From an uncultured Eubacteriales bacterium (GTDB lineage Bacteria; Acidobacteriota; Aminicenantia; Aminicenantales; UBA8522): a stretch of DNA of 42,929 bases. The notes under the pieces were generated by a model. It had not been told where the DNA came from. It did no database searches and saw only the letters and a list, made by a program, of their open reading frames with translations. Numbering within the stretch: the first letter of the stretch is position 1; each line of letters starts with the position of its first letter. The DNA is taken from positions 1 through 42,929 of the forward strand of contig CAZKEW010000002.1 of the NCBI GenBank assembly GCA_964551885.1. Reading direction: 5' to 3'. Both the position numbers and the translations under genes were made by a program. Shown one piece after another: positions 1 through 42,929 of this stretch.

Positions 1-20
1 TTCCACACGTTGATCTTCAT
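1..20 (-). CDS. 5' end of an unidentified gene running off the left edge (6 codons, MKINVW...)
   Basis: There is an ATG at 20..18 on the minus strand, a GAGG at 29..32 (8 nt upstream) and a near-consensus promoter at 63..91. It is too short to name. The alternative reading is a plus-strand ORF tail ending at TAA 67..69. Confidence 0.25.
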
Positions 21-62
21 CTTCTTGGCCTCAACCTGGATGAGGAAGAATAAAAGGATAAA

Positions 63-91
63 ATTATAACCAAAACATGAGATAATAGCAA
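63..91 (-). promoter_or_regulatory. sigma70-like promoter TTGCTA-17-TATAAT
   Basis: On the minus strand the -35 TTGCTA is at 91..86 and the -10 TATAAT at 68..63, with a 17-nt spacer. It lies downstream of the hppA terminator hairpin and upstream of the ATG at 20. Confidence 0.4.
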
Positions 92-97
92 ATAAGA

Positions 98-126
98 GGG
101 GACGGTTCTCAACGAGAACCGTCCCC
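98..126. terminator. REP-like hairpin GGGGACGGTTCTC-AAC-GAGAACCGTCCCC, probable bidirectional intrinsic terminator (copy 1 of 3)
   Basis: A perfect 13-bp inverted repeat starts 6 nt after the hppA stop. T-rich tracts follow it on both strands. The same stem recurs at 20460..20488 and 32112..32140. Confidence 0.6.
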
Positions 127-131
127 ATTTT

Positions 132-2420
132 CTATTCTTTCGGAGAGGGCGCGCAGACCTCCTCAACCTGATGATACTCTTTCTCGCCGGAGCGCTTGGA
201 ATACCAGATGGCGATGATGGCGGCGATGAGGGCTGCGGCGACGAAAAGCACCACACCCCAACTCAATCTGCGGTATTGGATGATGATGGGTGCGGCAAGC
301 ACGGAGACGAGGTTGATGACTTTGATCATCGGGTTAAGGGCCGGGCCTGCTGTATCCTTCAGCGGATCGCCTACGGTATCTCCAACCACAGCCGCCTTGT
401 GACTGTCCGAGCCTTTTCCTCCGTAGAGCCCGTCTTCGATCGTCTTCTTGGCGTTATCCCAGGCTCCTCCAGCATTGGCCATAAAGACAGCCAGCAGTTG
501 GCCGCTGAGGATGACTCCGGCCAGGAATCCGCCCAGTGCCTCGACCTGAAGCGTCAGGCCGACAATGAGGGGAGCGAGGACGGCCAGTAGAGCCAGTCCG
601 ACGAGTTCTTTTTGTGCCGCCACAGTGCAAATGCTGACAGCTCTTTTGTAGTCAGGCTTGACTTTCCCTTCCATGATGCCAGGGATCTTGAATTGCCGGC
701 GGACCTCCATGACGATGAGTGAAGCAGCGCGCGAGACAGCCTTAATGGTCAGGGAGGAGAAAAGCCAGGGGATAGCCCCGCCGATGAGCATCCCGATGAG
801 GACCATGGGCATCGAGACGCGGATACCTGTGTTGAGGAGTTGCATAGCCTCGGGAATATTGAGTTGCGCTTGGACTTTGGTGACATCGGTCATAAAAGAG
901 CCGAAGAGCGAAACCGCGGCAATGACAGCCGACCCGATGGCCACGCCTTTGGTGATAGCTTTCGTAGTGTTCCCCACAGCATCCAAGTCGGCCATGATCT
1001 GGCGGGCGTCTTTTTCCAGGCCGGCCATCTCTCCGATGCCGTTGGCGTTGTCCGAGATCGGGCCGAAAGAATCCATAGCCACGTTATTGCCCGTTAGCGT
1101 CAGCATGCCAATGCCCGTCATGGCGACACCGTAGAGGACGTAGGCGACCGGCTGACCCCAGTAGATGAGGAGGGCAGAGAGGATGGTCGCCGCAATGACC
1201 ATGATAGCCCAGACTGTCGATTCCATCCCGACCGAAAGGCCTGTCAGGATCGTTGTGGCTGAGCCGGTGCGCGAGGATTTGGCGATTTCTTTGACCGGCG
1301 CATGATGGGTATCAGTGAAATACTTGGTCAGCTCATCGATGGCTATGGCCAGGATAATTCCCGCGCCGACCGAAAGAAAGGCGCGCCATTCGTCCATGTA
1401 AAAATGCGCCAAAAAGGCGAAGGAAATGAAACAGAGGGCCGCTGAGGTGTAGAACCCTCTGTTGATGCCGGCCATGGCATTGCCTCTTTTTTCTTCTTTT
1501 TTTCCTCGAACCTGATAGGTCCCGATGATCGAGGAGAGAACTCCGATTCCCCTGACGAGTAATGGGAAAATAATCCACTTGATTTGGCCTGTAATGTGGA
1601 CCAGCGTCAACCCCAGGATCAAGCCTGCAACGATCGTAACTTCATAGCTTTCGAAAATATCGGCCGCCATTCCGGCGCAATCGCCGACGTTGTCTCCGAC
1701 GAGGTCAGCCACAACAGCCGCATTCCTCGGGTCATCCTCGGGGATACAGGCTTCCACCTTGCCGACGAGGTCAGCGCCAACGTCGGCCGCCTTCGTATAG
1801 ATGCCGCCGCCGACCCGCATGAACAAGGCCAGCAAAGTGCCTCCAAACCCGAACCCGAGCAGGGCATCGGGCGCAGCCTTCTGGAAGAGCATAAAAATCG
1901 CCGTGCCTCCCAGGAGTCCGAGGCCGTCTGTCAGCATCCCGGTGATCGTGCCTGCTCTGTAGGCGATCTTGAGAGCTTTGTCAAAGCTTGTTCGGGAAGC
2001 CGCCGCCACTCTGACATTGGCCTGCACGGCCATGCGCATCCCGAACTGGCCGACCATCAGAGAAAAAAGGGCGCCCAAGACAAATGCGCCGGCCCGCCCC
2101 AACCCGATGATGACTTTAACCTGGTCAGGGCTCAGGCTGGGAAAACGTTCGAGAGCCTCGGCGGAAGGCGGGACGATGTAAACACTGAAGAACAGAGCAA
2201 AGGTCAGAAGGATGATCAATGGCAATATGGTCTTGAGCTGTCTCGTGAGATAGGCCTCTGCTCCCTGTTTGATCGCTTCCCAGACTTCAATCATCCTCAG
2301 GTTTCCTTTATCTTCAGCCAAGATCTGATGCCTGAGGAACAAAGCATAAGCTAATCCCAGAAGCGCGATTCCTAAGACTGCCCATAAGGCAATCATCTCA
2401 AAAGGAGTAGCTCCTAACAT
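132..2420 (-). CDS. hppA: Membrane-bound proton-translocating pyrophosphatase, K+-independent type
   Basis: A 762-aa polytopic protein with the H+-PPase signatures GDNVGDCAGMAADIFESYEV and DTVGDPLKDTAGPALN. The GNTTKAITKG motif (Lys/Thr instead of Ala/Gly) marks the K+-independent subfamily. An AAGGAG RBS lies 8 nt upstream. Confidence 0.95.
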   Translation of the reverse strand: MLGATPFEMIALWAVLGIALLGLAYALFLRHQILAEDKGNLRMIEVWEAIKQGAEAYLTRQLKTILPLIILLTFALFFSVYIVPPSAEALERFPSLSPDQVKVIIGLGRAGAFVLGALFSLMVGQFGMRMAVQANVRVAAASRTSFDKALKIAYRAGTITGMLTDGLGLLGGTAIFMLFQKAAPDALLGFGFGGTLLALFMRVGGGIYTKAADVGADLVGKVEACIPEDDPRNAAVVADLVGDNVGDCAGMAADIFESYEVTIVAGLILGLTLVHITGQIKWIIFPLLVRGIGVLSSIIGTYQVRGKKEEKRGNAMAGINRGFYTSAALCFISFAFLAHFYMDEWRAFLSVGAGIILAIAIDELTKYFTDTHHAPVKEIAKSSRTGSATTILTGLSVGMESTVWAIMVIAATILSALLIYWGQPVAYVLYGVAMTGIGMLTLTGNNVAMDSFGPISDNANGIGEMAGLEKDARQIMADLDAVGNTTKAITKGVAIGSAVIAAVSLFGSFMTDVTKVQAQLNIPEAMQLLNTGIRVSMPMVLIGMLIGGAIPWLFSSLTIKAVSRAASLIVMEVRRQFKIPGIMEGKVKPDYKRAVSICTVAAQKELVGLALLAVLAPLIVGLTLQVEALGGFLAGVILSGQLLAVFMANAGGAWDNAKKTIEDGLYGGKGSDSHKAAVVGDTVGDPLKDTAGPALNPMIKVINLVSVLAAPIIIQYRRLSWGVVLFVAAALIAAIIAIWYSKRSGEKEYHQVEEVCAPSPKE

Positions 2421-2609
2421 TCACAGACTCCTTATCTGGCGCTTTTTTGCCGTGATCCTTAGGGGATAAGCGCTAAACGTAAAGGTTTTCCCTTTTCCGG
2501 GAAATTTTGAACAGCTTGTATACCATATAATCAGCAAAATTGCAATTGCCTGAAATCGCTGAATCGCTGAATCGCTGACTCGTTCGCTTCATCAACAAGG
2601 CGCCTTTTC

Positions 2610-3905
<1,296 letters not shown>

Positions 3906-4149
3906 TTATTGGATTAAAAAATTTGAATTTGGAATTATAATGATATCACTTCTGTTCAGTATTCTCAATTTGTATGGACCCTTTCGGTTAGGCCAAGAGA
4001 GGAATTCATAAAGAATGTCCCAGAGCTATGGCCCAAAGTGTGATGAGTCGGGCGCGAGATGAGAATATTGAGCCTCCTAAATCGTTGAAATTAGGAGAAG
4101 CCATTCTTGCTGAGCTTGGCCTGGTAGTTTTAATGACCAAGAGAGAAGA

Positions 4150-4530
4150 ATGAAACGGATTTATCAAAAAACGCCTGATCATGAGCTGAGCGCTGAGGAG
4201 GCTCTTTTTCTCGCCTTGGAGGACCCGCAGACCGCTTGTTTCTTGAGGACGGCTTTCTCGATCCCCGAGCAGAAGCCTGAGATTATGACGGAGCGCTGGG
4301 TGACAAAGAACAGTTGCTGCTGTTTTTGGCAAGTGGCTATCATCGAGAAACCGCCGTCTGCGCTCAGAGCGAACCTGCCGCTTCTGAACATTGCCCATGT
4401 CATGGTTGATGCCCGCGATGGAAATGTTTTGCGAAGATGGTTTTTGAGAAGCGTTTTCTATGAGGAATACCAAGAATTCAAGAGGGGCTTATTCTCTCTC
4501 CATGAAGGCTGTAAGGGCCAAAACCTGTGA
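4150..4530 (+). CDS. Hypothetical small protein (126 aa), possible PepSY-like C-terminus (VDARDGNVL)
   Basis: It is the only ORF with protein-like composition in the 585-nt gap between eno and miaB. The antisense ORF 4006..4473 is R/S/L-rich, typical of a shadow frame. It overlaps the convergent miaB 3' end by 53 nt and has a weak RBS. Confidence 0.35.
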   Translation: MKRIYQKTPDHELSAEEALFLALEDPQTACFLRTAFSIPEQKPEIMTERWVTKNSCCCFWQVAIIEKPPSALRANLPLLNIAHVMVDARDGNVLRRWFLRSVFYEEYQEFKRGLFSLHEGCKGQNL

Positions 4531-5806
4531 TCCGAACATCCACAAATCTCCCGATGCATGCTTCTTGCGATAGGAAATTGACCACCTGGTTTCCTTCATT
4601 CCGGCCGGCAGAGAGATGGGGAGTTCTTTTTGCCGGGCCCAGACAAAGGACTTTCAAAACCCGGTCCGCCTGCCGGCTGTGATTTTCGAGCTGGATTTGC
4701 TTTTGCACGTTTTGGACCTCTTCGAGCCTTCTTCTTTTTTCCTCGGGGGAGACATCGTCTTCGAGCTCTGCTGCCCGCGTTAATGGCCGGGGAGAATAAC
4801 GGAAAGAAAAGATAGCGGCAAAGCGGACCTGCTTAAGGACAGCGAGAGTTTCCTCGAAGTCTTTCTCTGTCTCACCAGGGAACCCGACGATGATGTCTGT
4901 GCTCAAACTGATCTCCGGCATCAGGCAGCGGAGATAGGAAATTTTTTCCAGGTATTCTTCCTGCGTATAGCCTCTTTTCATTTTCTTCAGGACGGAGGTT
5001 GACCCTGACTGAAGAGGGAGATGCAGCTGGCGGCAGATTTTTTTTGATTCCTGCATCGTCTCAGCGATCTCGGGGGTGAAATTTTTCGGATGAGATGTCA
5101 GGAAGCGGATCCACTCGATCCCTTCCACACCGTTTGCCTCTCGGAGCAGCGTAGCAAAGCTCCGGCCCGATTGGGGGTCCTTATAGCAGTTGACATTCTG
5201 GCCCAGAAGCTGGATTTCCTTAAAGCCTTTTTTGGATAAATCTTTGACCTCCTCGAGAATGGACGGCAGGGGGCGGTATTTTTCCTGGCCTCGGGTGAAG
5301 GGAACAACGCAGTAGGCGCAGAAATTATTGCAGCCTTCCATGACGGGCACAAAAGCGCTGACATGGCTTTCGCGGAGGATCAGGTCCGGGGGCGTCTCGT
5401 GCCACTCCCGCGACCAGGCGGTCGAGATGTATTTCTCGGCTGCGCTTTTTTGGAGTATCTCTGGGAGTTCCGCGTAGTTATCCGGACCGAGGACAAAGTC
5501 GACGCTGAGCTTTTTTCCCAGAAGCTCAAGACCCCGAAGCTGGGCCACGCAACCCACAATGCCGACCTGGACAAGCTTCTTTTTCTTGAGCTGAGCCAGC
5601 CTTCCGATATAGGAAAAAAGCTTTTCTTCCGCTTTTTTCCGGACGGCGCAGGTGTTGACGATGATGATGTCTCCATCCTCAGGACGGGCGGCTTTGGTGG
5701 CCCCGGCTCGGTAGAGGATTCCGGCGATGCGCTCGGAGTCGCTTTCGTTCATCTGGCAGCCGAAGGTTTGGATAAAAAATGTTAGGTTCTTGAGCACTTG
5801 GGGCAT
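4478..5806 (-). CDS. miaB: tRNA-i6A37 methylthiotransferase (radical SAM MTTase)
   Basis: 442 aa. It has the UPF0004 N-domain FIQTFGCQMNESDSERIAG, the radical-SAM motif CNNFCAYCVVPFTRGQE and a C-terminal TRAM-like domain. Confidence 0.93.
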   Translation of the reverse strand: MPQVLKNLTFFIQTFGCQMNESDSERIAGILYRAGATKAARPEDGDIIIVNTCAVRKKAEEKLFSYIGRLAQLKKKKLVQVGIVGCVAQLRGLELLGKKLSVDFVLGPDNYAELPEILQKSAAEKYISTAWSREWHETPPDLILRESHVSAFVPVMEGCNNFCAYCVVPFTRGQEKYRPLPSILEEVKDLSKKGFKEIQLLGQNVNCYKDPQSGRSFATLLREANGVEGIEWIRFLTSHPKNFTPEIAETMQESKKICRQLHLPLQSGSTSVLKKMKRGYTQEEYLEKISYLRCLMPEISLSTDIIVGFPGETEKDFEETLAVLKQVRFAAIFSFRYSPRPLTRAAELEDDVSPEEKRRRLEEVQNVQKQIQLENHSRQADRVLKVLCLGPAKRTPHLSAGRNEGNQVVNFLSQEACIGRFVDVRITGFGPYSLHGERISPS

Positions 5807-6241
5807 TTATATAATTCGCTCGAGGATTTCGACGGCGTCCTGGACATACTTGGAGCAGAGGTTTTCGAACACGCCGCGCTCTCTGGCCTGCTTGTGTCCC
5901 TCGGCTGTGCTCAGGTCGACGCCGATAAGCTCTCGGCAGATGATTGAGCCGTGGTGGGCTTTGAATTCTCTGATAAAATCGTGGACAAGGGCATAGGTTT
6001 TCTCTTTGGCTTCTTCGTCATCCGGCCGTATTCTTCCGTATTTAAGGCCGATGACCATAAAAGCCCCAGTGACGGCTCCGCAAGTCAGACCCATCCTGGC
6101 CATCCCCCCTCCGAAGGCTTGAGAGATCTTGAGGGCCTTTTGGCGGTCGAGTTCAAATGACTCGCTGAAGGCGGAAAAGACGGCCTGAGAACAGCTAAAT
6201 CCTTCTTTAAAGCTTTCGGCGGCGTGTTGAGCCCGGCTCAT
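5807..6241 (-). CDS. C_GCAxxG_C_C family putative redox-active protein
   Basis: 144 aa with GFSCSQAV and MGLTCGAVTGAFMVIG motifs plus downstream Cys residues. Its stop abuts the miaB ATG (TAAATG), and its start overlaps the recN tail by 35 nt. Confidence 0.8.
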   Translation of the reverse strand: MSRAQHAAESFKEGFSCSQAVFSAFSESFELDRQKALKISQAFGGGMARMGLTCGAVTGAFMVIGLKYGRIRPDDEEAKEKTYALVHDFIREFKAHHGSIICRELIGVDLSTAEGHKQARERGVFENLCSKYVQDAVEILERII

Positions 6242-7937
6242 TTGACCTTCCTCCTTTCTCCTCTTTTAAATTATGGAGGAGCATTTCTTTGGCATTCTGG
6301 AGCGAGGTTGGGGTGATATGGCTTCCTGAGAGGAGGCGGGAGATCTCTGTGACTCTCTCCTCGAAACTCAACTCTTTAACCGTTGTGTAGGTCCGTTCCT
6401 TTTCCATCTTTTTTTCGATTCTGTAGTGATGAGGAGCAAAAGAGGCGATCTGAGGCAGATGGGTGATGCAGATAACTTGATGGCGCTTGGATAATTCCAG
6501 GAGCTTTTCGGCGATGCACTCCGCTGTTTTTCCGCCAATGCCGGAATCAATCTCGTCGAAGATGAGCGTTCTTAACCCGCCCTTTTCCTTGCCGATGGTC
6601 TTTAAGGCCAGCATGATCCGGGAAAGTTCGCCTCCTGAAGCGATTTTCCGCAGAGGCCTGAGCTCCTCACCCGGGTTGGGGCTGATCAGGAACTCGACAT
6701 CATCCAACCCGGAATCCCGGACTTTTTCTATCTCCAGCGACGCGGGCGAGTCGGTTGCGATTTTGACCTGGAACCGGGCCCGCTTCATCCCGAGGAGAGC
6801 GATCTCCTTTTCCACTTGGGTTTCTAATTGTTTCGCGCCTTCCCTGCGAAGACGGCTGAGTTTTTCTGCGTTTGTCTGATATAGGCCAAAGGCCCGGCTG
6901 ATCTCTGCTTCAAGGTCGGCCAGCCTCTCTTCGCTCTGGAGAAGGTCACTATGCTCTTGCTTGATTTTGGCGAGATAAAGGAGGATGGCATCGATGCTCT
7001 CGCCATACTTTCTTCTCAGCTTTTCTATCAGGCTGAGCCTTTCCTCCAAATCCTCCAGCCTCTCCGGTCCGAGATTTTGTTTTTCCTTGAATTTAATCAG
7101 AGAATCAGAAAGCTCTCGGACGGCGATAGTCGATTGATTCAAGGATTCATTGAAGGCCTGGAAGCCCTGATCGTAACGGCTGAGTTCCCGGACGTTTTCT
7201 TGAAGCTTGGCCAAACCCGCGGAGACGGAATTCTCATTGAGATAGGAAAAATCCAGGGCTCTTTCCACCAGCACCGCTATTTTCTCGGCGTTCTTGAGGA
7301 TGTTCCTCTCGGCCAGGAGCTCCTCCCATTCTCCCGGCTTGAGCTGGGCGCTTTCGATTTCCTTGATCTGGTAGCTCAAAAAATCGAGCCGCTGTTCTCT
7401 TTCCCTTTTTCTTGTTTCCAGGTCGTTTTTTTGCCGGACAAGATGGCGGAGTTTTTGAGCTTGCCCAGAAATATCTTCTCTCTTTTGGACCAGGTCCAGG
7501 TACTGGTCGAGATAATGGAGATGGTTTTCAAGCTGCAGAAGAAAGACATGGTCATTCTGACCATAGATATCGACAAGGGCGGGGTTGATCTCTTTTAGTT
7601 TCTTTATCGGGACGAGCACGCCGTTGACATAAGCTTTTCCGGAGCCCTCCTGAGTGATTTGCCTCTGGAGGAAAATTTCGCCTTCTTCAAGGGGGGCAAA
7701 TTCTTCGGCTGTCTGGTTTTCCGGAGGGATGCGGAAGACTGCCTCGATGGTGGCTTCCCTCATTCCTGTTCGGATGAGCTCCGGCGAGGCTTTTTCCCCC
7801 AAGACGAGCTTGATTCCGTCGATGATGATTGATTTTCCCGCGCCCGTCTCCCCGGTGAGGATAGAAAACCCTTGTTTAAAATTTAGCTCCAGGTCTTCTA
7901 TGGTGGCTAAATTTTTGATGCGGAGAGAATATATCAT
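6207..7937 (-). CDS. recN: DNA repair protein RecN
   Basis: 576 aa. It has an N-terminal Walker A (LTGETGAGKSIIIDGI), a long coiled-coil middle region and a C-terminal signature (ASGGELSRIMLALK, LIFDEIDSGIGG). Confidence 0.93.
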   Translation of the reverse strand: MIYSLRIKNLATIEDLELNFKQGFSILTGETGAGKSIIIDGIKLVLGEKASPELIRTGMREATIEAVFRIPPENQTAEEFAPLEEGEIFLQRQITQEGSGKAYVNGVLVPIKKLKEINPALVDIYGQNDHVFLLQLENHLHYLDQYLDLVQKREDISGQAQKLRHLVRQKNDLETRKREREQRLDFLSYQIKEIESAQLKPGEWEELLAERNILKNAEKIAVLVERALDFSYLNENSVSAGLAKLQENVRELSRYDQGFQAFNESLNQSTIAVRELSDSLIKFKEKQNLGPERLEDLEERLSLIEKLRRKYGESIDAILLYLAKIKQEHSDLLQSEERLADLEAEISRAFGLYQTNAEKLSRLRREGAKQLETQVEKEIALLGMKRARFQVKIATDSPASLEIEKVRDSGLDDVEFLISPNPGEELRPLRKIASGGELSRIMLALKTIGKEKGGLRTLIFDEIDSGIGGKTAECIAEKLLELSKRHQVICITHLPQIASFAPHHYRIEKKMEKERTYTTVKELSFEERVTEISRLLSGSHITPTSLQNAKEMLLHNLKEEKGGRSNEPGSTRRRKL

Positions 7938-7944
7938 TCCCTTC

Positions 7945-9303
7945 TTATTTGGATATTTTTATCGGGACGAGAGCTTTTTCCATGTTGACCCGGCCGTACC
8001 CGATAAATTCGTCTTTGCCTTTGTGCTCGGCGGAATTCACGTCATCTGCCGTATAGCGGATGATATCCATGATTTGATCGACCGTCAGCCAGGGTTTGAG
8101 GCTTTTCAGCAGAGCTGCCAGCCCGGCCACATGAGGAGTGGAGGCGGATGTACCGGAGGCAAAACCATAGGGTAGGGAACCGGGGCCCCAGTACCAGGTC
8201 GGCACAGGGCCAAAAACCCTTTCTCCCGGCGCAGCAACGTCCACTTCGGACCCGAAATTCGACCAGGACGTCCGGGAGTCGTTATAATCAGTCGCCGCCA
8301 CTGCCAGGCAAAACTTGTCATAGGCAGCGGGATAAAGGACCGCGGCCCCGTCATTGCCGGCAGCTGCCACAATGACGACACCCTTGTCATAGGCATACTT
8401 GAGAGCATCCCTTAGGGAGTTAGCAGGCTCATCGCCCCCCAGGCTTAAGCTGATCACATCTGCGCCGTTATCTGTAGTCCAGACGATGGCGTCGATTAAC
8501 CAGCCATAATCACCCTCGCCTTCCTTGTTTATAACTTTAGCGGGCAAAATCTTGCAGTTCCAGGCCACCCCTGCTCCTCCTTCGTTATTATTTGTGTCTG
8601 CTGCGGCAATTCCGGCCACGAACGTTCCGTGGCCGAGGTCGTCGGTGGCATCAAAATCGTTGTTGACAAAGTCGCGGCCGCCCGATTTGATCTTGTTTTT
8701 GAGGTCGGGGTGGAGGAGGTCAACGCCAGAGTCGATTATGGCGATAATATCTTCCTCCTTTCCCTTGGTCTCTTCCCATGCGGCAGTGGCCTTGATATCG
8801 GCGCTGGCTTTTCCCCGAGGCGCGCCCGATACGCCGATCTCCTGTCCGGTATTATGGAGGGCATACTGGTACTTGAATAGCGTATCATTGGGGGTTACGG
8901 CGATGCGGGTGACAAAATTGGGCTCGGCATACTCGACGTCGGGGTTTTGATTCAGCGCATAGACCATTTCTTCCACGGTGACATATTTGGGAATCTGGAG
9001 CTGATAGACATCGAGCCGTGGGATTCTTCTGATTTTTTTGGCTGCGTAGGCCGTCATTGTGGCTTCAATGAGCTGTTCCCTCAGGTTTGGCTTGAACTTC
9101 ACCAAGACCTGCCCTGGAACATAGCGAGGCCCCTGGATACGAAAGGGCTGGCCTCCGTTGAGACTCCGGATTTCTCGGCGCTGGGAAAAAGCCTCCCTTT
9201 GCCTACCTTTCTCCACTCTTTGCCTTTGAAAACTGAAGGAGGAAACAATAAGGCTCAAGAGAAGAAGGATAAAAACTATTTTTCTGCTCTTCAGGGTTTT
9301 CAT
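7945..9303 (-). CDS. Secreted subtilisin-like serine protease (peptidase S8) with I9 propeptide
   Basis: 452 aa with a signal peptide and an inhibitor-I9-like propeptide. The catalytic triad contexts are IIDSGVD (Asp), HGTFVAGIAA (His) and GTSASTPHVAGLAALL (Ser). Confidence 0.9.
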   Translation of the reverse strand: MKTLKSRKIVFILLLLSLIVSSFSFQRQRVEKGRQREAFSQRREIRSLNGGQPFRIQGPRYVPGQVLVKFKPNLREQLIEATMTAYAAKKIRRIPRLDVYQLQIPKYVTVEEMVYALNQNPDVEYAEPNFVTRIAVTPNDTLFKYQYALHNTGQEIGVSGAPRGKASADIKATAAWEETKGKEEDIIAIIDSGVDLLHPDLKNKIKSGGRDFVNNDFDATDDLGHGTFVAGIAAADTNNNEGGAGVAWNCKILPAKVINKEGEGDYGWLIDAIVWTTDNGADVISLSLGGDEPANSLRDALKYAYDKGVVIVAAAGNDGAAVLYPAAYDKFCLAVAATDYNDSRTSWSNFGSEVDVAAPGERVFGPVPTWYWGPGSLPYGFASGTSASTPHVAGLAALLKSLKPWLTVDQIMDIIRYTADDVNSAEHKGKDEFIGYGRVNMEKALVPIKISK

Positions 9304-9321
9304 CTCATCCTCCGATAATTC

Positions 9322-10104
9322 TCAAAAAGAAAACAGAGCTTTGATCATGACTGAATAATCCACGCCGTCCTTGTAGGGATAGACGCCTGCTTCGCCCTTG
9401 AAGCTGAAGTTGGCGGAGAGGTCGAAGTTGGTTCCCAGAGCGATTCCGAAGAGACTTTTGCCTTTGATTTCTTTATTCTCCGTCCCCTTGAGGGTCTCGA
9501 CCGTCTGTTTCATTTCAAACGATCCCCAGAGATAATCAAAACTCGGATAAAGATAAGGGCTGAAATTCTCCCAGCCTCTGTAGGTGAGCACAGGCCCGAC
9601 AGAGGCGCGCATCCAGGAAGGCTTTCCTTCAGTCGTGCCGGAGACAGCGAGTCCCGGGATGGCCCATTCTTTCTTGGTTCCCAGGAAAGCGAGGAACTGG
9701 CCAAACGCGTCGATGTCGAGGCTTCCCTTAGAAAAGAGACTCTTGTTGATCTCGCCTCCCAAAATGAGTCCGTTGATCCCTCCGCCTTCAAAGTCGATAG
9801 AAAGGGGGAGCTTGCGGAAAATCAAGCCGTCGAAGGTAGAGGAGGAATAGCCGACGAGGGCAGCCAGGGAAAAGCCCGGCTGGAATTCGTATCCGAGGGC
9901 AAGGCTGGCGAAATACGAAGTCAGGTTGGATGTCGCTTGGTCATCATCCCAACTGATGGTCCTGGAAAAATAGTCAAGCCGCAATCCAGGCTTGAAAGAG
10001 GATGATGAAGAGGAATTTGGACGGGGTTGAGCGGAGGCAAGACATGCCACGCAGAAAAAGAGGGCAAGAAAAAGAGCGGTCAGCCAACACGGACATTTTT
10101 TCAT
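9322..10104 (-). CDS. Outer-membrane beta-barrel protein, function unknown
   Basis: 260 aa with a signal peptide (ASAQP). It shows an alternating amphipathic strand pattern rich in G/S/Y/F and an aromatic C-terminus (...KALFSF), typical of BAM substrates. Confidence 0.6.
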   Translation of the reverse strand: MKKCPCWLTALFLALFFCVACLASAQPRPNSSSSSSFKPGLRLDYFSRTISWDDDQATSNLTSYFASLALGYEFQPGFSLAALVGYSSSTFDGLIFRKLPLSIDFEGGGINGLILGGEINKSLFSKGSLDIDAFGQFLAFLGTKKEWAIPGLAVSGTTEGKPSWMRASVGPVLTYRGWENFSPYLYPSFDYLWGSFEMKQTVETLKGTENKEIKGKSLFGIALGTNFDLSANFSFKGEAGVYPYKDGVDYSVMIKALFSF

Positions 10105-10123
10105 GCAAACCTCCCTGTTTTTC

Positions 10124-10915
10124 TCACTTCACTGTGCTTTTGTTGATCTCGGCCAGTCTTTCCTGGGCCTTCTTGGTGTATTTGCTCTTGGGATAATCTG
10201 AGACGAGTTTCGTGAAATAAGGGACGCTCTCGTCTCTCTTCCCCCATTTGTAGTAGGAATCAGCCAAGTGGAAATAAACCTCATCCATCTTGGAGTAGTT
10301 GGGGTAATTGGTCAAAATTTCAGATAATCGGTTGGTGGATGCTTTGAAGGCATAAGCTTTGTAATAATGCAAGCCTATAGTGAAAAAGTGGGCCGCGAGC
10401 CTCTCCTCGCAGTCGCCGATTTGCTTTTGGGCCAGCTTGGCCTCTTCGCTCAGCGGATAGTTGGTGACGACCCTTTTGAATTCAGCGAGAGCTTGGATGG
10501 TTTTGGTCTGATCCCGCCCCGCTTTCAAGGAATTCTTGAAGAAGGTCATGGCAATCTTGTATTGGGCATAGGAAGCTGAAGGGCTGTAAGGATAGAGGCT
10601 AATGAATTCTCGGTATTCTGAAGAGGCGAGGATCAAGCTGCCTTCATCGCCTTTTTCGAAATAGGTATCGGCGATAGCCAACTTGGCCCTCTGGGCGTAG
10701 AAGCTCTTGGGAAAAGAATCGATCACCTGACGAAAATATAGACGCGCTTTTTCAGGGTCTTTTTTCATATATTCCTGACCGGCTTTGAAAAGAGCTTCGT
10801 CTGAGGCTGCAATCTCAGGGGCGATTTCGACTTTTTTCGCTTTGCAGTTCCAGAAGCTGAGGCTGCAGAGGACCGTTACGATCAGGACGATGAGGATTTT
10901 TTTCGTAGCATTCAT
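10124..10915 (-). CDS. bamD: Outer membrane protein assembly factor BamD (YfiO-like TPR protein)
   Basis: 263 aa with a signal sequence ending near a Cys (SFWNCK). TPR-like repeats resemble BamD, with repeated PxSxYAxxAxxxxA and YYKxxxY motifs. Confidence 0.8.
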   Translation of the reverse strand: MNATKKILIVLIVTVLCSLSFWNCKAKKVEIAPEIAASDEALFKAGQEYMKKDPEKARLYFRQVIDSFPKSFYAQRAKLAIADTYFEKGDEGSLILASSEYREFISLYPYSPSASYAQYKIAMTFFKNSLKAGRDQTKTIQALAEFKRVVTNYPLSEEAKLAQKQIGDCEERLAAHFFTIGLHYYKAYAFKASTNRLSEILTNYPNYSKMDEVYFHLADSYYKWGKRDESVPYFTKLVSDYPKSKYTKKAQERLAEINKSTVK

Positions 10916-10931
10916 TTCTGTCCTTCTTAGA

Positions 10932-11876
10932 CTAAGAATAGTAAAGCTCCCGTATCCAATTCCATTCTTCCTTGAGGCCCTCCCGGAGCAAGGTCCTGGG
11001 AGCGTAGTGGAGGTCTTTCTTGGCCTTTTCTATATCGGCGAAGGTGTGAGGGACATCTCCCTTTTGCTCATCAGCCGATTGAATCTTTACTTTCTTCCGG
11101 CAAATATCCTCAAGAAGGGGGAAGATGTCTTCCAATTTCTCCCGGTGTCCTCCGCCTACATTATAAGTCTCGCCCCGTCTTCCCAGGCGAAAAGCCGCCA
11201 GACAGGCTGCGACGATGTCAGCGATATAAGTAAAATCTCTCGTCTGCTTTCCGTCGCCAAAAACGGTGATGGGCTTGTCTTCGGCGATCGATTTGAAAAA
11301 CTTATGAAAGGCCATGTCCGGCCGCTGGCCCGGCCCGTAAACAGTAAAAAATCGGAGGGAGACCGTGGGAACACTGTAGTTCTTGAAATACAGGAAACAG
11401 AGCTGTTCGGCCGCAAGCTTGGTGACTCCATAAGGGGAGAGGGGATGGAGCAGGTTCATCTCAGACATCGGGAGAGAGGGAGTGAGTCCATAGACGGATG
11501 AGGAAGAGGCATAGATGAATTTCTGGAGGGACCGGGTCTTGGCCGCTTCCAAGAGTTTTTGTGTGGCCAGGATGTTGTTGTGGCTATAGACAGAAAAGCT
11601 TTCTCCCCAGCTTGTCCGCACCCCGGCTTGCGCGGCCAGGTGAAAGATGACCTCTGTTGCCTGGAGCAATGTGTTAAGGTCGAGCTCGAGAATGTCCTGA
11701 GGAAGAAACTCGAAATTTTTGTTCTTGAGGAGCGGAGCGATATTGCGTTCCTTGATCCAGCGGGGATAGAAATCGGTGAAACAATCCACGCCGATGACGT
11801 GATAGCCTTCTTCGAGCAGTCTCCGGCTGAGATGAGAACCGATAAACCCAGCCGCGCCAGTTACCAAGCAATTCAT
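10932..11876 (-). CDS. NAD-dependent epimerase/dehydratase (extended SDR; UDP-sugar epimerase/decarboxylase-like)
   Basis: 314 aa with a Rossmann motif (VTGAAGFIGSHL) and the catalytic YxxxK (PYGVTKLAAE). Its 4-nt overlap with rpe suggests coupling. Confidence 0.85.
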   Translation of the reverse strand: MNCLVTGAAGFIGSHLSRRLLEEGYHVIGVDCFTDFYPRWIKERNIAPLLKNKNFEFLPQDILELDLNTLLQATEVIFHLAAQAGVRTSWGESFSVYSHNNILATQKLLEAAKTRSLQKFIYASSSSVYGLTPSLPMSEMNLLHPLSPYGVTKLAAEQLCFLYFKNYSVPTVSLRFFTVYGPGQRPDMAFHKFFKSIAEDKPITVFGDGKQTRDFTYIADIVAACLAAFRLGRRGETYNVGGGHREKLEDIFPLLEDICRKKVKIQSADEQKGDVPHTFADIEKAKKDLHYAPRTLLREGLKEEWNWIRELYYS

Positions 11877-12541
11877 GGTTGGTTGTATTTATTGATGACC
11901 CCCCTCATCTCAGCGATCACTTGGGGAGGGTTTTCATTGCCGAAAATAGCCGCGCCGGCGACCAAAATTTCCGCGCCATCCTGGATGAGGTCTTCCATGT
12001 TGAGGAGGCTTACTCCTCCGTCCACCTCGATGGGGATGTCCAATTTTTGGCCTTTGATCCAGTTGCGGAGCTGCTTGATTTTCTGGTGAGTGGCCTCGAC
12101 AAATTGCTGGCCCCCAAACCCGGGATTGACCGACATCACCAGGATGTAATCCAGCTCTTTGAGAATGTCGTTAAGAAGATGAATGGGAGTCGCCGGGTTA
12201 AGGGCAAGACCGGCTTTCTTCTTCATCTCTTTGATCAAAGTGATCTCCCGGTGAAGGTGAGAAGAGGCTTCGACATGGATGGAAATCCAGTCGGCGCCGG
12301 CCTCATGGAAGAGGGGGATGAAGAACCCGGGGTTTTCGACCATCAGATGGACGTCAAGGGGCAGGGAGGTAGTCCGCTTGAGGGAGGAGACAACTTGAGG
12401 GCCCAAAGTTAGGTTGGGGACAAAATGGCCGTCCATGATATCGACGTGGATCAGGTCAGCTCCGGCATCCTCTGCCATCTTGACTGCTTCTCCGATCTTG
12501 GAAAAATCCGCCGATAGAATAGAAGGTGCGAGTCGGATCAT
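11873..12541 (-). CDS. rpe: Ribulose-phosphate 3-epimerase
   Basis: 222 aa. APSILSADFSKIGE, HVDIMDGHFVPNLT and MSVNPGFGGQQF are canonical Rpe motifs. Confidence 0.95.
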   Translation of the reverse strand: MIRLAPSILSADFSKIGEAVKMAEDAGADLIHVDIMDGHFVPNLTLGPQVVSSLKRTTSLPLDVHLMVENPGFFIPLFHEAGADWISIHVEASSHLHREITLIKEMKKKAGLALNPATPIHLLNDILKELDYILVMSVNPGFGGQQFVEATHQKIKQLRNWIKGQKLDIPIEVDGGVSLLNMEDLIQDGAEILVAGAAIFGNENPPQVIAEMRGVINKYNQP

Positions 12542-13257
12542 CGGCTCACCTCCAGGGCGATAAGGTTTCTTTTGGCGATTCTATAGCCATTGGGAGGAAA
12601 CTGTTTGATGATGATGCCGGGGTCAAGGCCGGGATAAAAGGAATAGCGAATGTCAGCCACTTGGAAACCCGATCCTTTGAGCTTGGCGATGGTCGGCCCG
12701 GCTTTTTTGCCGATCAGGTCGGGCATGAGGAATTTCGGCTCAAGTTCTCCCTGGCTGACCAAGAGGTTGGTCGGGGTGTTCCTTTTTATTTTTTGAGGAG
12801 AAGGAGAAGGCTCCTGGGCGATGATTCGGCCGGCAGCGTATTGGGAGGTATGAATCTGGGAAACTTTGCCTCTCACGAGCCCGGTCTCGTTGAGGACCTT
12901 GGCGGATGCCTCCAGGCTTCTTCCGACAAGCTTGGGCACTTCGACCATCTCGCTGCCGCTGCTCAGGACCACTTTGACAACCTTGTTGACCCTGATTTTC
13001 GACCCGGCAGAGGGCTCCTGGAGAATAATCTTGCCTCTCTCCCAGCGGTCACTGAATTCCACCCCTTTTTCAAATAAGGACAACTTTCGCTTGGCCAGCT
13101 CGCTCTTGGCTTCAGCCAGCGTCTTCCCCGTGAGGTCGGGGACAGAGACCATTTCCCCTTTTTGGATGATTCGGGAAAAGACGATGGCGCTGAGGAAAAA
13201 GATTATGAAAAAAAGAAGCAGGAGTTGGCCATATTTAAAGATTTTTTTCGCCGGCAT
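12538..13257 (-). CDS. Stand-alone membrane-anchored PASTA-domain protein (three PASTA repeats)
   Basis: 239 aa with an N-terminal TM helix followed by three ~65-aa repeats starting VPDLTGK.., VPKLVGRS.. and MPDLIGKK... No kinase or PBP domain is present. Confidence 0.8.
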   Translation of the reverse strand: MPAKKIFKYGQLLLLFFIIFFLSAIVFSRIIQKGEMVSVPDLTGKTLAEAKSELAKRKLSLFEKGVEFSDRWERGKIILQEPSAGSKIRVNKVVKVVLSSGSEMVEVPKLVGRSLEASAKVLNETGLVRGKVSQIHTSQYAAGRIIAQEPSPSPQKIKRNTPTNLLVSQGELEPKFLMPDLIGKKAGPTIAKLKGSGFQVADIRYSFYPGLDPGIIIKQFPPNGYRIAKRNLIALEVSR

Positions 13258-13355
13258 GCTTCACGCACAATGCTTTTCGATCACTCTTCTCTGTGATTTT
13301 CTCAACTAAGATACCATAGAATATGAACTAAGTAAACAGCAAAAAAGTTACGAAT

Positions 13356-13386
13356 GGGTCTTGTCACGGCGCGTCCCCGTCCGTCC
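13356..13386 (-). repeat. Solo terminal fragment of the MITE-like element
   Basis: GGGTCTTGTCACGGCGCGTCCCCGTCCGTCC matches the GGGTCCTGTCACGG(C/T)GCGTCCCCGTCCG terminus of the elements at 14532..14748 and 32356..32542. The similarity stops after ~31 nt. Confidence 0.6.
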
Positions 13387-13393
13387 CCTTTGT

Positions 13394-13422
13394 TTGCCGC
13401 AGGCCAGCTTTTTATCTATAAT
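13394..13422 (+). promoter_or_regulatory. Candidate ltaE promoter TTGCCG-17-TATAAT
   Basis: The -35 is at 13394..13399 and a perfect -10 at 13417..13422, 38 nt upstream of the ltaE ATG. Confidence 0.45.
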
Positions 13423-13460
13423 GGGAGGAACTTTTTAAGGATGTCTAGGAGAAGTGAAGG

Positions 13461-14492
13461 ATGAGCGAGATTTCCGATTTCCGAAGCGATACTGTAACAA
13501 GACCCACGGAGAAGATGAGAAGGGCGATGGCGGAGGCTGTCGTCGGGGATGATGTCCTTGGAGACGACCCCACCGTTCAAAAGCTCGAAGCCTTGGCCGC
13601 AGAAATTATGGGCAAGGAAGCGGCCCTCTTCGTTCCCTCGGGAACAATGGGGAATTCTGTGGCCGTCAAGGTCTGGACTCGCGAGCTCGATGAGGTGATT
13701 GTCGAGGCGAGGTCGCATATCTACAACATGGAATCGACTCACATGACTTTTATTTCAAGAGTAACACCTCGCCCCCTTCCTTCGAACCGTGGCGTAATGG
13801 ATCCTGCGGAAGTCGAACGGAATATCCGGAAACCCTCTGTCCATATTCCACGGACATCACTCGTCTGTGTGGAAAATACTCACAACAACTGGAGCGGAGC
13901 GGTGGTTCCGATCGAAAACCTAAGGGCTTTGCGGAGAATTGCAGATCAGTATGACGTTAAGCTTCACCTGGACGGAGCGCGCATCTTTAACGCCAGCACG
14001 GCCTCCGGCATACCCGTAAAAGAATATGCCGCTCTTGCCGATTCTTTGATGTTTTGCCTTTCCAAAGGGCTATCGGCTCCTGTGGGATCGATGCTCGTAG
14101 GCCCGCGCAGCTTCATCGACTACGCCAGAAGAGTCCGGAAGGCCTTGGGCGGGGGAATGAGGCAGGTCGGCGTGCTGGCGGCCCCTGGGATTGTCGCTCT
14201 AACGGAAATGGTCGGCCGGCTTCATGAGGACCATGAGAGAGCCAAAAGACTGGCTTCAGCCATAGCGGAGTTACCAGGGATTCAGCTCAATCCCGAGGAA
14301 GTTCAAACCAATATCATTGTCTTTGGGTTTTCCCACCCTAAGTTCTCCGTTGCCGAGTTCCTGGCGGAGCTTCGAAAGAGAAAGATTCTTGCTTTAGCTA
14401 CGACTGGGGGAATCCGCTTCGTCACGCACAAGGACATCGACGATGAGGATGTCGAGCGGGCTATCGCCGCCTTCCAAGAAATTTTGAAGTAA
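13461..14492 (+). CDS. ltaE: Low-specificity L-threonine aldolase (PLP-dependent)
   Basis: 343 aa. The N-terminus DFRSDTVTRPTEKMRRAMAEAVVGDDVLGDDPTV and the motifs GTMGN and LSKGLSAPVGS (PLP lysine context) are typical. Confidence 0.9.
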   Translation: MSEISDFRSDTVTRPTEKMRRAMAEAVVGDDVLGDDPTVQKLEALAAEIMGKEAALFVPSGTMGNSVAVKVWTRELDEVIVEARSHIYNMESTHMTFISRVTPRPLPSNRGVMDPAEVERNIRKPSVHIPRTSLVCVENTHNNWSGAVVPIENLRALRRIADQYDVKLHLDGARIFNASTASGIPVKEYAALADSLMFCLSKGLSAPVGSMLVGPRSFIDYARRVRKALGGGMRQVGVLAAPGIVALTEMVGRLHEDHERAKRLASAIAELPGIQLNPEEVQTNIIVFGFSHPKFSVAEFLAELRKRKILALATTGGIRFVTHKDIDDEDVERAIAAFQEILK

Positions 14493-14531
14493 ACTTCTTA
14501 CCTTTGCTCATTCCGAGCTGCGATTGAAACT

Positions 14532-14748
14532 AAAAAATGGGTGGCACGGCGCGTCCCCGTCCGCCCGCAGCGAATTTCCAGAATAACGGAGACACTCTCA
14601 AAGGCTTTAATTTTATGATATTAATCCCCCCTACCCCCCTTGAGCAATCAAGGGGGGCCATAGGAGCCTGTCGGTGTCTCCGCAATGGTCGGTGGGGGGG
14701 TCTTCAGCGAGGACGGACGGGGACGCGCCGTGACAGGACCCATTTTTT
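14532..14748 (+). mobile_element. MITE-like palindromic element, copy A (core 14539..14741, 203 bp)
   Basis: The terminal inverted repeats are GGGTGGCACGGCGCGTCCCCGTCCG and CGGACGGGGACGCGCCGTGACAGGACCC. The internal pairs are GGAGACAC/GTGTCTCC and a perfect 10-bp hairpin CCCCCCTTGA-GCAA-TCAAGGGGGG. A homologous copy sits in inverse orientation at 32356..32542. No ORF with coding signal is present. Confidence 0.65.
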
Positions 14749-14754
14749 AAAACC

Positions 14755-16773
14755 TTAGCTTTCTAGCGCATCGGCCAACAACTGGGCGATATCTTTTACC
14801 GCAATTTCTGTTTTTTCCCTGTCCTTCAAACCGTCCCTGAGCATGTTCAGGCAAAAAGGACAGGAGGTTGCAGCGACCTTTGCCCCGGAATCGATGACCT
14901 CATCTGTCCGGAGATGATTGATTCGCTGGCCGAGGCTCTCTTCCGTCCACATCAATCCTCCTCCGGCCCCGCAGCAGAAGCTGTGCTCGCGGCTTCGTCC
15001 AAGCTCGGTGAATTTTTCCGGAGAAAGCCGGGCAAGAATTTCCCGCGGCTCTTGGATGATCCCGTTGTGCCGGCCGAGATAGCAGGAGTCATGATAGGTC
15101 AAGTTCGCGGCCAAATTTGCCTTGAGCGGGAGCTTCCCTTCTTTGACCAGGCGGTTGAGGAAGATGACGTGAGGCACGACTTCGATCTTCGCGAGCTCGA
15201 CTCGATCCTTTTCTGAAAGAGAAGGGAGAAGACCAAGCAGCCGGGGGTATTCATTCTTGAAAGTGTTATACCCGTGCGGGCAGAAGGTGATGATTTTTTT
15301 GACGTTATATTGGAGGAAAAGGCCCAGATTTTCTCCGGCCAGCGTTTGAAAAAGATACTCCTGGCCCAGCCGACGGGCTGAATCGCCGCAGCATTTCTCC
15401 TCCGTCCCCAGGATGGCAAAATCGACGCCTGCTTTCTTTAAGAGCGAGACCATGGCCTTGGAGATTTTTATGCCTTCCTCATCAAACGAACCGGCGCATC
15501 CTACCCAAAGGAGGTATTCCGCAGATTTCCGGTCGGCCATCAAAGGCACTTCAAGAGAAGAGGCCCAGTCCGCCCTCTTGGCGAACCCGATTCCCCAGGG
15601 GTTGGCGTTTGTTTCCATATTGCGGAAGAAGGGGTTCAACTCCTGCGGGAATTTACTCTGCATCAAGACTTCGCTCTGCCGGATGCCGATGATCTTGCGG
15701 ATGTGCTCGATCTCCACCGGGCAGACATGCTGGCAGGCTCCGCAAGTCGTGCACGTCCAGATTTCTCCATCGCTATAGACGCCGGGGAGAAGCGAGGTCA
15801 GTTCCTCGCGTTTGCCTTTCAGCAATTTTTGTTTCTCGCCGAGCAGGTGCTTTTTCAGGTTGAAAACAATCATCTTCGGCGAAAGCGGTTTGGAGCTGGT
15901 GAAGGCGGGGCAGGCATCCTGGCAGCGGCCGCATTCCATGCAGGCAAAAGCGTCCATGAAGTCCTTCCAGGTGAGGTCGCTCGCTTTTTCCACGCCAAAG
16001 ATTTCTAATTTTTCTAGATCCAGCGGCTGGATTTCCCCGCTGGATCGCTCCGACCGGAAAAATACGTTCAAAGGCCCGGTGAACATGTGGAGGTACTTGG
16101 AGTAGGGGACATAGGCGATAAACCCAAAGACCAATAGAATATGGAGCCACCAGGAAAAGCGAAGATGGGTGGCGATGGCCTCCGGCCGCAAACCCAGGCT
16201 CTGGATGTTGTTGGCAAGATAGTTTCCCAAGAAGGAAAGGCGGGCGCTCTCGGGATGGCTGGCGATGGCAAAGGCTTCAAAATAGAGATAGCTCAGGGTG
16301 ACCACGATAAGGAAGAAATAGATGAGGCCGGAATCGAGAAGCGTTGTCCGATAAGCCTTTGGCCTGATAATAAACCGGCGGACGATGAAAAAGAGCACTC
16401 CGGCCAGGACAAGAAGGGCAAAGATATCTACGATAAGGGAAAAGAAAAAGCCGAAGTTTGTTTCCCCGAAAAGATAAAATTTATCAATGAACCCTTCCAG
16501 GGTGTGGTTGACCGTCATGGTGTCGAACGTCAGGGCGCCGTAAAATATAAAGACATGCATCAATCCGGTGAAGACCCGCTCATTTTTTAAGGTGCATTTC
16601 TGGAGGAAGACTTTGGCCAGGGTGTCTCCGATTCTTCGGACAACGTCCGCGACACGCATCTCCGGCTTTCCTTTGCGGATAATTCTGTAACGGAGGTAGA
16701 TGGGAAAGGCAAAGGCCAAAAAGGTTGCGAGGATGATGAGAGAAAAAAGAACTTTTTCCCAGGCTGAAAGCAT
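14755..16773 (-). CDS. Membrane-bound Fe-S oxidoreductase: NarI/DsrM-like polytopic N-domain fused to an HdrD/DsrK-like domain (2x[4Fe-4S] + two CCG motifs)
   Basis: 672 aa. The first ~250 aa are about six hydrophobic helices with conserved His. They are followed by CMECGRCQDACP and CTTCGACQHVCP ferredoxin motifs and the CCG-domain signatures KCCGDS and FCCGAGGG. A GGAGGG RBS is present. Confidence 0.8.
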   Translation of the reverse strand: MLSAWEKVLFSLIILATFLAFAFPIYLRYRIIRKGKPEMRVADVVRRIGDTLAKVFLQKCTLKNERVFTGLMHVFIFYGALTFDTMTVNHTLEGFIDKFYLFGETNFGFFFSLIVDIFALLVLAGVLFFIVRRFIIRPKAYRTTLLDSGLIYFFLIVVTLSYLYFEAFAIASHPESARLSFLGNYLANNIQSLGLRPEAIATHLRFSWWLHILLVFGFIAYVPYSKYLHMFTGPLNVFFRSERSSGEIQPLDLEKLEIFGVEKASDLTWKDFMDAFACMECGRCQDACPAFTSSKPLSPKMIVFNLKKHLLGEKQKLLKGKREELTSLLPGVYSDGEIWTCTTCGACQHVCPVEIEHIRKIIGIRQSEVLMQSKFPQELNPFFRNMETNANPWGIGFAKRADWASSLEVPLMADRKSAEYLLWVGCAGSFDEEGIKISKAMVSLLKKAGVDFAILGTEEKCCGDSARRLGQEYLFQTLAGENLGLFLQYNVKKIITFCPHGYNTFKNEYPRLLGLLPSLSEKDRVELAKIEVVPHVIFLNRLVKEGKLPLKANLAANLTYHDSCYLGRHNGIIQEPREILARLSPEKFTELGRSREHSFCCGAGGGLMWTEESLGQRINHLRTDEVIDSGAKVAATSCPFCLNMLRDGLKDREKTEIAVKDIAQLLADALES

Positions 16774-16785
16774 GTGCCCTCCTTC

Positions 16786-17610
16786 TTAAAAGGGAATGGC
16801 AATCCCCCAGACCAATTTATGGAATGATTGCTTTTTGCCCAGGGGGCTTATTTCCATATCCTTCCAAATGCTCGCGCTCACGGCAAGCTCGAACCATTCC
16901 GCCAGACGGAAGCGGAAGATCAGGTCGGCAAGCCACATCTGTCCTTTATAAAACAGAGTATCCGACTGCGCGATCAACTGGAAACTGAGACCGACATATT
17001 CACCGAATAGAGCGCCGACGCGCACTCCGTATTCCTGCTTGAGCTTGCTCCCGGAGAGGTCGAGATAGGCTCTCTGGTTAGTGTGATGGAAAAAATAGGT
17101 GAAAGGCTCGACGAGGAAATTCTTGCCGCCAAAAGGCAGGCCGAAGCCGATGTAATTTCGGTTCGTGTAGTAAGGCTTTCCGTTGATATAGCTCGTATGT
17201 TCAGAGTCGTGGTCGGAGTCATGGCCGATGATCAGGGTAAAATTTTTGCTGATGTCCTGGTGCAGGGAGAAATGCCAGTCGAATTTCGTCCTCCTGTCAC
17301 CGTCATCATGGGTAATGAGCTGGGCGTTGAATGAAGTCGTCTGGGTCAGAAAGACGGTGTTGCGAAACCCAAAGGTCCAGCGGTCTTCCCCGCCAGTGAG
17401 GTCGTTATAGCTGGGAAAGGTGGAAGGCGCCTGGAGCTGGCCGAAGAACTCTCCGTGCACAAAAATCTTTTTTCCCGCTGAGAGCGGATGTTTCTGTTCA
17501 TAACGGCGATAGATGAAAATCTCGTAGCCCGGAAGCTCCGGCGGCAGAAACAAGGCAATCAGCCCAAAGATTAGTATTCCTATCGATTTAATATAATATT
17601 TAGAATTCAT
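16786..17610 (-). CDS. Small outer-membrane beta-barrel protein, His/Asp-rich loops, function unknown
   Basis: 274 aa counted from the internal ATG at 17610 (MNSKYYIKSIGILIFGLIAL...), which overlaps the upstream stop by 11 nt (ATGAATTCTAA). It has an alternating strand pattern, the loops THDDGDRR, GHDSDHDSEHTS and FFHHTN, and the C-terminus ...GIAIPF. Confidence 0.6.
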   Translation of the reverse strand: MNSKYYIKSIGILIFGLIALFLPPELPGYEIFIYRRYEQKHPLSAGKKIFVHGEFFGQLQAPSTFPSYNDLTGGEDRWTFGFRNTVFLTQTTSFNAQLITHDDGDRRTKFDWHFSLHQDISKNFTLIIGHDSDHDSEHTSYINGKPYYTNRNYIGFGLPFGGKNFLVEPFTYFFHHTNQRAYLDLSGSKLKQEYGVRVGALFGEYVGLSFQLIAQSDTLFYKGQMWLADLIFRFRLAEWFELAVSASIWKDMEISPLGKKQSFHKLVWGIAIPF

Positions 17611-20341
17611 AGGAAAACCCCAAGCGGAAGACCCGCGGCGATTCGATCTCTGTGGCGTAGCGCAAGGTAAACTCCGGACCAGTCCATTCGTTCTCCTGCG
17701 TGGCCAGGGCCCAGTTGAAGATGTTGTAGCCATCAAGGAAGATTCTCCCTTTTGCCTTTCCCAGGTTGAGAACTTTTTCCAGCCTCACATCCACAGTCAT
17801 GTTGAATTCATACCGAGCGACGCCGCGGGAAAAGGCCTGGACGTAGAAAGGTCCCTGATTCAAGCCGGCGACGATGATTTTCCGGGCAAAGGGCTGGCCA
17901 TCGTAATATTTCACTAAGGCCGCCAGCCTGAAGCCGTGGGGAACGGCGACACTCGCTCCGAGCCTTGCCGTGTACGCCCTGTCGAAACGCAGTCTCCCCT
18001 TGGTGAGGATGGAGGCATTCGGATTATCGTACAGAGCTCCCACGACACCGTCATCGTTTTCCCATTCGGTATTTCCCGGGCTTGTCGTCCCGATGCCTTC
18101 TGTGGCGGTTGCCGAAAAAAAGAACAACGAGCTTTGGCTGAATTTCTTGATCAGGATCAGGTCGAGGCCTCGATAGCGGGATATTCTTGTATCGCTTTCT
18201 GGGTTGGTCAAGAGGAAAAAGTCCTGGCCCAAAGTCCCCTTTTTCTGGTTATGGACGGTGAGATAAAGGTCATCATGATTTCCGGGGATGTAGTCGTCGC
18301 CGGGATCGTAGATCTCGACAGGGTCGTAGGCGGAAAAGGGAACACCCACGTTCAAAGTCTCAATGAGGTTTCGCGTCTCGCGATAGAAGCCTGCCAGAGT
18401 GAGATACCAATTCTTCCTGAAAATATGAGTCAGGGCCACTGCATACTCATCGGTGTAAGGCCTCTTGAGGTCCGGGTCTATCTGCGCATAATAAGGACCT
18501 TGCCTCCGCCAGAGCGCGCCCGCCTCGCCTTCCTGGAATTGATTATCATGGTTGGCATCCCTCCAAGGATAAGCCTGCCCGGCTAGGGCATTCGGGTTTC
18601 CGTAGGTCAAGTGCCAGAGCGGGAGCTCGAAATAATAGCGGGCGGCAGAGATTCTGAGCGAGGTGGTTTTTTTGGACGCGAAGGGGAGGACGAGGGCCAG
18701 GCGGGGAGAAAGATTGGACCAGGTGACCAGGCTGCTCGCTGACCCTTCCGACGGAACCCAGCCTCGGGTCGAGACGAAGTGAAGGCCGAAGGAAAGAGAG
18801 GCCAAGTTTGGAAAAGTAATAGTGTCCTGGGCGAAAAGACGGAGATTGAAAGCCTTTTCGCTGTGCTCGATGGGCGTGTTAAAGCGGACAATCTCCAACG
18901 GGTTTTTTCCATAAAAATGGAGATGATAGTTGTCGAGGATTTTTTCTTCTGACGAGGACGAGCGGTGCTGAAGAGAGAACCCGTATTCGAGGCGATGATG
19001 ATAACGGGGCAAGCTTCCTAAGAGGACTTCGCCCGTGCCCTGCAGGACCAGCGCAGTCCGGTCATCCCGACCTGCCGCGGCAGCGACTCCGGAAGGGATC
19101 TTTTTGAATATTTCAAGCCCGTGCGGCTCCGTCTCTCCTTCCTGGAAATTGGAATGGATATTTCCGCGGCTGAAGCTCGCTCCAACTCGGAAAAAATGAT
19201 CCGACCGGATTCTCATCCTCCAGATGACTTGGAAGACATTGAAAAGGCTTTTTCGGTCGAGAGTGGACGAATAAGGGACTTCCCTTGCCGCTCCGTAGGA
19301 AGGCTGCTTGACTACCTGTCCCGTCCAGAAAACCTGGAGAGAACTTTGGGAGAAGAGGTAGGTCAGGTTCACTAACGCCGAGGTGACGGAGGCTTTATCA
19401 TCCTCGGCGAATTCGGCGATATCGCGCGAAAGGTCGAGCCGGGTGAATGAAGTGAAGAAAAAGAGCCGGCCCGGCAGAATGGGCCCAGAAACTTGGGCGT
19501 TGTAATTTTGGAAGGAGTTCAGGCGATGACTTTCATAGAGGTCTTCCTTTTCCAGGGCCGGAGTGATGTTGGACGTCGTCATTCCCTTGGTCGTGAAAAA
19601 GGCGGAGAGGGCGCCGTGATACTCCGGAGTTCCCTGTTTAGGAACAAGGTCAAAATAGCCTCCGGGCGAGAAATACGGGATAGGGTGCTGGCCATTGCTG
19701 TGCTGGGCATAGGCCACGCTATAAAGGTCAGGATAATAAAGCGGCGTTCCGGTCTGATATGGGTCTGTGACATCCATCCCGTTGATGAGGTAGCTCGTCT
19801 GGGTCCAGGAAACGCTGCCGCGGGAGCTGAAGAGCGCCGGCTCGCTTGCCCGCATCCCGCCGACATCAATCCGGTTGGTTGTCGCCGACAGGTCCTGGTT
19901 TTCCACGAGCGACCAGATATTATTAGCCGAGGGAAGAGCCGTGATCTGAAGCTCATCGATGATTGTCCGTGAGGAAGAATTGGAGAGATCGACCCAGAGC
20001 GGTTTGAACGGCGTGCCGGCGGGGCTTTCTGTCCGCTTGAGGTTGATTTTTAGGTAGAGAATCCGGGATGGCTCAAAAACAACGCTTGGCTGTTCATAAG
20101 GTTTATATCCCTCCCGCTCAAAGACAACAAGAAGCTCTCCTGGAGGAATCCCGTTGAATTGGAAAAACCCGTTTTCGTCTGAAGTAATCGAAGAGCGGAA
20201 AAGGGTGTCCTTTGAAGTCAGCGTGACCTGAACGTTCTCCAGCGGTTTCTGATCTTCATCGCTGATATGGCCCTGGAGGATTCCCGAGTCCTCGGCTAAA
20301 AGAAATTGACCTGAAAGTGAGAGAAGGGAAAAAAGCAGCAA
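17600..20341 (-). CDS. TonB-dependent-receptor-like outer-membrane protein with N-terminal CarboxypepD_reg domain
   Basis: 913 aa. It has a CarboxypepD_reg-like segment (VQVTLTSKD...ENGFFQFNGIPPGELLVVFEREGYKPY), a plug-like segment (NRIDVGGMRASEPALFSSRGSV...LINGMDVTDP) and a long barrel ending FRLGFSYEF. The start is uncertain: the track start is a TTG with no RBS, while an in-frame CTG at 20389 has an AGGAG 9 nt upstream. Confidence 0.8.
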   Translation of the reverse strand: MLLFSLLSLSGQFLLAEDSGILQGHISDEDQKPLENVQVTLTSKDTLFRSSITSDENGFFQFNGIPPGELLVVFEREGYKPYEQPSVVFEPSRILYLKINLKRTESPAGTPFKPLWVDLSNSSSRTIIDELQITALPSANNIWSLVENQDLSATTNRIDVGGMRASEPALFSSRGSVSWTQTSYLINGMDVTDPYQTGTPLYYPDLYSVAYAQHSNGQHPIPYFSPGGYFDLVPKQGTPEYHGALSAFFTTKGMTTSNITPALEKEDLYESHRLNSFQNYNAQVSGPILPGRLFFFTSFTRLDLSRDIAEFAEDDKASVTSALVNLTYLFSQSSLQVFWTGQVVKQPSYGAAREVPYSSTLDRKSLFNVFQVIWRMRIRSDHFFRVGASFSRGNIHSNFQEGETEPHGLEIFKKIPSGVAAAAGRDDRTALVLQGTGEVLLGSLPRYHHRLEYGFSLQHRSSSSEEKILDNYHLHFYGKNPLEIVRFNTPIEHSEKAFNLRLFAQDTITFPNLASLSFGLHFVSTRGWVPSEGSASSLVTWSNLSPRLALVLPFASKKTTSLRISAARYYFELPLWHLTYGNPNALAGQAYPWRDANHDNQFQEGEAGALWRRQGPYYAQIDPDLKRPYTDEYAVALTHIFRKNWYLTLAGFYRETRNLIETLNVGVPFSAYDPVEIYDPGDDYIPGNHDDLYLTVHNQKKGTLGQDFFLLTNPESDTRISRYRGLDLILIKKFSQSSLFFFSATATEGIGTTSPGNTEWENDDGVVGALYDNPNASILTKGRLRFDRAYTARLGASVAVPHGFRLAALVKYYDGQPFARKIIVAGLNQGPFYVQAFSRGVARYEFNMTVDVRLEKVLNLGKAKGRIFLDGYNIFNWALATQENEWTGPEFTLRYATEIESPRVFRLGFSYEF

Positions 20342-20459
20342 TAAAAAGAATGGGCGGTCAGAGCTTTGCTTACACTGAACTTCCTTCAGTTTTCTTATCT
20401 CCTGAGAAAAATCTCCTTATATTTCCCATTTTTAATTTGCCCTGTCAAGAAACTTTATC

Positions 20460-20488
20460 GGGGACGGTTCTCGGAGAGAACCGTCCCC
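20460..20488. repeat. REP-like hairpin GGGGACGGTTCTC-GGA-GAGAACCGTCCCC (copy 2 of 3)
   Basis: A perfect 13-bp stem identical to that at 98..126. It lies in the divergent region between the TonB-like gene and lpdA, where no gene ends. Confidence 0.7.
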
Positions 20489-20604
20489 TTTAAATATCAG
20501 GAAAAAGAATTTATAATGACTGCCGGTCAATAAGATGAAAGAAAGAATCGTTATGATGCCATCACTCATCGAGAGGGCAATGTCTTCTTAGTGGAGGAGG
20601 AGCC

Positions 20605-22005
20605 ATGGCGGAGAGACGCGACCTCGTCATCATTGGCGGAGGCATTGGCGGTTATGTAGCTGCCTTGAGAGCAGCCCAGCTCAGGAAGAAGGTTACGCTC
20701 ATCGAGGAGGACCGGATCGGCGGGACATGCATGAATTACGGCTGCATACCCACGAAGTTTCTCCTTTATCAAACGCAAAAGTTCAGCGAATTGAAGCGAA
20801 ATCCTAGGATCGAGGGAATTCCGGAGAGCGCTCACCTGAACTGGAAGCGGGTTCAAGATGAAAAGATTAGCGTGGTGGACAGGCTGGTCAAAGGAGTGGA
20901 ATTCCTCCTCCAGCGAAACGGCGTGGAAGTCCTCAAGGGAAAAGGAATGCTTAAAGGAAACAGAGAAGTCGTTTTCCAGGGCGCCCAGGGAGAAAAAGCC
21001 TTTGAGGCGGAGAAAATCATCCTGGCCATGGGAAGCCGTTCCTCCGAGCTTCCTTTTTTGAAACCCAACGCCAGAGAGGTCATCACTCACCTTGAAGCCT
21101 TGGATCTCGAGGATATTCCCAAGACGATGATCGTTGTCGGTGCTGGAGCGATCGGTCTCGAGATCGGAACAATTTTTTCGCGAATAGGAACAGAAGTGAC
21201 CGTCCTCGAGATCATGCCGACGATTCTTCCGGGGATGGATAAGCAGATGGCTGTGCGGCTGGAGAGGATTCTCAAGAAGCAGGGGCTCAAAATTTTCACA
21301 GAGATGCGCATAGAGGAGTCTTCGCTCGAGCAGGGGCAAGTTCACCTCAAAGGCACGTGCCTCAAAACCAAGTCGGCCTTTGAATACGCTGCTGAGAAAG
21401 TTCTTCTGGCTGCCGGCAGAAAGCCAAACTCGGAGATTCTCGTGAAGGACTTTGGAAACATGCTTGGCCGCGCCGGGTTTGTCCAGGTCAACTCACGCCT
21501 GGAGACACAAATCCCAGGAGTGTATGCCATCGGTGACCTCATCGGAGGAAAGCTCCTGGCCCACAAAGCTGAGCATGAAGGTGTCATCGCGGCTGAAAAT
21601 GCAGCAGGGCTTCGGACCGAGATGGATTATCAAGCTTTGCCCATGGCCGTTTTCACGGAACCCGAATTTGCTTCAGTGGGATTGACGGAGGAAGAAGCTA
21701 AGGCGCAGGAAATTCAAACTCAGATCGGCCTCTTTTCTCTGCAGGCAAACGGACGGGCTGTGACTTTGGAAAGCCCGGAGGGAATAGTGAAGGTCATCGC
21801 GTCGTTGGATGACAAGGTCATCGGCGCGCATATCCTGGCTCCGCATGCCAGCGAGCTCGTTGCCGAAATCACGCTGGCCATCCATAAAAGACTGACCCTC
21901 AAGGATGTTTTCTCGACCATTCATGTCCATCCCACCCTTTCTGAATCCGTGATGGAAGCGGCGTTGAAGGCCAAAGGGCTGGCGCTTCATGCCCTGAATG
22001 AATAA
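20605..22005 (+). CDS. lpdA: Dihydrolipoyl dehydrogenase (E3)
   Basis: 466 aa with an FAD motif (VIIGGGIGGYVAA), a redox disulfide (GGTCMNYGCIPTK), an NAD motif (VVGAGAIGLE) and the C-terminal HVHPTLSE. A GGAGGAGG RBS is present. No E1/E2 genes are adjacent. Confidence 0.93.
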   Translation: MAERRDLVIIGGGIGGYVAALRAAQLRKKVTLIEEDRIGGTCMNYGCIPTKFLLYQTQKFSELKRNPRIEGIPESAHLNWKRVQDEKISVVDRLVKGVEFLLQRNGVEVLKGKGMLKGNREVVFQGAQGEKAFEAEKIILAMGSRSSELPFLKPNAREVITHLEALDLEDIPKTMIVVGAGAIGLEIGTIFSRIGTEVTVLEIMPTILPGMDKQMAVRLERILKKQGLKIFTEMRIEESSLEQGQVHLKGTCLKTKSAFEYAAEKVLLAAGRKPNSEILVKDFGNMLGRAGFVQVNSRLETQIPGVYAIGDLIGGKLLAHKAEHEGVIAAENAAGLRTEMDYQALPMAVFTEPEFASVGLTEEEAKAQEIQTQIGLFSLQANGRAVTLESPEGIVKVIASLDDKVIGAHILAPHASELVAEITLAIHKRLTLKDVFSTIHVHPTLSESVMEAALKAKGLALHALNE

Positions 22006-22017
22006 TTGGATGGACGC

Positions 22018-23622
22018 CTACCGGATATAGCCAAGAGCCCTGAGCATCTCCTGGGTTTTTTCGTCGATCTTCACTTCTTCTTTCCCGCTCAAAGCTTCCC
22101 GGGCATAGGCTTCGAGTTTATGCTTGAACGGCAAAAGTTCAGCGGGAACGTCTTTTCCCCGGCAAAGATCGGCCGTTTCCCGAGGGTCTTTTTTTAGGTT
22201 AAAAAGCTCGTATTTTTTATCCTCGGGCGTGAAGATGAGATGCCAGGGGAAAGAGAGAAGTCCAAACCGGTCTCTCGCGGCTTCGGGCTTGTAGGTTTCA
22301 CCAAAAATGACCGGATTTTCCTTCTCCTTGAGGCGGAGGAGATTTCTTCCTTGGAAGTAGGAAAATGGTTTCAGCCCCATCATTCTTGTTATTGTTGGAG
22401 CGACGTCAAGCAGGCTGACGAATTCTTCCCGGACGACTCCCTTTTTGCCTGAGGAGGGATCTCTGATGATCAAAGGAACTTTCATGTAGATATCATATAT
22501 ATAATGGATATGGCCGATGTGGGGATCGCCGTAATCAGTGTGATATTCGCCCAGGCCTTCGCCATGGTCTCCGGCAAGAAGTACGGCTGTCCTGTCAAAA
22601 AGCTGGAGTTCGCGGAGTTTATTCCAGAGCTTGCCGATCTCCCCGTCCATATACTCGACTTCTCTCCGGTAGCATATCTGGTTGGCCTGCTCAGAGAGAA
22701 GAGGCCTGCCCCGGAAGGTGAGCTGGATCTGTCTTAGACCGGCATCGTTGTATATATTGATGAGGCTCTCTCCGGAAAGGAAATAAACGTTGTCGGAATG
22801 GCGGACAAACCAGCCGCGGGTAAAATCTGCTCTCAGTTCCTTTTGATCAGGGGCAGGAAAAAAATCCAGTTTGTCCAGCCGGCCGATATAGTGATCCTGA
22901 CTCTGATCAAACTCGTTCTTGAACTCTATCCTGAGCTCGTTTTTTCCCGGCTGGAGGTCAAGCGTGGCCTGGTTGAGCGTGTATTTTTGCAGGCTGGTTT
23001 CGAACACCAACCGGTTATTCAAGTAGAGCTTGAAATCTAAGGGGACATAGGGAGGGGCGTAGGGGTCATGGGGGTCGGAATAATGAACCCACAGGAAGAA
23101 CGGGCGGTCTTTATTCTTTTCCAGCCAGGGGAAGACTTTCTCGTTGACTTCGCCGGCCGTAAGATACCAGCGGTCGCCGGGAAAGCTGTCTTCGTAAAGT
23201 TCAAAGCCTTGGCCTAACCCAAATTGAGATCCGACGACGCCCAGAGAAACAAAAGCTGCCGTGGCGAAGCCTTTCTTCCGGAAGAGATTGACAAACGAAG
23301 GCCTTGTCCTTTTTGCCCCGATCGCCTGGCCGTTGTTATAGTTTTTGATTTCATGGGGCGGTTCGGAAAAGAAGAGGCTGGCGTGCGAAGGCAGGGTAAT
23401 CGGAATCAAGCTATAAGCATTCTTGAATATGATTCCTTCCCGGGCCAATAAATCGATATTGGGAGTGGAAGCGTTTGAAGGATTGTAAGCGCTGACATAA
23501 TCCGCGCGCTGGGTGTCGAGCGTGATCAGGATAAAATTTTCCGGCTTGGCTTTCTTCTGGCAACCGAGAAAAGAAACGAAGATGAGAATTCCAGAGAAAA
23601 CCTTGGAATGCTGCTTATTCAC
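22018..23622 (-). CDS. Sulfatase-like (alkaline-phosphatase superfamily) hydrolase/transferase, secreted or lipid-anchored
   Basis: 534 aa with a signal peptide containing Cys (FLGCQKK) and a metal-site motif (ILITLDTQRADY). TLPSH occupies the position of the sulfatase C/S-x-P-S-R motif. Downstream motifs are GDHGE and HIGH. Confidence 0.85.
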   Translation of the reverse strand: MNKQHSKVFSGILIFVSFLGCQKKAKPENFILITLDTQRADYVSAYNPSNASTPNIDLLAREGIIFKNAYSLIPITLPSHASLFFSEPPHEIKNYNNGQAIGAKRTRPSFVNLFRKKGFATAAFVSLGVVGSQFGLGQGFELYEDSFPGDRWYLTAGEVNEKVFPWLEKNKDRPFFLWVHYSDPHDPYAPPYVPLDFKLYLNNRLVFETSLQKYTLNQATLDLQPGKNELRIEFKNEFDQSQDHYIGRLDKLDFFPAPDQKELRADFTRGWFVRHSDNVYFLSGESLINIYNDAGLRQIQLTFRGRPLLSEQANQICYRREVEYMDGEIGKLWNKLRELQLFDRTAVLLAGDHGEGLGEYHTDYGDPHIGHIHYIYDIYMKVPLIIRDPSSGKKGVVREEFVSLLDVAPTITRMMGLKPFSYFQGRNLLRLKEKENPVIFGETYKPEAARDRFGLLSFPWHLIFTPEDKKYELFNLKKDPRETADLCRGKDVPAELLPFKHKLEAYAREALSGKEEVKIDEKTQEMLRALGYIR

Positions 23623-23714
23623 CTCTCGTCGGCCTCAGAAAATGGCGATGCGGCCGGTCGCCGCAGGCTTTTGACTGGTTATTATGTGAGATAAATAAAA
23701 AATTGTCAAAATGT

Positions 23715-23743
23715 TTGCAAAATTCATTTCAATTTTATAAAAT
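23715..23743 (+). promoter_or_regulatory. Candidate nuo operon promoter TTGCAA-17-TAAAAT
   Basis: The -35 is at 23715..23720 and the -10 at 23738..23743, 27 nt upstream of the nuoA GTG. A GGAAGGAG RBS is at 23758..23765. Confidence 0.35.
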
Positions 23744-23769
23744 GTCTGCCCTTATTCGGAAGGAGCGCC

Positions 23770-24114
23770 GTGGTCGAAATCTTTTTGGTCTTTCTCGTCT
23801 TCGGTTTGTTGGGCGTCCTTCTGATTTTTATGAATAAATTCCTGGGCCCATCCCGGTCCAACCCGGCCAAAGAAAAGCCCTTCGAATGCGGCAGCCCTTA
23901 CCTCCAGAAAGACATCAACCCTTTCCCGATCAAATTCTACCTTGTCGCCTTTATCTTCCTCCTTTTTGACATCGAAGTTGTCTTCTTCTTTCCGTGGGCC
24001 CTCATTTTCAGAGAGATGAAAACGAATGCCCTGATTGTGATGATGGCCTATATTTTTGTCCTGGTCATCGGGTTTATCTACGCTTGGAAAAAGGGCGCGT
24101 TCGAGTGGGAATGA
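23770..24114 (+). CDS. nuoA: NADH-quinone oxidoreductase subunit A
   Basis: 114 aa with three TM helices and the conserved KEKPFECG motif. It uses a GTG start after a strong RBS. Confidence 0.9.
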
Positions 24115-24632
24115 GAGAAAAATCAAGCCTGCCCGAAGCAAAGAAAAAACATCTGCCGCCCGCCCAGTTCATCACGACTCAGTTCAATTATATCCTCGGC
24201 TGGGCCCGCAAATTTTCCCTTTTCCATTACCCTTTCGTCACTGCCTGCTGCGGCATGGAATACATGTCGGCGGCCTGCGCCCATTTTGATATCGACCGCT
24301 TCGGCGCCGGCTGGACGCGCTTTTCGCCGCGGCAATCCGATATGCTCCTTGTGGTCGGGACGGTGACCCAAAAATTAGCCCCTGTGCTGCGCACGGTCTA
24401 TGACCAGATGACCGAGCCCAAATGGGTGATCGCCTTCGGCACGTGCGCTGTGAGCGGGGGAATCTACGATAATTACGCTGTCGTCCAGGGGATTGACGCG
24501 ATCATTCCCGTGGATGTTTATATTCCAGGCTGTCCGCCTCGGCCGGAAACGGTGCTCGATGGCCTTCTAAAATTGCAGGAGAAAATACAGAGACAAGAAC
24601 AAGAATGGCGATGGAAGAAAAGAAAATTTTAG
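24111..24632 (+). CDS. nuoB: NADH-quinone oxidoreductase subunit B
   Basis: 173 aa counted from the ATG that overlaps the nuoA stop (ATGA). The N2 cluster ligand contexts are [16 protein letters not shown] and GCPPRPE. Confidence 0.93.
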
Positions 24633-25090
24633 ACCTGCTCAAGCAGAAATTCCCCGGCGAGATCAAAGACGCCTCGACCATGCTCGGGGATGATGTCGTC
24701 GCCATCGACAAAGAGGCGCTCCTCACCCTCGTGAAATTCTTGAGCAGCAAACCGCACGAATACAATATGCTCTTGGACCTGACCTGTGTCGATTATATCG
24801 GCGAAGAACCCCGGTTTGAAATGGTTTATCATCTCTTTTCCTTGCCGCAAAACAAGCGTTTGAGAATCAAAGCGAGGCTTTCGGAGAAGGACCTCCGCAT
24901 CTCTTCTTTGACAGCCGCCTGGAAGAATGCCAACTGGTTGGAGAGAGAAATATTCGACCTTTTTGGGGTGCATTTTGAAGGCCACCCCGACCTCCGCCGC
25001 ATTTTCATGTACGATGGGTTTGAAGGGAATCCTCTGCGTAAAGATTATCCTTTGCGGAAACGTCAGCCGCGCATTCGCTTGAGGGAGTGA
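24605..25090 (+). CDS. nuoC: NADH-quinone oxidoreductase subunit C (30 kDa)
   Basis: 161 aa with NuoC signatures ([36 protein letters not shown]). The start may be the ATG at 24605 or at 24611. Confidence 0.9.
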
Positions 25091-25091
25091 C

Positions 25092-26417
25092 ATGCCGACA
25101 AGAATTCAGAAGGAAGCCCGGCCGGACACGATGCTCCTGAACATGGGGCCTTCCCACCCGGCGATGCACGGCACGATCCGCATCATGCTCGAGCTCGACG
25201 GCGAGCGCATTCTCAACTCCGAGGTGGAAGTCGGTTACTTGCACCGTGGGTTTGAGAAGCAGTGCGAAAACCGGACCTATTTTAACCTTCTTCCTTACAC
25301 CGACAGGCTGAATTATGTCTCGCCGCTCATCAACAACCTCGGTTACGTGATGACCCTCGAGAAAATGCTCGGCGTCGAGGTTCCGGAGCGGGCCCATTAC
25401 ATCCGAGTCATCATGAGCGAGCTCTCCCGGATTTCCGACCACCTCACCTGCCTGGCGGCCATGGCCATGGAATGCGGCGCCTTCACCGCTTTCCTGTATA
25501 AGATGAAGGCCCGTGAATTTATCTGGGACGTGATCGAGCAGACAACGGGAGCAAGGATGACAACCTCTTATATCCGGATCGGCGGAGTGAGGGCAGACCT
25601 CGAACCCAATTTTGCCGCGGCCCTCGAAAAGGCCATCAAAGAGACCCGGCTGGTTTTGAAGGATGTTCGCGGCTTGCTCGACAAGAACAAGATCTTCCTC
25701 AACCGCACCCGCGATGTCGCCGTCATGACCCCCGAAAACGCCATAGCCTACGGCTGGACAGGACCGTGCCTGCGTTCGACCGGCGTTTATTACGACGTCC
25801 GCAAAGCGCAGCCCTATCTCACTTACGACAAGTTAGAATTTGAGGTGCCGTTAGGCGAGAGGGGCGATAATTTTGACCGTTACATGGTCCGGATGAAGGA
25901 GATGGACCAGAGCTTGCGCATCATCGAACAGGCTGCGAAGCATCTGCCCAAAACGCCTGCTGAAGTCATGGCTCAAGGCGTAGAGCCTGCCGAGGCCATC
26001 AAAGCGTCGCGCCAAAAGAGAGTCAGGGGAAAGGTTGAGCTCTCGCCCAACCTGGAAGGCTCAGAGAAAGATAAATATAAAGGTATTTTGTCTGCGGATA
26101 AAGGCTACGTTGTTCCTCCCAAAGAGGATACGTACACATCGATCGAAGGGCTGATCAATCACTTTAAGTTTTTCATGAGAGGGCACGGCATCCGTCCGCC
26201 TAAAGGAGAAGTCTATTTTTCAGTCGAGGGAGGAAACGGTGAGCTCGGGTATTACATTGTTTCTGACGGTACAGACCGGCCCTACAGGCTTCATCTGAGG
26301 GCCCCTTGTTTCCATATCGTCGCGGCTCTGGAGCACCTCATCAAGGGCCGCTATGTGGCGGATGTCATCCCGACGTTCGGGTCGATGAATATGATCGGAG
26401 GAGAGTTAGACCGGTGA
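25092..26417 (+). CDS. nuoD: NADH-quinone oxidoreductase subunit D (49 kDa), with an internal ~40-50 aa insertion
   Basis: 441 aa with LNMGPSHPAMHGTIR, GYLHRGFEK and a C-terminal RAPCFHIV...GSMNMIGGELDR. A GAGGGAG RBS is present. Confidence 0.95.
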   Translation: MPTRIQKEARPDTMLLNMGPSHPAMHGTIRIMLELDGERILNSEVEVGYLHRGFEKQCENRTYFNLLPYTDRLNYVSPLINNLGYVMTLEKMLGVEVPERAHYIRVIMSELSRISDHLTCLAAMAMECGAFTAFLYKMKAREFIWDVIEQTTGARMTTSYIRIGGVRADLEPNFAAALEKAIKETRLVLKDVRGLLDKNKIFLNRTRDVAVMTPENAIAYGWTGPCLRSTGVYYDVRKAQPYLTYDKLEFEVPLGERGDNFDRYMVRMKEMDQSLRIIEQAAKHLPKTPAEVMAQGVEPAEAIKASRQKRVRGKVELSPNLEGSEKDKYKGILSADKGYVVPPKEDTYTSIEGLINHFKFFMRGHGIRPPKGEVYFSVEGGNGELGYYIVSDGTDRPYRLHLRAPCFHIVAALEHLIKGRYVADVIPTFGSMNMIGGELDR

Positions 26418-26887
26418 GCCCTGAATACTCCGGCGAACTCCGCAAAAAGATCGACGAGGTCGTCGGCCGCTATCCCAAAAAAGAGGCGGCCCTGCTTCCG
26501 GTCCTCCATCTTGTGCAGAGAGAAGTCGGCTGCATCTCGGCTGAAGAAGAAAAATTCGTGGCTCAGATTCTGGGCCTGCGGCCTATGAAAATCAGAGAGG
26601 TGGTCACATTCTATACGATGTTCATACGCCGGCCTCTCGGCAAATACCATATTCAAGTCTGCTCCAATTTGACCTGCACACTGCTCGGCGCCGGGAAGCT
26701 CATCGATTATCTGAAGCAAAAATTGGGGATCGAGATAGGGGAGACCAGCCCCGACAAGAAGTTCACTCTCTCCGCCGTCGAATGCCTGGGGGCCTGTGAG
26801 CAGGCACCCTGCATGATGGTGAATTTTGATTATTACGGCCAATTGGATAAAAGCAAAATCGATCAAATTTTGGACAGTTTGACCTAA
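26414..26887 (+). CDS. nuoE: NADH-quinone oxidoreductase subunit E (24 kDa, [2Fe-2S])
   Basis: 157 aa counted from the GTG that overlaps the nuoD stop (GTGA). The cluster ligands are CSNLTC and CLGACEQAPC. Confidence 0.9.
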   Translation: MSPEYSGELRKKIDEVVGRYPKKEAALLPVLHLVQREVGCISAEEEKFVAQILGLRPMKIREVVTFYTMFIRRPLGKYHIQVCSNLTCTLLGAGKLIDYLKQKLGIEIGETSPDKKFTLSAVECLGACEQAPCMMVNFDYYGQLDKSKIDQILDSLT

Positions 26888-26891
26888 GAAA

Positions 26892-28139
26892 GTGGAAGAA
26901 AAAGTTTTGACGCAGAAATTCGACCTCGGGAGTCTCTTCGAGATCGGGGTCTATCTCCAGCAGGGCGGTTACAAAGCGGTGGAGAAGGCCCTGTTGGGAA
27001 TGAAACCTGCGGAAGTCATGGCTGAAGTCAAGAAGGCCAACCTCCGGGGAAGAGGAGGAGCGGGTTTTCCTGCCGGCGTCAAGTGGAGCTTCGTTCCCCA
27101 AAAAGTTGACAAGCCCAAATATCTCTGCGTCAACGCCGATGAGGGCGAGCCGGGCACATTCAAAGACCGCTACATCATGGGACATAATCCTCACCTTCTC
27201 CTGGAAGGAGTCATCATCGCTTCCTATGCCGTGGGAATTCATTCGGCTTTTATCTATATCCGGGGCGAGTACGAAGCCATTGCCCAGAGGCTCGAAAGCG
27301 CTATCGCCGAAGCTTATAAAAAAGGTTATCTTGGGAAAAATATCCTCGGCGCCAACTTCGACCTGGACGTCGTCGTCCATCGGGGAGCCGGGGCATATAT
27401 CTGCGGCGAAGAAACGGCGCTTCTTGAATCCCTGGAGGGGAAGAGAGGGCATCCCCGGCTGAAGCCTCCGTTTCCCGCTTCCATCGGGCTTTTCCAAAGC
27501 CCCACCGTGATCAACAACGTCGAGACTCTTTCCAACGTTCCTTTCATTATCTTGAACGGCGCAGACTGGTTCTTGAAGAAAGGCCTTCCCAAAGACGGAG
27601 GGACAAGGATTTTCGGCGTCAGCGGGATAGTGAAAAAACCGGGCATTTATGAGTTGCCTCTTGGGACGAATCTGAAAAAGATTATCTTCGAGCACGCCGG
27701 CGGTATGAAAGAAGGAAAGCAACTCAAGGCCGTTATCCCCGGCGGGATGTCGGCGCCGATCTTGAAAGCCGATGAGATCGACCTCCCGATGGATTTTGAT
27801 TCTCTCGTCGACGCCGACTCTATGCTCGGCTCAGCGGCTATTATCGTCATTGACGAGGAGACATCGATTCTCGAGGTTTTGAAGGCAGTGGCCAAATTTT
27901 ATTCTCACGAGTCGTGCGGCCAGTGCACGCCCTGCCGGATCGGGACCTCCTGGATCAATAAAATTGTGAAGCGAATCGGGCGCGGTGAAGGTGAGAAGGA
28001 CGATATTGACGCCATCATCCGCCTGGCTGCGAATATCAAGGGCAAAACGCTCTGTCCGCTCGGCGATGCGGCGGCCCTGCCCATCCTTTCGATCTGCCAA
28101 AAATTCAGAGGAGAACTGGAGGGATATCTTCCCCGCTAA
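26892..28139 (+). CDS. nuoF: NADH-quinone oxidoreductase subunit F (51 kDa, FMN/NADH site)
   Basis: 415 aa with GRGGAGFPAGVKWSF, CVNADEGEPGTFKDR and the N3 cluster motif ESCGQCTPCR...CPLGDAA. Confidence 0.95.
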   Translation: MEEKVLTQKFDLGSLFEIGVYLQQGGYKAVEKALLGMKPAEVMAEVKKANLRGRGGAGFPAGVKWSFVPQKVDKPKYLCVNADEGEPGTFKDRYIMGHNPHLLLEGVIIASYAVGIHSAFIYIRGEYEAIAQRLESAIAEAYKKGYLGKNILGANFDLDVVVHRGAGAYICGEETALLESLEGKRGHPRLKPPFPASIGLFQSPTVINNVETLSNVPFIILNGADWFLKKGLPKDGGTRIFGVSGIVKKPGIYELPLGTNLKKIIFEHAGGMKEGKQLKAVIPGGMSAPILKADEIDLPMDFDSLVDADSMLGSAAIIVIDEETSILEVLKAVAKFYSHESCGQCTPCRIGTSWINKIVKRIGRGEGEKDDIDAIIRLAANIKGKTLCPLGDAAALPILSICQKFRGELEGYLPR

Positions 28140-28159
28140 ACGAGGGAGACGCTAAAGAA

Positions 28160-29710
28160 ATGGCCAAGATTTTTATTGATGACCAGGCCCTCGAAGTCGG
28201 CGACGGGTTGACCGTGCTGCGTGCGGCCGAAGGAGCCGGTATTCATATCCCCCATTTCTGCTATCACCCTGCCTTTGTGCCCGGGGGAAGCTGCCGGATG
28301 TGCCTCGTCGAGGTCGAAGAGCTTCCCAACCTGGAGCTGGCCTGTTCCACGGTTGTCAAGGAAGGGATGAAGGTTCAGACCAAGAGCGCCCAAGTGGTCG
28401 AGGCGAGGCGAGGAGTCCTGGAATTCTTGCTGGCCGAACATCCTTTGGATTGCCCCATATGCGACAAGGCCGGAGAGTGCAAGCTCCAGGATTATTTTGA
28501 AGAATACGGGCTGTTTGAAAGCCAGTTCAAGGAGCCCAAGGAGAAAAGGGAAAAGAAGATCACGATCAGCAAGAATTTGATCCTCGACCGGGAGAGGTGC
28601 ATCCTCTGCACGCGCTGCGTCCGGTTTTTAAACGAAATCACCAAGACGGAAGACGCCGGCGTCCTCAACCGCGGCATTCATTCCGAAATCAGCATTTATG
28701 ACTCGGACTTGATCGAAAACAATTACAGCGGCAACCTGGCCGAGCTCTGCCCGGTCGGCGCCATTACCGACGCGGATTTCCGGTTCAAGACGCGAGCTTG
28801 GTTCCTGGAGAAGAAGGAGTCCATCTGTCCGCTCTGCAGCCGGGGCTGCAATATCATCATCGACTCTCATCCCGGGTTCCCGCGGGTCAAAATGGCTCAA
28901 AGGGTCTATCGCGTCCGGGCCCGCCAGAACAAGGACGTCAACGCCCACTGGATTTGCGATTTCGGCCGCTACAGCTATTCCTACCTGGATGAGGCAAGGC
29001 AGGAAAAGCTTGTCATGAAAAAAGACGGCAGGGACATGGGGCTGAGCTGGGAAAAAACCCTGATCATGCTGGCCGAAAAAATAAAGGGGCTGATTTTCCG
29101 GAAAAAACTTTCCCGGATAGCGGTGGTCCTCAACACCTGGCTTTCCAACGAGGAGCTTTTCCTGGCCGATAAAATTTTCCGGAAAGAGCTTCATTTGGAG
29201 AATATTTTCGTCGTCGACCCGTCGCAGGGGAAAGGTGACGAATTTCTGCTTACCGATGAGCGGACGCCCAACAAGCGCGGATTGCAAGAGATCGGGTTGC
29301 CTGATTCGGCGCCTGACCTAAACATATGGGCTGAAAAAATAGACCTGCTCCTCATCTTCGGGTTTTTTCTTACCCAGCGGTTCAGCCTAACGGACCTCAA
29401 GAATGCTCTTGACAAGATCAGGACAAAAGTGCTCTTCGCTTCCCACAAGAGCAGCCTTGACTCTCTTGTGGATATCATCATCCCGACGCCCTTGATCGCC
29501 GAAAAGAGCGGCACGCTGACCAATGTCCAGGGGAAAGTCCAGGCTTTCTCGCCGGCCTTGGATTTCACGGGAGAAGGCCTTCCCGAATGGAGAGCGCTCC
29601 TGGATTTGGCCAAGGAATTAAAGGTCAATTATAAATATTTCTGGCAGCTCACTTCGCCGGAATTGGTCCGCCAAAACATGGGAAAGGAAATTCCTTTTTT
29701 TAATAAGTAG
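28160..29710 (+). CDS. nuoG: NADH-quinone oxidoreductase subunit G, short form (516 aa)
   Basis: It has an N-terminal [2Fe-2S] (CYHP...CRMCLVEV...C), HPLDCPICDKAGECKLQ and CILCTRCVRF clusters, and an extra CPLCSRGC motif. The molybdopterin-like C-terminal region is much reduced. Confidence 0.88.
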   Translation: MAKIFIDDQALEVGDGLTVLRAAEGAGIHIPHFCYHPAFVPGGSCRMCLVEVEELPNLELACSTVVKEGMKVQTKSAQVVEARRGVLEFLLAEHPLDCPICDKAGECKLQDYFEEYGLFESQFKEPKEKREKKITISKNLILDRERCILCTRCVRFLNEITKTEDAGVLNRGIHSEISIYDSDLIENNYSGNLAELCPVGAITDADFRFKTRAWFLEKKESICPLCSRGCNIIIDSHPGFPRVKMAQRVYRVRARQNKDVNAHWICDFGRYSYSYLDEARQEKLVMKKDGRDMGLSWEKTLIMLAEKIKGLIFRKKLSRIAVVLNTWLSNEELFLADKIFRKELHLENIFVVDPSQGKGDEFLLTDERTPNKRGLQEIGLPDSAPDLNIWAEKIDLLLIFGFFLTQRFSLTDLKNALDKIRTKVLFASHKSSLDSLVDIIIPTPLIAEKSGTLTNVQGKVQAFSPALDFTGEGLPEWRALLDLAKELKVNYKYFWQLTSPELVRQNMGKEIPFFNK

Positions 29711-29716
29711 AGAACG

Positions 29717-30793
29717 ATGGATTTCTTGATTGTGGTGATCAAAATTGTCTTCGCCCTGGTCTGGTTTCTCGTCTTGACTCTTTACCTCACCTGGCTTGAG
29801 AGGAAGGAAAGCGCGGTCATCCAGGACAGGATAGGAGCAAACAGAGCCAACATCTTCGGCCTCCGGCTCATCGGCCTCTTCCAGCCGTTCGCCGATGCCA
29901 TCAAGATGATCTTCAAGGAAGATTTCGTGCCCGCTTTTGCCAATAAATTCCTCCACACGCTGGCGCCTTTCCTCTCCTTCTTTTTTGTGGCCATCACCGT
30001 CTCCGCCATCCCATTCGGCGATAAGCTGATTATAGGCGGGAGAAGCATAAACTTGCAGGTTCTGGACATGAATGCCGGGCTCCTGTTTATCTTGGCCATG
30101 CTCTCGCTCGGAATTTACGGCATCATCCTCAGCGGCTGGGCCTCACGCAACAGGTTCACTCTTCTCGGGGGCATCAGAGGAGCCGCCCAGCTCATCTCTT
30201 ATGAAGTAGCTTTAGGTCTCTCGCTTATCGGGTTGATCATGGTCTATCCTTCGCTGCGGCTTCAGGAGATCGTCTACTTCCAGGGCCAGAATCTCTTCGG
30301 CTGGCTGCCTCAATGGGGCGTGCTGCTCCAGCCCTTGGGGTTTATCGTCTTCTTCTTTGCCGCCCTGGCCGAGACAAAAAGAGTTCCCTTCGACCTGCCG
30401 GAAGGAGAGTCGGAGATCATCGGCTTCTTTACCGAGTACGGCGGCCTCAAATGGGGCCTTTTCATGATGACGGATTTTATGGAGATCATCATCGTCTCCT
30501 GCCTCGCGACGACTCTTTTTTTCGGCGGCTGGCAAGTCCCCTGGATGGCTGCTGACGGGTTCCACTTCCCCTGGGGCGGCACATGGCTCCTTCCTCATGG
30601 AATCGTGGTCTTGTTCCAGGTTCTCGCTTTTAACGTGAAAGTCATCTTTTTCTGCTGGCTCCAAATTCTCATCCGCTGGACCTACCCCCGCTACCGGTAT
30701 GACCAGCTGATGAATCTGGGATGGAAAGTCCTCATCCCGTTGAGCCTGCTCAATATTGTCGGGACCGGCATCGTGATAGGAATTCTCGAATGA
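29717..30793 (+). CDS. nuoH: NADH-quinone oxidoreductase subunit H
   Basis: 358 aa polytopic protein with TWLERKESAVIQDRIGANRA and ETKRVPFDLPEGESEIIGFFTEYGG signatures. Confidence 0.95.
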   Translation: MDFLIVVIKIVFALVWFLVLTLYLTWLERKESAVIQDRIGANRANIFGLRLIGLFQPFADAIKMIFKEDFVPAFANKFLHTLAPFLSFFFVAITVSAIPFGDKLIIGGRSINLQVLDMNAGLLFILAMLSLGIYGIILSGWASRNRFTLLGGIRGAAQLISYEVALGLSLIGLIMVYPSLRLQEIVYFQGQNLFGWLPQWGVLLQPLGFIVFFFAALAETKRVPFDLPEGESEIIGFFTEYGGLKWGLFMMTDFMEIIIVSCLATTLFFGGWQVPWMAADGFHFPWGGTWLLPHGIVVLFQVLAFNVKVIFFCWLQILIRWTYPRYRYDQLMNLGWKVLIPLSLLNIVGTGIVIGILE

Positions 30794-31263
30794 TAGACGC
30801 GTTGGGCTATTTTATCGAGATCATCAAAGGCGGTTTCATCACGGCCCGCCATTTCTGCGTCAATATGGTCTATCATATCCTCAAAGTTCTCGGCATCAAG
30901 ACGAAGAGAAAAGGAGCCGTGACCATCCAGTACCCCGAACAGAAGAAAGAAATCGCGCGGCGGCACCGGAGCCTTCACAGGCTTATGAAGAGAGAAGACG
31001 GCAAACCGCGCTGCGTCTCCTGCATGCTCTGTGTGACTGTTTGCCCGTCCGAATGCATTCATGTCGAGGCTTCCGAGGATCCCGACCCCGAAATTCAGAA
31101 GGTGCCCGCCACGTTCACCATCGACCTGAGCCGCTGCTGTTTCTGCGGTTTCTGTGTGGAAGCCTGTCCGGAAGACGCCATCCGCATGGACACCTCAAAG
31201 ATCGAGGTTGCCGAGTACGCGCGGCCGGACATGATTTATGATTTAACTAAGCTCCTGGGATGA
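30790..31263 (+). CDS. nuoI: NADH-quinone oxidoreductase subunit I (2x[4Fe-4S])
   Basis: 157 aa counted from the ATG that overlaps the nuoH stop (ATGA). The ferredoxin motifs are CVSCMLCVTVCP and CCFCGFCVEACP. Confidence 0.92.
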   Translation: MIDALGYFIEIIKGGFITARHFCVNMVYHILKVLGIKTKRKGAVTIQYPEQKKEIARRHRSLHRLMKREDGKPRCVSCMLCVTVCPSECIHVEASEDPDPEIQKVPATFTIDLSRCCFCGFCVEACPEDAIRMDTSKIEVAEYARPDMIYDLTKLLG

Positions 31264-32153
31264 TTATCGATAAATTCCGGCTGGGGGATTTTGATATCTA
31301 TGGCCTCACCGATGGGTATTTTTACCTCGACGGCGGGGCCATGTTCGGCGTCGTGCCCAAGACTCTCTGGGAAAAGAAGTGTCCGGCGGACGCAAAGAAC
31401 AGGATTAAGCTCGCCCTCAACTCCATCTTGATCAAGACTCCCCAGACGCTCGTTCTCGTGGAGACGGGCATCGGGACGAAACTCAACCAGAAGTTTCGAG
31501 GGATTTACTGCGTCGAGAAGGATCCTGGTCTTCTGTCTTCTCTTTCCCGCTTAGGTTTTTGCCCCAACGATATCGACTTCGTCATCAATACGCATCTTCA
31601 TTTCGACCATTGCGGAGGCAATACCTTCAGGAATGAAAACGGTGAGGTCGTCCCTACATTTCCCCGCGCCCGCTATATCATCCAGAAGGGCGAGTGGGAA
31701 TGGGCCAAGCAGCCCAACGAAAGAGAAAAATCCAGCTATCTTAGGGAGAATTTTTTGCCGTTAGAGGATTACGGCCTCGTCAACCTTGTTGATGGAGATA
31801 GCCAGGTCACAGAGGGAGTCGAGGCCGTCCTTTCGCCAGGCCATACCCTTTGCCACCAGAGCGTCAAAGTCTCTTCCCAAGGGAAGATGCTCTTCTATCT
31901 GGGAGACTTGGTGCCGACTTCAGCGCACATCAGCCTCTCTTACATCATGAGCTACGACCTCTTTCCGCTGGAGACTCTGGAAAGCAAGAAGAAATTCTAC
32001 GAACAGGCCATAGAGGAAGACTGGGTTTTGGCTTTTGTCCATGACCCTCATTACTATTTCGGAAAGATCGGAAAAAAGAACAACAAGTATGAATTCGTGC
32101 CCCTACTTTCAGGGGACGGTTCTCCGGGAGAGCCGTCCCCATTAAGCATTTGA
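31260..32153 (+). CDS. MBL-fold metallo-hydrolase (AiiA/lactonase-like HLHFDHCGG family)
   Basis: 297 aa with the HxHxDH motif THLHFDHCGGN, a downstream SPGHT, and GD/HD ligand contexts. Its ATG overlaps the nuoI stop (ATGA). The last ~14 codons are read through a REP-like hairpin. Confidence 0.85.
   Translation: MIIDKFRLGDFDIYGLTDGYFYLDGGAMFGVVPKTLWEKKCPADAKNRIKLALNSILIKTPQTLVLVETGIGTKLNQKFRGIYCVEKDPGLLSSLSRLGFCPNDIDFVINTHLHFDHCGGNTFRNENGEVVPTFPRARYIIQKGEWEWAKQPNEREKSSYLRENFLPLEDYGLVNLVDGDSQVTEGVEAVLSPGHTLCHQSVKVSSQGKMLFYLGDLVPTSAHISLSYIMSYDLFPLETLESKKKFYEQAIEEDWVLAFVHDPHYYFGKIGKKNNKYEFVPLLSGDGSPGEPSPLSI
32112..32140. repeat. REP-like hairpin GGGGACGGTTCTC-CGG-GAGAGCCGTCCCC (copy 3 of 3), inside the 3' end of the MBL gene
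   Basis: It has the same stem as 98..126 and 20460..20488 with one A>G change that gives a T.G pair. It is translated as ...GDGSPGEPSP.... Confidence 0.7.
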
Positions 32154-32355
32154 CGATCGGCGTATATGCCCGCGGCTTGCTGCGGGGAACCGATCGTCGG
32201 GAGATCCAAGGGGGTATGACCCCTTGGTCGTAGGGCGTGGGTCCATGCCCCGCCCGAGAAGGGGAGGCGGGGAGCGAAGCGACCGATGGAAGGGGGAAAG
32301 CGAAGCTGTTCCCCGGAAGCATCCTATTTTCCGTGATAGTCAGAGAAATCTTTTT

Positions 32356-32542
32356 GAGCACGGGTCCTGTCACGGTGCGTCCCCGTCCGACCTTTCCGGA
32401 GACACTAACCGACTTTGAGGCCCCCCTTGATTGCTCAAGGGGGGTAGGGGGAATTAATACCGTAAAATCAAAGTCTTTGATAGTGTCTCCGCGGTTTGTT
32501 CGCTGCGGGCGGGCGGGGACTATCGCCGTGCCACCCGTGCTC
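32356..32542 (-). mobile_element. MITE-like palindromic element, copy B (core 32362..32536, 175 bp), inverted relative to copy A
   Basis: The reverse complement of copy A aligns end to end. Shared blocks are GGGTCCTGTCACGG.GCGTCCCCGTCCG, GGAGACAC, CCCCCCTTGATTGCTCAAGGGGGGTAGGGG, GTGTCTCCG and TCGCTGCGGGCGG.CGGGGAC...GCCGTGCCACCC. Copy B lacks about 28 nt that copy A has. Confidence 0.65.
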
Positions 32543-32581
32543 ATCAAGGAATTTGGGATGCTACCCTGTTCTCCCTCCAAG

Positions 32582-32609
32582 TTGACTTTGCCCCAAAATA
32601 AAATATAAT
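32582..32609 (+). promoter_or_regulatory. Near-consensus sigma70 promoter TTGACT-16-TATAAT for the malic enzyme gene
   Basis: The -35 is at 32582..32587 and the -10 at 32604..32609. An AAGGAGG RBS at 32627..32633 precedes the ATG at 32642. Confidence 0.55.
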
Positions 32610-32641
32610 TACACTTTATAAAATAAAGGAGGTAACTGAAA

Positions 32642-33988
32642 ATGAAAGTTACAGTGGAAGAGTTGTTGGCCAAGGCTGAACAACCCTCCAAGGATGCTAT
32701 GCGGCTTCATCCATTTTACCGCGGGAAAATCGAGGTCACCCCCAAGTGCCGGATCAGAGATTTCAATGATTTCGCCATCTGGTACACGCCCGGCGTGGCT
32801 GCGCCCTGCCGAGAAATCCAAAAAGACAGGGAAAAAGCTTATGAGATGACCAACAAATGGAATTTTGTCGCCGTGGTCTCTGACGGCTCAAGGGTTTTAG
32901 GCCTGGGGGATATCGGCCCTGAGGCCGGTCTTCCTGTCATGGAGGGAAAAGCCCTCCTCTACAAATATCTGGGCGGAGTGGACGCCTTCCCGATCTGCTT
33001 GAATACCAAGGATGCGGAGCAGATCATTCAGGCCGTCAAATGGATCCAGCCGACGTTTGGCGGGATCAATCTCGAGGATATCGCTCATCCCAAATGCTTT
33101 CATATCCTTGATACATTAAGAAAGGAATGCGAGATCCCGGTTTGGCATGATGACCAGCAGGGGACAGCCTGCGTGACCCTGGCCGGCCTTTACAACGCCG
33201 TCAAGATCGTCGACAAGAAGATGTCGGATATCAGGGTGGCTCTTGTCGGCGCCGGCGCGGCGAATATCGCCATTGCCCGGCTGCTCATCACGGCAGGTGT
33301 GACGGCGGGAAATATCGTTGCCGTTGATTCTCGAGGGATCCTGCACAAAGACAGGGGAGACCGGGAAACCCTGCAGACGAAATACAAGGAAAAATGGCAT
33401 CTGTGCCTGACCACCAACTCCGAAGGCCTTAAGGGTGACATCCCCGAGGCCATGAGAGGCGCTGATGTGCTCATCTCAGCTTCAAAGCCGGGACCGGGGG
33501 TTATCAAGAAAGAGTGGGTCGCGAGCATGGCCAAGGATTCTATCGTCTTCGCCGAGGCCAACCCTGTCCCAGAGATTTGGCCCTGGGAAGCCAAGGAGGC
33601 GGGAGCCCGGGTTGTCGCCACCGGCCGCTCCGATTTTGCCAATCAGGTCAACAACTCCCTGGGATTTCCCGGCATTTTCAGAGGGGCACTGGATATCAGG
33701 GCTATTTCCATCACCGATGAAATGTGCATCGAAGCTGCCAAAGAGCTGGCCAAGATCGCGGAGGATAAGGGCCTGAGCGAAGAATACATCATCCCCAACA
33801 TGGACCAGTGGGAAGTCTTCCCGAGAGAAGCGGTTGCCGTCGGGACAAAAGGCATCGAACAGGGCGTTGCCAGAAAGAAGATCCCGGCCGACGAGAGGTT
33901 CAAAATGGCCGAAGCGACTATCCGGAGAGCCAGGGATGAGGTTAAAATGATGATGAAAGAGAAGTTCATCATCGACCCCGACGAATAG
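32642..33988 (+). CDS. NAD(P)-dependent malic enzyme (short, no PTA-like domain)
   Basis: 448 aa with [38 protein letters not shown], the NAD(P) motif [12 protein letters not shown] and [15 protein letters not shown]. Confidence 0.93.
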
Positions 33989-34058
33989 CGGCCGAACGCT
34001 CACCCTTCGCTCTGCTGACGCTAAAAAAGCAGCGCCCCTCTCTAAGGCCCTCTGGCTA

Positions 34059-34087
34059 TTGACTTTTAAGAGTTGCTGTGATATAGA
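34059..34087 (+). promoter_or_regulatory. Candidate promoter TTGACT-17-TATAGA, ~265 nt upstream of the lipoprotein/LDT cluster
   Basis: The -35 is at 34059..34064 and the -10 at 34082..34087. If used, it implies a long 5' leader. Confidence 0.3.
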
Positions 34088-34195
34088 TTTTACCATATTG
34101 AAGATGTGAATTTCGGGGTACGTGGAGGCGGAGGAAAGATTTTAATGAGCGCGTCAACGATGACGGCCTGGAGTGACGAAACAGTCCCGCCTTAG

Positions 34196-34222
34196 TTGAG
34201 ATTGCCTGAGATTTTCCTGAGA
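34196..34222 (+). promoter_or_regulatory. Three phased direct repeats (T/C)TGAGA at 34196, 34206 and 34217
   Basis: The sequence is TTGAGAttgcCTGAGAttttcCTGAGA. The 10-11 bp spacing is about one helical turn. The site lies ~130 nt upstream of the lipoprotein ATG. Confidence 0.3.
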
Positions 34223-34352
34223 CTCAGATAAAAAGTATTTTACCAGAATGAGTGCGTGTGGTCGGAAAAAAGGAGGTGAGAATAAGAAGAAAGGGAAACC
34301 AAGGAAAGCAGACTAGACAGAAAATAGTACTTATTGAAAGGAGGTTATTTAA

Positions 34353-34949
34353 ATGAAGAATGTTATCAAAGTTTTGGCGTTGGGCTTCTTTGTGATGTCT
34401 CTCTTTACAAGCTGCGCCAAGCAGCCCACGCAGGAAATCAATGACACGAATGCGGCTGTGGAGGCGGCAGCAAAAGAAGGTGCGAGTGTCTACGCAGCCG
34501 ATGAGCTGAAGAAGCTGAATGATGACCTGACCGCAGCGATGGATGAGGTCAACACGCAGGGCAAAAAGTTCTTCAAGAAATTCGGGACGGCCAAAGAAAT
34601 GCTGGCCAAGGTAAAGGCTGATGCCGATGCCCTGAAGGCCACCATCCCGGCGAAAAAAGAGGCTGCTAAGAATGCTGCTCTGACCGCTCAGCAAGAGGCC
34701 CAGGCGGCAATCACGGAAGCCAAAGCCCTTCTGGAAAAAGCTCCCAAGGGAAAAGCAACAAAAGCCGATATCGAAGCCATGAAGGCTGACCTCAAAGGGC
34801 TGGAAGATTCTTTCCCCCAGATTCAGGCGGCTATTGACCAAGAAGATTATTTTGGGGCCTCCAGCACCGCAGGCACAATAAAGGAAAAGGCAGTTGCCAT
34901 TTCCGACCAGATCAAGGCAGCGATCGAAAAGGTGACGGGGAAGAAATAA
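34353..34949 (+). CDS. Ala/Lys/Glu-rich helical lipoprotein with two DUF4398-like repeats and a C-terminal Lys-Lys
   Basis: 198 aa with a signal peptide and a lipobox-like LFTSC. It repeats the pattern A..EGA..YAADELKKL typical of DUF4398, is low in Gly/Pro, and ends ...EKVTGKK. A strong AAGGAGG RBS is present. Confidence 0.75.
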   Translation: MKNVIKVLALGFFVMSLFTSCAKQPTQEINDTNAAVEAAAKEGASVYAADELKKLNDDLTAAMDEVNTQGKKFFKKFGTAKEMLAKVKADADALKATIPAKKEAAKNAALTAQQEAQAAITEAKALLEKAPKGKATKADIEAMKADLKGLEDSFPQIQAAIDQEDYFGASSTAGTIKEKAVAISDQIKAAIEKVTGKK

Positions 34950-34975
34950 CTCTGCTCTGAGGAATTATTCTTAGG

Positions 34976-36073
34976 TTGAACTCGGTTTCCTTCACCTTTA
35001 TTCTATCTTCGTTATTCTTAGTCTTTACCGCCTGCAAGACACCGCCGGTCCCTCCGGAGGTCGAACAAGCCAAGACGCAAGAAAACGATCTCTGGAGGGC
35101 CGGTGCTCCTGTCTATGCTGCGGAGGACTACGCCAGATATCTTCAATCCCTCGGGCTCGCCAAAGACAGGCTGATCAAGGAAAAGGCTAAAGTCCGCTGG
35201 TTCCGCGACTATGAAGAAGTCAAGGCGAGCTATTTGGTTGTTTTGGCCGAGGGTGATGCCATACTTAAAAGGGTTCAAGAAGAGAAAGAATCAAAATCGA
35301 GAAACCTTTCCGACCGGCTTGGGCTTCTTGAAGAGAGGATCGGGAAGCTCAAGAAGCTGACCCTGACGATGAATGAAAATGACCTTATCAGGCGAAACCT
35401 TTCCCAGGCCGAGGTCGTTTCTAAAGAAGCAGAGATTTTTTTTCGCCAAGAAAAATATAATGACCTCGGCGATAAAATAAAAATGATCGACTTCCATGTC
35501 GCAAGAGCGGAAGAAGCCCTCTTTTCTATTCTCGCTCGCTATGCCGATGAATCCCAGCTGGAGAAGTGGCGGAAATGGGCCGACGAGACGATCGCTGAAT
35601 CGCGAAGAAAAGGGACGACAGTGCTTCTCGTGAATAAGCTAGAGCGGACTTTATCCTTATATAAAAAAGGGAAAATGGTGGCCGTCTATGAGATTGGGTT
35701 GGGAAAATACGGCTTGTCAGACAAGCTCTATGCGGGCGATGAAGCCACTCCTGAAGGGAAGTATAGGGTAGTAAAGAAATTAGCGAATAGCCGCTACTAT
35801 AAAGCGCTCCTCATTGATTATCCGAACGAAGAAGACAAGACCCGCTTTTCTCAGGCCAAGAGAAAAGGTCTAATCCCTCCCAGAGCGGGAATCGGCGGAA
35901 TGATCGAAATCCACGGAGGAGGCAATGACAGCATCACCAACGGCTGCATCGGTGTCGAGGACAAGGTGATGGACCAGATTTTTCCCGAGGTGGCTTTAGG
36001 GACTCCTGTGACCATTGTCGGATCCCTGGAGAGCGCTGATCGCCTGCTCGCTTCCTTTAGAAAATCAACCTGA
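34976..36073 (+). CDS. L,D-transpeptidase (YkuD domain) lipoprotein with a helical DUF4398-like N-terminal region
   Basis: 365 aa with a lipobox-like VFTAC and an N-terminal AGAPVYAAEDYARYLQSL segment. The catalytic context is IEIHGGG....SITNGCIGV. It uses a TTG start. Confidence 0.85.
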   Translation: MNSVSFTFILSSLFLVFTACKTPPVPPEVEQAKTQENDLWRAGAPVYAAEDYARYLQSLGLAKDRLIKEKAKVRWFRDYEEVKASYLVVLAEGDAILKRVQEEKESKSRNLSDRLGLLEERIGKLKKLTLTMNENDLIRRNLSQAEVVSKEAEIFFRQEKYNDLGDKIKMIDFHVARAEEALFSILARYADESQLEKWRKWADETIAESRRKGTTVLLVNKLERTLSLYKKGKMVAVYEIGLGKYGLSDKLYAGDEATPEGKYRVVKKLANSRYYKALLIDYPNEEDKTRFSQAKRKGLIPPRAGIGGMIEIHGGGNDSITNGCIGVEDKVMDQIFPEVALGTPVTIVGSLESADRLLASFRKST

Positions 36074-36077
36074 GAAT

Positions 36078-36725
36078 ATGAAGAAGAAAAAGATTTTGCT
36101 TGTTTCTTTGCTCGGGCTTCTAGCTCTTTTCATCCTTGTCGAAATCATAGCCTATATCGTTGCTTGGCCGAGACGAGCGGCGGAAAAATCTCCTCCCGAG
36201 GAAAAACCGGCCGAAGGGACAAGCGTCGCCCGCCTCGAAGCGGAAAACTCATCCTTGCGCAAAAAAATTCAAGCGCTTCCGCCCAAAGCAGTCTATATTG
36301 TAGTCGATTCAGCCCAAAACATTCTCTATCTTAAAAAGGGGAACGAAACGCTCCGCAAGACCGTTGTTTCCTGCGGCAGCGGCAGCATCCTCGAAGAACC
36401 CGGAGGCAAGCGGAAATGGGTTTTTGACACGCCGCGGGGCGAATTCTACGTCAAATCGAAGATCACCGACCCCACCTGGGTAAAGCCGGATTGGGCTTTT
36501 ATCGAAGAGGGCAAAGAAGTGCCAAAAAACCAGGAAGAACGATTAGAGCCGGGCGTATTGGGCGATTATGCCCTGTGGTTTGGGAGCGGCTACTTCATTC
36601 ATGGGACGCTTTATACCCGGCTCCTCGGCAGGAGCGTCACGCATGGGTGTATCAGGGTCGGAGACGATGACCTGAAGGCGGTCTACCAGGCTGTGACTAT
36701 CGGGGCAAAGATATACATTTTTTAA
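36078..36725 (+). CDS. L,D-transpeptidase (YkuD domain), membrane-anchored
   Basis: 215 aa counted from the internal ATG (MKKKKILLVSLLGLLALF...). It has the canonical GYFIHGT....SVTHGCIRV catalytic motif. Confidence 0.88.
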   Translation: MKKKKILLVSLLGLLALFILVEIIAYIVAWPRRAAEKSPPEEKPAEGTSVARLEAENSSLRKKIQALPPKAVYIVVDSAQNILYLKKGNETLRKTVVSCGSGSILEEPGGKRKWVFDTPRGEFYVKSKITDPTWVKPDWAFIEEGKEVPKNQEERLEPGVLGDYALWFGSGYFIHGTLYTRLLGRSVTHGCIRVGDDDLKAVYQAVTIGAKIYIF

Positions 36726-36727
36726 GC

Positions 36728-37348
36728 ATGCGGATTAAGATAATTTTATCGCTCTTTATCGTCTTTCTTGTTTTTGCTTCCGGGTTTGCCGAAGAGAAGC
36801 CGTCACTGCAGAAGCAAAACCTGCTGCTTAAGGAGGAGCTGGCTCTGGCTAAGTCGCCGGCTCTGTATTTTATCTTTGACCTTAAAGAAAAGAGCATCGC
36901 CCTGAAGTCAAGGGGTATGGTTCTTCAAGAATGGAAGATACAAGGCGTTCATTCTTGGGGAGATCAACCTTTGCTTAGGACTTTGACGCTCGTCAAGAAG
37001 AGCGCTTTATTCGCGCCCAAAAGGAAAAAGATCAAACCCGGAGAGGCCGAACAAGGAAATACATTCGAGCTCGACGCCCTGGAGCTCAAAGACATGCCTT
37101 CAGCTTTTGCCCTGTATTTAAGCGAAGGAATTTACATTTATATCCGGCCTGAGCTGAAGAAGTTCATTTCCAGGATGGGCAATATCGGACATCTCTTTGG
37201 CTGGTATTTTTGGGCCCCTCTGAAAAATTTGGGGTTTGAGCTGCGTAAAAAGCCGTTCACCGCCTTAGATGTAAAATTGGCTAACAAAGAGGAGGCCAAG
37301 GCTTTGTACTGGTCTCTCGCAGACGGCATTAAAGGGCTCGTTTTCTGA
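36728..37348 (+). CDS. Secreted YkuD-like protein lacking the catalytic His/Cys (probable pseudo-enzyme)
   Basis: 206 aa with a signal peptide. By eye it aligns to the preceding LDT (ALYFIFDLKEKSIALK ~ YIVVDSAQNILYLK; EGIYIYIRP ~ SGYFIHGTL; FTALDVKLANKEEAKALY ~ VTHGCIRVGDDDLKAVY). The His and Cys positions are replaced. Confidence 0.55.
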   Translation: MRIKIILSLFIVFLVFASGFAEEKPSLQKQNLLLKEELALAKSPALYFIFDLKEKSIALKSRGMVLQEWKIQGVHSWGDQPLLRTLTLVKKSALFAPKRKKIKPGEAEQGNTFELDALELKDMPSAFALYLSEGIYIYIRPELKKFISRMGNIGHLFGWYFWAPLKNLGFELRKKPFTALDVKLANKEEAKALYWSLADGIKGLVF

Positions 37349-37405
37349 TTATAAAGGCCTTAAATCCCAATAAATAGGCAATTTTAAAATTATTTATAAA
37401 ATATA

Positions 37406-37435
37406 CTTGACAAAATCATACTCAAGTTTTATATT
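37406..37435 (+). promoter_or_regulatory. dnaK promoter (TTGACA-17-TATATT) overlapped by a HAIR-type HspR operator CTTGACA-N7-ACTCAAG
   Basis: The -35 is at 37407..37412 and the -10 at 37430..37435. The inverted repeat 37406..37426 matches the HAIR consensus CTTGAGT-N7-ACTCAAG at 12 of 14 positions. hspR is encoded in the same operon. Confidence 0.65.
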
Positions 37436-37462
37436 AGTATTTGACTAAACAAGGAGGTTCAA

Positions 37463-39400
37463 ATGGCGAAAATCATAGGCATTGATCTCGGCACAACCAA
37501 TTCGGTTGTTGCCATTATGGAAGGCGACAAAGTGACCGTTATCCCGAACGAGGAAGGAGGCCGCACCACACCTTCTGTTGTAGCCTTTACTCCTAAAGGT
37601 GAGAGGCTCGTCGGACAGGTCGCCAAGAGACAGCGGGTTACAAACCCCGAAAACACGATTTATTCGATAAAACGATTTATGGGCCGCCGGTACAACGAGG
37701 TAACCCAGGAAATCAAGCAGGTTCCTTTCAAGGTCGGGCAGGTGTCTAACGGAGACGTGAGGGTTGAGGCCCTGGGAAAACAATATGCTCCGCCGGAAAT
37801 CTCCGCCATAATCCTTCAGAAACTGAAAAAAGCGGCGGAAGATTATTTGGGTGAGAAGGTCGAGAAAGCGGTGATCACAGTGCCGGCTTACTTCAACGAC
37901 AGCCAGCGCAAAGCGACCAAGGATGCCGGGAAAATCGCCGGCCTGGATGTGGTCAGGATCATTAACGAGCCGACGGCGGCTGCCCTGGCTTACGGGATGG
38001 ACAAGAAAAAGGATGAGACCATCGCCGTTTATGACTTTGGCGGGGGCACCTTTGATATCTCCATCCTGGAAGTCGGCGAGGGCATTGTCGAAGTCAAAGC
38101 CACCAACGGCGACACTCATCTCGGCGGTGATGATATCGATCAAATTGTGCAGGACTGGATCGTAGCCGAATTCAAGAAGGAATCAGGCATTGACCTGACC
38201 AAGGATAAAATGGCCATCCAAAGGCTCAAAGAAGCAGCCGAAAAGGCGAAGATTGAGCTTTCGACAACTATGGAGACAGAGATCAACCTCCCCTTCATTA
38301 CCGCCGATGCTTCTGGGCCCAAGCACCTGTTGATGAAAATGACCCGGGCCAAGTTAGAACAGCTCGTCGAGGATCTCATCCAGAGGTCAGTCAACCCCTG
38401 CAAACAGGCCTTGGCCGATGCCAACTTGAAACCGGGGGATATCGACGAAGTCATCCTTGTCGGCGGTCAAACCAGGATGCCCCGGGTTCAAGACCTGGTC
38501 AGGAACTTGTTCGATAAAGAGCCCCATAAGGGCGTCAACCCCGATGAGGTTGTGGCGGTGGGCGCGGCCGTCCAGGGCGCTGTTTTGGCCGGAGATGTCA
38601 AAGATGTTCTGCTTCTCGATGTCACGCCCCTGACCTTAGGTATCGAGACTCTTGGCGGCGTCTTCACCAAGATGATCGCGAGGAACACGACCATCCCTAC
38701 TAAAAAGACTGAAATCTTCTCTACGGCCTCTGACAACCAGCCCAGCGTCGAGATCCATGTCCTCCAGGGCGAGCGAGAGATGGCTACTTATAACCGGACT
38801 CTGGGCAGGTTCCACTTGGACGGGATTCCGCCCGCACCGCGCGGCGTGCCCAAAGTCGAGGTGACTTTCGACATCGACGCCAACGGAATTCTCCACGTCT
38901 CGGCTAAAGACTTGGGAACAGGAAAGCAGCAGGCCATCACCATCACCGGCCATAGCGGCCTCGACGAGAGAGAGATCGAGAAGATGGTCAAGGATGCCGA
39001 GTCCCATTCTGAAGAAGATAAGAAAAGAAGGGAAGTCGTGGAAGCGAAAAACCAGGCCGACCAGTTGGTCTATAGCCTTGAAAAGTTGCTCCGAGAGAAT
39101 AAGGACCGGATTCCCGAGGCAGAGGCAAGCAGTATCAGGTCGGAAATCGAGAACACCAAGAAAGCCATGGAAAGCGAAGACCTCGGCCGGATCCGAAGCG
39201 CCATGGAGTCGCTTTCCCGCGCTTCTCATAAGCTGACTGAGATGATGTACCAGCAGGCCGGTCAGCAGCAGTCATCCTCGGGACAACAGCAGGGTTACCA
39301 GCAGCAGGATTATCAGAGCGGAGGACAGTCATCCGCTCAAGGAGGCGGAGAAGAGGAAGTCATAGACGCCGAAGTCGTGGACGACGACAAGAAGAAATAA
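37463..39400 (+). CDS. dnaK: Molecular chaperone DnaK (Hsp70)
   Basis: 645 aa with [22 protein letters not shown] and [11 protein letters not shown] motifs and a Gly/Gln-rich tail ending [15 protein letters not shown]. An AAGGAGG RBS is present. Confidence 0.98.
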
Positions 39401-39401
39401 G

Positions 39402-39453
39402 CTTCATCCGAAAGCCGCGTCATTTTTGCCTTGAGAGCAAAGGCGGGATGAAG
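39402..39453 (+). promoter_or_regulatory. dnaK-dnaJ intergenic stem-loops covering the dnaJ ribosome-binding region
   Basis: An outer pair CTTCATCC (39402..39409) / GGATGAAG (39446..39453) competes with an inner hairpin TTTTGCCTT (39424..39432) / AAGGCGGGA (39440..39448). The inner hairpin has three U.G pairs. The dnaJ ATG is at 39455. Confidence 0.3.
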
Positions 39454-39454
39454 G

Positions 39455-40558
39455 ATGAATAAAGACTATTACAAGATCTTAGGAGTCGAGAGAAAGGCCT
39501 CCGCTGCGGAAATCAAGAAGGCCTACCGGAAGCTCGCCCGTAAATATCATCCCGACCTCAACCCGGGTGACAAAACCAGCGAAGCCAGGTTCAAGGAGAT
39601 TCAGGAGGCCTATTCCGTCCTCAGCGACCCGAAAAAAAGAAGCCAGTACGACCAGTTCGGTTTTGTTGGCGAGCAGCCTCCGGGAGGCGGACAGAGGACT
39701 TACAGCTCCGGGTTTGAAGGGTTCGATTTTTCTGATTACGGGACTTCTTCCTTTTCCGACTTCTTCGAGAGCATCTTCGGAGGGGCCTCCCGTGCGACTG
39801 CGGCGGGTCCTGAGCGCGGCGAGGACCTCCATTACTCCATGAGGATTGGGTTTGAGGACGCGATCAACGGCCTTCAAACCCGCATCCAGCTGACGCGGAT
39901 GGTGGCTTGCCCCCAATGCCAGGGCCGCGGTCACAGCCAAGCCTCCGGCCAGCGTCTCTGTCCCAGCTGCGGAGGAAGCGGCCGCACTCAAATGCAGCGA
40001 GGCTTTATGAAATTTGCCACAACATGCCCGGCATGCCAGGGCACGGGGGTGACTCGAGGCGAAGCGTGCCAGAATTGCCGCGGCCAGGGCTTGGTTCAGA
40101 AAACAGAACTGATTAACGTCAAGATCCCTGCCGGAGTCGATACAGGATCCAAAGTCCGTGTTCCCGGAAAAGGGAATGTCGGCAGGAACGGAGGCCCTCC
40201 GGGAGACCTTTTCATCTCGATCGAAGTCGCGCCTCATTCGCTCTTCCGGCGCGAGGGCGCCAATGTTTACCTGAAGCTTCCCATCACTGTGCCTGAAGCG
40301 ACATTGGGAGCCAAGATCGAAGTCCCGACGCTCTACGGCAAGACGACGATCAAAATTCCTCCCGGCACTAAATCAGGCCAAAAATTCAGGCTGAAGGAGA
40401 TGGGAGCACCGGTTCCGGGGCGGAGGACGCGCGGCGACCAGTTCGTCGAGGTCTCGATCGTTCCTCCTCCGTTTGGGGACCAGCGGATCAGGGAGTTGAT
40501 GAAAGAATTAGAAAAGCTTTCGGGCGAAAACCCGAGAGATAAAATGGGGACACACTGA
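39455..40558 (+). CDS. dnaJ: Molecular chaperone DnaJ (Hsp40, type I)
   Basis: 367 aa with a J-domain ([16 protein letters not shown]), a G/F region and four CxxCxGxG zinc motifs ([32 protein letters not shown]). Confidence 0.96.
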
Positions 40559-40559
40559 C

Positions 40560-40970
40560 ATGAGAAGAAAAAAGGAGCAAAAAAGCAGCCCAAAAAATGT
40601 TTATCATATAAGCGTCGTCTCCCAGATGTACAATCTCCACCCCCAGACATTGCGGCTTTATGAGAGAGAGGGGCTGCTCAAGCCCTCCCGCAGCCAGGGA
40701 AATACGCGGCTCTATTCCGATGAGGACTTGCGCCAGCTCGAGCTCATCCTCAACTTCATCCGGGACCTCGGCGTGAACCTGGCCGGAGTCGAGGTCATCC
40801 TGAACATGCGGCAGAGGATGCAGCGCATGGAGACCGAGGTCAACGAGCTTTTGGAGTTTGTCAAAAAGGAATTTTTCAGGGGCAAAGAGGATGAATTCGA
40901 ATCCCGCAAGAAAAGTTTGGTGAGGGTGAGCCAGACAAAGATTGTGAAGCTCGGGGACGCCCAAGAATAG
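40560..40970 (+). CDS. hspR: MerR-family heat-shock repressor HspR
   Basis: 136 aa with a MerR helix-turn-helix (YHISVVSQMYNLHPQTLRLYEREGLLKPSRSQGNTRLYSDEDL) and a coiled-coil tail. It sits directly after dnaJ (1-nt gap), and a HAIR operator lies upstream of dnaK. Confidence 0.85.
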   Translation: MRRKKEQKSSPKNVYHISVVSQMYNLHPQTLRLYEREGLLKPSRSQGNTRLYSDEDLRQLELILNFIRDLGVNLAGVEVILNMRQRMQRMETEVNELLEFVKKEFFRGKEDEFESRKKSLVRVSQTKIVKLGDAQE

Positions 40971-40974
40971 GCGA

Positions 40975-41817
40975 ATGTACGACGAGGATTTCCTCGATTC
41001 GAAAAATCTAAAGATCTATCTCAACCAGATCTCCAAATTCCCTATGTATTCAGAAGAAGAAGAAAAGGAGCTTGGCCGGCTGATTCAGCAGGGAGACAAG
41101 AACGCCATCAAAAAGTTTGTCGAAGCAAACCTCCGATTTGTCGTCTCATATGTCAAAAAGTACCGGGGGATGGGCCTGACCATGCTTGACCTCATCAACG
41201 AGGGTAACCTGGGTTTGATCGAGGCTGCCAAACGGTACGACCCCAACCGCAATGTCAGGTTCATCTCTTATGCCGTCTGGTGGATCAGGCAGGCGGTCAT
41301 CCATGCCCTGACCCAGTCCGCCCGCATCTACAACCTTCCGCAGAAGATGTCCGACCAGATCTCGCAGATGAAGAGGAAAGTCTCCCAGCTCAAGGCAGAA
41401 CTCGGCAGAGAGCCGACGAGGGAGGAGACCGCCCGGAGCATGGGGATCAGCGAAGAGGATGTCGAGGACCTGCAAATCTTGGCCGAGAAGGATGTCTCTC
41501 TCAGTGACAGGCTGACGGACAGCGAGCTTGAGGTCGAGGGAAAGATTGAAGACAATGCTTCGCCTTCGGTCGAATACCAGATCGTCAAGTCCTCCATCCA
41601 GCATCAGATCAGGGATATTTTAGGGGAGCTGGATGAGAAAGCGGCTCTTGTGCTAAAATTAAGGTTCGGGCTGGATGATGACCGGCCGCAGACCCTTCAA
41701 GAGATAGGGAAGAGGCTGAATTTGACGAGGGAGCGAATCCGGCAGATTGAGCAGAAAGCCATGAGGAAGCTCGCCCGGTCTCATAATCTCCAGCAGCTTA
41801 GAGGTTATTTGAACTGA
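40975..41817 (+). CDS. Sigma-70 family sigma factor, compact RpoD/RpoS-like (regions 1.2-4.2, no region 1.1)
   Basis: 280 aa with region 2 (LRFVVSYVKKYRGMGLTMLDLINEGNLGLIEAAKRYDP...FISYAVWWIRQAV), region 3 and region 4.2 (TLQEIGKRLNLTRERIRQIEQKAMRKL). No RpoH box is present. Confidence 0.9.
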   Translation: MYDEDFLDSKNLKIYLNQISKFPMYSEEEEKELGRLIQQGDKNAIKKFVEANLRFVVSYVKKYRGMGLTMLDLINEGNLGLIEAAKRYDPNRNVRFISYAVWWIRQAVIHALTQSARIYNLPQKMSDQISQMKRKVSQLKAELGREPTREETARSMGISEEDVEDLQILAEKDVSLSDRLTDSELEVEGKIEDNASPSVEYQIVKSSIQHQIRDILGELDEKAALVLKLRFGLDDDRPQTLQEIGKRLNLTRERIRQIEQKAMRKLARSHNLQQLRGYLN

Positions 41818-42560
41818 TGGCCGAGAAAATTTGCCCCAAATGCGAAGGCACAGGCTGGGTCCTTGAGGAGACGGACGGAAAGTCCCTCGCCAAGCGCTGT
41901 GATTGTTTTTATGAGCGCAAGACCCAGGCTCTCTGGGATCAGGCCCGCATTCCCCGGAGATATCAGAACTGTTCGCTCAAAAGTTTTGAAGTCCACAACG
42001 ATTCCCACCGCGATGCCCTGAAGATCTCCAAGCAGTTCGTCAAAAATTACCCGGCCCAGGAAGTCGGCCTTCTTTTTATCGGGCCCTGCGGGGTAGGGAA
42101 GACGCACCTGGCTGTGGCCATCATCAAAGAATTGATCGAGAAAAAGAATGTTCCCTGCTCTTTTTACGATTTCAGGGAGCTCATCCGGGATATCCAGAGC
42201 ACCTTCACTCCTGATTCGAATCTCACGGAATCCGATGTCCTCGCCCCTGTGTTTGAGCATGAGGTCCTTGTGCTCGATGAGCTTGGAGCCAAACGGACGA
42301 CGGCCTGGGTCGAAGAGACCGTTTTCTATATCATCAATCAGCGCTACAACCAGAAGAAATTGACCCTCTTTACGTCAAACTACTTGGACACCGAAGAGGA
42401 AGAAGACACCCGCGACTCCTTCTACAAGAAAAGCGGAGATACGCTTGTGGACCGGATCGGCGTGCGGCTTAGGTCCAGGCTCTATGAGATGTGCAAGATC
42501 GTCGAGATGTGGGGGGACGACTACCGCAAGATGGCCAAGCAAGCCAGCTACCGGTTTTAA
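41817..42560 (+). CDS. DnaC/DnaI-like AAA+ helicase-loader-type ATPase with an N-terminal Cys-rich zinc motif
   Basis: 247 aa with an N-terminal CPKCEGTG...CDC, Walker A (GPCGVGKTHLAVA), Walker B (VLVLDELG) and the DnaC/IstB-like TLFTSN. Its start overlaps the sigma gene stop (TGATG). Confidence 0.8.
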   Translation: MAEKICPKCEGTGWVLEETDGKSLAKRCDCFYERKTQALWDQARIPRRYQNCSLKSFEVHNDSHRDALKISKQFVKNYPAQEVGLLFIGPCGVGKTHLAVAIIKELIEKKNVPCSFYDFRELIRDIQSTFTPDSNLTESDVLAPVFEHEVLVLDELGAKRTTAWVEETVFYIINQRYNQKKLTLFTSNYLDTEEEEDTRDSFYKKSGDTLVDRIGVRLRSRLYEMCKIVEMWGDDYRKMAKQASYRF

Positions 42561-42603
42561 TTGTCATCGCGAGCGAAGCGTGGCGATCTCATGCGCCAAC
42601 CGA

Positions 42604-42632
42604 TTGAAATTCAACTCGATTCATGCTAAATT
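42604..42632 (+). promoter_or_regulatory. Candidate tRNA promoter TTGAAA-17-TAAATT
   Basis: The -35 is at 42604..42609 and the -10 at 42627..42632, 12 nt upstream of tRNA position 1. Confidence 0.45.
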
Positions 42633-42644
42633 ATGGGCGCCTGC

Positions 42645-42679
42645 TCCTCGGTAGCTCAATCGGCAGAGCGGGTGGCTGT
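42645..42679 (+). tRNA. tRNA-Asn(GUU) 5' exon (positions 1-35); 3' exon lies beyond the window
   Basis: TCCTCGG-TA-GCTC-AATCGGCA-GAGC-G-GGTGG-CT-GT gives an acceptor 5' strand, U8, a D-arm with G18G19, an anticodon-stem 5' strand, C32 U33 and G34 U35. The U1 and UCCUC start and the overall sequence parallel E. coli tRNA-Asn (UCCUCUGUAGUUCAGUCGGUAGAACGGCGGACUGUUAA...). The third anticodon base is not visible. Confidence 0.8.
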
Positions 42680-42929
42680 ATAAATGCAGCTTCCACGAGA
42701 AATCGTGGCTGAAAAATCGGGTGAATTCAGGGAAGCCTGCCTTCTGCATCAGGCGGAAAATGGTAACCCTGAGCCAAGCCCTGGCCGGATCAAAATGGTC
42801 AGGGAAGGTGCAGAGACTAGAGCTTATGCTCGTACCCTGAAGAAATTTCAGGGGAAGCGCCCGACACCCCACCTCCAGGTTTCTGGAGCGGGTGAAGAGA
42901 TAGTCCAAGCCCAGAAGAAATTTTGGGGC
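42680..42929 (+). ncRNA. Group I self-splicing intron (IC3-like), truncated by the window end
   Basis: P1 forms as exon GGCUGU / guide GCAGCU (42686..42691), with a U.G pair at the splice site. P2 is CCACGA-GAAA-TCGTGG (42693..42708). The core strings are TCAGGGAAGCC (42727..), CCCTGAGCCAAGCC (42767..42780), GAAGGTGCAGAGACTA (42804..42819) and GGTGAAGAGATAGTCCAAG (42891..42909). These closely match the Anabaena tRNA-Leu intron strings CUCAGGGAAACC, CCUGAGCCAAGCC, GGAAGGUGCAGAGACU and GGGUAAAGAGAGAGUCCAAU. Confidence 0.85.

Follow-up and report, generated by a model that had tools for sequence, protein, structure and literature searches.

The window analysed here, that is, the whole stretch of 42,929 nucleotides, contains a PLP-dependent threonine-aldolase-type gene (13461-14492, + strand) and, convergent with it, a gene for a CCG/4Fe-4S oxidoreductase (14755-16773, - strand), for the protein product of which an exact-sequence look-up returned no record. 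Nearly the whole 262-bp spacer between them is one long imperfect palindrome, copy A, whose coordinates, termini, arms and folds, as set out in the original prediction, were all re-derived (table 1), together with its perfect nested arms, its 10-bp hairpin with a GCAA loop and the AAAAAAT/ATTTTTT bracket. The repeat finder returned end arms (O shell) of 25 nt that are 92% complementary, and complementarity is perfect between the inner M-shell arms, CGGAGACAC and GTGTCTCCG. The predicted fold of copy A was -124 kcal/mol for the + strand and -121 for the - strand (z -10.5 and -8.6), with none of 200 shuffled sequences folding as well, and the 12-mer CGTCCCCGTCCG was found at four positions of the window against 0.12 expected. 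The open reading frames that run through the palindrome are chance ones only, of 73 amino acids at most. Nothing was found at the element when the whole window was compared with Rfam 15 at gathering score; the only match at this score is a group I intron located elsewhere in the window.

Table 1. Positions of the palindromic repeats in the window, of their component parts and of the sequences that flank them.
Feature	Position	Strand	Sequence or description
Solo O-shell end	13356..13386	+	right-end type, inverted; no partner arm
Left flank of copy A	14531..14538	.	TAAAAAAT; complementary to 14742-14749; U-run for - strand transcripts
Copy A	14539..14741	+	imperfect palindrome of 203 bp: O shell, M shell, core
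Left terminus, copy A	14539-14563		GGGTGGCACGGCGCGTCCCCGTCCG
O-shell left arm, copy A	14539..14574	+	GGGTGGCACGGCGCGTCCCCGTCCGCCCGCAGCGAA
M-shell 5' arm, copy A	14587..14595	+	CGGAGACAC
Core 5' part, copy A	14598..14633	+	asymmetric and conserved: TCAAAGGCTTT box, 11 nt, ATTAAT (14620-14625), CCCCCC, TA
Core hairpin, copy A	14634..14657	+	CCCCCCTTGA-GCAA-TCAAGGGGGG
M-shell 3' arm, copy A	14674..14682	+	GTGTCTCCG
O-shell right arm, copy A	14683..14741	+	includes the small hairpin GTCTTCAGCGAGGAC and the right terminus
Right terminus, copy A	14714-14741		CGGACGGGGACGCGCCGTGACAGGACCC
Right flank of copy A	14742..14749	.	ATTTTTTA; U-run for + strand transcripts; no direct repeat of the left flank
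Target-site duplication, left copy	32306..32314	.	9 bp, CTGTTCCCC
Mobile unit enclosing copy B	32315..32565	.	251 bp; absent from L147, L150, L152 and L153; present in L148 and L149
Outer (T4) terminal inverted repeat, left	from 32315		GGAAGCATCCTATTTTCCGTGAT
Copy B	32362..32536	-	175 bp; O shell, M shell, core; right arm short
Outer (T4) terminal inverted repeat, right	ending 32565		GGTAGCATCCCAAATTCCTTGAT (reverse complement)
Target-site duplication, right copy	32566..32574	.	9 bp, CTGTTCTCC

Only the O-shell repeats serve as ends in copy A, which has neither an outer (T4) shell nor a target-site duplication. The AAAAAAT and ATTTTTT that surround it form an inverted and not a direct repeat and therefore do not represent such a duplication; together with the adjoining GGGT/ACCC they make up a perfect 12-bp inverted repeat (12 of 12 positions complementary). 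The solo end that had been predicted was also borne out, and is of the right-end type. It is located 8 nt before a promoter-like site (TTGCCG-17-TATAAT) upstream of the aldolase gene, is also present in the conspecific contigs L001 and L002 and in the 94% relatives L141-L143, and gave no fold when tested as a possible small hairpin (z +1.3).

Copy B provides the evidence for mobility. A second full inverted copy had been placed at 32356..32542; such a copy does exist, with narrower bounds than those proposed, and it is nested in a larger unit of 251 bp. It is 79% identical to copy A overall, rising to 92% in the 73-nt core, and its two strands also fold well (z -8.4 and -9.3). The outer repeats of the 251-bp unit (32315-32337 and 32543-32565) match at 18 of 23 positions, and the 9-bp duplication copies that flank it are identical at eight of nine. 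Alignment of the window with the conspecific contig L147 revealed that the block with copy B is missing from the latter, the flanks being otherwise identical, and the empty allele carries a single CTGTTCTCC. Among the conspecific assemblies the site is occupied in three (the window, L148 and L149), empty in four (L147, L150, L152 and L153) and ambiguous in one; it is also empty in L154, a 94% relative. An extra 26 bp of the window allele must be ancestral, because they are present in L156, so that a single insertion accounts for this allele. The promoter-like site of the malic-enzyme gene (TTGACT-16-TATAAT, 32582-32609) begins 8 bp past the right duplication copy, and same-species short-read assemblies end at or inside copy B. 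Thus, the occupied and empty sites and the target-site duplication that were sought were both found at copy B, and the proposal that the palindrome of about 200 bp is a mobile element stands as far as mobility is concerned, with the correction that the demonstrably moved unit is the 251-bp one, bounded by its outer repeats and the 9-bp duplication.

To judge from a comparison of about 150 related loci, the family is one of Russian-doll repeats of Candidatus Aminicenantes, in which three inverted-repeat shells surround an asymmetric conserved core. In its complete form the family is a MITE of 250-310 bp, inserted with an 8-9-bp target-site duplication, and two imperfect terminal inverted repeats of roughly 23 bp each (consensus GGMAGCWTC-N3-5-TTTCCGTGAT) make up its outer shell. 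Inside it lie the O shell (GGGTGGCAYGGCG... / ...CGCCRTGACAGGACCC), then the M shell (CCGGAGACRC / GYGTCTCCGG) and, at the centre, the strongly conserved core, in which a TTsAAGAmTyT box and ATTAAT are joined by two C-runs and by a hairpin whose loop is RNCAAT. Each of the three shells was also found without the outer ones. The outer repeats also bound elements in L008, L033 (where they are of about 55 bp) and L156, and the element of L008 has a perfect 8-9-bp duplication, GGTTCCGG(G), on both sides; overall, a duplication is seen in two of five outer-shell elements, with none visible in L033, L145 and L156. Over 49 aligned units the ATTAA and the C-runs vary little or not at all, and the loop conserved across the family is RNCAAT instead of the GNRA type that had been proposed as a feature from copy A.

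Full-length homologues were identified in three Aminicenantes MAG contigs (L003, L008 and L017), and core-bearing units in many more; copies are present in several Aminicenantes genomes and many metagenome contigs, which supports a dispersed repeat family rather than a local terminator. The window has two copies and one fragment in 43 kb, at least four contigs of the MAG UBA8522 carry the repeat, and a scan of viral contigs with the O-shell end gave no matches. Searches of the literature on MITEs and palindromic repeats of Aminicenantes or Acidobacteria turned up no description of the family; in the original prediction, too, no named MITE or REP family was recognised in it. Some look-alikes were set aside: about 31 metagenome loci with perfect nested palindromes (ATTAATC6-N3-C6TTTAGTAAAG6-N3-G6ATT, 'Class 2') are a different thing that was caught by the pattern, and the 22-nt hairpins that recur identically in contigs of Clostridium, Sphingobacterium and Flavobacteriales are ordinary terminators with A-run and T-run flanks, matched by chance. 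A CRISPR array, considered for L013, L019 and L006 because the core hairpins are regularly spaced there (74-151 bp), was dismissed with only two to three units per array and 'spacers' that hold the conserved box and stems of the family.

The family is new and MITE-like; the kind of element is already known. Its members have the size of a MITE (203 bp for copy A, 175 bp for copy B and 251 bp for the complete unit) and are non-coding. Like the Correia/NEMIS elements of Neisseria, MITEAba12 and ERIC/IRU, they are small, intergenic and provided with terminal inverted repeats and a short target-site duplication, vary in occupancy among strains and can fold over their whole length as a long hairpin; the likeness extends to promoter- or terminator-like signals that copies of those elements may carry. 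However, no sequence similarity to the named bacterial MITEs was found, either through Rfam or in the literature, and the Aminicenantes family differs from them in its three concentric shells, in a core more conserved than its termini, in a duplication of 8-9 bp rather than the TA of Correia and in having no known partner insertion sequence. The BOX elements of Streptococcus pneumoniae (boxA-boxB(n)-boxC) are similar in being modular, with a conserved outer and a repeatable inner module, non-coding, strongly folding by prediction and without a known mobilising enzyme, but there is no sequence relation, and nested palindromes with terminal repeats and a duplication replace the linear A-B-C order. 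REP, BIME and REPIN systems with RAYT transposases, including CGTC-tagged REPs and TIR families (Di Nocera et al. 2013, PMC3733652), share with the family modular palindromes that occur single, paired or clustered, in intergenic regions and often after genes, stems that are genome-specific, and a proposed role in termination or mRNA stability. By contrast, the Aminicenantes units are 3-8 times longer, have no GTAG tag and form tandem arrays that run head-to-tail and not head-to-head; no tyrosine transposase was found linked to them in the loci searched, and the moved unit is bordered by a target duplication.

Copy A is, on comparison of its ends and of the same site in related genomes, an old and fixed relic, because it has neither the outer shell nor a duplication and because a decayed form is common to the 94% relatives. 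The insertion is found at the identical site in L001 and L002. In L141 and L143 the site is occupied by a copy that has a broken M stem and is without its core hairpin through a deletion, and over which a 56-residue open reading frame has been called as a spurious gene. The spacer of the 91% relative is of 88 bp and contains no element, its flanks being too diverged to define a clean empty site. Copy A is also a point inside which independent short-read assemblies of this species break off.

A terminator role is plausible for copy A only, as a candidate, because of its A7/T7 flanks between convergent genes. On both strands AUUUUUU comes after the stem base (GGGUGGCACGG.../...CCGUGACAGGACCC), and this GC-rich base, bracketed by A7 and T7, would probably stop or stabilise transcripts arriving from both sides. 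The flanks of copy B (GUGCUCAUCAAGG and GUGCUCAAAAAG) contain no U-run, nor do those of most relatives. Stems as long as that of copy A lie beyond the reach of the terminator scan tool. Copy A shares with bidirectional intrinsic terminators the GC-rich stem base, the A-run and T-run flanks and the position between convergent genes; it differs in forming a stem-loop of about 200 nt with internal branches, rather than a hairpin of about 10-20 bp, and in belonging to a repeat family the other copies of which have no U-runs. It is possible, if rather doubtful, that copy A serves primarily as a bidirectional intrinsic terminator of the host, resembling the other copies through a shared terminator design and not through mobility. 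Such an explanation overlaps with that of a mobile repeat, since an old insertion may at the same time work as a terminator, and the two compete only on why the copy is present. Besides the T7 that directly follows the stem base on both strands between the convergent genes, it would be favoured by the scarcity of canonical short terminators in the window, with 36 and 35 pattern matches, mostly within genes, against 27 and 28 in shuffled sequences; by the finding that the sole strong short terminator is a hairpin of a repeat family (98-126); and by the purine-rich left and pyrimidine-rich right flanks of the relatives. However, in the 94% relatives the core hairpin of the orthologous copy and much of its pairing are gone with no replacement, the 91% relative has no such hairpin, and copy B, which has no U-run beside it, is dispensed with by four strains of the species.

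The core deserves separate consideration. It is better conserved than any terminal repeat, and it is also found bare, in tandem arrays and at a distance of 5-8 nt behind tRNA genes, where its orientation is fixed; such conservation and distribution are unusual for MITE cargo and hint at a host function. The core hairpin, with its CAAT loop, is followed by AAAGGYCGG. A further hypothesis, which we regard as unlikely, is that the core is no passive cargo but a host-relevant cis-element. It might act as a portable promoter, as a non-canonical 3'-end element of tRNA genes, or as a protein-recognised single-strand hairpin or origin-like site, and the shells would have arisen from palindromic elements of this lineage that inserted into, or were snap-back copied from, the apex of others. 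If true, it would explain the Russian-doll build, the copy-specific complementary sequences found just outside GGGT...ACCC and the fixed position and orientation after tRNA genes.

The promoter version of the hypothesis, by itself slightly less probable still, describes the core as a portable promoter with a 5' stabilising hairpin (-35-like TTsAAG, 16 nt, ATTAAT, C-rich discriminator, purine start and hairpin) for which the shells would be mere carriers. The spacing between box and ATTAAT is indeed fixed, a purine usually occurs 7-9 nt after ATTAAT in the spacer between the C-runs, and four or five bare modules stand in sense orientation before different genes (L013, L023, L025 and L126), at 23-45 nt from the Shine-Dalgarno sequence and the start codon. 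Against it, ATTAAT does not have the A at position 2 demanded by the consensus scan, and the true promoter-like sites of this genome look canonical, as do those found near the solo end and copy B. The units have no preferred orientation towards the genes downstream of them, 12 of them are directed at a convergent tRNA gene from its 3' end, and copy A would fire antisense into the oxidoreductase gene. The orientation statistics give no support to a sigma-70 promoter reading.

The complementarity of the arms calls for an explanation at the level of either RNA or DNA. A structured non-coding or cis-regulatory RNA with a fold kept by selection, formed by the whole element or at any rate by its M shell and core, appears very unlikely to us, in spite of several observations that would fit it. 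The predicted folds are very stable, and in units selected for an inverted repeat of at least 7 bp the M-shell helix has compensatory changes in 10 of 11 pairs (49 family members) and compensatory changes are present in 12 of 19 pairs, values reached by none of 500 shuffles. The core hairpin stem covaries (TTGA/TCAA, TTA/TAA, TGA/TCA and CTA/TAG) around a loop that keeps CAAT; conserved blocks are asymmetric; at the R-T position closing the hairpin, 21 of the 49 units have G·T, and this on a single strand; and the unit persists at the 3' flanks of tRNA-Ser genes of different organisms with stems that are different yet complementary. However, the stems have 81 double changes and only seven one-sided changes that keep the pair, and in 919 cells mismatches of the G·U/U·G type (9) are about as frequent as those of the A·C/C·A type (11), so that strand-specific covariation is not observed. 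Furthermore, orientation relative to protein genes is unbiased, no Rfam match was obtained between 14450 and 14800 even at E<=10, two copies and a fragment are present within 43 kb, and copies decay and are insertion-polymorphic with target duplication.

A conversion event is, in fact, visible between alleles. By comparison with the conspecific L001, the 94% relative L141 and copy B, the window has three clustered differences in the left arm of copy A, and all three match the reverse complement of the right arm and of the solo end: in the window allele some 12 nt of this arm have taken on the right-arm version by conversion, restoring complementarity. By taking into account the equal frequencies of G·U and A·C together with this tract in an arm of copy A itself, the arms, as far as alignments of the copies can tell, are kept complementary by DNA-level arm-to-arm conversion and not by selection on an RNA fold. 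The reading of the palindrome as an RNA fold, advanced with the original prediction, is not borne out by the comparison.

As regards the moving enzyme, the expectation that the window encodes no transposase, and that the element is hence non-autonomous, was supported. No transposase was found near more than 60 units, and no partner insertion sequence with matching ends in the window, in 1.1 Mb of loci or in viral contigs. All-against-all BLAST of 199 neighbouring open reading frames gave no recurrent family, and in a Pfam scan of 110 neighbours no family occurred in more than two, with no transposase among the 25 families listed. An IstB_IS21 match (41817-42560) represents a host gene that is syntenic and shared with L156, and it forms no part of an insertion sequence. 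The 8-9-bp target-site duplication implies a DDE-type transposase that would be supplied in trans, a class assigned from the length of the duplication alone because no autonomous element with matching ends was found.

The alternative of a REP/BIME-like system, in which a tyrosine transposase (HUH, RAYT/TIRYT-type) would recognise the hairpins as single-stranded DNA and spread them, is likewise very improbable. Palindromic modules that are single, dimeric or clustered and mostly intergenic, stems that are family-specific within a genome and the lack of a direct repeat at the O-shell flanks would be in keeping with it, as would GGGGACG, which occurs in both repeat families of the window and is close to GGGGWSAS, a motif reported in inverted repeats flanking tyrosine transposase genes, including those of a distinct Acidobacteria group (PMC3733652). 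However, the units measure 100-250 bp and not 20-40 bp and have neither GTAG nor a terminal CGTC tag, their termini being GGGT.../GGAAGC... with CGTC inside the arms. A search of 1.1 Mb of loci with IS200 TnpA (an approximate query sequence, hence a weak test) and the HUH-Y motif gave no match and, crude as it was, no Y1-type open reading frame, and no family recurs beside the units. The unit that moved is bounded by an 8-9-bp target duplication, and IS200/IS605-type enzymes are not known to leave any.

We consider it likely that the palindrome belongs to a non-coding, non-autonomous MITE family of nested palindromes, the arms of which are kept by DNA conversion, with copy A as an old relic and, by prediction, a probable terminator.

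The unit with copy B provides a clean case of recent transposition at the population level in an uncultured phylum, with a precise empty site, and the left arm of copy A is a direct example of arm-to-arm conversion. Because such conversion occurs, 'compensatory' changes in a long palindrome need not mean selection on RNA, a caution for RNA discovery based on covariation. The family breaks short-read assemblies of a widespread uncultured lineage of sediment and groundwater, and a family model would improve Aminicenantes MAGs. If the core did turn out to have a host function, it would represent a new class of cis-element for the phylum.

The 262-bp spacer between the aldolase and oxidoreductase genes contains a single long imperfect palindrome, copy A, in agreement with the original prediction: its 25-nt outer arms are 92% complementary, the inner arms (CGGAGACAC / GTGTCTCCG) are perfect complements, the off-centre hairpin (CCCCCCTTGA-GCAA-TCAAGGGGGG) has a perfect 10-bp stem, and pairing is prolonged by the flanks TAAAAAAT / ATTTTTTA. 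Folding energies of −124 and −121 kcal/mol on the two strands correspond to z values of −10.5 and −8.6 against shuffles. The second copy and the solo end that had been proposed are also present, the coordinates of the former being slightly corrected: copy B is inverted with respect to copy A and shares with it a core of 73 nt at 92% identity, and the solo end comprises 31 nt. A profile of the family detected no further copies in the window, where the 12-mer CGTCCCCGTCCG is observed four times (expected, 0.12).

Features of the window, with positions and strand
Feature	Position	Strand	Remarks
Second hairpin repeat family	98-126		after H+-pyrophosphatase gene; window's only strong terminator-like match
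Second hairpin repeat family	20460-20488
Solo end (unpaired O-shell end)	13356-13386		upstream of aldolase gene
PLP-dependent aldolase gene, threonine-aldolase type	13461-14492	+
73-residue ORF	14537-14758		readable through copy A
Copy A	14539-14741
CCG/4Fe-4S oxidoreductase gene	14755-16773	-	convergent on aldolase gene
Second hairpin repeat family	32112-32140		within 3' end of metallo-beta-lactamase-fold gene; conserved in 94% relative L154
Metallo-beta-lactamase-fold / malic enzyme gene spacer	32147-32305
Mobile unit containing copy B	32315-32565
Copy B	32362-32536
IstB_IS21-matching ORF	41817-42560	+
tRNA-like 5' half	from ~42645		upstream of intron
Group I intron, complete	42670-42927	+	window's very end

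The anatomy of the family was drawn from genome loci and from a pattern scan of metagenome contigs that left the hairpin stem free and returned at least 120 loci. About 31 of these metagenome loci (e.g. L026 1069-1120, L031, L064, L139) are unrelated simple, perfect nested palindromes, ATTAATC6-N3-C6TTTAGTAAAG6-N3-G6ATT, and were set aside; their ATTAAT-C-run start is also seen in the family's own core. This core is asymmetric, with a box TTsAAGAmTyT, 11-12 nt, ATTAAT, C5-6 and 2-3 nt preceding a hairpin made of C5-6 and 3-4 variable pairs, the loop RNCAAT and G5-6, which is followed by AAAGGYCGG. Around it are nested the M shell, a stem of 9-11 bp (typically CCGGAGACRC / GYGTCTCCGG) that forms with the core the M unit, the O shell, with arms GGGTGGCAYGGCG... 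/ ...CGCCRTGACAGGACCC whose left and right ends are consistently told apart, and the outer T4 shell, with terminal inverted repeats GGMAGCWTC-N3-5-TTTCCGTGAT. Every inner layer is also found without the outer ones, as bare cores (e.g. L013, L025), M units (e.g. L012, L014, L022), M units within an O shell (copy A, L003, L017) or with all layers (copy B, L008, L033), and L058 has an O shell without the M unit. Head-to-tail tandem units are frequent (period, 70-160 bp), and conservation of the core exceeds that of every shell. Immediately beyond GGGT...ACCC the bases, rich in purines on the left side and in pyrimidines on the right, are mutually complementary, yet copy-specific (10/10 in L093, 7/7 in copy B).

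Evidence of mobility came from the place where the copy B unit is inserted (site B). The malic enzyme encoded by seven Logan assemblies is identical to the window's, and occupied and empty sites, which the original prediction had named as a test of the mobile element, coexist among conspecific assemblies. The contig L147 aligns perfectly with the window on both sides and lacks 286 bp including copy B. The mobile unit is not the palindrome of about 200 bp that had been proposed, but a larger one of 251 bp, whose two ends agree at 18 of 23 positions and which is flanked by the 9-mers CTGTTCCCC and CTGTTCTCC; the empty allele carries CTGTTCTCC just once. A further 26 bp of difference is also carried, within an inverted block, by the 93% relative L156, so that this segment is ancestral, and the window allele requires one insertion and the empty allele one 26-bp deletion. 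The empty junction of L147 recurs in the conspecific L150, L152 and L153; among other conspecific contigs, L148 and L149 begin inside the element and L151 exactly at the junction, and in the 94% relative L154 the spacer measures just 56 bp. Target duplications of 8-9 bp are generated by DDE transposases. A perfect 8-9-bp duplication is found at L008 beside ends of the same kind as those of the 251-bp unit, and none was seen at L033, L145 and L156. The metallo-beta-lactamase-fold / malic enzyme gene spacer, as compared in the window, L147, L154 and L156, stands out as a hot spot. The window and conspecifics carry there a block of other palindromes (GACGATCGG...CCGATCGTC, CCAAGGGG..CCCCTTGG, CCCCGCC..GGCGGGG), about 146 bp in all, which L154 lacks, and L156 contains a homologous segment in inverted orientation, within some 400 bp that have outer-shell-like inverted repeats at their ends.

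Copy A occupies the same site in two conspecific assemblies, both of which break inside it. In L141, L143 and L144, where the aldolase is 94% identical, the same insertion follows the same CTAAAAAAT, with the core hairpin deleted, the M stem broken and the right end degenerate. Given this decay at an occupied site, and with neither outer shell nor direct repeat, copy A is an old fixed relic, which sister lineages have not kept intact. The solo end, present also in L141-L143, is thus as old as copy A. In the 91% relative L145 the corresponding spacer is 88 bp long and the element is absent; a 44-bp palindrome found there (CTAAGCAGATCATGAT/ATCACGAAAACGAAGATGCTGGCTTAG, 3170-3215) is like two outer-shell ends joined. 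Over the decayed element, public annotations show an ORF of 56 residues (L141 5075-5245; L143 4046-4216); this and the 73-residue ORF of copy A are by-products of the palindrome, not genes.

In 49 M units, selected for an inverted repeat of at least 7 bp, the two helices are 96% paired, with changes on both sides in 12 of 19 pairs, and no shuffle or slid register came near the observed pairing; such a stem is at the right place in about 55 of the 84 core-bearing units listed, against a few per cent by chance. The stems do covary, but the kind of change points to DNA. Few changes are one-sided and yet keep a pair (7, versus 81 double changes), and A·C/C·A (11) is as frequent as G·U/U·G (9). Moreover, the left arm of copy A differs at three clustered positions from L001 (the conspecific allele), from copy B and from the 94% relative, and all three changes bring it into identity with the complemented right arm and with the solo end 1.2 kb away; they form a conversion tract. 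These observations argue for a constraint acting on DNA, not on one-strand RNA. An ambiguous point is the R-T position closing the hairpin, with G·T in 21 of the 49 units, which we read as belonging to a six-base loop. No preferred orientation of the units relative to protein-coding genes was observed, and no Rfam family matches the element, even at E<=10.

For twelve units among the loci listed, a tRNA gene (Ser, Val, Asp, SeC) converges on the unit and has its 3' end 26-35 nt away, with M units directly after tRNA genes at L022, L030, L058, L069, L086, L090, L098, L111, L112, L117 (and L006). Their reverse complement begins 5-8 nt past CCA, in constant orientation and sometimes in tandem, and the stems vary between organisms with complementarity retained. 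Four or five bare cores, also among the loci listed, precede a ribosome-binding site and start codon by 23-45 nt, and the succession of box, 16 nt, ATTAAT, C-run and purine looks promoter-like. The core as a general promoter is unsupported: judged by the consensus rule, ATTAAT makes a poor -10, and the statistics of orientation are not in favour.

With respect to termination, copy A, between convergent genes, has the formal features in both directions, with T7 coming after a GC-rich stem base. Canonical short terminators in the window barely exceed the shuffle expectation and the sole strong match belongs to another hairpin repeat family (GGGGACGGTTCTC-N3-4-GAGAACCGTCCCC, 13-bp stem), so that transcripts of this organism may well end at repeat hairpins. 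However, U-runs are lacking at copy B and most relatives, and the orthologous copy A is decayed; termination is thus considered a plausible, though rather doubtful, by-product at copy A only.

The window is ordinary housekeeping DNA, encoding H+-pyrophosphatase, enolase, RecN-like and BamD-like proteins, an NADH dehydrogenase operon, malic enzyme, DnaK/DnaJ and a sigma factor, with no transposase gene found. The IstB_IS21-matching ORF (60 bits), with no IstA-like gene adjoining, keeps its position after the sigma-factor gene in L156, and was therefore rejected as part of an insertion sequence and assigned to a host AAA+ gene. The group I intron (Rfam RF00028, 86 bits, E 9e-21) follows the tRNA-like 5' half (...GGTAGCTCAATCGGCAGAGC...); ARAGORN called no tRNA at this site, presumably because the 3' exon is beyond the window end. 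The flanking proteins have their named homologues in Candidatus Aminicenantes / Aminicenantales (identity, 81-85%), and an exact-pattern scan for the core hairpin, with one genome per species, matched mostly Aminicenantes MAGs. The label 'uncultured Eubacteriales' on some matches is probably unreliable, like the Clostridiales labels, since the latter are found on close homologues of the window's aldolase.

Among the testable features of MITEs, size, lack of coding capacity, terminal inverted repeats, target duplication and insertion polymorphism were found in the copy B unit and are extended to the family by homology; the element lacks what defines REP elements or any curated RNA family. No transposase mobilizing the family was found in the window or the family loci. 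Inverted repeats beside genes for tyrosine transposases, including an Acidobacteria-specific group, have been reported to contain a GGGGWSAS motif (PMC3733652), and GGGGACG, in both window repeat families (the O-shell arms and the second hairpin family), is close to it. This likeness may be taken as a lead, and no tyrosine transposase gene was seen in the family loci. No description of the family was found in the searched literature, and BOX, BIME, ERIC and Correia elements are precedents for modular, nested or palindromic small repeats. Thus, the family itself is newly found and the kind of element is already known; it is the conserved core that poses the more interesting question.

Follow-up and report, generated by a model that had tools for sequence, protein, structure and literature searches.

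A repeat with complementary flanks in Aminicenantes is very probably the central hairpin of a 251-nt MITE with ordinary 9-bp target-site duplications

Background

The window, by which we mean the whole 42,929-nt stretch of DNA analysed here (contig CAZKEW010000002.1), contains two copies, A and B, of a repeat with conserved GGGT...ACCC ends. Immediately outside these ends the copies differ in sequence, and within each copy the two flanks are reverse complements of each other. The original prediction, made from the sequence alone, regarded this arrangement as the opposite of a direct target-site duplication (TSD), and proposed either insertion into a pre-existing palindrome or hairpin tip, or selection for an extended stem. 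The locus raises the question of whether the flanks are target DNA or a part of the element, and of where the mobile unit ends. Our analysis indicates that copy B very probably forms the middle of a non-autonomous DNA transposon (MITE) of 251 nt, as its central hairpin, and that the transposon has ordinary 9-bp target duplications. The family, although conventional for a MITE, is undescribed and has an unusually layered and modular hairpin architecture; in the literature, apart from mentions of CRISPR, we found nothing on palindromic repeats of Aminicenantes.

Results and discussion

Two copies of a strongly folding repeat

Copies A and B lie in opposite orientation (Table 1), and copy B was aligned (MAFFT) to the reverse complement of copy A from end to end with 83% column identity, as had been predicted. 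The alignment contains one gap of 24 nt, where copy B lacks the C-rich 'a-type' loop of the module O (see below), and three small gaps (1, 5 and 2 nt). The predicted single large indel exists, its size being 24 nt and not about 28 nt (the string originally quoted for it has 32 nt). Positions 32356-32542 are made up of the copy B core and six flank bases on each side (GAGCAC-core-GTGCTC). The mutual complementarity of the flanks holds for both copies and extends even further than described, reaching 7 bp in copy B (TGAGCAC/GTGCTCA) and 8 bp in copy A (TAAAAAAT/ATTTTTTA), whose flanks read AAAAAAT-core-ATTTTTT. Folding of both copies was far above that of shuffled sequences (z = -8.9 and -10.8). 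An apparent compensatory pair inside the element (GGCT/AGCC in A versus GACT/AGTC in B) is indeed paired when each copy is folded singly to its minimum energy, but it was not borne out at the family level, where the helix is 54% paired over eight members and is unpaired in the RNAalifold consensus. Neither copy matches any Rfam family at the gathering threshold, and at permissive thresholds the copy B region gave just sub-threshold hits of chance level, all of them outside the element.

Table 1. Positions of the parts of copies A and B and of adjoining or related repeats in the window
Feature	Positions	Strand	Remark
Solo O left arm, deletion remnant	13356-13386	+	orthologous site in L189 and L191 holds a complete O
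Copy A outer stem (TAAAAAAT/ATTTTTTA)	14531-14538 / 14742-14749		
Copy A core, O and I modules without Y arms	14539-14741	-	203 nt; between convergent threonine-aldolase and CCG/Fer4 genes
Module X, a separate repeat hit by the MITE	32199-32581 (X at 32199-32314 and 32566-32581)	-	alignment to X in L098, L109 and L018
Left copy of the 9-bp TSD (CTGTTCCCC)	32306-32314	.	8/9 match to 32566-32574
Left terminal inverted repeat Y-L (GGAAGCATCCTATTTTCCGTGAT), with the first MITE base	32315-32337	+	arm also bounds at least 12 copies elsewhere; boundary set by the empty allele
Left spacer, bulged, unpartnered on the right	32338-32354	+	DNA fold of 32315-32565; left flank compared with reverse-complemented right flank
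Outer stem, left half TGAGCAC, containing the left flank GAGCAC	32355-32361	+	pairs with 32537-32543; covaries in 33 copies; not in the empty allele
Copy B core (GGGT...ACCC, O)	32362-32536	+	175 nt
O module, left arm (GGGTCCTGTCACGGTGCGTCCCCGTCCG)	32362-32389	+	
Inner module I: helix GGAGACAC/GTGTCTCC around hairpin CCCCCCTTGA-TTGC-TCAAGGGGGG and mirror-repeat G-tract	32397-32491	+	eight family members
O module, right arm (GCTGCGGGCGGGCGGGGACTATCGCCGTGCCACCC)	32502-32536	+	
Outer stem, right half GTGCTC, the original right flank	32537-32542	+	not in the empty allele
Right terminal inverted repeat Y-R (ATCAAGGAATTTGGGATGCTACC), with the last MITE base	32543-32565	+	
Right copy of the 9-bp TSD (CTGTTCTCC)	32566-32574	.	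single in the empty allele

Copies in other Aminicenantes genomes

Copies were retrieved, from one genome per species, with an exact 18-mer from the left arm of O. The scan gave many chance matches in GC-rich genomes and about 35 true copies (designated by L numbers, as are the other loci and contigs compared) in about 15 species-level genomes, which are Candidatus Aminicenantes MAGs and MAGs labelled Eubacteriales or Clostridiales. The nearest named relatives of the window proteins are from Aminicenantes and Acidobacteriota. Note that the apparent invariance of the O left arm is an ascertainment artefact of the exact retrieval; the O right arm and the flanks are unbiased by it.

The outer hairpin O spans GGGTCCTGTCACGGCGCGTCCCCGTCC... 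to ...GCGGGGACTGGCGCCGTGCCACCC. Its short forms (97-102 nt) have three alternative loops, and its long forms (170-220 nt) contain an inner module, which is "I" in copies A and B and "X" or "Z" elsewhere. By aligning each left flank to its reverse-complemented right counterpart and searching for recurring motifs, we found a further terminal inverted repeat of about 23 bp outside O, designated Y (GGAAGCATC..TTTCCGTGAT / ATCACGGAA..GATGCTWCC; left motif GGAAGCATCTCYRTTTCCGTGAT, right motif ATCACGGAAAYRGAGATGCTWCC). Y arms are present at both ends of copy B and of 11 other copies, separated from O by spacers of 6-25 nt, and both the spacers and the arms are homologous among copies at unrelated loci in different species. 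About 20 O copies, including copy A, have no recognisable standard Y arms, and no direct repeats were found adjacent to such copies; a few of them, for example L087, bear variant outer arms. The O copies of this kind may be decayed composites, or may have moved by another route. At L077 (3014-3108), a Y-bounded element has a core that consists of 33 nt only (GGGTGC...GCACCC). The sequence at L193 2005-2045 (GTTTCCGTCACGGAATTTGGG), considered as an 'empty Y palindrome', was rejected, the motif being the Y-R arm after an O remnant. All copies are intergenic, lying between tandem genes (13 co-oriented and 4 anti-oriented), convergent genes (9) or divergent genes (8).

An empty allele in the species of copy B

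We compared contigs that encode an identical malic enzyme (gene at 32642-33988 in the window) and come from sequencing runs containing the species of copy B. Contig L200 spans the region from the metallo-beta-lactamase-fold gene to the malic-enzyme gene with a spacer of 202 nt, versus 488 nt in the window. On either side of the site its identity to the window is nearly 100%, and it lacks exactly 32315-32565 plus one 9-mer, beyond a 26-nt deletion (window 32280-32305) between two AGCGAAGC repeats inside X, by which strains vary. The empty site reads ...GCGAAG CTGTTCTCC CTCCAAG..., with a single CTGTTCTCC and with neither GAGCAC nor GTGCTC, and the junctions of L205-L207 are identical to it. L201 and L202 are filled alleles on contigs beginning inside the element, and L203 and L204 begin exactly at CTGTTCTCC, where the filled and the empty alleles branch. 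Filled and empty alleles were found together in single samples. Because of the 26-nt deletion beside the site, the empty allele is not the exact ancestor of the filled one; despite this, the boundaries of the element and the single target copy are unambiguous.

The absence of GAGCAC and GTGCTC from the empty allele means that the flanks of copy B are element and not target DNA, and the comparison shows that its insertion produced a normal direct target duplication. An empty palindrome, which the original prediction had proposed to look for, was not what this site turned out to be: the same-species target is non-palindromic, which contradicts insertion of copy B into a pre-existing palindrome or hairpin tip. 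A MITE family that is currently or was recently mobile, and is polymorphic within a species, is thereby documented in Aminicenantes.

The mobile unit of copy B is thus 32315-32565, 251 nt long, with its ends 47 nt (left) and 29 nt (right) further out than those of the core. It folds as one hairpin with a DNA free energy of -66.5 kcal/mol (z = -8.8), and it is of MITE size, being too short for a transposase gene (the short forms are about 180 nt). When the MITE and one TSD copy were deleted, module X was aligned unbroken to the X copies in L098, L109 and L018. The element stands upstream of the malic-enzyme promoter TTGACT-16-TATAAT (32582-32609).

Direct duplications at the ends of Y

At the real ends of the elements, further out than the complementary flanks, 10 of the 12 composite copies have 9-bp direct repeats (at least 7 of 9 positions matching) on the outer side of Y. 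The duplications are perfect in L004 (TTCCTATTT), L058 (TTATTCGAT) and L038 (CCCGGAACC), match at 8 of 9 positions in L028 (GCTGCYCGC), copy B of the window (CTGTTCYCC), L047 and L109, and at 7 of 9 in each of L098, L012 and L077; no 9-bp direct repeat was present in L007 and L024. The mean best match was 7.33 of 9, versus 3.68 (sd 0.31, maximum 4.92) in 5000 re-pairings, in which left and right flanks were taken from different copies. The view that the arrangement is the opposite of a direct target-site duplication was therefore mistaken, while the MITE-like nature of the repeat, which the original prediction had recognised, is supported by the Y terminal inverted repeats, the 9-bp TSDs and the dispersed copies.

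The same ends bear on the proposal that the repeat is a REPIN-like REP doublet spread by a RAYT (Y1) transposase, or a palindrome-associated element of the IS200/IS605 type. Such an origin would agree with a long hairpin formed from two inverted arms, with the solo arm at 13356-13386, and with the multi-copy, intergenic distribution. Y1 transposases, however, are not known to yield target duplications or terminal inverted repeats, both of which are present here; the solo arm is accounted for by deletion (see below), and no gene flanked by arms was seen in the loci examined. We regard this origin as extremely improbable.

The flanks as a covarying stem

If the flanks are a part of the element, they should be related among copies, and this was the case. 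Over the 35 copies, the flanks showed Watson-Crick pairing of 0.89, 0.71, 0.89 and 0.63 at their positions 1-4, compared with 0.30, 0.51, 0.40 and 0.51 expected from column composition, and pairing fell to background by position 9. Over the first eight flank positions the mean number of pairs was 5.03, versus 2.92 (sd 0.21, maximum 3.74) in 5000 re-pairings, so that the proposed check of whether flanks are always mutually complementary gave pairing well above the re-paired control. In an alignment of 33 copies, between 23 and 29 of them are paired at any one of the six positions next to GGGT/ACCC, and position 1 alone shows four types of pairs in these copies (UA 13, CG 7, AU 6, GC 3).

The flanks also share a consensus across the family (RRGAAY-core-RTTCYY). 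Those of copies A and B, which had been described as specific to each copy, are not unrelated sequences, each being one compensated pair away from the flanks of other copies: GAGCAC/GTGCTC of copy B corresponds to GAGAAC/GTTCTC in L014 and L087, and AAAAAAT/ATTTTTT of copy A to AAAGAAT/ATTCTTT in L033. Some variants are common to paralogous subfamilies, for example TTAATGGAY/ATCCATTAA in L004, L071 and L077. The consensus and the subfamily-specific variants across loci and species indicate that the flanks travel with the element. The flanks are a variable, covarying stem of 6-7 bp internal to the element and not target DNA, and the alternative of selection for an extended stem had come near the truth, the six outer bases being a covarying helix of the element. 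Subfamilies differ by compensated base pairs, so that complementarity is maintained; it could be kept either by propagation of hairpin-forming masters, with selection on the DNA or RNA hairpin, or by arm-to-arm template switching that would restore the pairing of the flank stem. The 'inverted flanks' arose because the most conserved block was mistaken for the element boundary, and an apparent exception to the DDE-type marking of insertion sites is thereby removed.

These results weigh on the idea that the GGGT...ACCC core is itself the mobile unit, entering palindrome centres or hairpin tips without duplication, in a manner comparable to insertion sequences that target REP loops, with the layers built up by serial insertion of hairpin into hairpin. 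The many module combinations in both nesting orders (O in Y, Z in Y, Z in O, O in Z, X in O), the position of module I at different points of the O loop, the perfect 5-8-bp complementary flanks without direct repeats of O copies lacking standard Y, and one Y-type insertion (L028) inside a GC-rich palindrome are what such a process would leave. On the other hand, the unit gained or lost at copy B is the 251-nt Y-bounded element in a non-palindromic target, the flanks share the RRGAAY consensus and subfamily variants across loci and species, an empty palindrome was found for none of the copies, and I replaces O loop sequence rather than splitting it. We therefore consider the core as the mobile unit distinctly unlikely, and prefer the Y-bounded MITE.

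We also considered whether the structure is an integron attC site, in which R''/R' core sites (RYYYAAC ... GTTRRRY) end an imperfect palindrome after a cassette gene. This was rejected, as the family has variable ends (among them GAGAAC/GTTCTC, GGAT/ATCC and GCGT/ACGC) that do not conform to GTTRRRY, and the contexts are not cassette arrays.

Inner modules and their nesting

Module I was compared in eight family members. Its helix GGAGACAC/GTGTCTCC is 96% paired and has two covarying pairs; its hairpin CCCCCCTTGA/TCAAGGGGGG is also 96% paired and has four. Module I sits at different points of the O loop, where it takes the place of loop sequence and does not split it. The purine arm of the hairpin and the next purine tract form covarying mirror repeats (window 32421-32460; L050, L049, L105, L099 and L033), seen in three independent variants only (GGGGAGG/GGAGGGG, GGAGGG/GGGTGG and AAGAGGGG/GGGGAGA). 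These mirror repeats fit a predicted intramolecular triplex of the purine-motif type (G*G-C, A*A-T, T*A-T) in module I.

Nesting of the modules goes both ways: L025 and L069 have O within Z arms, and L189 (2696-2895) and L191 have Z within O. Z is also found inside Y arms in L067 (6285-6640), and X inside O arms in L098 and L018. X is a GC-rich repeat of about 130 nt, of which further copies are at L098 2383-2512, in L018 and at L109 3621-3745. That O and Z are each found within the other, and X within O, is not explained by simple transposition of one unit with TIRs and TSDs. It is conceivable that the family is more than a decaying MITE, that its hairpin modules (Y, O, I, X and Z) have repeatedly been inserted or exchanged at each other's palindrome centres by a mechanism other than that of TIRs and TSDs, and that I may carry a conserved triplex, but we consider this unlikely. 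Candidate routes for such an exchange would be hairpin-tip-directed integration, or template switching that would also preserve stem complementarity.

Directly upstream of its promoter, the malic-enzyme gene has a hot spot for insertions. In the window, X adjoins the -35 box of the malic-enzyme promoter on its upstream side. In the closest other lineage for this region, L109 (contig Ga0209253_10000017; malic enzyme 93% identical), positions 3506-3916 hold a different Y-type element, with the ends GCAGCTTCGTTTCCGTGAT / ATCACGGAAACGGAGCTGC and X nested inside. In L115 and L116 (78% identity), the promoter lies in a spacer of only about 100 nt.

A hairpin of 29-34 nt with a perfect stem (GGGGACGGTTCTC-nnn-GAGAACCGTCCCC) also occurs three times in the window (98-131, 20460-20493 and 32112-32145), its third copy running into the final codons of the metallo-beta-lactamase-fold gene (31260-32153); the three may represent a family of terminators or of REP-like repeats. 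At 32152-32198, an inverted repeat GACGATCGG ... CCGATCGTC surrounds GCTTGCTGCGGGG, which resembles the start of the O right arm; here a further eroded element may lie between X and the end of the gene. At its extreme end (42670-42927, + strand), the window has a group I catalytic intron, matched by Rfam RF00028 with 86.3 bits over the whole length of the model.

Copy A and the solo arm as older insertions

In relatives, the locus that begins with the threonine-aldolase gene and ends with the CCG/Fer4 gene is syntenic. At the site of copy A, L189 and L191 (94% protein identity) have a degenerate 154-nt copy that retains the flanks AAAAAAT/ATTTTTT, and the spacer of L193 (91% identity) holds a different half-element. 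Upstream of the aldolase gene, L189 and L191 have a complete O with Z inside, the window has the left arm only, and L193 has the right part only. The orthologous copies and halves at both sites indicate old insertions that were vertically inherited and eroded by deletion. Copy A itself has neither recognisable Y arms nor an adjacent direct repeat, and no empty site for it was found among the orthologous loci (the 94% and 91% relatives and same-species contigs). It is best read as an older, vertically inherited relic of O and I.

Five same-species contigs (L195-L199) all stop about 101 nt past the aldolase stop codon. This point is inside copy A, and breaks of this kind are what a multi-copy repeat should cause. 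The repeats thus fragment short-read assemblies, which end inside copy A or exactly at the target duplication of the MITE. As they break assemblies and adjoin promoters and gene ends, they matter for MAG quality and possibly for gene regulation. Copy A, with an A-run before and a T-run after the hairpin between convergent genes, could terminate transcription both ways, a role as a bidirectional terminator being speculative; the terminator scanner, which admits loops of 3-8 nt only, reported nothing at copy A.

Such features lead to the question of whether the element serves in the first place as a structured RNA with a function of its own, or as a hairpin that regulates in cis (as a terminator, a stabiliser of mRNA or a site of processing). 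The covariation would then reflect selection on RNA structure, with mobility being secondary. Covarying pairs in three helices would be expected of it, as would the excess of co-oriented (13) over opposed (4) copies between tandem genes and the conservation at 94% protein identity of the strong hairpin of copy A with its A-run and T-run. Against it, copies occur in all contexts, 8 of them between divergent genes, and copy B stands upstream of a promoter; neither strand has the consistent folding advantage that an RNA should show, the opposite strand being ahead in 30 of 36 copies; the inverted repeats of transposons typically form such nearly perfect stems of 30-40 bp; no Rfam family matches; and the element is dispensable in the same species, as the empty allele demonstrates. 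A primary RNA or regulatory function is therefore very improbable. Note that the strand asymmetry of folding and G-U counts, tried as a discriminator of RNA or single-stranded DNA from double-stranded DNA, were abandoned, since there was no consistent preference for the top strand.

Proposed mobilisation of the Y-bounded element

Strains of one species differ in having or lacking the Y-bounded MITE as a single block. Its anatomy reads, from outside to inside, Y (about 23 bp), spacer, the 6-7-bp stem originally seen as flanks, the long imperfect O hairpin and the I module. As tentative leads, the Y ends (G[G/T]AAGCATC) together with 8-9-bp duplications recall the ends of the IS66 family (GTAAGC...), and the 23-bp repeat with 9-bp duplications recalls IS1. 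A transposase of the DDE type would act in trans by binding the Y ends and making 9-bp staggered cuts in the target, and would come from an insertion sequence outside the DNA examined. A search for a parent insertion sequence (Y-ended units of 0.6-3.5 kb) gave none in about 1.5 Mb of loci examined, and the Y repeat had 0 hits in viral contigs; with no autonomous Y-ended element found, the transposase is inferred only. Mobilisation in trans is suggested by analogy with known insertion sequences and MITEs, such as ISAba12 and MITEAba12 (PMC6382973; review PMC10969869). Whatever enzyme moves it, the layered covarying hairpin provides a natural data set for the question of whether stem complementarity is kept by selection or by template switching.

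Comparison with known systems

MITEAba12 of Acinetobacter is similar in being short and non-coding, with imperfect TIRs, many dispersed intergenic copies, strain-level presence or absence, and 9-bp target duplications, which only some of the copies have in perfect form (PMC6382973). It is, however, an AT-rich element of 113 bp whose 16-bp TIRs match the known ISAba12 (PMC6382973), whereas the Aminicenantes element is GC-rich, is 180-260 nt long and has no identified parent insertion sequence. The latter also differs in being paired over almost its full length in concentric conserved and variable layers, and in having exchangeable inner modules.

ERIC/IRU and Correia elements are likewise imperfect palindromes of about 100-200 nt that can be folded as one long hairpin, and are intergenic with possible effects on transcripts (review PMC10969869). 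Size variants from extra internal segments are a further common feature, whereas sequence similarity to the Aminicenantes element is absent, and Correia elements duplicate TA in contrast to the 9 bp of this family. Insertion variants of ERIC were reportedly described by Wilson and Sharp in 2006. To our knowledge, the nesting of Y, O, I, X and Z in both orders exceeds that known for ERIC/IRU and Correia. BIME/REP mosaics and REPINs are also mosaics of palindromic modules in intergenic regions, occurring as singlets and doublets, but REPs and REPINs are RAYT-dependent and lack the hallmarks of TIRs plus TSDs, while TSDs are demonstrated for the Aminicenantes element.

Template switching, described for RNA hairpins, is a mutational route to apparently compensatory changes in long stems (PMC8794818), and may account for the changes in the RRGAAY/RTTCYY helix. 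The subfamily-wide flank variants fit inheritance from master copies at least as well as template switching.

Follow-up and report, generated by a model that had tools for sequence, protein, structure and literature searches.

The window analysed here is a stretch of 42,929 nucleotides from a 2.5 Mb Aminicenantes genome that is 91.6% complete. It contains four consecutive genes on the forward strand, which encode a helical lipoprotein (LP198), two enzymes with a YkuD domain (LDT1 and LDT2) and a protein without cysteine that is predicted to adopt a YkuD-like fold (ORF4). The features of this cassette are the following.

34340–34344, forward strand: Shine–Dalgarno sequence GGAGG of the LP198 gene, 8 nt before the ATG, as read from the sequence.
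34353–34949, forward strand: gene of LP198, a helical lipoprotein of 198 amino acids, with an ATG start codon.
34353–34415, forward strand: signal peptide and lipobox LFTSC (residues 17–21) of LP198; Cys21 is the predicted lipidated first residue of the mature protein.
34560–34586, forward strand: basic and aromatic GKKFFKKFG loop (residues 70–78) between long helices 1 and 2 of LP198.
34740–34754, forward strand: APKGK loop (residues 130–134) of LP198, the most conserved motif of the family.
34929–34946, forward strand: K193 of LP198 followed by the cationic C-terminal tail (KVTGKK).
34976–36073, forward strand: LDT1, 365 amino acids, with a lipobox VFTAC (residues 16–20), an LP198-like helical stalk and a YkuD domain of the DpaA/YafK–Csd6 type.
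36078–36725, forward strand: LDT2, 215 amino acids; a transmembrane anchor at the N-terminus (MKKKKILLVSLLGLLALFILVEIIAYIVAW) precedes a canonical YkuD transpeptidase domain (FIHGT ... THGCIRV).
36728–37348, forward strand: ORF4, the fourth cassette gene, 206 amino acids, with a signal peptide, a predicted YkuD-like fold and zero Cys residues.

The genes are separated by 26 nt (LP198 to LDT1), 4 nt (before LDT2) and 2 nt (before ORF4), and the latter two gaps contain no clear Shine–Dalgarno sequence. LDT1 starts with TTG and has a weaker translation signal than LP198. The strong Shine–Dalgarno sequence and ATG codon of LP198, compared with the TTG codon and translational coupling of the enzymes, fit a structural protein that would be made in excess. 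Scanning positions 33900–37500 for promoters and terminators gave no more candidates than shuffled sequence. To judge from the sequence, the four genes form a self-contained envelope operon, in which LP198 is the non-enzymatic component.

In a preliminary description of this locus, the product of 34353–34949 was taken for a lipoprotein with an Ala/Lys/Glu-rich, Gly/Pro-poor sequence that ends in GKK and is encoded close upstream of two YkuD genes, the first of which would share its lipobox and helical module. All of these points are borne out. Cys21 is present in 460 of the 460 distinct homologues on which our conservation figures are based, as is Pro25 (460 of 460), and the lipobox pattern is found in 118 of 119 representatives at 50% identity. 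The mature protein consists of 23% Ala, 16% Lys, 8.5% Glu, 4.5% Gly and 2.3% Pro, contains no Arg and terminates in ...IEKVTGKK. By the +2 rule of E. coli, the Ala at position +2 would place its anchor in the outer membrane. A search of the literature returned no paper on this lipoprotein.

The AlphaFold2 model of the LP198 monomer is all-helical, with a mean pLDDT of 85.7, and shows three long antiparallel helices connected by loops at residues 71–77 (DSSP) and 130–136. A topology of three long helices and a spectrin-like tandem of two three-helix repeats are both possible. In either case, to judge from the predicted secondary structure, LP198 would be a helical rod about 7 nm long, with the lipid-anchored N-terminus at one end and the C-terminus at the other. 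No significant match to the model was found in the PDB with Foldseek (best E = 0.37; the non-significant matches are BAR-like, spectrin-like and Borrelia BB0323 helical proteins with TM scores of 0.25–0.49), nor did a profile search of PDB sequences return a match. The topology is not fixed by any solved relative.

Residues 28–108 of LP198 score 14.5 bits against DUF4398 (PF14346), below the cut-off of 27.9 bits. The homologue P0336 exceeds this threshold with 28.4 bits, several homologues carry a precomputed PF14346 match and some appear in UniRef as DUF4398 proteins. LP198 may be regarded as a borderline or distant member of this family. Of the two DUF4398-like repeats that had been proposed, the internal repetition has weak support from an alignment of one half of LP198 with the other (hhalign, E = 2.8e-5), while the DUF4398 assignment itself stays below threshold.

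Residues ∼12–189 of LDT1 form a stalk that is related to LP198. The N-terminal modules of the two proteins are matched by BLASTP (E = 4e-05), and comparison of the LP family with the LDT1 stalk gives a probability of 99.4% and E = 1e-21 over residues 13–194 in family-level hhalign and E values of 1e-35 to 1e-44 in jackhmmer. LP198 is a paralogue of the LDT1 stalk without the catalytic domain. Because the homology covers the full length of the stalk, the tip of LP198 should lie at the same periplasmic depth as the active site of LDT1, in the peptidoglycan layer.

The catalytic domain of LDT1 is recognized by the Pfam YkuD model (PF03734; E = 1.4e-16, 61.8 bits against a cut-off of 23.4), with His313 in IEIHGGG and Cys324 in TNGCIGV as the catalytic residues. 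Its closest solved relatives are E. coli DpaA (PDB entry 8ikr) and then Csd6. NF040599 (DpaA) is the best NCBIfam match for 41 of 41 LDT1 domains tested, at 37–39 bits for LDT1, which lies below the equivalog cut-off of 365 bits. The Arg two residues after the Cys is missing, as in DpaA, where Ala145 takes its place. Orthologues of LDT1 carry T-x-G-C-[IV]-[A/S/G], and the core G-C-[IV]-[A/S/G] is present in about 128 of 130. Loss of this Arg marks DpaA-like and LD-carboxypeptidase enzymes (PMC8263019, PMC10653827). Lys250 aligns with Lys83 of DpaA, which binds the D-centre carboxylate of meso-DAP (PMC10653827), and is invariant in 41 orthologues. The D-Ala pocket of LD-carboxypeptidases is formed in Csd6 by Tyr133 and Trp158 (PMC10653827). 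In LDT1 this Csd6/Pgp2-type aromatic pocket is incomplete: the Tyr is kept (SRYYKA) and the Trp position is occupied by an invariant Glu (I-E-I-H-G). The active site of LDT1 is therefore classified, from its residues, as a putative hydrolase-type ('eraser') site of the DpaA/YafK–Csd6 kind.

LDT2 matches the YkuD model with E = 4.4e-22 (79.7 bits against the same cut-off of 23.4) and its orthologues share THGC[IV]R, which points to a canonical transpeptidase ('writer') site. ORF4 is matched by YkuD only weakly in hhalign, over the first β-hairpin (E = 0.0018, probability 15%), so that structure prediction is needed to recognize its fold. The AlphaFold2 model (pLDDT 84.8) finds only L,D-transpeptidases among its top 50 Foldseek matches in the PDB. 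Having a YkuD-like fold but no Cys, ORF4 is probably a pseudo-enzyme. The two YkuD enzymes had been described as catalytically intact, and both indeed keep the His and Cys; LDT1 lacks the transpeptidase Arg and is of the hydrolase type. With LDT2 as the sole canonical enzyme and ORF4 devoid of Cys, the cassette looks like a combination of attaching enzyme, detaching enzyme and pseudo-enzyme rather than two attaching enzymes.

A search of the whole genome for YkuD returned LDT1 and LDT2 as the sole matches, so the cassette holds the only L,D-transpeptidase-fold enzymes of this genome. Two predictions made beforehand agree with the genomic data. The first was the lack of an Lpp homologue: nothing in the genome scores above the cut-off of PF04728 or of NF040598, and LP198 itself scores 13.5 bits against NF040598 (cut-off 43) and does not match PF04728. 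The second was co-occurrence of the lipoprotein with L,D-transpeptidase-fold genes, which is seen across phyla in the loci that were fetched from Acidobacteriota and Bacteroidota. The order LP–LDT1–LDT2–ORF4 is kept in the loci of Aminicenantes species wherever the contig allows, in 17 of 18 fetched loci from other Acidobacteriota (in the remaining one, LP is accompanied by a single YkuD gene) and, with one exception, in Bacteroidota-type metagenome loci. Two cultivated species, Roseivirga seohaensis (GCA_001267955.1) and Mangrovibacterium diazotrophicum (GCA_003610535.1), have the cassette as well, flanked by unrelated genes, and a Maribellus strain is a further cultivated carrier. For ORF4, synteny was judged from the fetched loci and not from profile counts, as its profile matched 7 of 121 genomes and is too divergent for co-occurrence at the genome level.

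Within LP198, a short cationic tail, K193 and the APKGK loop are conserved in the family; a C-terminal Lys is not. K193 is present in 95% of homologues and is followed by at least one further Lys in 93%. Tails are 5 residues long in the median, with a median net charge of +3; Lys or Arg occurs in 98% of tails and an acidic residue in just 4%. Of the 460 homologues, 43% end in Lys, 36% in Arg and 21% in some different residue. A conserved C-terminal Lys, on which the preliminary description had staked its proposal in advance, is thus not what the family shows. In the Aminicenantes group, where Arg is common at the terminal position alone, 76 of 173 sequences end in Lys and 90 of 173 in Arg, and Lys makes up 46% of the basic residues at that position compared with 97% in the protein body. 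Moreover, a C-terminal Lys alone is not unusual, since about 16% of the long ORFs of this genome have one (9 of 40 among crude lipobox ORFs). The tail pattern is more readily explained by selection acting on charge than by selection of a nucleophile.

These figures bear directly on a strict Braun-type tether, with the ε-amine of the C-terminal Lys as the attachment point and both YkuD enzymes attaching. LP198 does end in Lys-Lys, as do Lpp and OutB of Dickeya (PMC12274547), and in the Aminicenantes group 76 of 173 sequences end in Lys. The low share of terminal Lys in the family (43%), the Arg termini of the Aminicenantes sequences, the background frequency of terminal Lys in the genome and the hydrolase-type site of LDT1 all speak against it, as does the AlphaFold2 monomer, which is predicted as an intramolecular helical bundle and not as an Lpp-like single-helix zipper. 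We consider this arrangement highly improbable.

A non-covalent role accounts more easily for the tail. LP198 could be a strut, ruler or stalk partner whose cationic tip contacts the anionic peptidoglycan electrostatically, or whose rod bundles with the stalk of LDT1, and would in both cases set or reproduce the spacing between membrane and wall at which LDT1 acts. The enzymes would then do no more than remodel stem peptides, LDT1 acting as LD-carboxypeptidase or endopeptidase and LDT2 making 3-3 cross-links. It is charge that the tail keeps, not a Lys at a fixed position; Arg-only tails occur, and the tail is richer in Arg than the remainder of the protein. Hetero-association of LP198 with the LDT1 stalk is plausible in view of their full-length homology, Csd6 and Pgp2, both LD-carboxypeptidases, are among the closest relatives of LDT1 (PMC8263019), and the actual tethering could be left to the two OmpA/Pal-type domains encoded in the genome. 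Against this stand the Glu in place of the D-Ala-pocket Trp (PMC10653827) and the uniform preference of LDT1 domains for the DpaA model, and it is not obvious why a passive strut should stay linked to three YkuD-fold genes across phyla. We regard such a non-covalent function as a serious possibility, nearly as likely as a covalent tether.

The loops of LP198 are conserved to different degrees. In the GKKFFKKFG loop, K72 is found in 92% and F74 in 76% of the 460 homologues. The APKGK loop is stricter (A130 97%, P131 97%, G133 95%, K134 98%, with 449 Lys and 2 Arg) and is specific to the lipoprotein, having no equivalent in the LDT1 stalk in hhalign. K134 is a candidate for either an internal acceptor Lys or a protein contact site. 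The preference for Lys over Arg at K134 and K193 was considered as evidence for a nucleophile and rejected, as Lys dominates every conserved basic position of the family.

If the loop is a contact site, LP198 might act as a regulator or scaffold in the manner of LpoA/LpoB or NlpI: extending from its membrane to the wall, it would use the APKGK loop or the tail to activate or position LDT2, LDT1 or ORF4 and would tether nothing. It is an established principle in E. coli that wall enzymes are activated by outer-membrane lipoproteins. NlpI is one lipoprotein that acts on them in this way (PMC7049810). The strictly conserved, lipoprotein-only loop resembles a specific protein contact, and the operon link to the enzymes is tight. 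On the other hand, LP198 has no homology to any known activator, a regulator has no need of the length and fold of the enzyme's own stalk, and the excess of lipoprotein over enzymes suggested by the translation signals would be unexpected. This role seems unlikely to us.

The reading that we tentatively prefer, at somewhat less than even confidence, is a reversible covalent tether to peptidoglycan through a non-terminal Lys of LP198, which would make the protein a credible counterpart of the Braun lipoprotein of E. coli. LDT2, with a predicted inner-membrane anchor, would join the meso-DAP carbonyl of a stem peptide to the ε-amine of a Lys of the lipoprotein. LDT1, carried on a stalk of the same length as LP198, would hydrolyse this lipoprotein–peptidoglycan bond, and the Cys-less ORF4 could serve as an adaptor or regulator. 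Candidate acceptors are a sub-terminal Lys of the tail, K193, or K134 in the APKGK loop; the terminal residue is not expected to be the acceptor as a family rule. Of the peptidoglycan-tethering cassette originally proposed, the synteny, the shared stalk and the lack of Lpp thus stand, and the C-terminal Lys does not. Internal or penultimate acceptors have precedents in LimB27 (Lys21) and Lpg1810 (Lys-Thr), as summarised in PMC12729407. In Dickeya, attachment needs the C-terminal Lys, which also suffices (PMC12274547), and this weighs against a tether through another residue. Phylogeny does not disclose what a given L,D-transpeptidase does (PMC10434034). LDT2 might be just a 3-3 cross-linker, and LDT1 an LD-carboxypeptidase or an enzyme that releases proteins other than LP198.

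Two observations on the tails also run counter to a tether. One is the enrichment of Arg relative to the protein body described above. The other comes from two cassette-bearing Acidobacteriota homologues, in which the last 11–12 residues contain no Lys and K193 is missing as well.

Covalent outer-membrane tethering by Lpp is restricted to a subclade of the Gammaproteobacteria (bioRxiv 10.1101/2021.05.31.446380). Acidobacteria and Bacteroidetes, which lack Lpp, nevertheless contain DpaA-like proteins, whose substrate is unknown (PMC8263019). The cassette supplies a concrete candidate substrate, encoded beside genes of a writer-type and an eraser-type enzyme. We can imagine, with rather more doubt than confidence, a length-matched module of writer, eraser and tether that arose independently of Braun's lipoprotein and serves Acidobacteriota, Bacteroidota and neighbouring phyla as the covalent link between membrane and peptidoglycan. 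LP would be joined to meso-DAP through a non-terminal Lys (K134, K193 or one in the tail), and a DpaA-like enzyme would release it, with a copy of the tether serving as its molecular ruler. If the tether is true, the long-missing substrate of DpaA-like enzymes in Lpp-less phyla is named. A real link would also change the picture of envelope architecture for two large phyla, and it would be a new design principle for an enzyme to sit on a copy of the rod that is its substrate. If the link is non-covalent, the module is still an uncharacterized and widely conserved peptidoglycan-remodelling unit. Because cultivated Bacteroidota also carry the cassette, the question is directly testable.

One of the closest known systems is that of E. 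coli, where Lpp is attached by LdtA/B/C and released by DpaA/YafK/LdtF, together with its equivalent in Pseudomonas aeruginosa, OprI with LdtPae2 and LdtPae3 (PMC8263019, PMC10434034). Both the Lpp system and the cassette comprise a lipid-anchored helical protein of ∼7–8 nm with a basic C-terminus, a canonical YkuD transpeptidase and a YkuD hydrolase without the Arg after the catalytic Cys. Attachment is established for Lpp and proposed for the cassette. LP198 has no sequence homology to Lpp or OprI; its 198 residues are predicted to form an intramolecular multi-helix bundle, whereas Lpp is a trimeric zipper of 58 residues, and its C-terminal Lys is not conserved in the family. In the cassette, the eraser-type enzyme is itself a lipoprotein with a stalk homologous to the putative tether, and all genes lie in one operon, which includes a Cys-less YkuD-fold protein.

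In LimB27 of Coxiella burnetii and Lpg1810 of Legionella, an internal or penultimate Lys forms the link to peptidoglycan, as it would have to in LP198 (PMC12729407). They are unrelated proteins from Gammaproteobacteria with many L,D-transpeptidases and have no operon link to these enzymes. OutB of Dickeya dadantii resembles LP198 in being membrane-anchored, ending in Lys-Lys and, in its case, being attached to peptidoglycan by L,D-transpeptidases (PMC12274547). It is a scaffold of type II secretion with a tail that copies the Lpp box, and its C-terminal Lys is necessary and sufficient; it also shows that the anchor of an attached protein may lie in the inner membrane (PMC12274547). Over ∼80 N-terminal residues, both LP198 and the LDT1 stalk resemble the helical module of DUF4398 (PF14346) lipoproteins; LP198 remains a sub-threshold match, and the family has no known function, the literature that we found mentioning DUF4398 without addressing this.

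On the enzyme side, LDT1 shares with DpaA (8ikr) and Helicobacter pylori Csd6 (PDB entry 4xzz) the catalytic His and Cys, an Ala, Ser or Gly in place of the Arg after the Cys, an invariant Lys at the position of DpaA Lys83 and Csd6 Lys107, and an SRYYKA-like segment (PMC10653827). It differs from them in being distant (about 39 bits), in an invariant Glu that takes the place of Met133 of DpaA and Trp158 of Csd6, and in being fused to a lipoprotein stalk of 200 amino acids.

The four genes of the cassette lie on one strand, and the stop codon of LP198, the predicted lipoprotein that opens it, is separated by 26 nt from the next gene.

34353-34949, + strand: LP198, 198 amino acids; ATG start with GGAGG 8 nt before it
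34976-36073, + strand: LDT1, first YkuD gene
36078-36725, + strand: LDT2, second YkuD gene
36728-37348, + strand: ORF4, fourth cassette gene

LP198 begins with a signal peptide followed by the lipobox LFTSC, and the predicted mature chain is rich in Ala (23%), Lys (16%) and Glu (8.5%), poor in Gly (4.5%) and Pro (2.3%) and devoid of Arg. It contains 28 Lys residues, while Lys makes up only 55% of Lys plus Arg genome-wide. The AlphaFold2 model, using 37 homologues, is all-helical and confident (pLDDT 85.7, pTM 0.66), with helices at residues 26-47/49-70, 78-129 and 137-152/154-162/166-195 and loops at 71-77 and 130-136. A real ORF encoding a helical, Ala/Lys-rich and Gly/Pro-poor lipobox protein, as in the preliminary description, is thus borne out. 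The model is compatible with two topologies, one in which three long helices run antiparallel and one in which a pair of three-helix units follow each other as in spectrin; either would give a rod of ∼7 nm with the lipid anchor opposite the C-terminal tail. No significant match to LP198 was found among solved structures. Of the two DUF4398-like repeats proposed earlier, the family assignment falls below threshold (14.5 bits against 27.9), although some homologues score above it, and LP198 is by sequence a borderline DUF4398 protein. Because its two halves align weakly (hhalign E 2.8e-5), the repeats themselves are plausible but not firm. We found three papers in the literature that name DUF4398, none of which deals with its function.

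Both genes that follow LP198 match Pfam YkuD (E 1.4e-16 and 4.4e-22), in agreement with their earlier assignment, and a search of the whole genome (2.5 Mb assembly, 91.6% complete) returned no YkuD matches beyond these two. LDT1 carries its own lipobox, VFTAC, and its residues 12-189 align with residues 13-194 of the lipoprotein (hhalign probability 99.4%, E 1e-21). The alignment, which spans the lipoprotein as a whole, marks the LP198 rod as a paralogue of the stalk bearing the eraser-type enzyme, and the shared helical module and lipobox noted previously are confirmed. The APKGK loop (LP198 residues 130-134) is absent from the LDT1 stalk, so this motif is specific to the lipoprotein.

The catalytic domain of LDT1 is nearest to Escherichia coli DpaA (PDB entry 8ikr) and next to Helicobacter pylori Csd6. 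About 130 LDT1 orthologues have T-x-G-C-[IV]-[A/S/G], whereas those of LDT2 have THGC[IV]R; the missing Arg is a mark of DpaA-like and LD-carboxypeptidase enzymes (PMC8263019). NCBIfam DpaA/YafK is the best match for 41 of 41 LDT1 domains, far under its equivalog cut-off. By published residue criteria (PMC10653827), the Lys equivalent to DpaA Lys83, which binds the meso-DAP carboxylate, is invariant in LDT1, and where LD-carboxypeptidases have the Trp of their D-Ala pocket, LDT1 has an invariant Glu. This Glu lies two residues ahead of the catalytic His in I-E-I-H-G (window 35903-35923); at its position DpaA has Met133 and Csd6 has the D-Ala-pocket residue Trp158. Speculatively, its acidic side chain could favour a leaving group that is positively charged, for instance the tail of the lipoprotein. 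Proteins resembling DpaA have been reported from Acidobacteria and Bacteroidetes, with no substrate yet assigned there (PMC8263019).

LDT2 combines an N-terminal membrane anchor with a canonical transpeptidase domain, for which the best solved relative is PDB entry 4lzh. ORF4 has no Pfam match and no Cys, and the top 50 PDB matches to its AlphaFold2 model (pLDDT 84.8) are all L,D-transpeptidases; the likely picture is a YkuD-fold pseudo-enzyme without catalytic activity. Some ORF4 orthologues have a lipobox (for example IAAC in the homologous locus L006), and those of Bacteroidota have an N-terminal membrane anchor.

The source names attached to close homologues of LP198 put the organism in Candidatus Aminicenantes (Acidobacteriota). 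The association with YkuD genes extends across Aminicenantes, other Acidobacteriota and Bacteroidota. The order lipoprotein-LDT1-LDT2-ORF4 is kept across 80 species-level Aminicenantes loci wherever the contig suffices, even where the outer flanking genes differ, and in 17 of 18 loci from other Acidobacteriota genomes, the remaining locus having the lipoprotein and one YkuD gene. It is also kept in a Bacteroidota subfamily ∼32% identical to LP198, with L125 as the single exception; cultivated members include Mangrovibacterium, Maribellus, Gaoshiqia and Roseivirga, and R. seohaensis and M. diazotrophicum have the same four genes flanked by unrelated ones. L125 (JACDJA010000244.1) is the sole long Bacteroidota-type locus without a YkuD gene inside 5 kb of the lipoprotein homologue. 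The cassette, a rod lipoprotein together with three proteins of the YkuD fold, is a conserved operon; we found no publication on it in the literature. Its distribution within the Acidobacteriota is patchy: of 121 genomes sampled from the phylum, 28 contain a match to the lipoprotein. Homologues are absent from eight small genomes of the same class as the window genome (three other families, 1.9-3.1 Mb) and present in 27 genomes of other classes.

Conservation was assessed in an alignment of 460 distinct homologues (Aminicenantes, Bacteroidota-type and 50%-identity representatives).

Cys21: 100%
Pro25: 100%
Tyr47: 98%
Leu84: 96%
Ala130 and Pro131: 97% each
Gly133: 95%
Lys134: 98%
Lys193: 95%

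The tail after Lys193 is short (median five residues) and positively charged (median net charge +3); just 4% of homologues have an acidic residue there and 93% have one Lys or more, so that the cationic tip is conserved. The preliminary description took the C-terminal Lys of LP198 (...IEKVTGKK) as the attachment point and named its lack in homologues beforehand as one ground for rejection. Of the 460 homologues, 43% end in Lys, 36% in Arg and 21% in some other residue (Arg 46, Lys 33 and Ile 1 in 80 Aminicenantes species genomes). In Aminicenantes, Lys makes up 96.7% of basic residues in the body and only 46% at the terminal position, so the C-terminus is where Lys is least preserved. Arg in these proteins is almost confined to the very C-terminus. 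The GKK end alone carries little weight, since a terminal Lys is present in ∼16% of the long ORFs of the window genome and in 9 of its 40 crudely defined lipobox ORFs. As judged from these sequences, the original argument does not hold; a strict C-terminal-Lys attachment fails as a family rule and is very improbable.

We tentatively favour, at somewhat short of even confidence, a reversible covalent tether in which the acceptor would be a Lys other than the terminal one, as has precedents in LimB27 and Lpg1810 (PMC12729407). LDT2 would write the lipoprotein-peptidoglycan link, LDT1 would erase it and ORF4 would serve as adaptor or regulator; the lipoprotein tip would lie at the depth of the LDT1 active site, that is, at the wall. 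Two cautions are that phylogeny cannot assign L,D-transpeptidase function (PMC10434034) and that Dickeya requires a C-terminal Lys (PMC12274547). The main rival casts the lipoprotein as a strut whose cationic tip forms no covalent bond, or as a partner of the LDT1 stalk; it is a serious if doubtful alternative, favoured by a tail that conserves charge and not position and by the existence of Arg-only tails. Two Acidobacteriota homologues (...AAVSRRGR and ...AIQQRRRR) lack Lys in their last 11-12 residues. They belong to two atypical loci, L176 (G088:C1:4533500-4544200), where a single YkuD gene adjoins the lipoprotein, and L170 (G033:C4:236900-247500), where profiles detected neither the LDT1 stalk nor ORF4; these two cases hint that tail and enzymes co-vary. 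A role of LP198 as regulator or scaffold is unlikely.

The cassette makes two questions testable in cultivated Bacteroidota: the substrate of DpaA-like enzymes in phyla without Lpp, and the existence of covalent tethering there. As stated previously, no Lpp is recognizable, all Lpp/OprI models scoring under cut-off across the window genome, which has two OmpA/Pal-type domains elsewhere. Membership of LP198 itself in the Lpp/OprI family was rejected on both the sequence and the C-terminal Lys tests. In its working the cassette would resemble Lpp/LdtA-C/DpaA of E. coli and OprI/LdtPae2/LdtPae3 of Pseudomonas.

Follow-up and report, generated by a model that had tools for sequence, protein, structure and literature searches.

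A tRNA-Asn(GUU) gene of uncultured Aminicenantes with a probable group I intron in its anticodon

Group I introns in bacterial tRNA genes are a classic example of how old and how mobile introns can be. A DNA stretch of 42,929 nucleotides from an uncultured bacterium, which we call the window, ends in sequence that reads as a tRNA gene as far as the anticodon and then changes its character. This raises the questions of what interrupts the gene, whether it can be removed, and how the tRNA is completed. We conclude that the end of the window is very probably a tRNA-Asn(GUU) gene in which a group I intron of 255 nt separates U35 from U36 of the anticodon, as judged from the sequence and its relatives.

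The split tRNA-Asn gene and its 3' end

A preliminary description, made from the sequence alone, had taken 42645-42679 as the first 35 nucleotides of tRNA-Asn(GUU), and every element that it listed was found in its place (Table 1). The acceptor strand TCCTCGG (42645-51) is followed by TA, the D arm (GCTC 42654-57; D loop AATCGGCA with G18G19; GAGC 42666-69), G26, the anticodon-stem strand GGTGG (42671-75), CT, and GT (42678-79). The 5' exon is almost invariant in relatives, the closest of which shows 89% identity to the window over the region.

An exact 31-mer from the window end matched 83 metagenome contigs, and an intron-core pattern matched 52 species-representative genomes, mostly Candidatus Aminicenantes. 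These 83 + 52 related contigs were used to read the 3' end of the window's copy. In every contig reaching far enough, the sequence past the window's last base continues as NCTTG followed by TAACCACTAGGTTGCAGGTTCGAGTCCTGCCCGAGGAGCCA or a close variant, that is, the last 5 intron nucleotides with the terminal G and a 41-nt 3' exon. In all these contigs the intron ends in G (mostly ...CTTG) before TAAC, so that the terminal guanosine of the window's copy would lie 5 nt beyond the window end. In relatives, the 3' exon brings U36 and completes the anticodon stem; it also contains the T arm and the acceptor strand, with G73 and CCA at its end. For the sequence downstream of 42929, a terminal G and, after it, a 3' exon had been foretold, and relatives have both, although at a distance of 5 nt instead of 30-80 nt. 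The predicted 3' exon was T-AA-CCACC, a variable loop, a T arm of the GGTTCGA type and CCGAGGA; in relatives the anticodon-stem strand is CCACT (with a G27.U43 pair) and not CCACC. The third anticodon base is T in relatives, which gives Asn rather than the alternatives Asp, His or Tyr. The completion of the window's own gene is thus read from relatives, with 5 intron nucleotides and the whole 3' exon outside the window.

ARAGORN in intron-aware mode, a check that had been proposed, called the spliced gene tRNA-Asn(gtt) with an intron after nucleotide 35 in 109 related loci. The same call was made when the consensus 3' exon, whose U36 comes from relatives, was attached to the 5' exon of the window. 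E. coli tRNA-Asn has a U1-A72 pair and a G73 discriminator; here T is found at 42645, and the 3' exons of relatives end in ...CCGAGGA-G-CCA. In default mode, ARAGORN found no tRNA in the window, where the gene is both split and truncated, and it missed the intron-bearing tRNA-Asn genes as well.

Upstream, the near-consensus promoter noticed earlier was recovered; the site ends 12 nt before tRNA position 1, and a TG is present in its 17-nt spacer just upstream of the -10 element. TTGnnn-N17-TAnnnT ending 12-13 nt before tRNA position 1 was observed in 85/91 distinct upstream regions of related loci, suggesting that the site functions as a promoter.

There is next to no chance that the locus is an assembly artefact, in which a tRNA fragment was misjoined to a foreign intron at a contig end. 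The feature does lie at the very end of the window, and nine Logan contigs of the same strain, encoding an identical DnaC-like protein, break just upstream; all of them end 0-65 nt past the stop of that protein, and no 3' exon was gained from them. However, these breaks lie at a small palindromic motif or a divergent haplotype upstream of the tRNA and not inside it. Moreover, the same exon-intron-exon layout was found in 83 + 52 + 6 independent contigs, which derive from many different samples and assemblers and include closed chromosomes, and this effectively refutes the artefact.

Table 1. Features at the end of the window
Feature	Position	Strand	Evidence or detail
Promoter-like site, TTGAAA (42604-09), N17, TAAATT (42627-32)	42604..42632	+	Consensus scan
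5' exon of tRNA-Asn(GUU), tRNA positions 1-35 (acceptor strand, D arm, anticodon-stem 5' strand, C32 U33 G34 U35)	42645..42679	+	Sequence; ARAGORN with consensus 3' exon
Group I intron, probable, first 250 of 255 nt	42680..42929	+	RF00028 full-length model; 3' end from relatives
P1	42674..42691	+	Exon GGCTGT and internal guide GCAGCT; A42680 pairs with T42685
Open 82-codon frame from ATG in L1	42684..42929	+	In register with HNH ORF tail of relatives
P2 hairpin, CCACGA-GAAA-TCGTGG	42693..42708	+	100% paired; 3 covarying pairs (diverse set)
P3 5' strand, TCGGGTG	42717..42723	+	Partner 42858-42864; 100% paired; 2 covarying pairs
P4-P5-P5a domain: P4 42727-32/42767-72, P5 42737-39/42761-63, P5a 42742-45/42755-58	42727..42772	+	P4 nearly invariant; P5a 4 covarying pairs
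P6 42773-74/42808-09 and P6a 42779-87/42796-804	42773..42809	+	P6a 7-9 covarying pairs
P7 5' strand, G42813, bulged A42814, GACTA 42815-19	42813..42819	+	Partner TAGTCC 42901-06
Two extra hairpins between P7 and P3': P7.1-like GAGC-TTAT-GCTC 42820-31, P7.2-like 42835-41/42847-53	42820..42853	+	Insertion relative to Rfam consensus; P7.1-like 3 covarying pairs (diverse set), P7.2-like 6-8
P3 3' strand, CGCCCGA	42858..42864	+	
P8 42865-69/42890-94 and distal P8a 42873-78/42883-88	42865..42894	+	Covarying pairs: P8 4, P8a 3
J8/7 AAGAGA, P7 3' strand TAGTCC 42901-06, P9.0 5' strand AAG 42907-09	42895..42909	+	
P9 hairpin, CCCAGAA-GAAA-TTTTGGG	42910..42927	+	5 covarying pairs (diverse set)

The group I fold and the proposed removal of the intron

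The covariance-model search suggested in the preliminary description placed Rfam RF00028 at 42670-42927 with 86.3 bits (E 8.7e-21; model 1-253 of 253), against a curated cut-off of 50 bits; relatives from other phyla score 74-87 bits. P1 was also as proposed: exon nucleotides 42674-79 pair with 42686-91, and T42679.G42686 is the U.G wobble. These six pairs, U35.G included, are invariant in 46/46 and 50/50 distinct relatives, and in a seventh pair, 42680:42685, about 40% of copies show a switch between A-U and G-C. The three GAAA-capped hairpins that had been pointed out are P2, the P7.2-like hairpin (42835-53, loop GAAAT) and P9. P7 forms a pseudoknot with P3, and all 6 of its pairs are found in 100% of copies and never vary; from the family, it is presumed to be the guanosine-binding helix. 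The partner of P9.0 AAG is the CTT that directly precedes the terminal G outside the window, and this helix has 3 covarying pairs in the diverse set.

RNAalifold found the tRNA arms and P1-P9 without any group I model. In a first set of 46 distinct sequences, 98.9% of cells pair, compared with 33-49% when the partners were slid; 26 pairs show compensatory changes, and 0/500 shuffles attained the observed values. In a second set of 50 more diverse sequences, 98.0% of cells pair, and 54 pairs are compensatory, compared with 17-28 when slid; these include pairs in the acceptor, anticodon and T stems of the tRNA. The core helices pair in 91-100% of cells, and P3, P5a, P6a and P8 covary. P1 (the splice-site pairing), P4, P6 and P7 do not vary and are backed by conservation, not covariation. 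Because compensatory changes occur in its stems, the tRNA itself appears to be under selection, and therefore the intron must be removed. We take the intron to be real, probably functional, and not described before among the group I introns of bacterial tRNA genes.

The intron might be removed as follows. Transcription would start at a promoter of the sigma-70 type that belongs to the gene. P1 would then arise from pairing of GGCUGU, the last six nucleotides of the exon, with GCAGCU, the internal guide, and U35.G would mark the site of cleavage. The ribozyme, made of the P3-P7 pseudoknot, the P4-P6 domain, P8 and P9, would hold free guanosine in P7 and cut after U35. The terminal G of the intron would then replace the free guanosine, and ligation of the exons would give CUGUUAA, a normal tRNA-Asn anticodon loop; the expected junction is GGGTGGCTGT joined to TAACCACTAGG (CUGU/UAACC). 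The Asn intron may thus undergo guanosine-dependent self-splicing.

It might also be that splicing in cells needs a protein helper, either a host factor or an intron-encoded maturase, in addition to RNA. We regard this as unlikely. In its favour, certain group I introns require such proteins (Hausner et al. 2014), the Asn intron has additional hairpins at its periphery, and an ORF reads through the whole ribozyme in some copies. Against it, most copies, including that of the window, have no endonuclease ORF and are nevertheless conserved, and the core closely resembles that of tRNA-Leu-type introns. These introns also self-splice in vitro. The Azoarcus tRNA-Ile intron, which has 205 nt and no peripheral elements, self-splices efficiently in vitro.

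Another explanation is that the intron has stopped splicing and the gene is a relic without function, its work being done by an intron-less tRNA-Asn elsewhere in the genome. Defective copies exist: L132, a syntenic copy, has a deletion of about 65 nt that takes out the guide sequence through P4, and it is probably dead. However, the exons and the ribozyme core are almost invariant while the neighbouring protein has diverged to about 76% identity, the stems of both tRNA and intron keep pairing through compensatory changes, and the promoter is conserved. Furthermore, no intron-less tRNA-Asn was found in 814 kb of related DNA sampled around the intron. A relic is very improbable.

A putative HNH endonuclease in relatives and the open frame of the window

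The preliminary description stated that the intron lacks a homing endonuclease. This holds for the window's copy, whose L1 loop has 4 unpaired nucleotides only and no ORF insert, but close relatives have a small, putative HNH ORF in the P1 loop. HNH ORFs were found in L1 of about 11 copies and deletion remnants in others; the traces of decay are remnants of 44-123 nt and in-frame deletions. Pfam PF01844 (HNH) aligned to the ORF of relatives over model positions 1-46 of 47 with 20.2 bits, 1.2 below the 21.4 cut-off; the CxxC...HH...CxxCH motifs are visible, and sequence matches in the PDB were weak. The distribution is patchy, since the ORF is present in L074 and L076, which are close to the window (99% identity over a 79-aa fragment and 92% DnaC-like identity), and absent from L018, from L075 and from the window's copy, in which it was either lost or never present. 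The family of this ORF comprises 951 protein clusters, and the four that were looked up, which come from other phyla, are all in tRNA-Asn introns at the same site. The most likely role of the protein would be to cut intron-less tRNA-Asn genes and thereby drive homing, a predicted activity.

It was also said that the visible intron contains no credible ORF. There is indeed no endonuclease domain, but the frame starting at ATG 42684 is open for 82 codons to the window end, and it aligns without gaps, at 78% identity, with the C-terminal tail that the HNH ORF has in relatives (P0001). The frame is probably a remnant rather than a gene. Alternatively, it could encode a functional peptide or a functional C-terminal domain of the endonuclease, and these 250 nt would then serve as ribozyme and coding sequence at once. 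Besides the ungapped match, it can be said for this idea that the frame is open in 9/11 copies with the HNH ORF and in 20/37 related ORF-less copies, that it has on average 1.2 stops compared with 6.2 and 2.3 in the other two frames, and that lengths in the clade are mostly multiples of 3. However, the HNH ORFs of other phyla end within P2-P5 and encode proteins of 113-130 aa. L100 has its stop in P2, and L057 has its stop in P6. Some copies are open only through compensating frameshifts that alter the peptide, several ORF-less copies have stops in the P7.1 loop, and the conservation of the "peptide" is fully explained by that of the RNA. A coding function is distinctly improbable, and the early stops in other phyla together with the stop and frame data do not support the frame across the ribozyme as a selected coding sequence. 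A spurious 95-aa ORF on the minus strand over the intron was looked up, and no record was found.

Distribution, meaning and comparison with known introns

In Aminicenantes, the intron-bearing gene is at a conserved locus beside a DnaC/IstB-like gene, which from the sequences points to long vertical inheritance. The DnaC-like gene adjoins the tRNA-Asn gene in 86 loci, with amino-acid identity from 99% to about 76% among the matches listed. Bins with the labels Aerophobetes, WOR-3, Euphemobacter and Elusimicrobia have the same element in their tRNA-Asn genes. A motif at 42564-90 was considered as a dispersed repeat and rejected, because the window has a single copy and the motif occurs elsewhere in close relatives only.

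The locus would add Asn as a fifth host tRNA to the four described, with a new insertion point inside the anticodon. Throughout a class of uncultivated bacteria, the intron keeps its syntenic position, and it also occurs in several other candidate phyla. Copies with the endonuclease ORF, copies in decay and copies without an ORF make up a natural series that is usable for studying the homing cycle. According to its paper, tRNAscan-SE 2.0 is not designed for the detection of group I introns. Since this program is not made for such introns and ARAGORN in default mode missed these genes, the genomes would appear to be without tRNA-Asn, and this apparent absence affects tRNA-based checks of genome completeness. 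A wider reading would combine a cross-phylum mobile intron and HNH element specialised on the tRNA-Asn anticodon, the sole tRNA-Asn gene in Aminicenantes, and an HNH ORF dual-coded with the entire ribozyme and ending in the tRNA 3' exon. As a whole this is unlikely. If the gene were the only one, an entire bacterial class would rely on a self-splicing ribozyme to translate each of its Asn codons.

In the literature searched, the published hosts are tRNA-Leu(UAA), fMet, Ile2(CAU) and Arg(CCU), and no published tRNA-Asn host of a group I intron was found, in agreement with the earlier remark that Asn is not a classical host. "Group I introns" of 22-49 nt have been claimed in cyanobacterial tRNA-Arg, Gly and Lys, and we rejected these as precedents because they are far too short for group I ribozymes and not comparable.

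P7.1/P7.2 hairpins between P7 and P3' are described in the literature as class-defining peripheral elements. Phage introns of subgroup IA resemble the Asn intron in having P7-P3' hairpins and small HNH or GIY-YIG endonuclease ORFs looped out of the ribozyme. However, they reside in phage protein-coding genes (Hausner et al. 2014), and the core of the Asn intron is of the tRNA-Leu type. No relatives of the intron were found among plasmids and phages (blastn) or viral contigs (pattern scan), and there was no sign of phage carriage. In the Synechocystis tRNA-fMet intron, the enzyme is of the PD-(D/E)XK type and not HNH. Its host tRNA and insertion site also differ from those described here. The presence of an endonuclease in that intron is given as a citation in a review (Bonocora and Shub 2001, cited in Hausner et al. 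2014).

The Azoarcus tRNA-Ile(CAU) and Agrobacterium tRNA-Arg(CCU) introns (IC3) are likewise compact, located in the anticodon loop and ORF-less, with U.G at the splice site. In P7 and J6/7, the Asn intron is presumably similar in sequence to that of Azoarcus. In contrast, the Asn intron has 255 nt, with P5a, P6a, P7.1/P7.2-like and P8a extensions. The Azoarcus and Agrobacterium introns sit after the third anticodon base, whereas the Asn intron lies inside the anticodon.

The tRNA-Leu(UAA) intron is also a group I intron of about 250 nt inside the anticodon of a bacterial tRNA gene, and its P1 is formed from anticodon-loop nucleotides. The preliminary description called the intron IC3-like with a nearly identical core. 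As to the core, CCTGAGCCAA and AGGTGCAGAGACT are identical to the matching parts of the published trnL(UAA) primers g and h (10/10 and 13/13 nt). As to the class, the tRNA-type core and the anticodon location agree with IC3, but the two P7-P3' hairpins lie outside the Rfam consensus. IC3 introns are not known to have hairpins between P7 and P3'. The tRNA-Leu intron is inserted between positions 34 and 35. The Asn intron differs from it in its host, tRNA-Asn(GUU), in its insertion between positions 35 and 36, in its two P7-P3' hairpins and in the HNH ORF that some copies have in L1.

The split tRNA-Asn(GUU) gene and its upstream region

Re-reading of the sequence showed that the preliminary description of the window's final 285 nt is exact: a tRNA 5' exon is followed by a shift in sequence character from 42680 onward. 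ARAGORN in default mode found no tRNA in the window, which is expected because the gene is split and its 3' half is absent from the window. The window stops 5 nt short of the intron's end and does not contain the 3' exon, and completion of the gene was read from relatives. The exact 31-mer of the window end (42899-42929) was matched in 83 JGI metagenome contigs with varied flanks, and each of these contigs that reaches far enough reads NCTTG followed by TAACCACTAGGTTGCAGGTTCGAGTCCTGCCCGAGGAGCCA or a sequence close to it. In these relatives, the terminal G of the intron lies 5 nt past the window end and the first base after the intron is T36. Their 3' exon closes the anticodon stem (GGTGG/CCACT, with G27.U43) and continues through the variable loop, T arm and acceptor strand CCGAGGA to G73 and an encoded CCA. 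The window 5' exon joined to this 3' exon was recognized by ARAGORN as tRNA-Asn(gtt). In intron mode, ARAGORN also recognized 109 related loci as tRNA-Asn(gtt), placing the intron after nucleotide 35; in the examples printed, it measures 247-255 nt. Thus, the 3' exon predicted to complete the tRNA was found in relatives, confirming Asn over Asp, His and Tyr; the terminal G, T36, T arm and CCGAGGA agree with the prediction, and the distance of the G (5 nt) and the strand CCACT depart from it.

The genes upstream (37463-42560) are dnaK, dnaJ and those for a MerR/HspR-like regulator, a sigma-70 family factor and a DnaC/IstB-like ATPase, which has an N-terminal CxxC...C.C motif and whose start overlaps the sigma gene stop at 41817. 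An imperfect small palindrome, TCATCGCGAGCGAAGCGTGGCGATCTC, follows the DnaC-like gene at 42564-42590. Three short-read assemblies break within it, and four other assemblies with the identical protein diverge there into a different hairpin-like sequence, GGACATGTTCCTAATTTCTGAATTAGGTACGTGTCC, as seen at the ends of loci such as L001, L002, L004 and L007. These breaks and this divergence indicate that the intergenic region is polymorphic among very close strains. Nine short-read contigs that encode the identical ATPase did not reach the 3' end of the tRNA gene: each ends ≤65 nt past the ATPase stop codon, in the palindromic motif or in a divergent haplotype. The promoter proposed earlier is supported, as TTGnnn-N17-TAnnnT ending 12-13 nt before tRNA position 1 is kept in related loci, in 85 of their 91 distinct upstream regions, across which the remaining spacer has diverged. 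The promoter is presumably used. In contrast to this stand-alone promoter in Aminicenantes, the intron-bearing tRNA-Asn gene of the Aerophobetes-labelled loci L145/L146 (1-2093) immediately follows a 23S-5S rRNA operon and may be co-transcribed with the rRNA.

Intron structure, covariation and subgroup

The covariance-model search bore out the assignment to group I: RF00028, the Rfam group I intron model, matched 42670-42927 on the forward strand with 86.3 bits (gathering score 50; E-value 8.7e-21) over its full length (253/253 model positions), and was the sole Rfam family match within the 42.9-kb window.

Coordinates of the promoter, 5' exon and intron elements in the window, and of an HNH copy in a related locus
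Feature	Position	Strand	Remarks
Candidate promoter	42604-32	+	TTGAAA-N17-TAAATT, extended TG
5' exon	42645-42679	+	TCCTCGG-TA-GCTC-AATCGGCA-GAGC-G-GGTGG-CT-GT; tRNA positions 1-35
P1	42674-80 / 42685-91	+	wobble T42679.G42686
P2	42693-708	+	
P3	42717-23 / 42858-64	+	
P4	42727-32 / 42767-72	+	
P5	42737-39 / 42761-63	+	
P5a	42742-45 / 42755-58	+	
P6	42773-74 / 42808-09	+	
P6a	42779-87 / 42796-804	+	
P7	42813 and 42815-19 / 42901-06	+	
P8	42865-69 / 42890-94	+	
P8a	42873-78 / 42883-88	+	
P9.0	42907-09	+	partner is CTT immediately before terminal G
P9	42910-27	+	
HNH copy, locus L054	intron ~1200-1290 nt from locus end	-	

Covariation was analyzed in a MAFFT alignment of 46 distinct ORF-less pre-tRNAs chosen by exact P9 match. 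RNAalifold, given no group I model, recovered three tRNA arms (acceptor, D and T) as well as P1, P2, P3, P4, P5/P5a, P6a, P8 and P9, and found 25 pairs maintained via double changes. We also tested an explicit structure, including the P7 pseudoknot, on these sequences. Pairing was maintained in 98.9% of 4554 cells, compared with 33-49% when partners were slid by 1-3 columns; compensatory changes occurred in 26 pairs versus 4-12, and 0/500 shuffles attained any of five measures. Because this set had been chosen by exact P9 match, the count was repeated on 50 more diverse sequences, namely genome representatives and copies from other phyla, from which the HNH insert, where present, was cut from L1 (the P1 loop) in silico. 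Here pairing reached 98.0% of cells versus 33-47% slid, with compensatory changes in 54 pairs versus 17-28, adding covariation in P2, P7.1, P8, P9.0, P9 and the tRNA acceptor, anticodon and T stems. P1, P4, P6 and P7 were invariant in both alignments, as would be expected of a catalytic core and of a guide constrained by an anticodon loop that does not vary. The compensatory changes in the tRNA stems indicate that the tRNA is under selection, which is sensible only if the intron is removed. We infer from this that the intron would be spliced.

P7.1/P7.2 elements are typical of subgroup IA and are not known to be typical of compact IC3 tRNA introns. The intron has two added hairpins between P7 and P3' (42820-31 and 42835-53), which are treated as an insertion by Rfam and are both backed by covariation. 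In L147 and L149, related loci from other phyla, one longer hairpin stands where the window has two (42820-42853). CCTGAGCCAA and AGGTGCAGAGACT agree at every base with their counterparts in the published trnL(UAA) primers g and h, a primer pair that occurs together in 63 papers, indicating that the core, shared with the tRNA-Leu(UAA) intron at these sites, is of the tRNA-Leu type. The likeness to the tRNA-Leu IC3 intron noted earlier is true of the core strings and not of the two hairpins. Because a tRNA-Leu-type core is combined with P7.1/P7.2-like hairpins, the intron appears to be an IC3-like one that has gained a P7.1/P7.2-like module; we withhold a formal subgroup assignment. In the literature, P7.1/P7.2 elements are class-defining peripherals.

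The putative HNH reading frame in related copies

Several related copies carry a P1-loop insert of 303-306 nt (e.g., L042, L052, L054, L055, L057, L074, L076, L088, L114, L119 and L100), and an HNH ORF is also found in the P1 loop of L145-L150. The insert product is ~100 aa long with CxxC...HH...CxxCH motifs and covers the whole Pfam HNH model at 20.2 bits, slightly under the 21.4 cut-off; it is presumably an active endonuclease. The ORF starts 0-25 nt past the 5' splice site; in several copies, namely L114, L148 and L149, it is preceded by a purine run resembling a Shine-Dalgarno sequence. Other copies (e.g., L056, L059, L108, L113, L127, L140, L142) retain remnants of 44-123 nt or have in-frame internal deletions. 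Among the closest relatives of the window by DnaC-like protein, L074 (99% identity across a 79-aa fragment) has the ORF, as does L076 (92%), whereas L018 and L075 (91%) lack it, like the window. Such patchy presence and decay intermediates are what a homing-endonuclease gain-and-loss cycle predicts.

In most Aminicenantes-clade HNH copies, the ORF continues past the HNH domain via the guide, P2 and the entire ribozyme and stops at a TAG in the tRNA 3' exon. In the window, a forward frame (42684-42929) begins with an ATG in L1 at 42684, followed by 82 open codons. This frame is in register with the HNH ORF tail and aligns to it without gaps at 78% identity. Thus, the earlier view that the intron contains no credible ORF holds for an HNH ORF and overlooked this open frame. 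The frame is open in 9/11 HNH copies, 20/37 related ORF-less copies and 7/42 copies of the other ORF-less clade, some being open only thanks to frameshifts that alter the peptide. In other phyla the ORF ends in P2-P5 and the protein is 113-130 aa long, and early stops also occur in L100 and L057. According to the review literature, ORFs reach into the intron core only exceptionally. Dual coding of the ribozyme region is conceivable, but the open frame of the window is more probably what is left of an ORF, shaped by constraints on the RNA, than a gene.

The HNH protein family comprises 951 clusters in a large protein collection. Four were looked up, from bins carrying the labels Aerophobetes, Euphemobacter and WOR-3, plus one without a label; in every case the ORF is inside a tRNA-Asn(GUU) intron at the same site (RF00028, 74-87 bits). 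The same site, unrelated genomic contexts and partly different tRNA stem sequences indicate that the element is tRNA-Asn-specific and spread over several phyla.

Distribution and comparison with known tRNA introns

A host-independent pattern of the intron core matched in 52 species-representative genomes, the window's own contig not being among the matches, and 52/52 matches are in tRNA-Asn(GUU) at the identical insertion site. The majority belong to Candidatus Aminicenantes (class Aminicenantia, Acidobacteriota), with two closed chromosomes among them; a few bins are labelled WOR-3, Elusimicrobia, Desulfobacteraceae or Desulfaltia. The closest relative of the window over 42561-42929 is L075 (89% identity). 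A homologue of the DnaC-like protein adjoins the gene in 86 loci, with 99% to ~76% identity among the matches shown, which makes the locus syntenic and the intron long-standing in this lineage. Many MAG records bear the title 'uncultured Eubacteriales bacterium' or 'Clostridia', and their loci (L093, L094, L097, L098, L101, L115, L117-L119, L122, L126, L136, L140 and L144) share the gene order of Aminicenantes loci and are nearly identical to them; these labels are probably placeholders rather than real taxonomy. A syntenic copy in L132 (CAWHBV010000009.1, ~7400-7700), with the same DnaC-like gene upstream, has a deletion of ~65 nt that begins immediately past the 5' splice site and takes out the guide, P2 and the 5' strands of P3 and P4. 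This copy is probably dead and should be unable to splice, in which case the genome may need another tRNA-Asn gene; alternatively, the deletion may be an assembly error.

The literature searched on bacterial tRNA group I introns, with incomplete coverage of subscription journals, included a bacterial group I intron review and the papers on tRNAscan-SE 2.0, on tRNADB-CE and on an intron database (2025). It does not mention an Asn host and names only Leu(UAA), fMet, Ile2(CAU) and Arg(CCU) as credible bacterial hosts, consistent with the preliminary description of Asn as a non-classical host. As the element is easily detected with Rfam, it may sit unremarked in automated annotation. The intron described here appears to be new among bacterial tRNA introns in its host (Asn), its insertion point (35/36), its P7.1/P7.2-like module and the putative HNH gene that some copies carry in L1.
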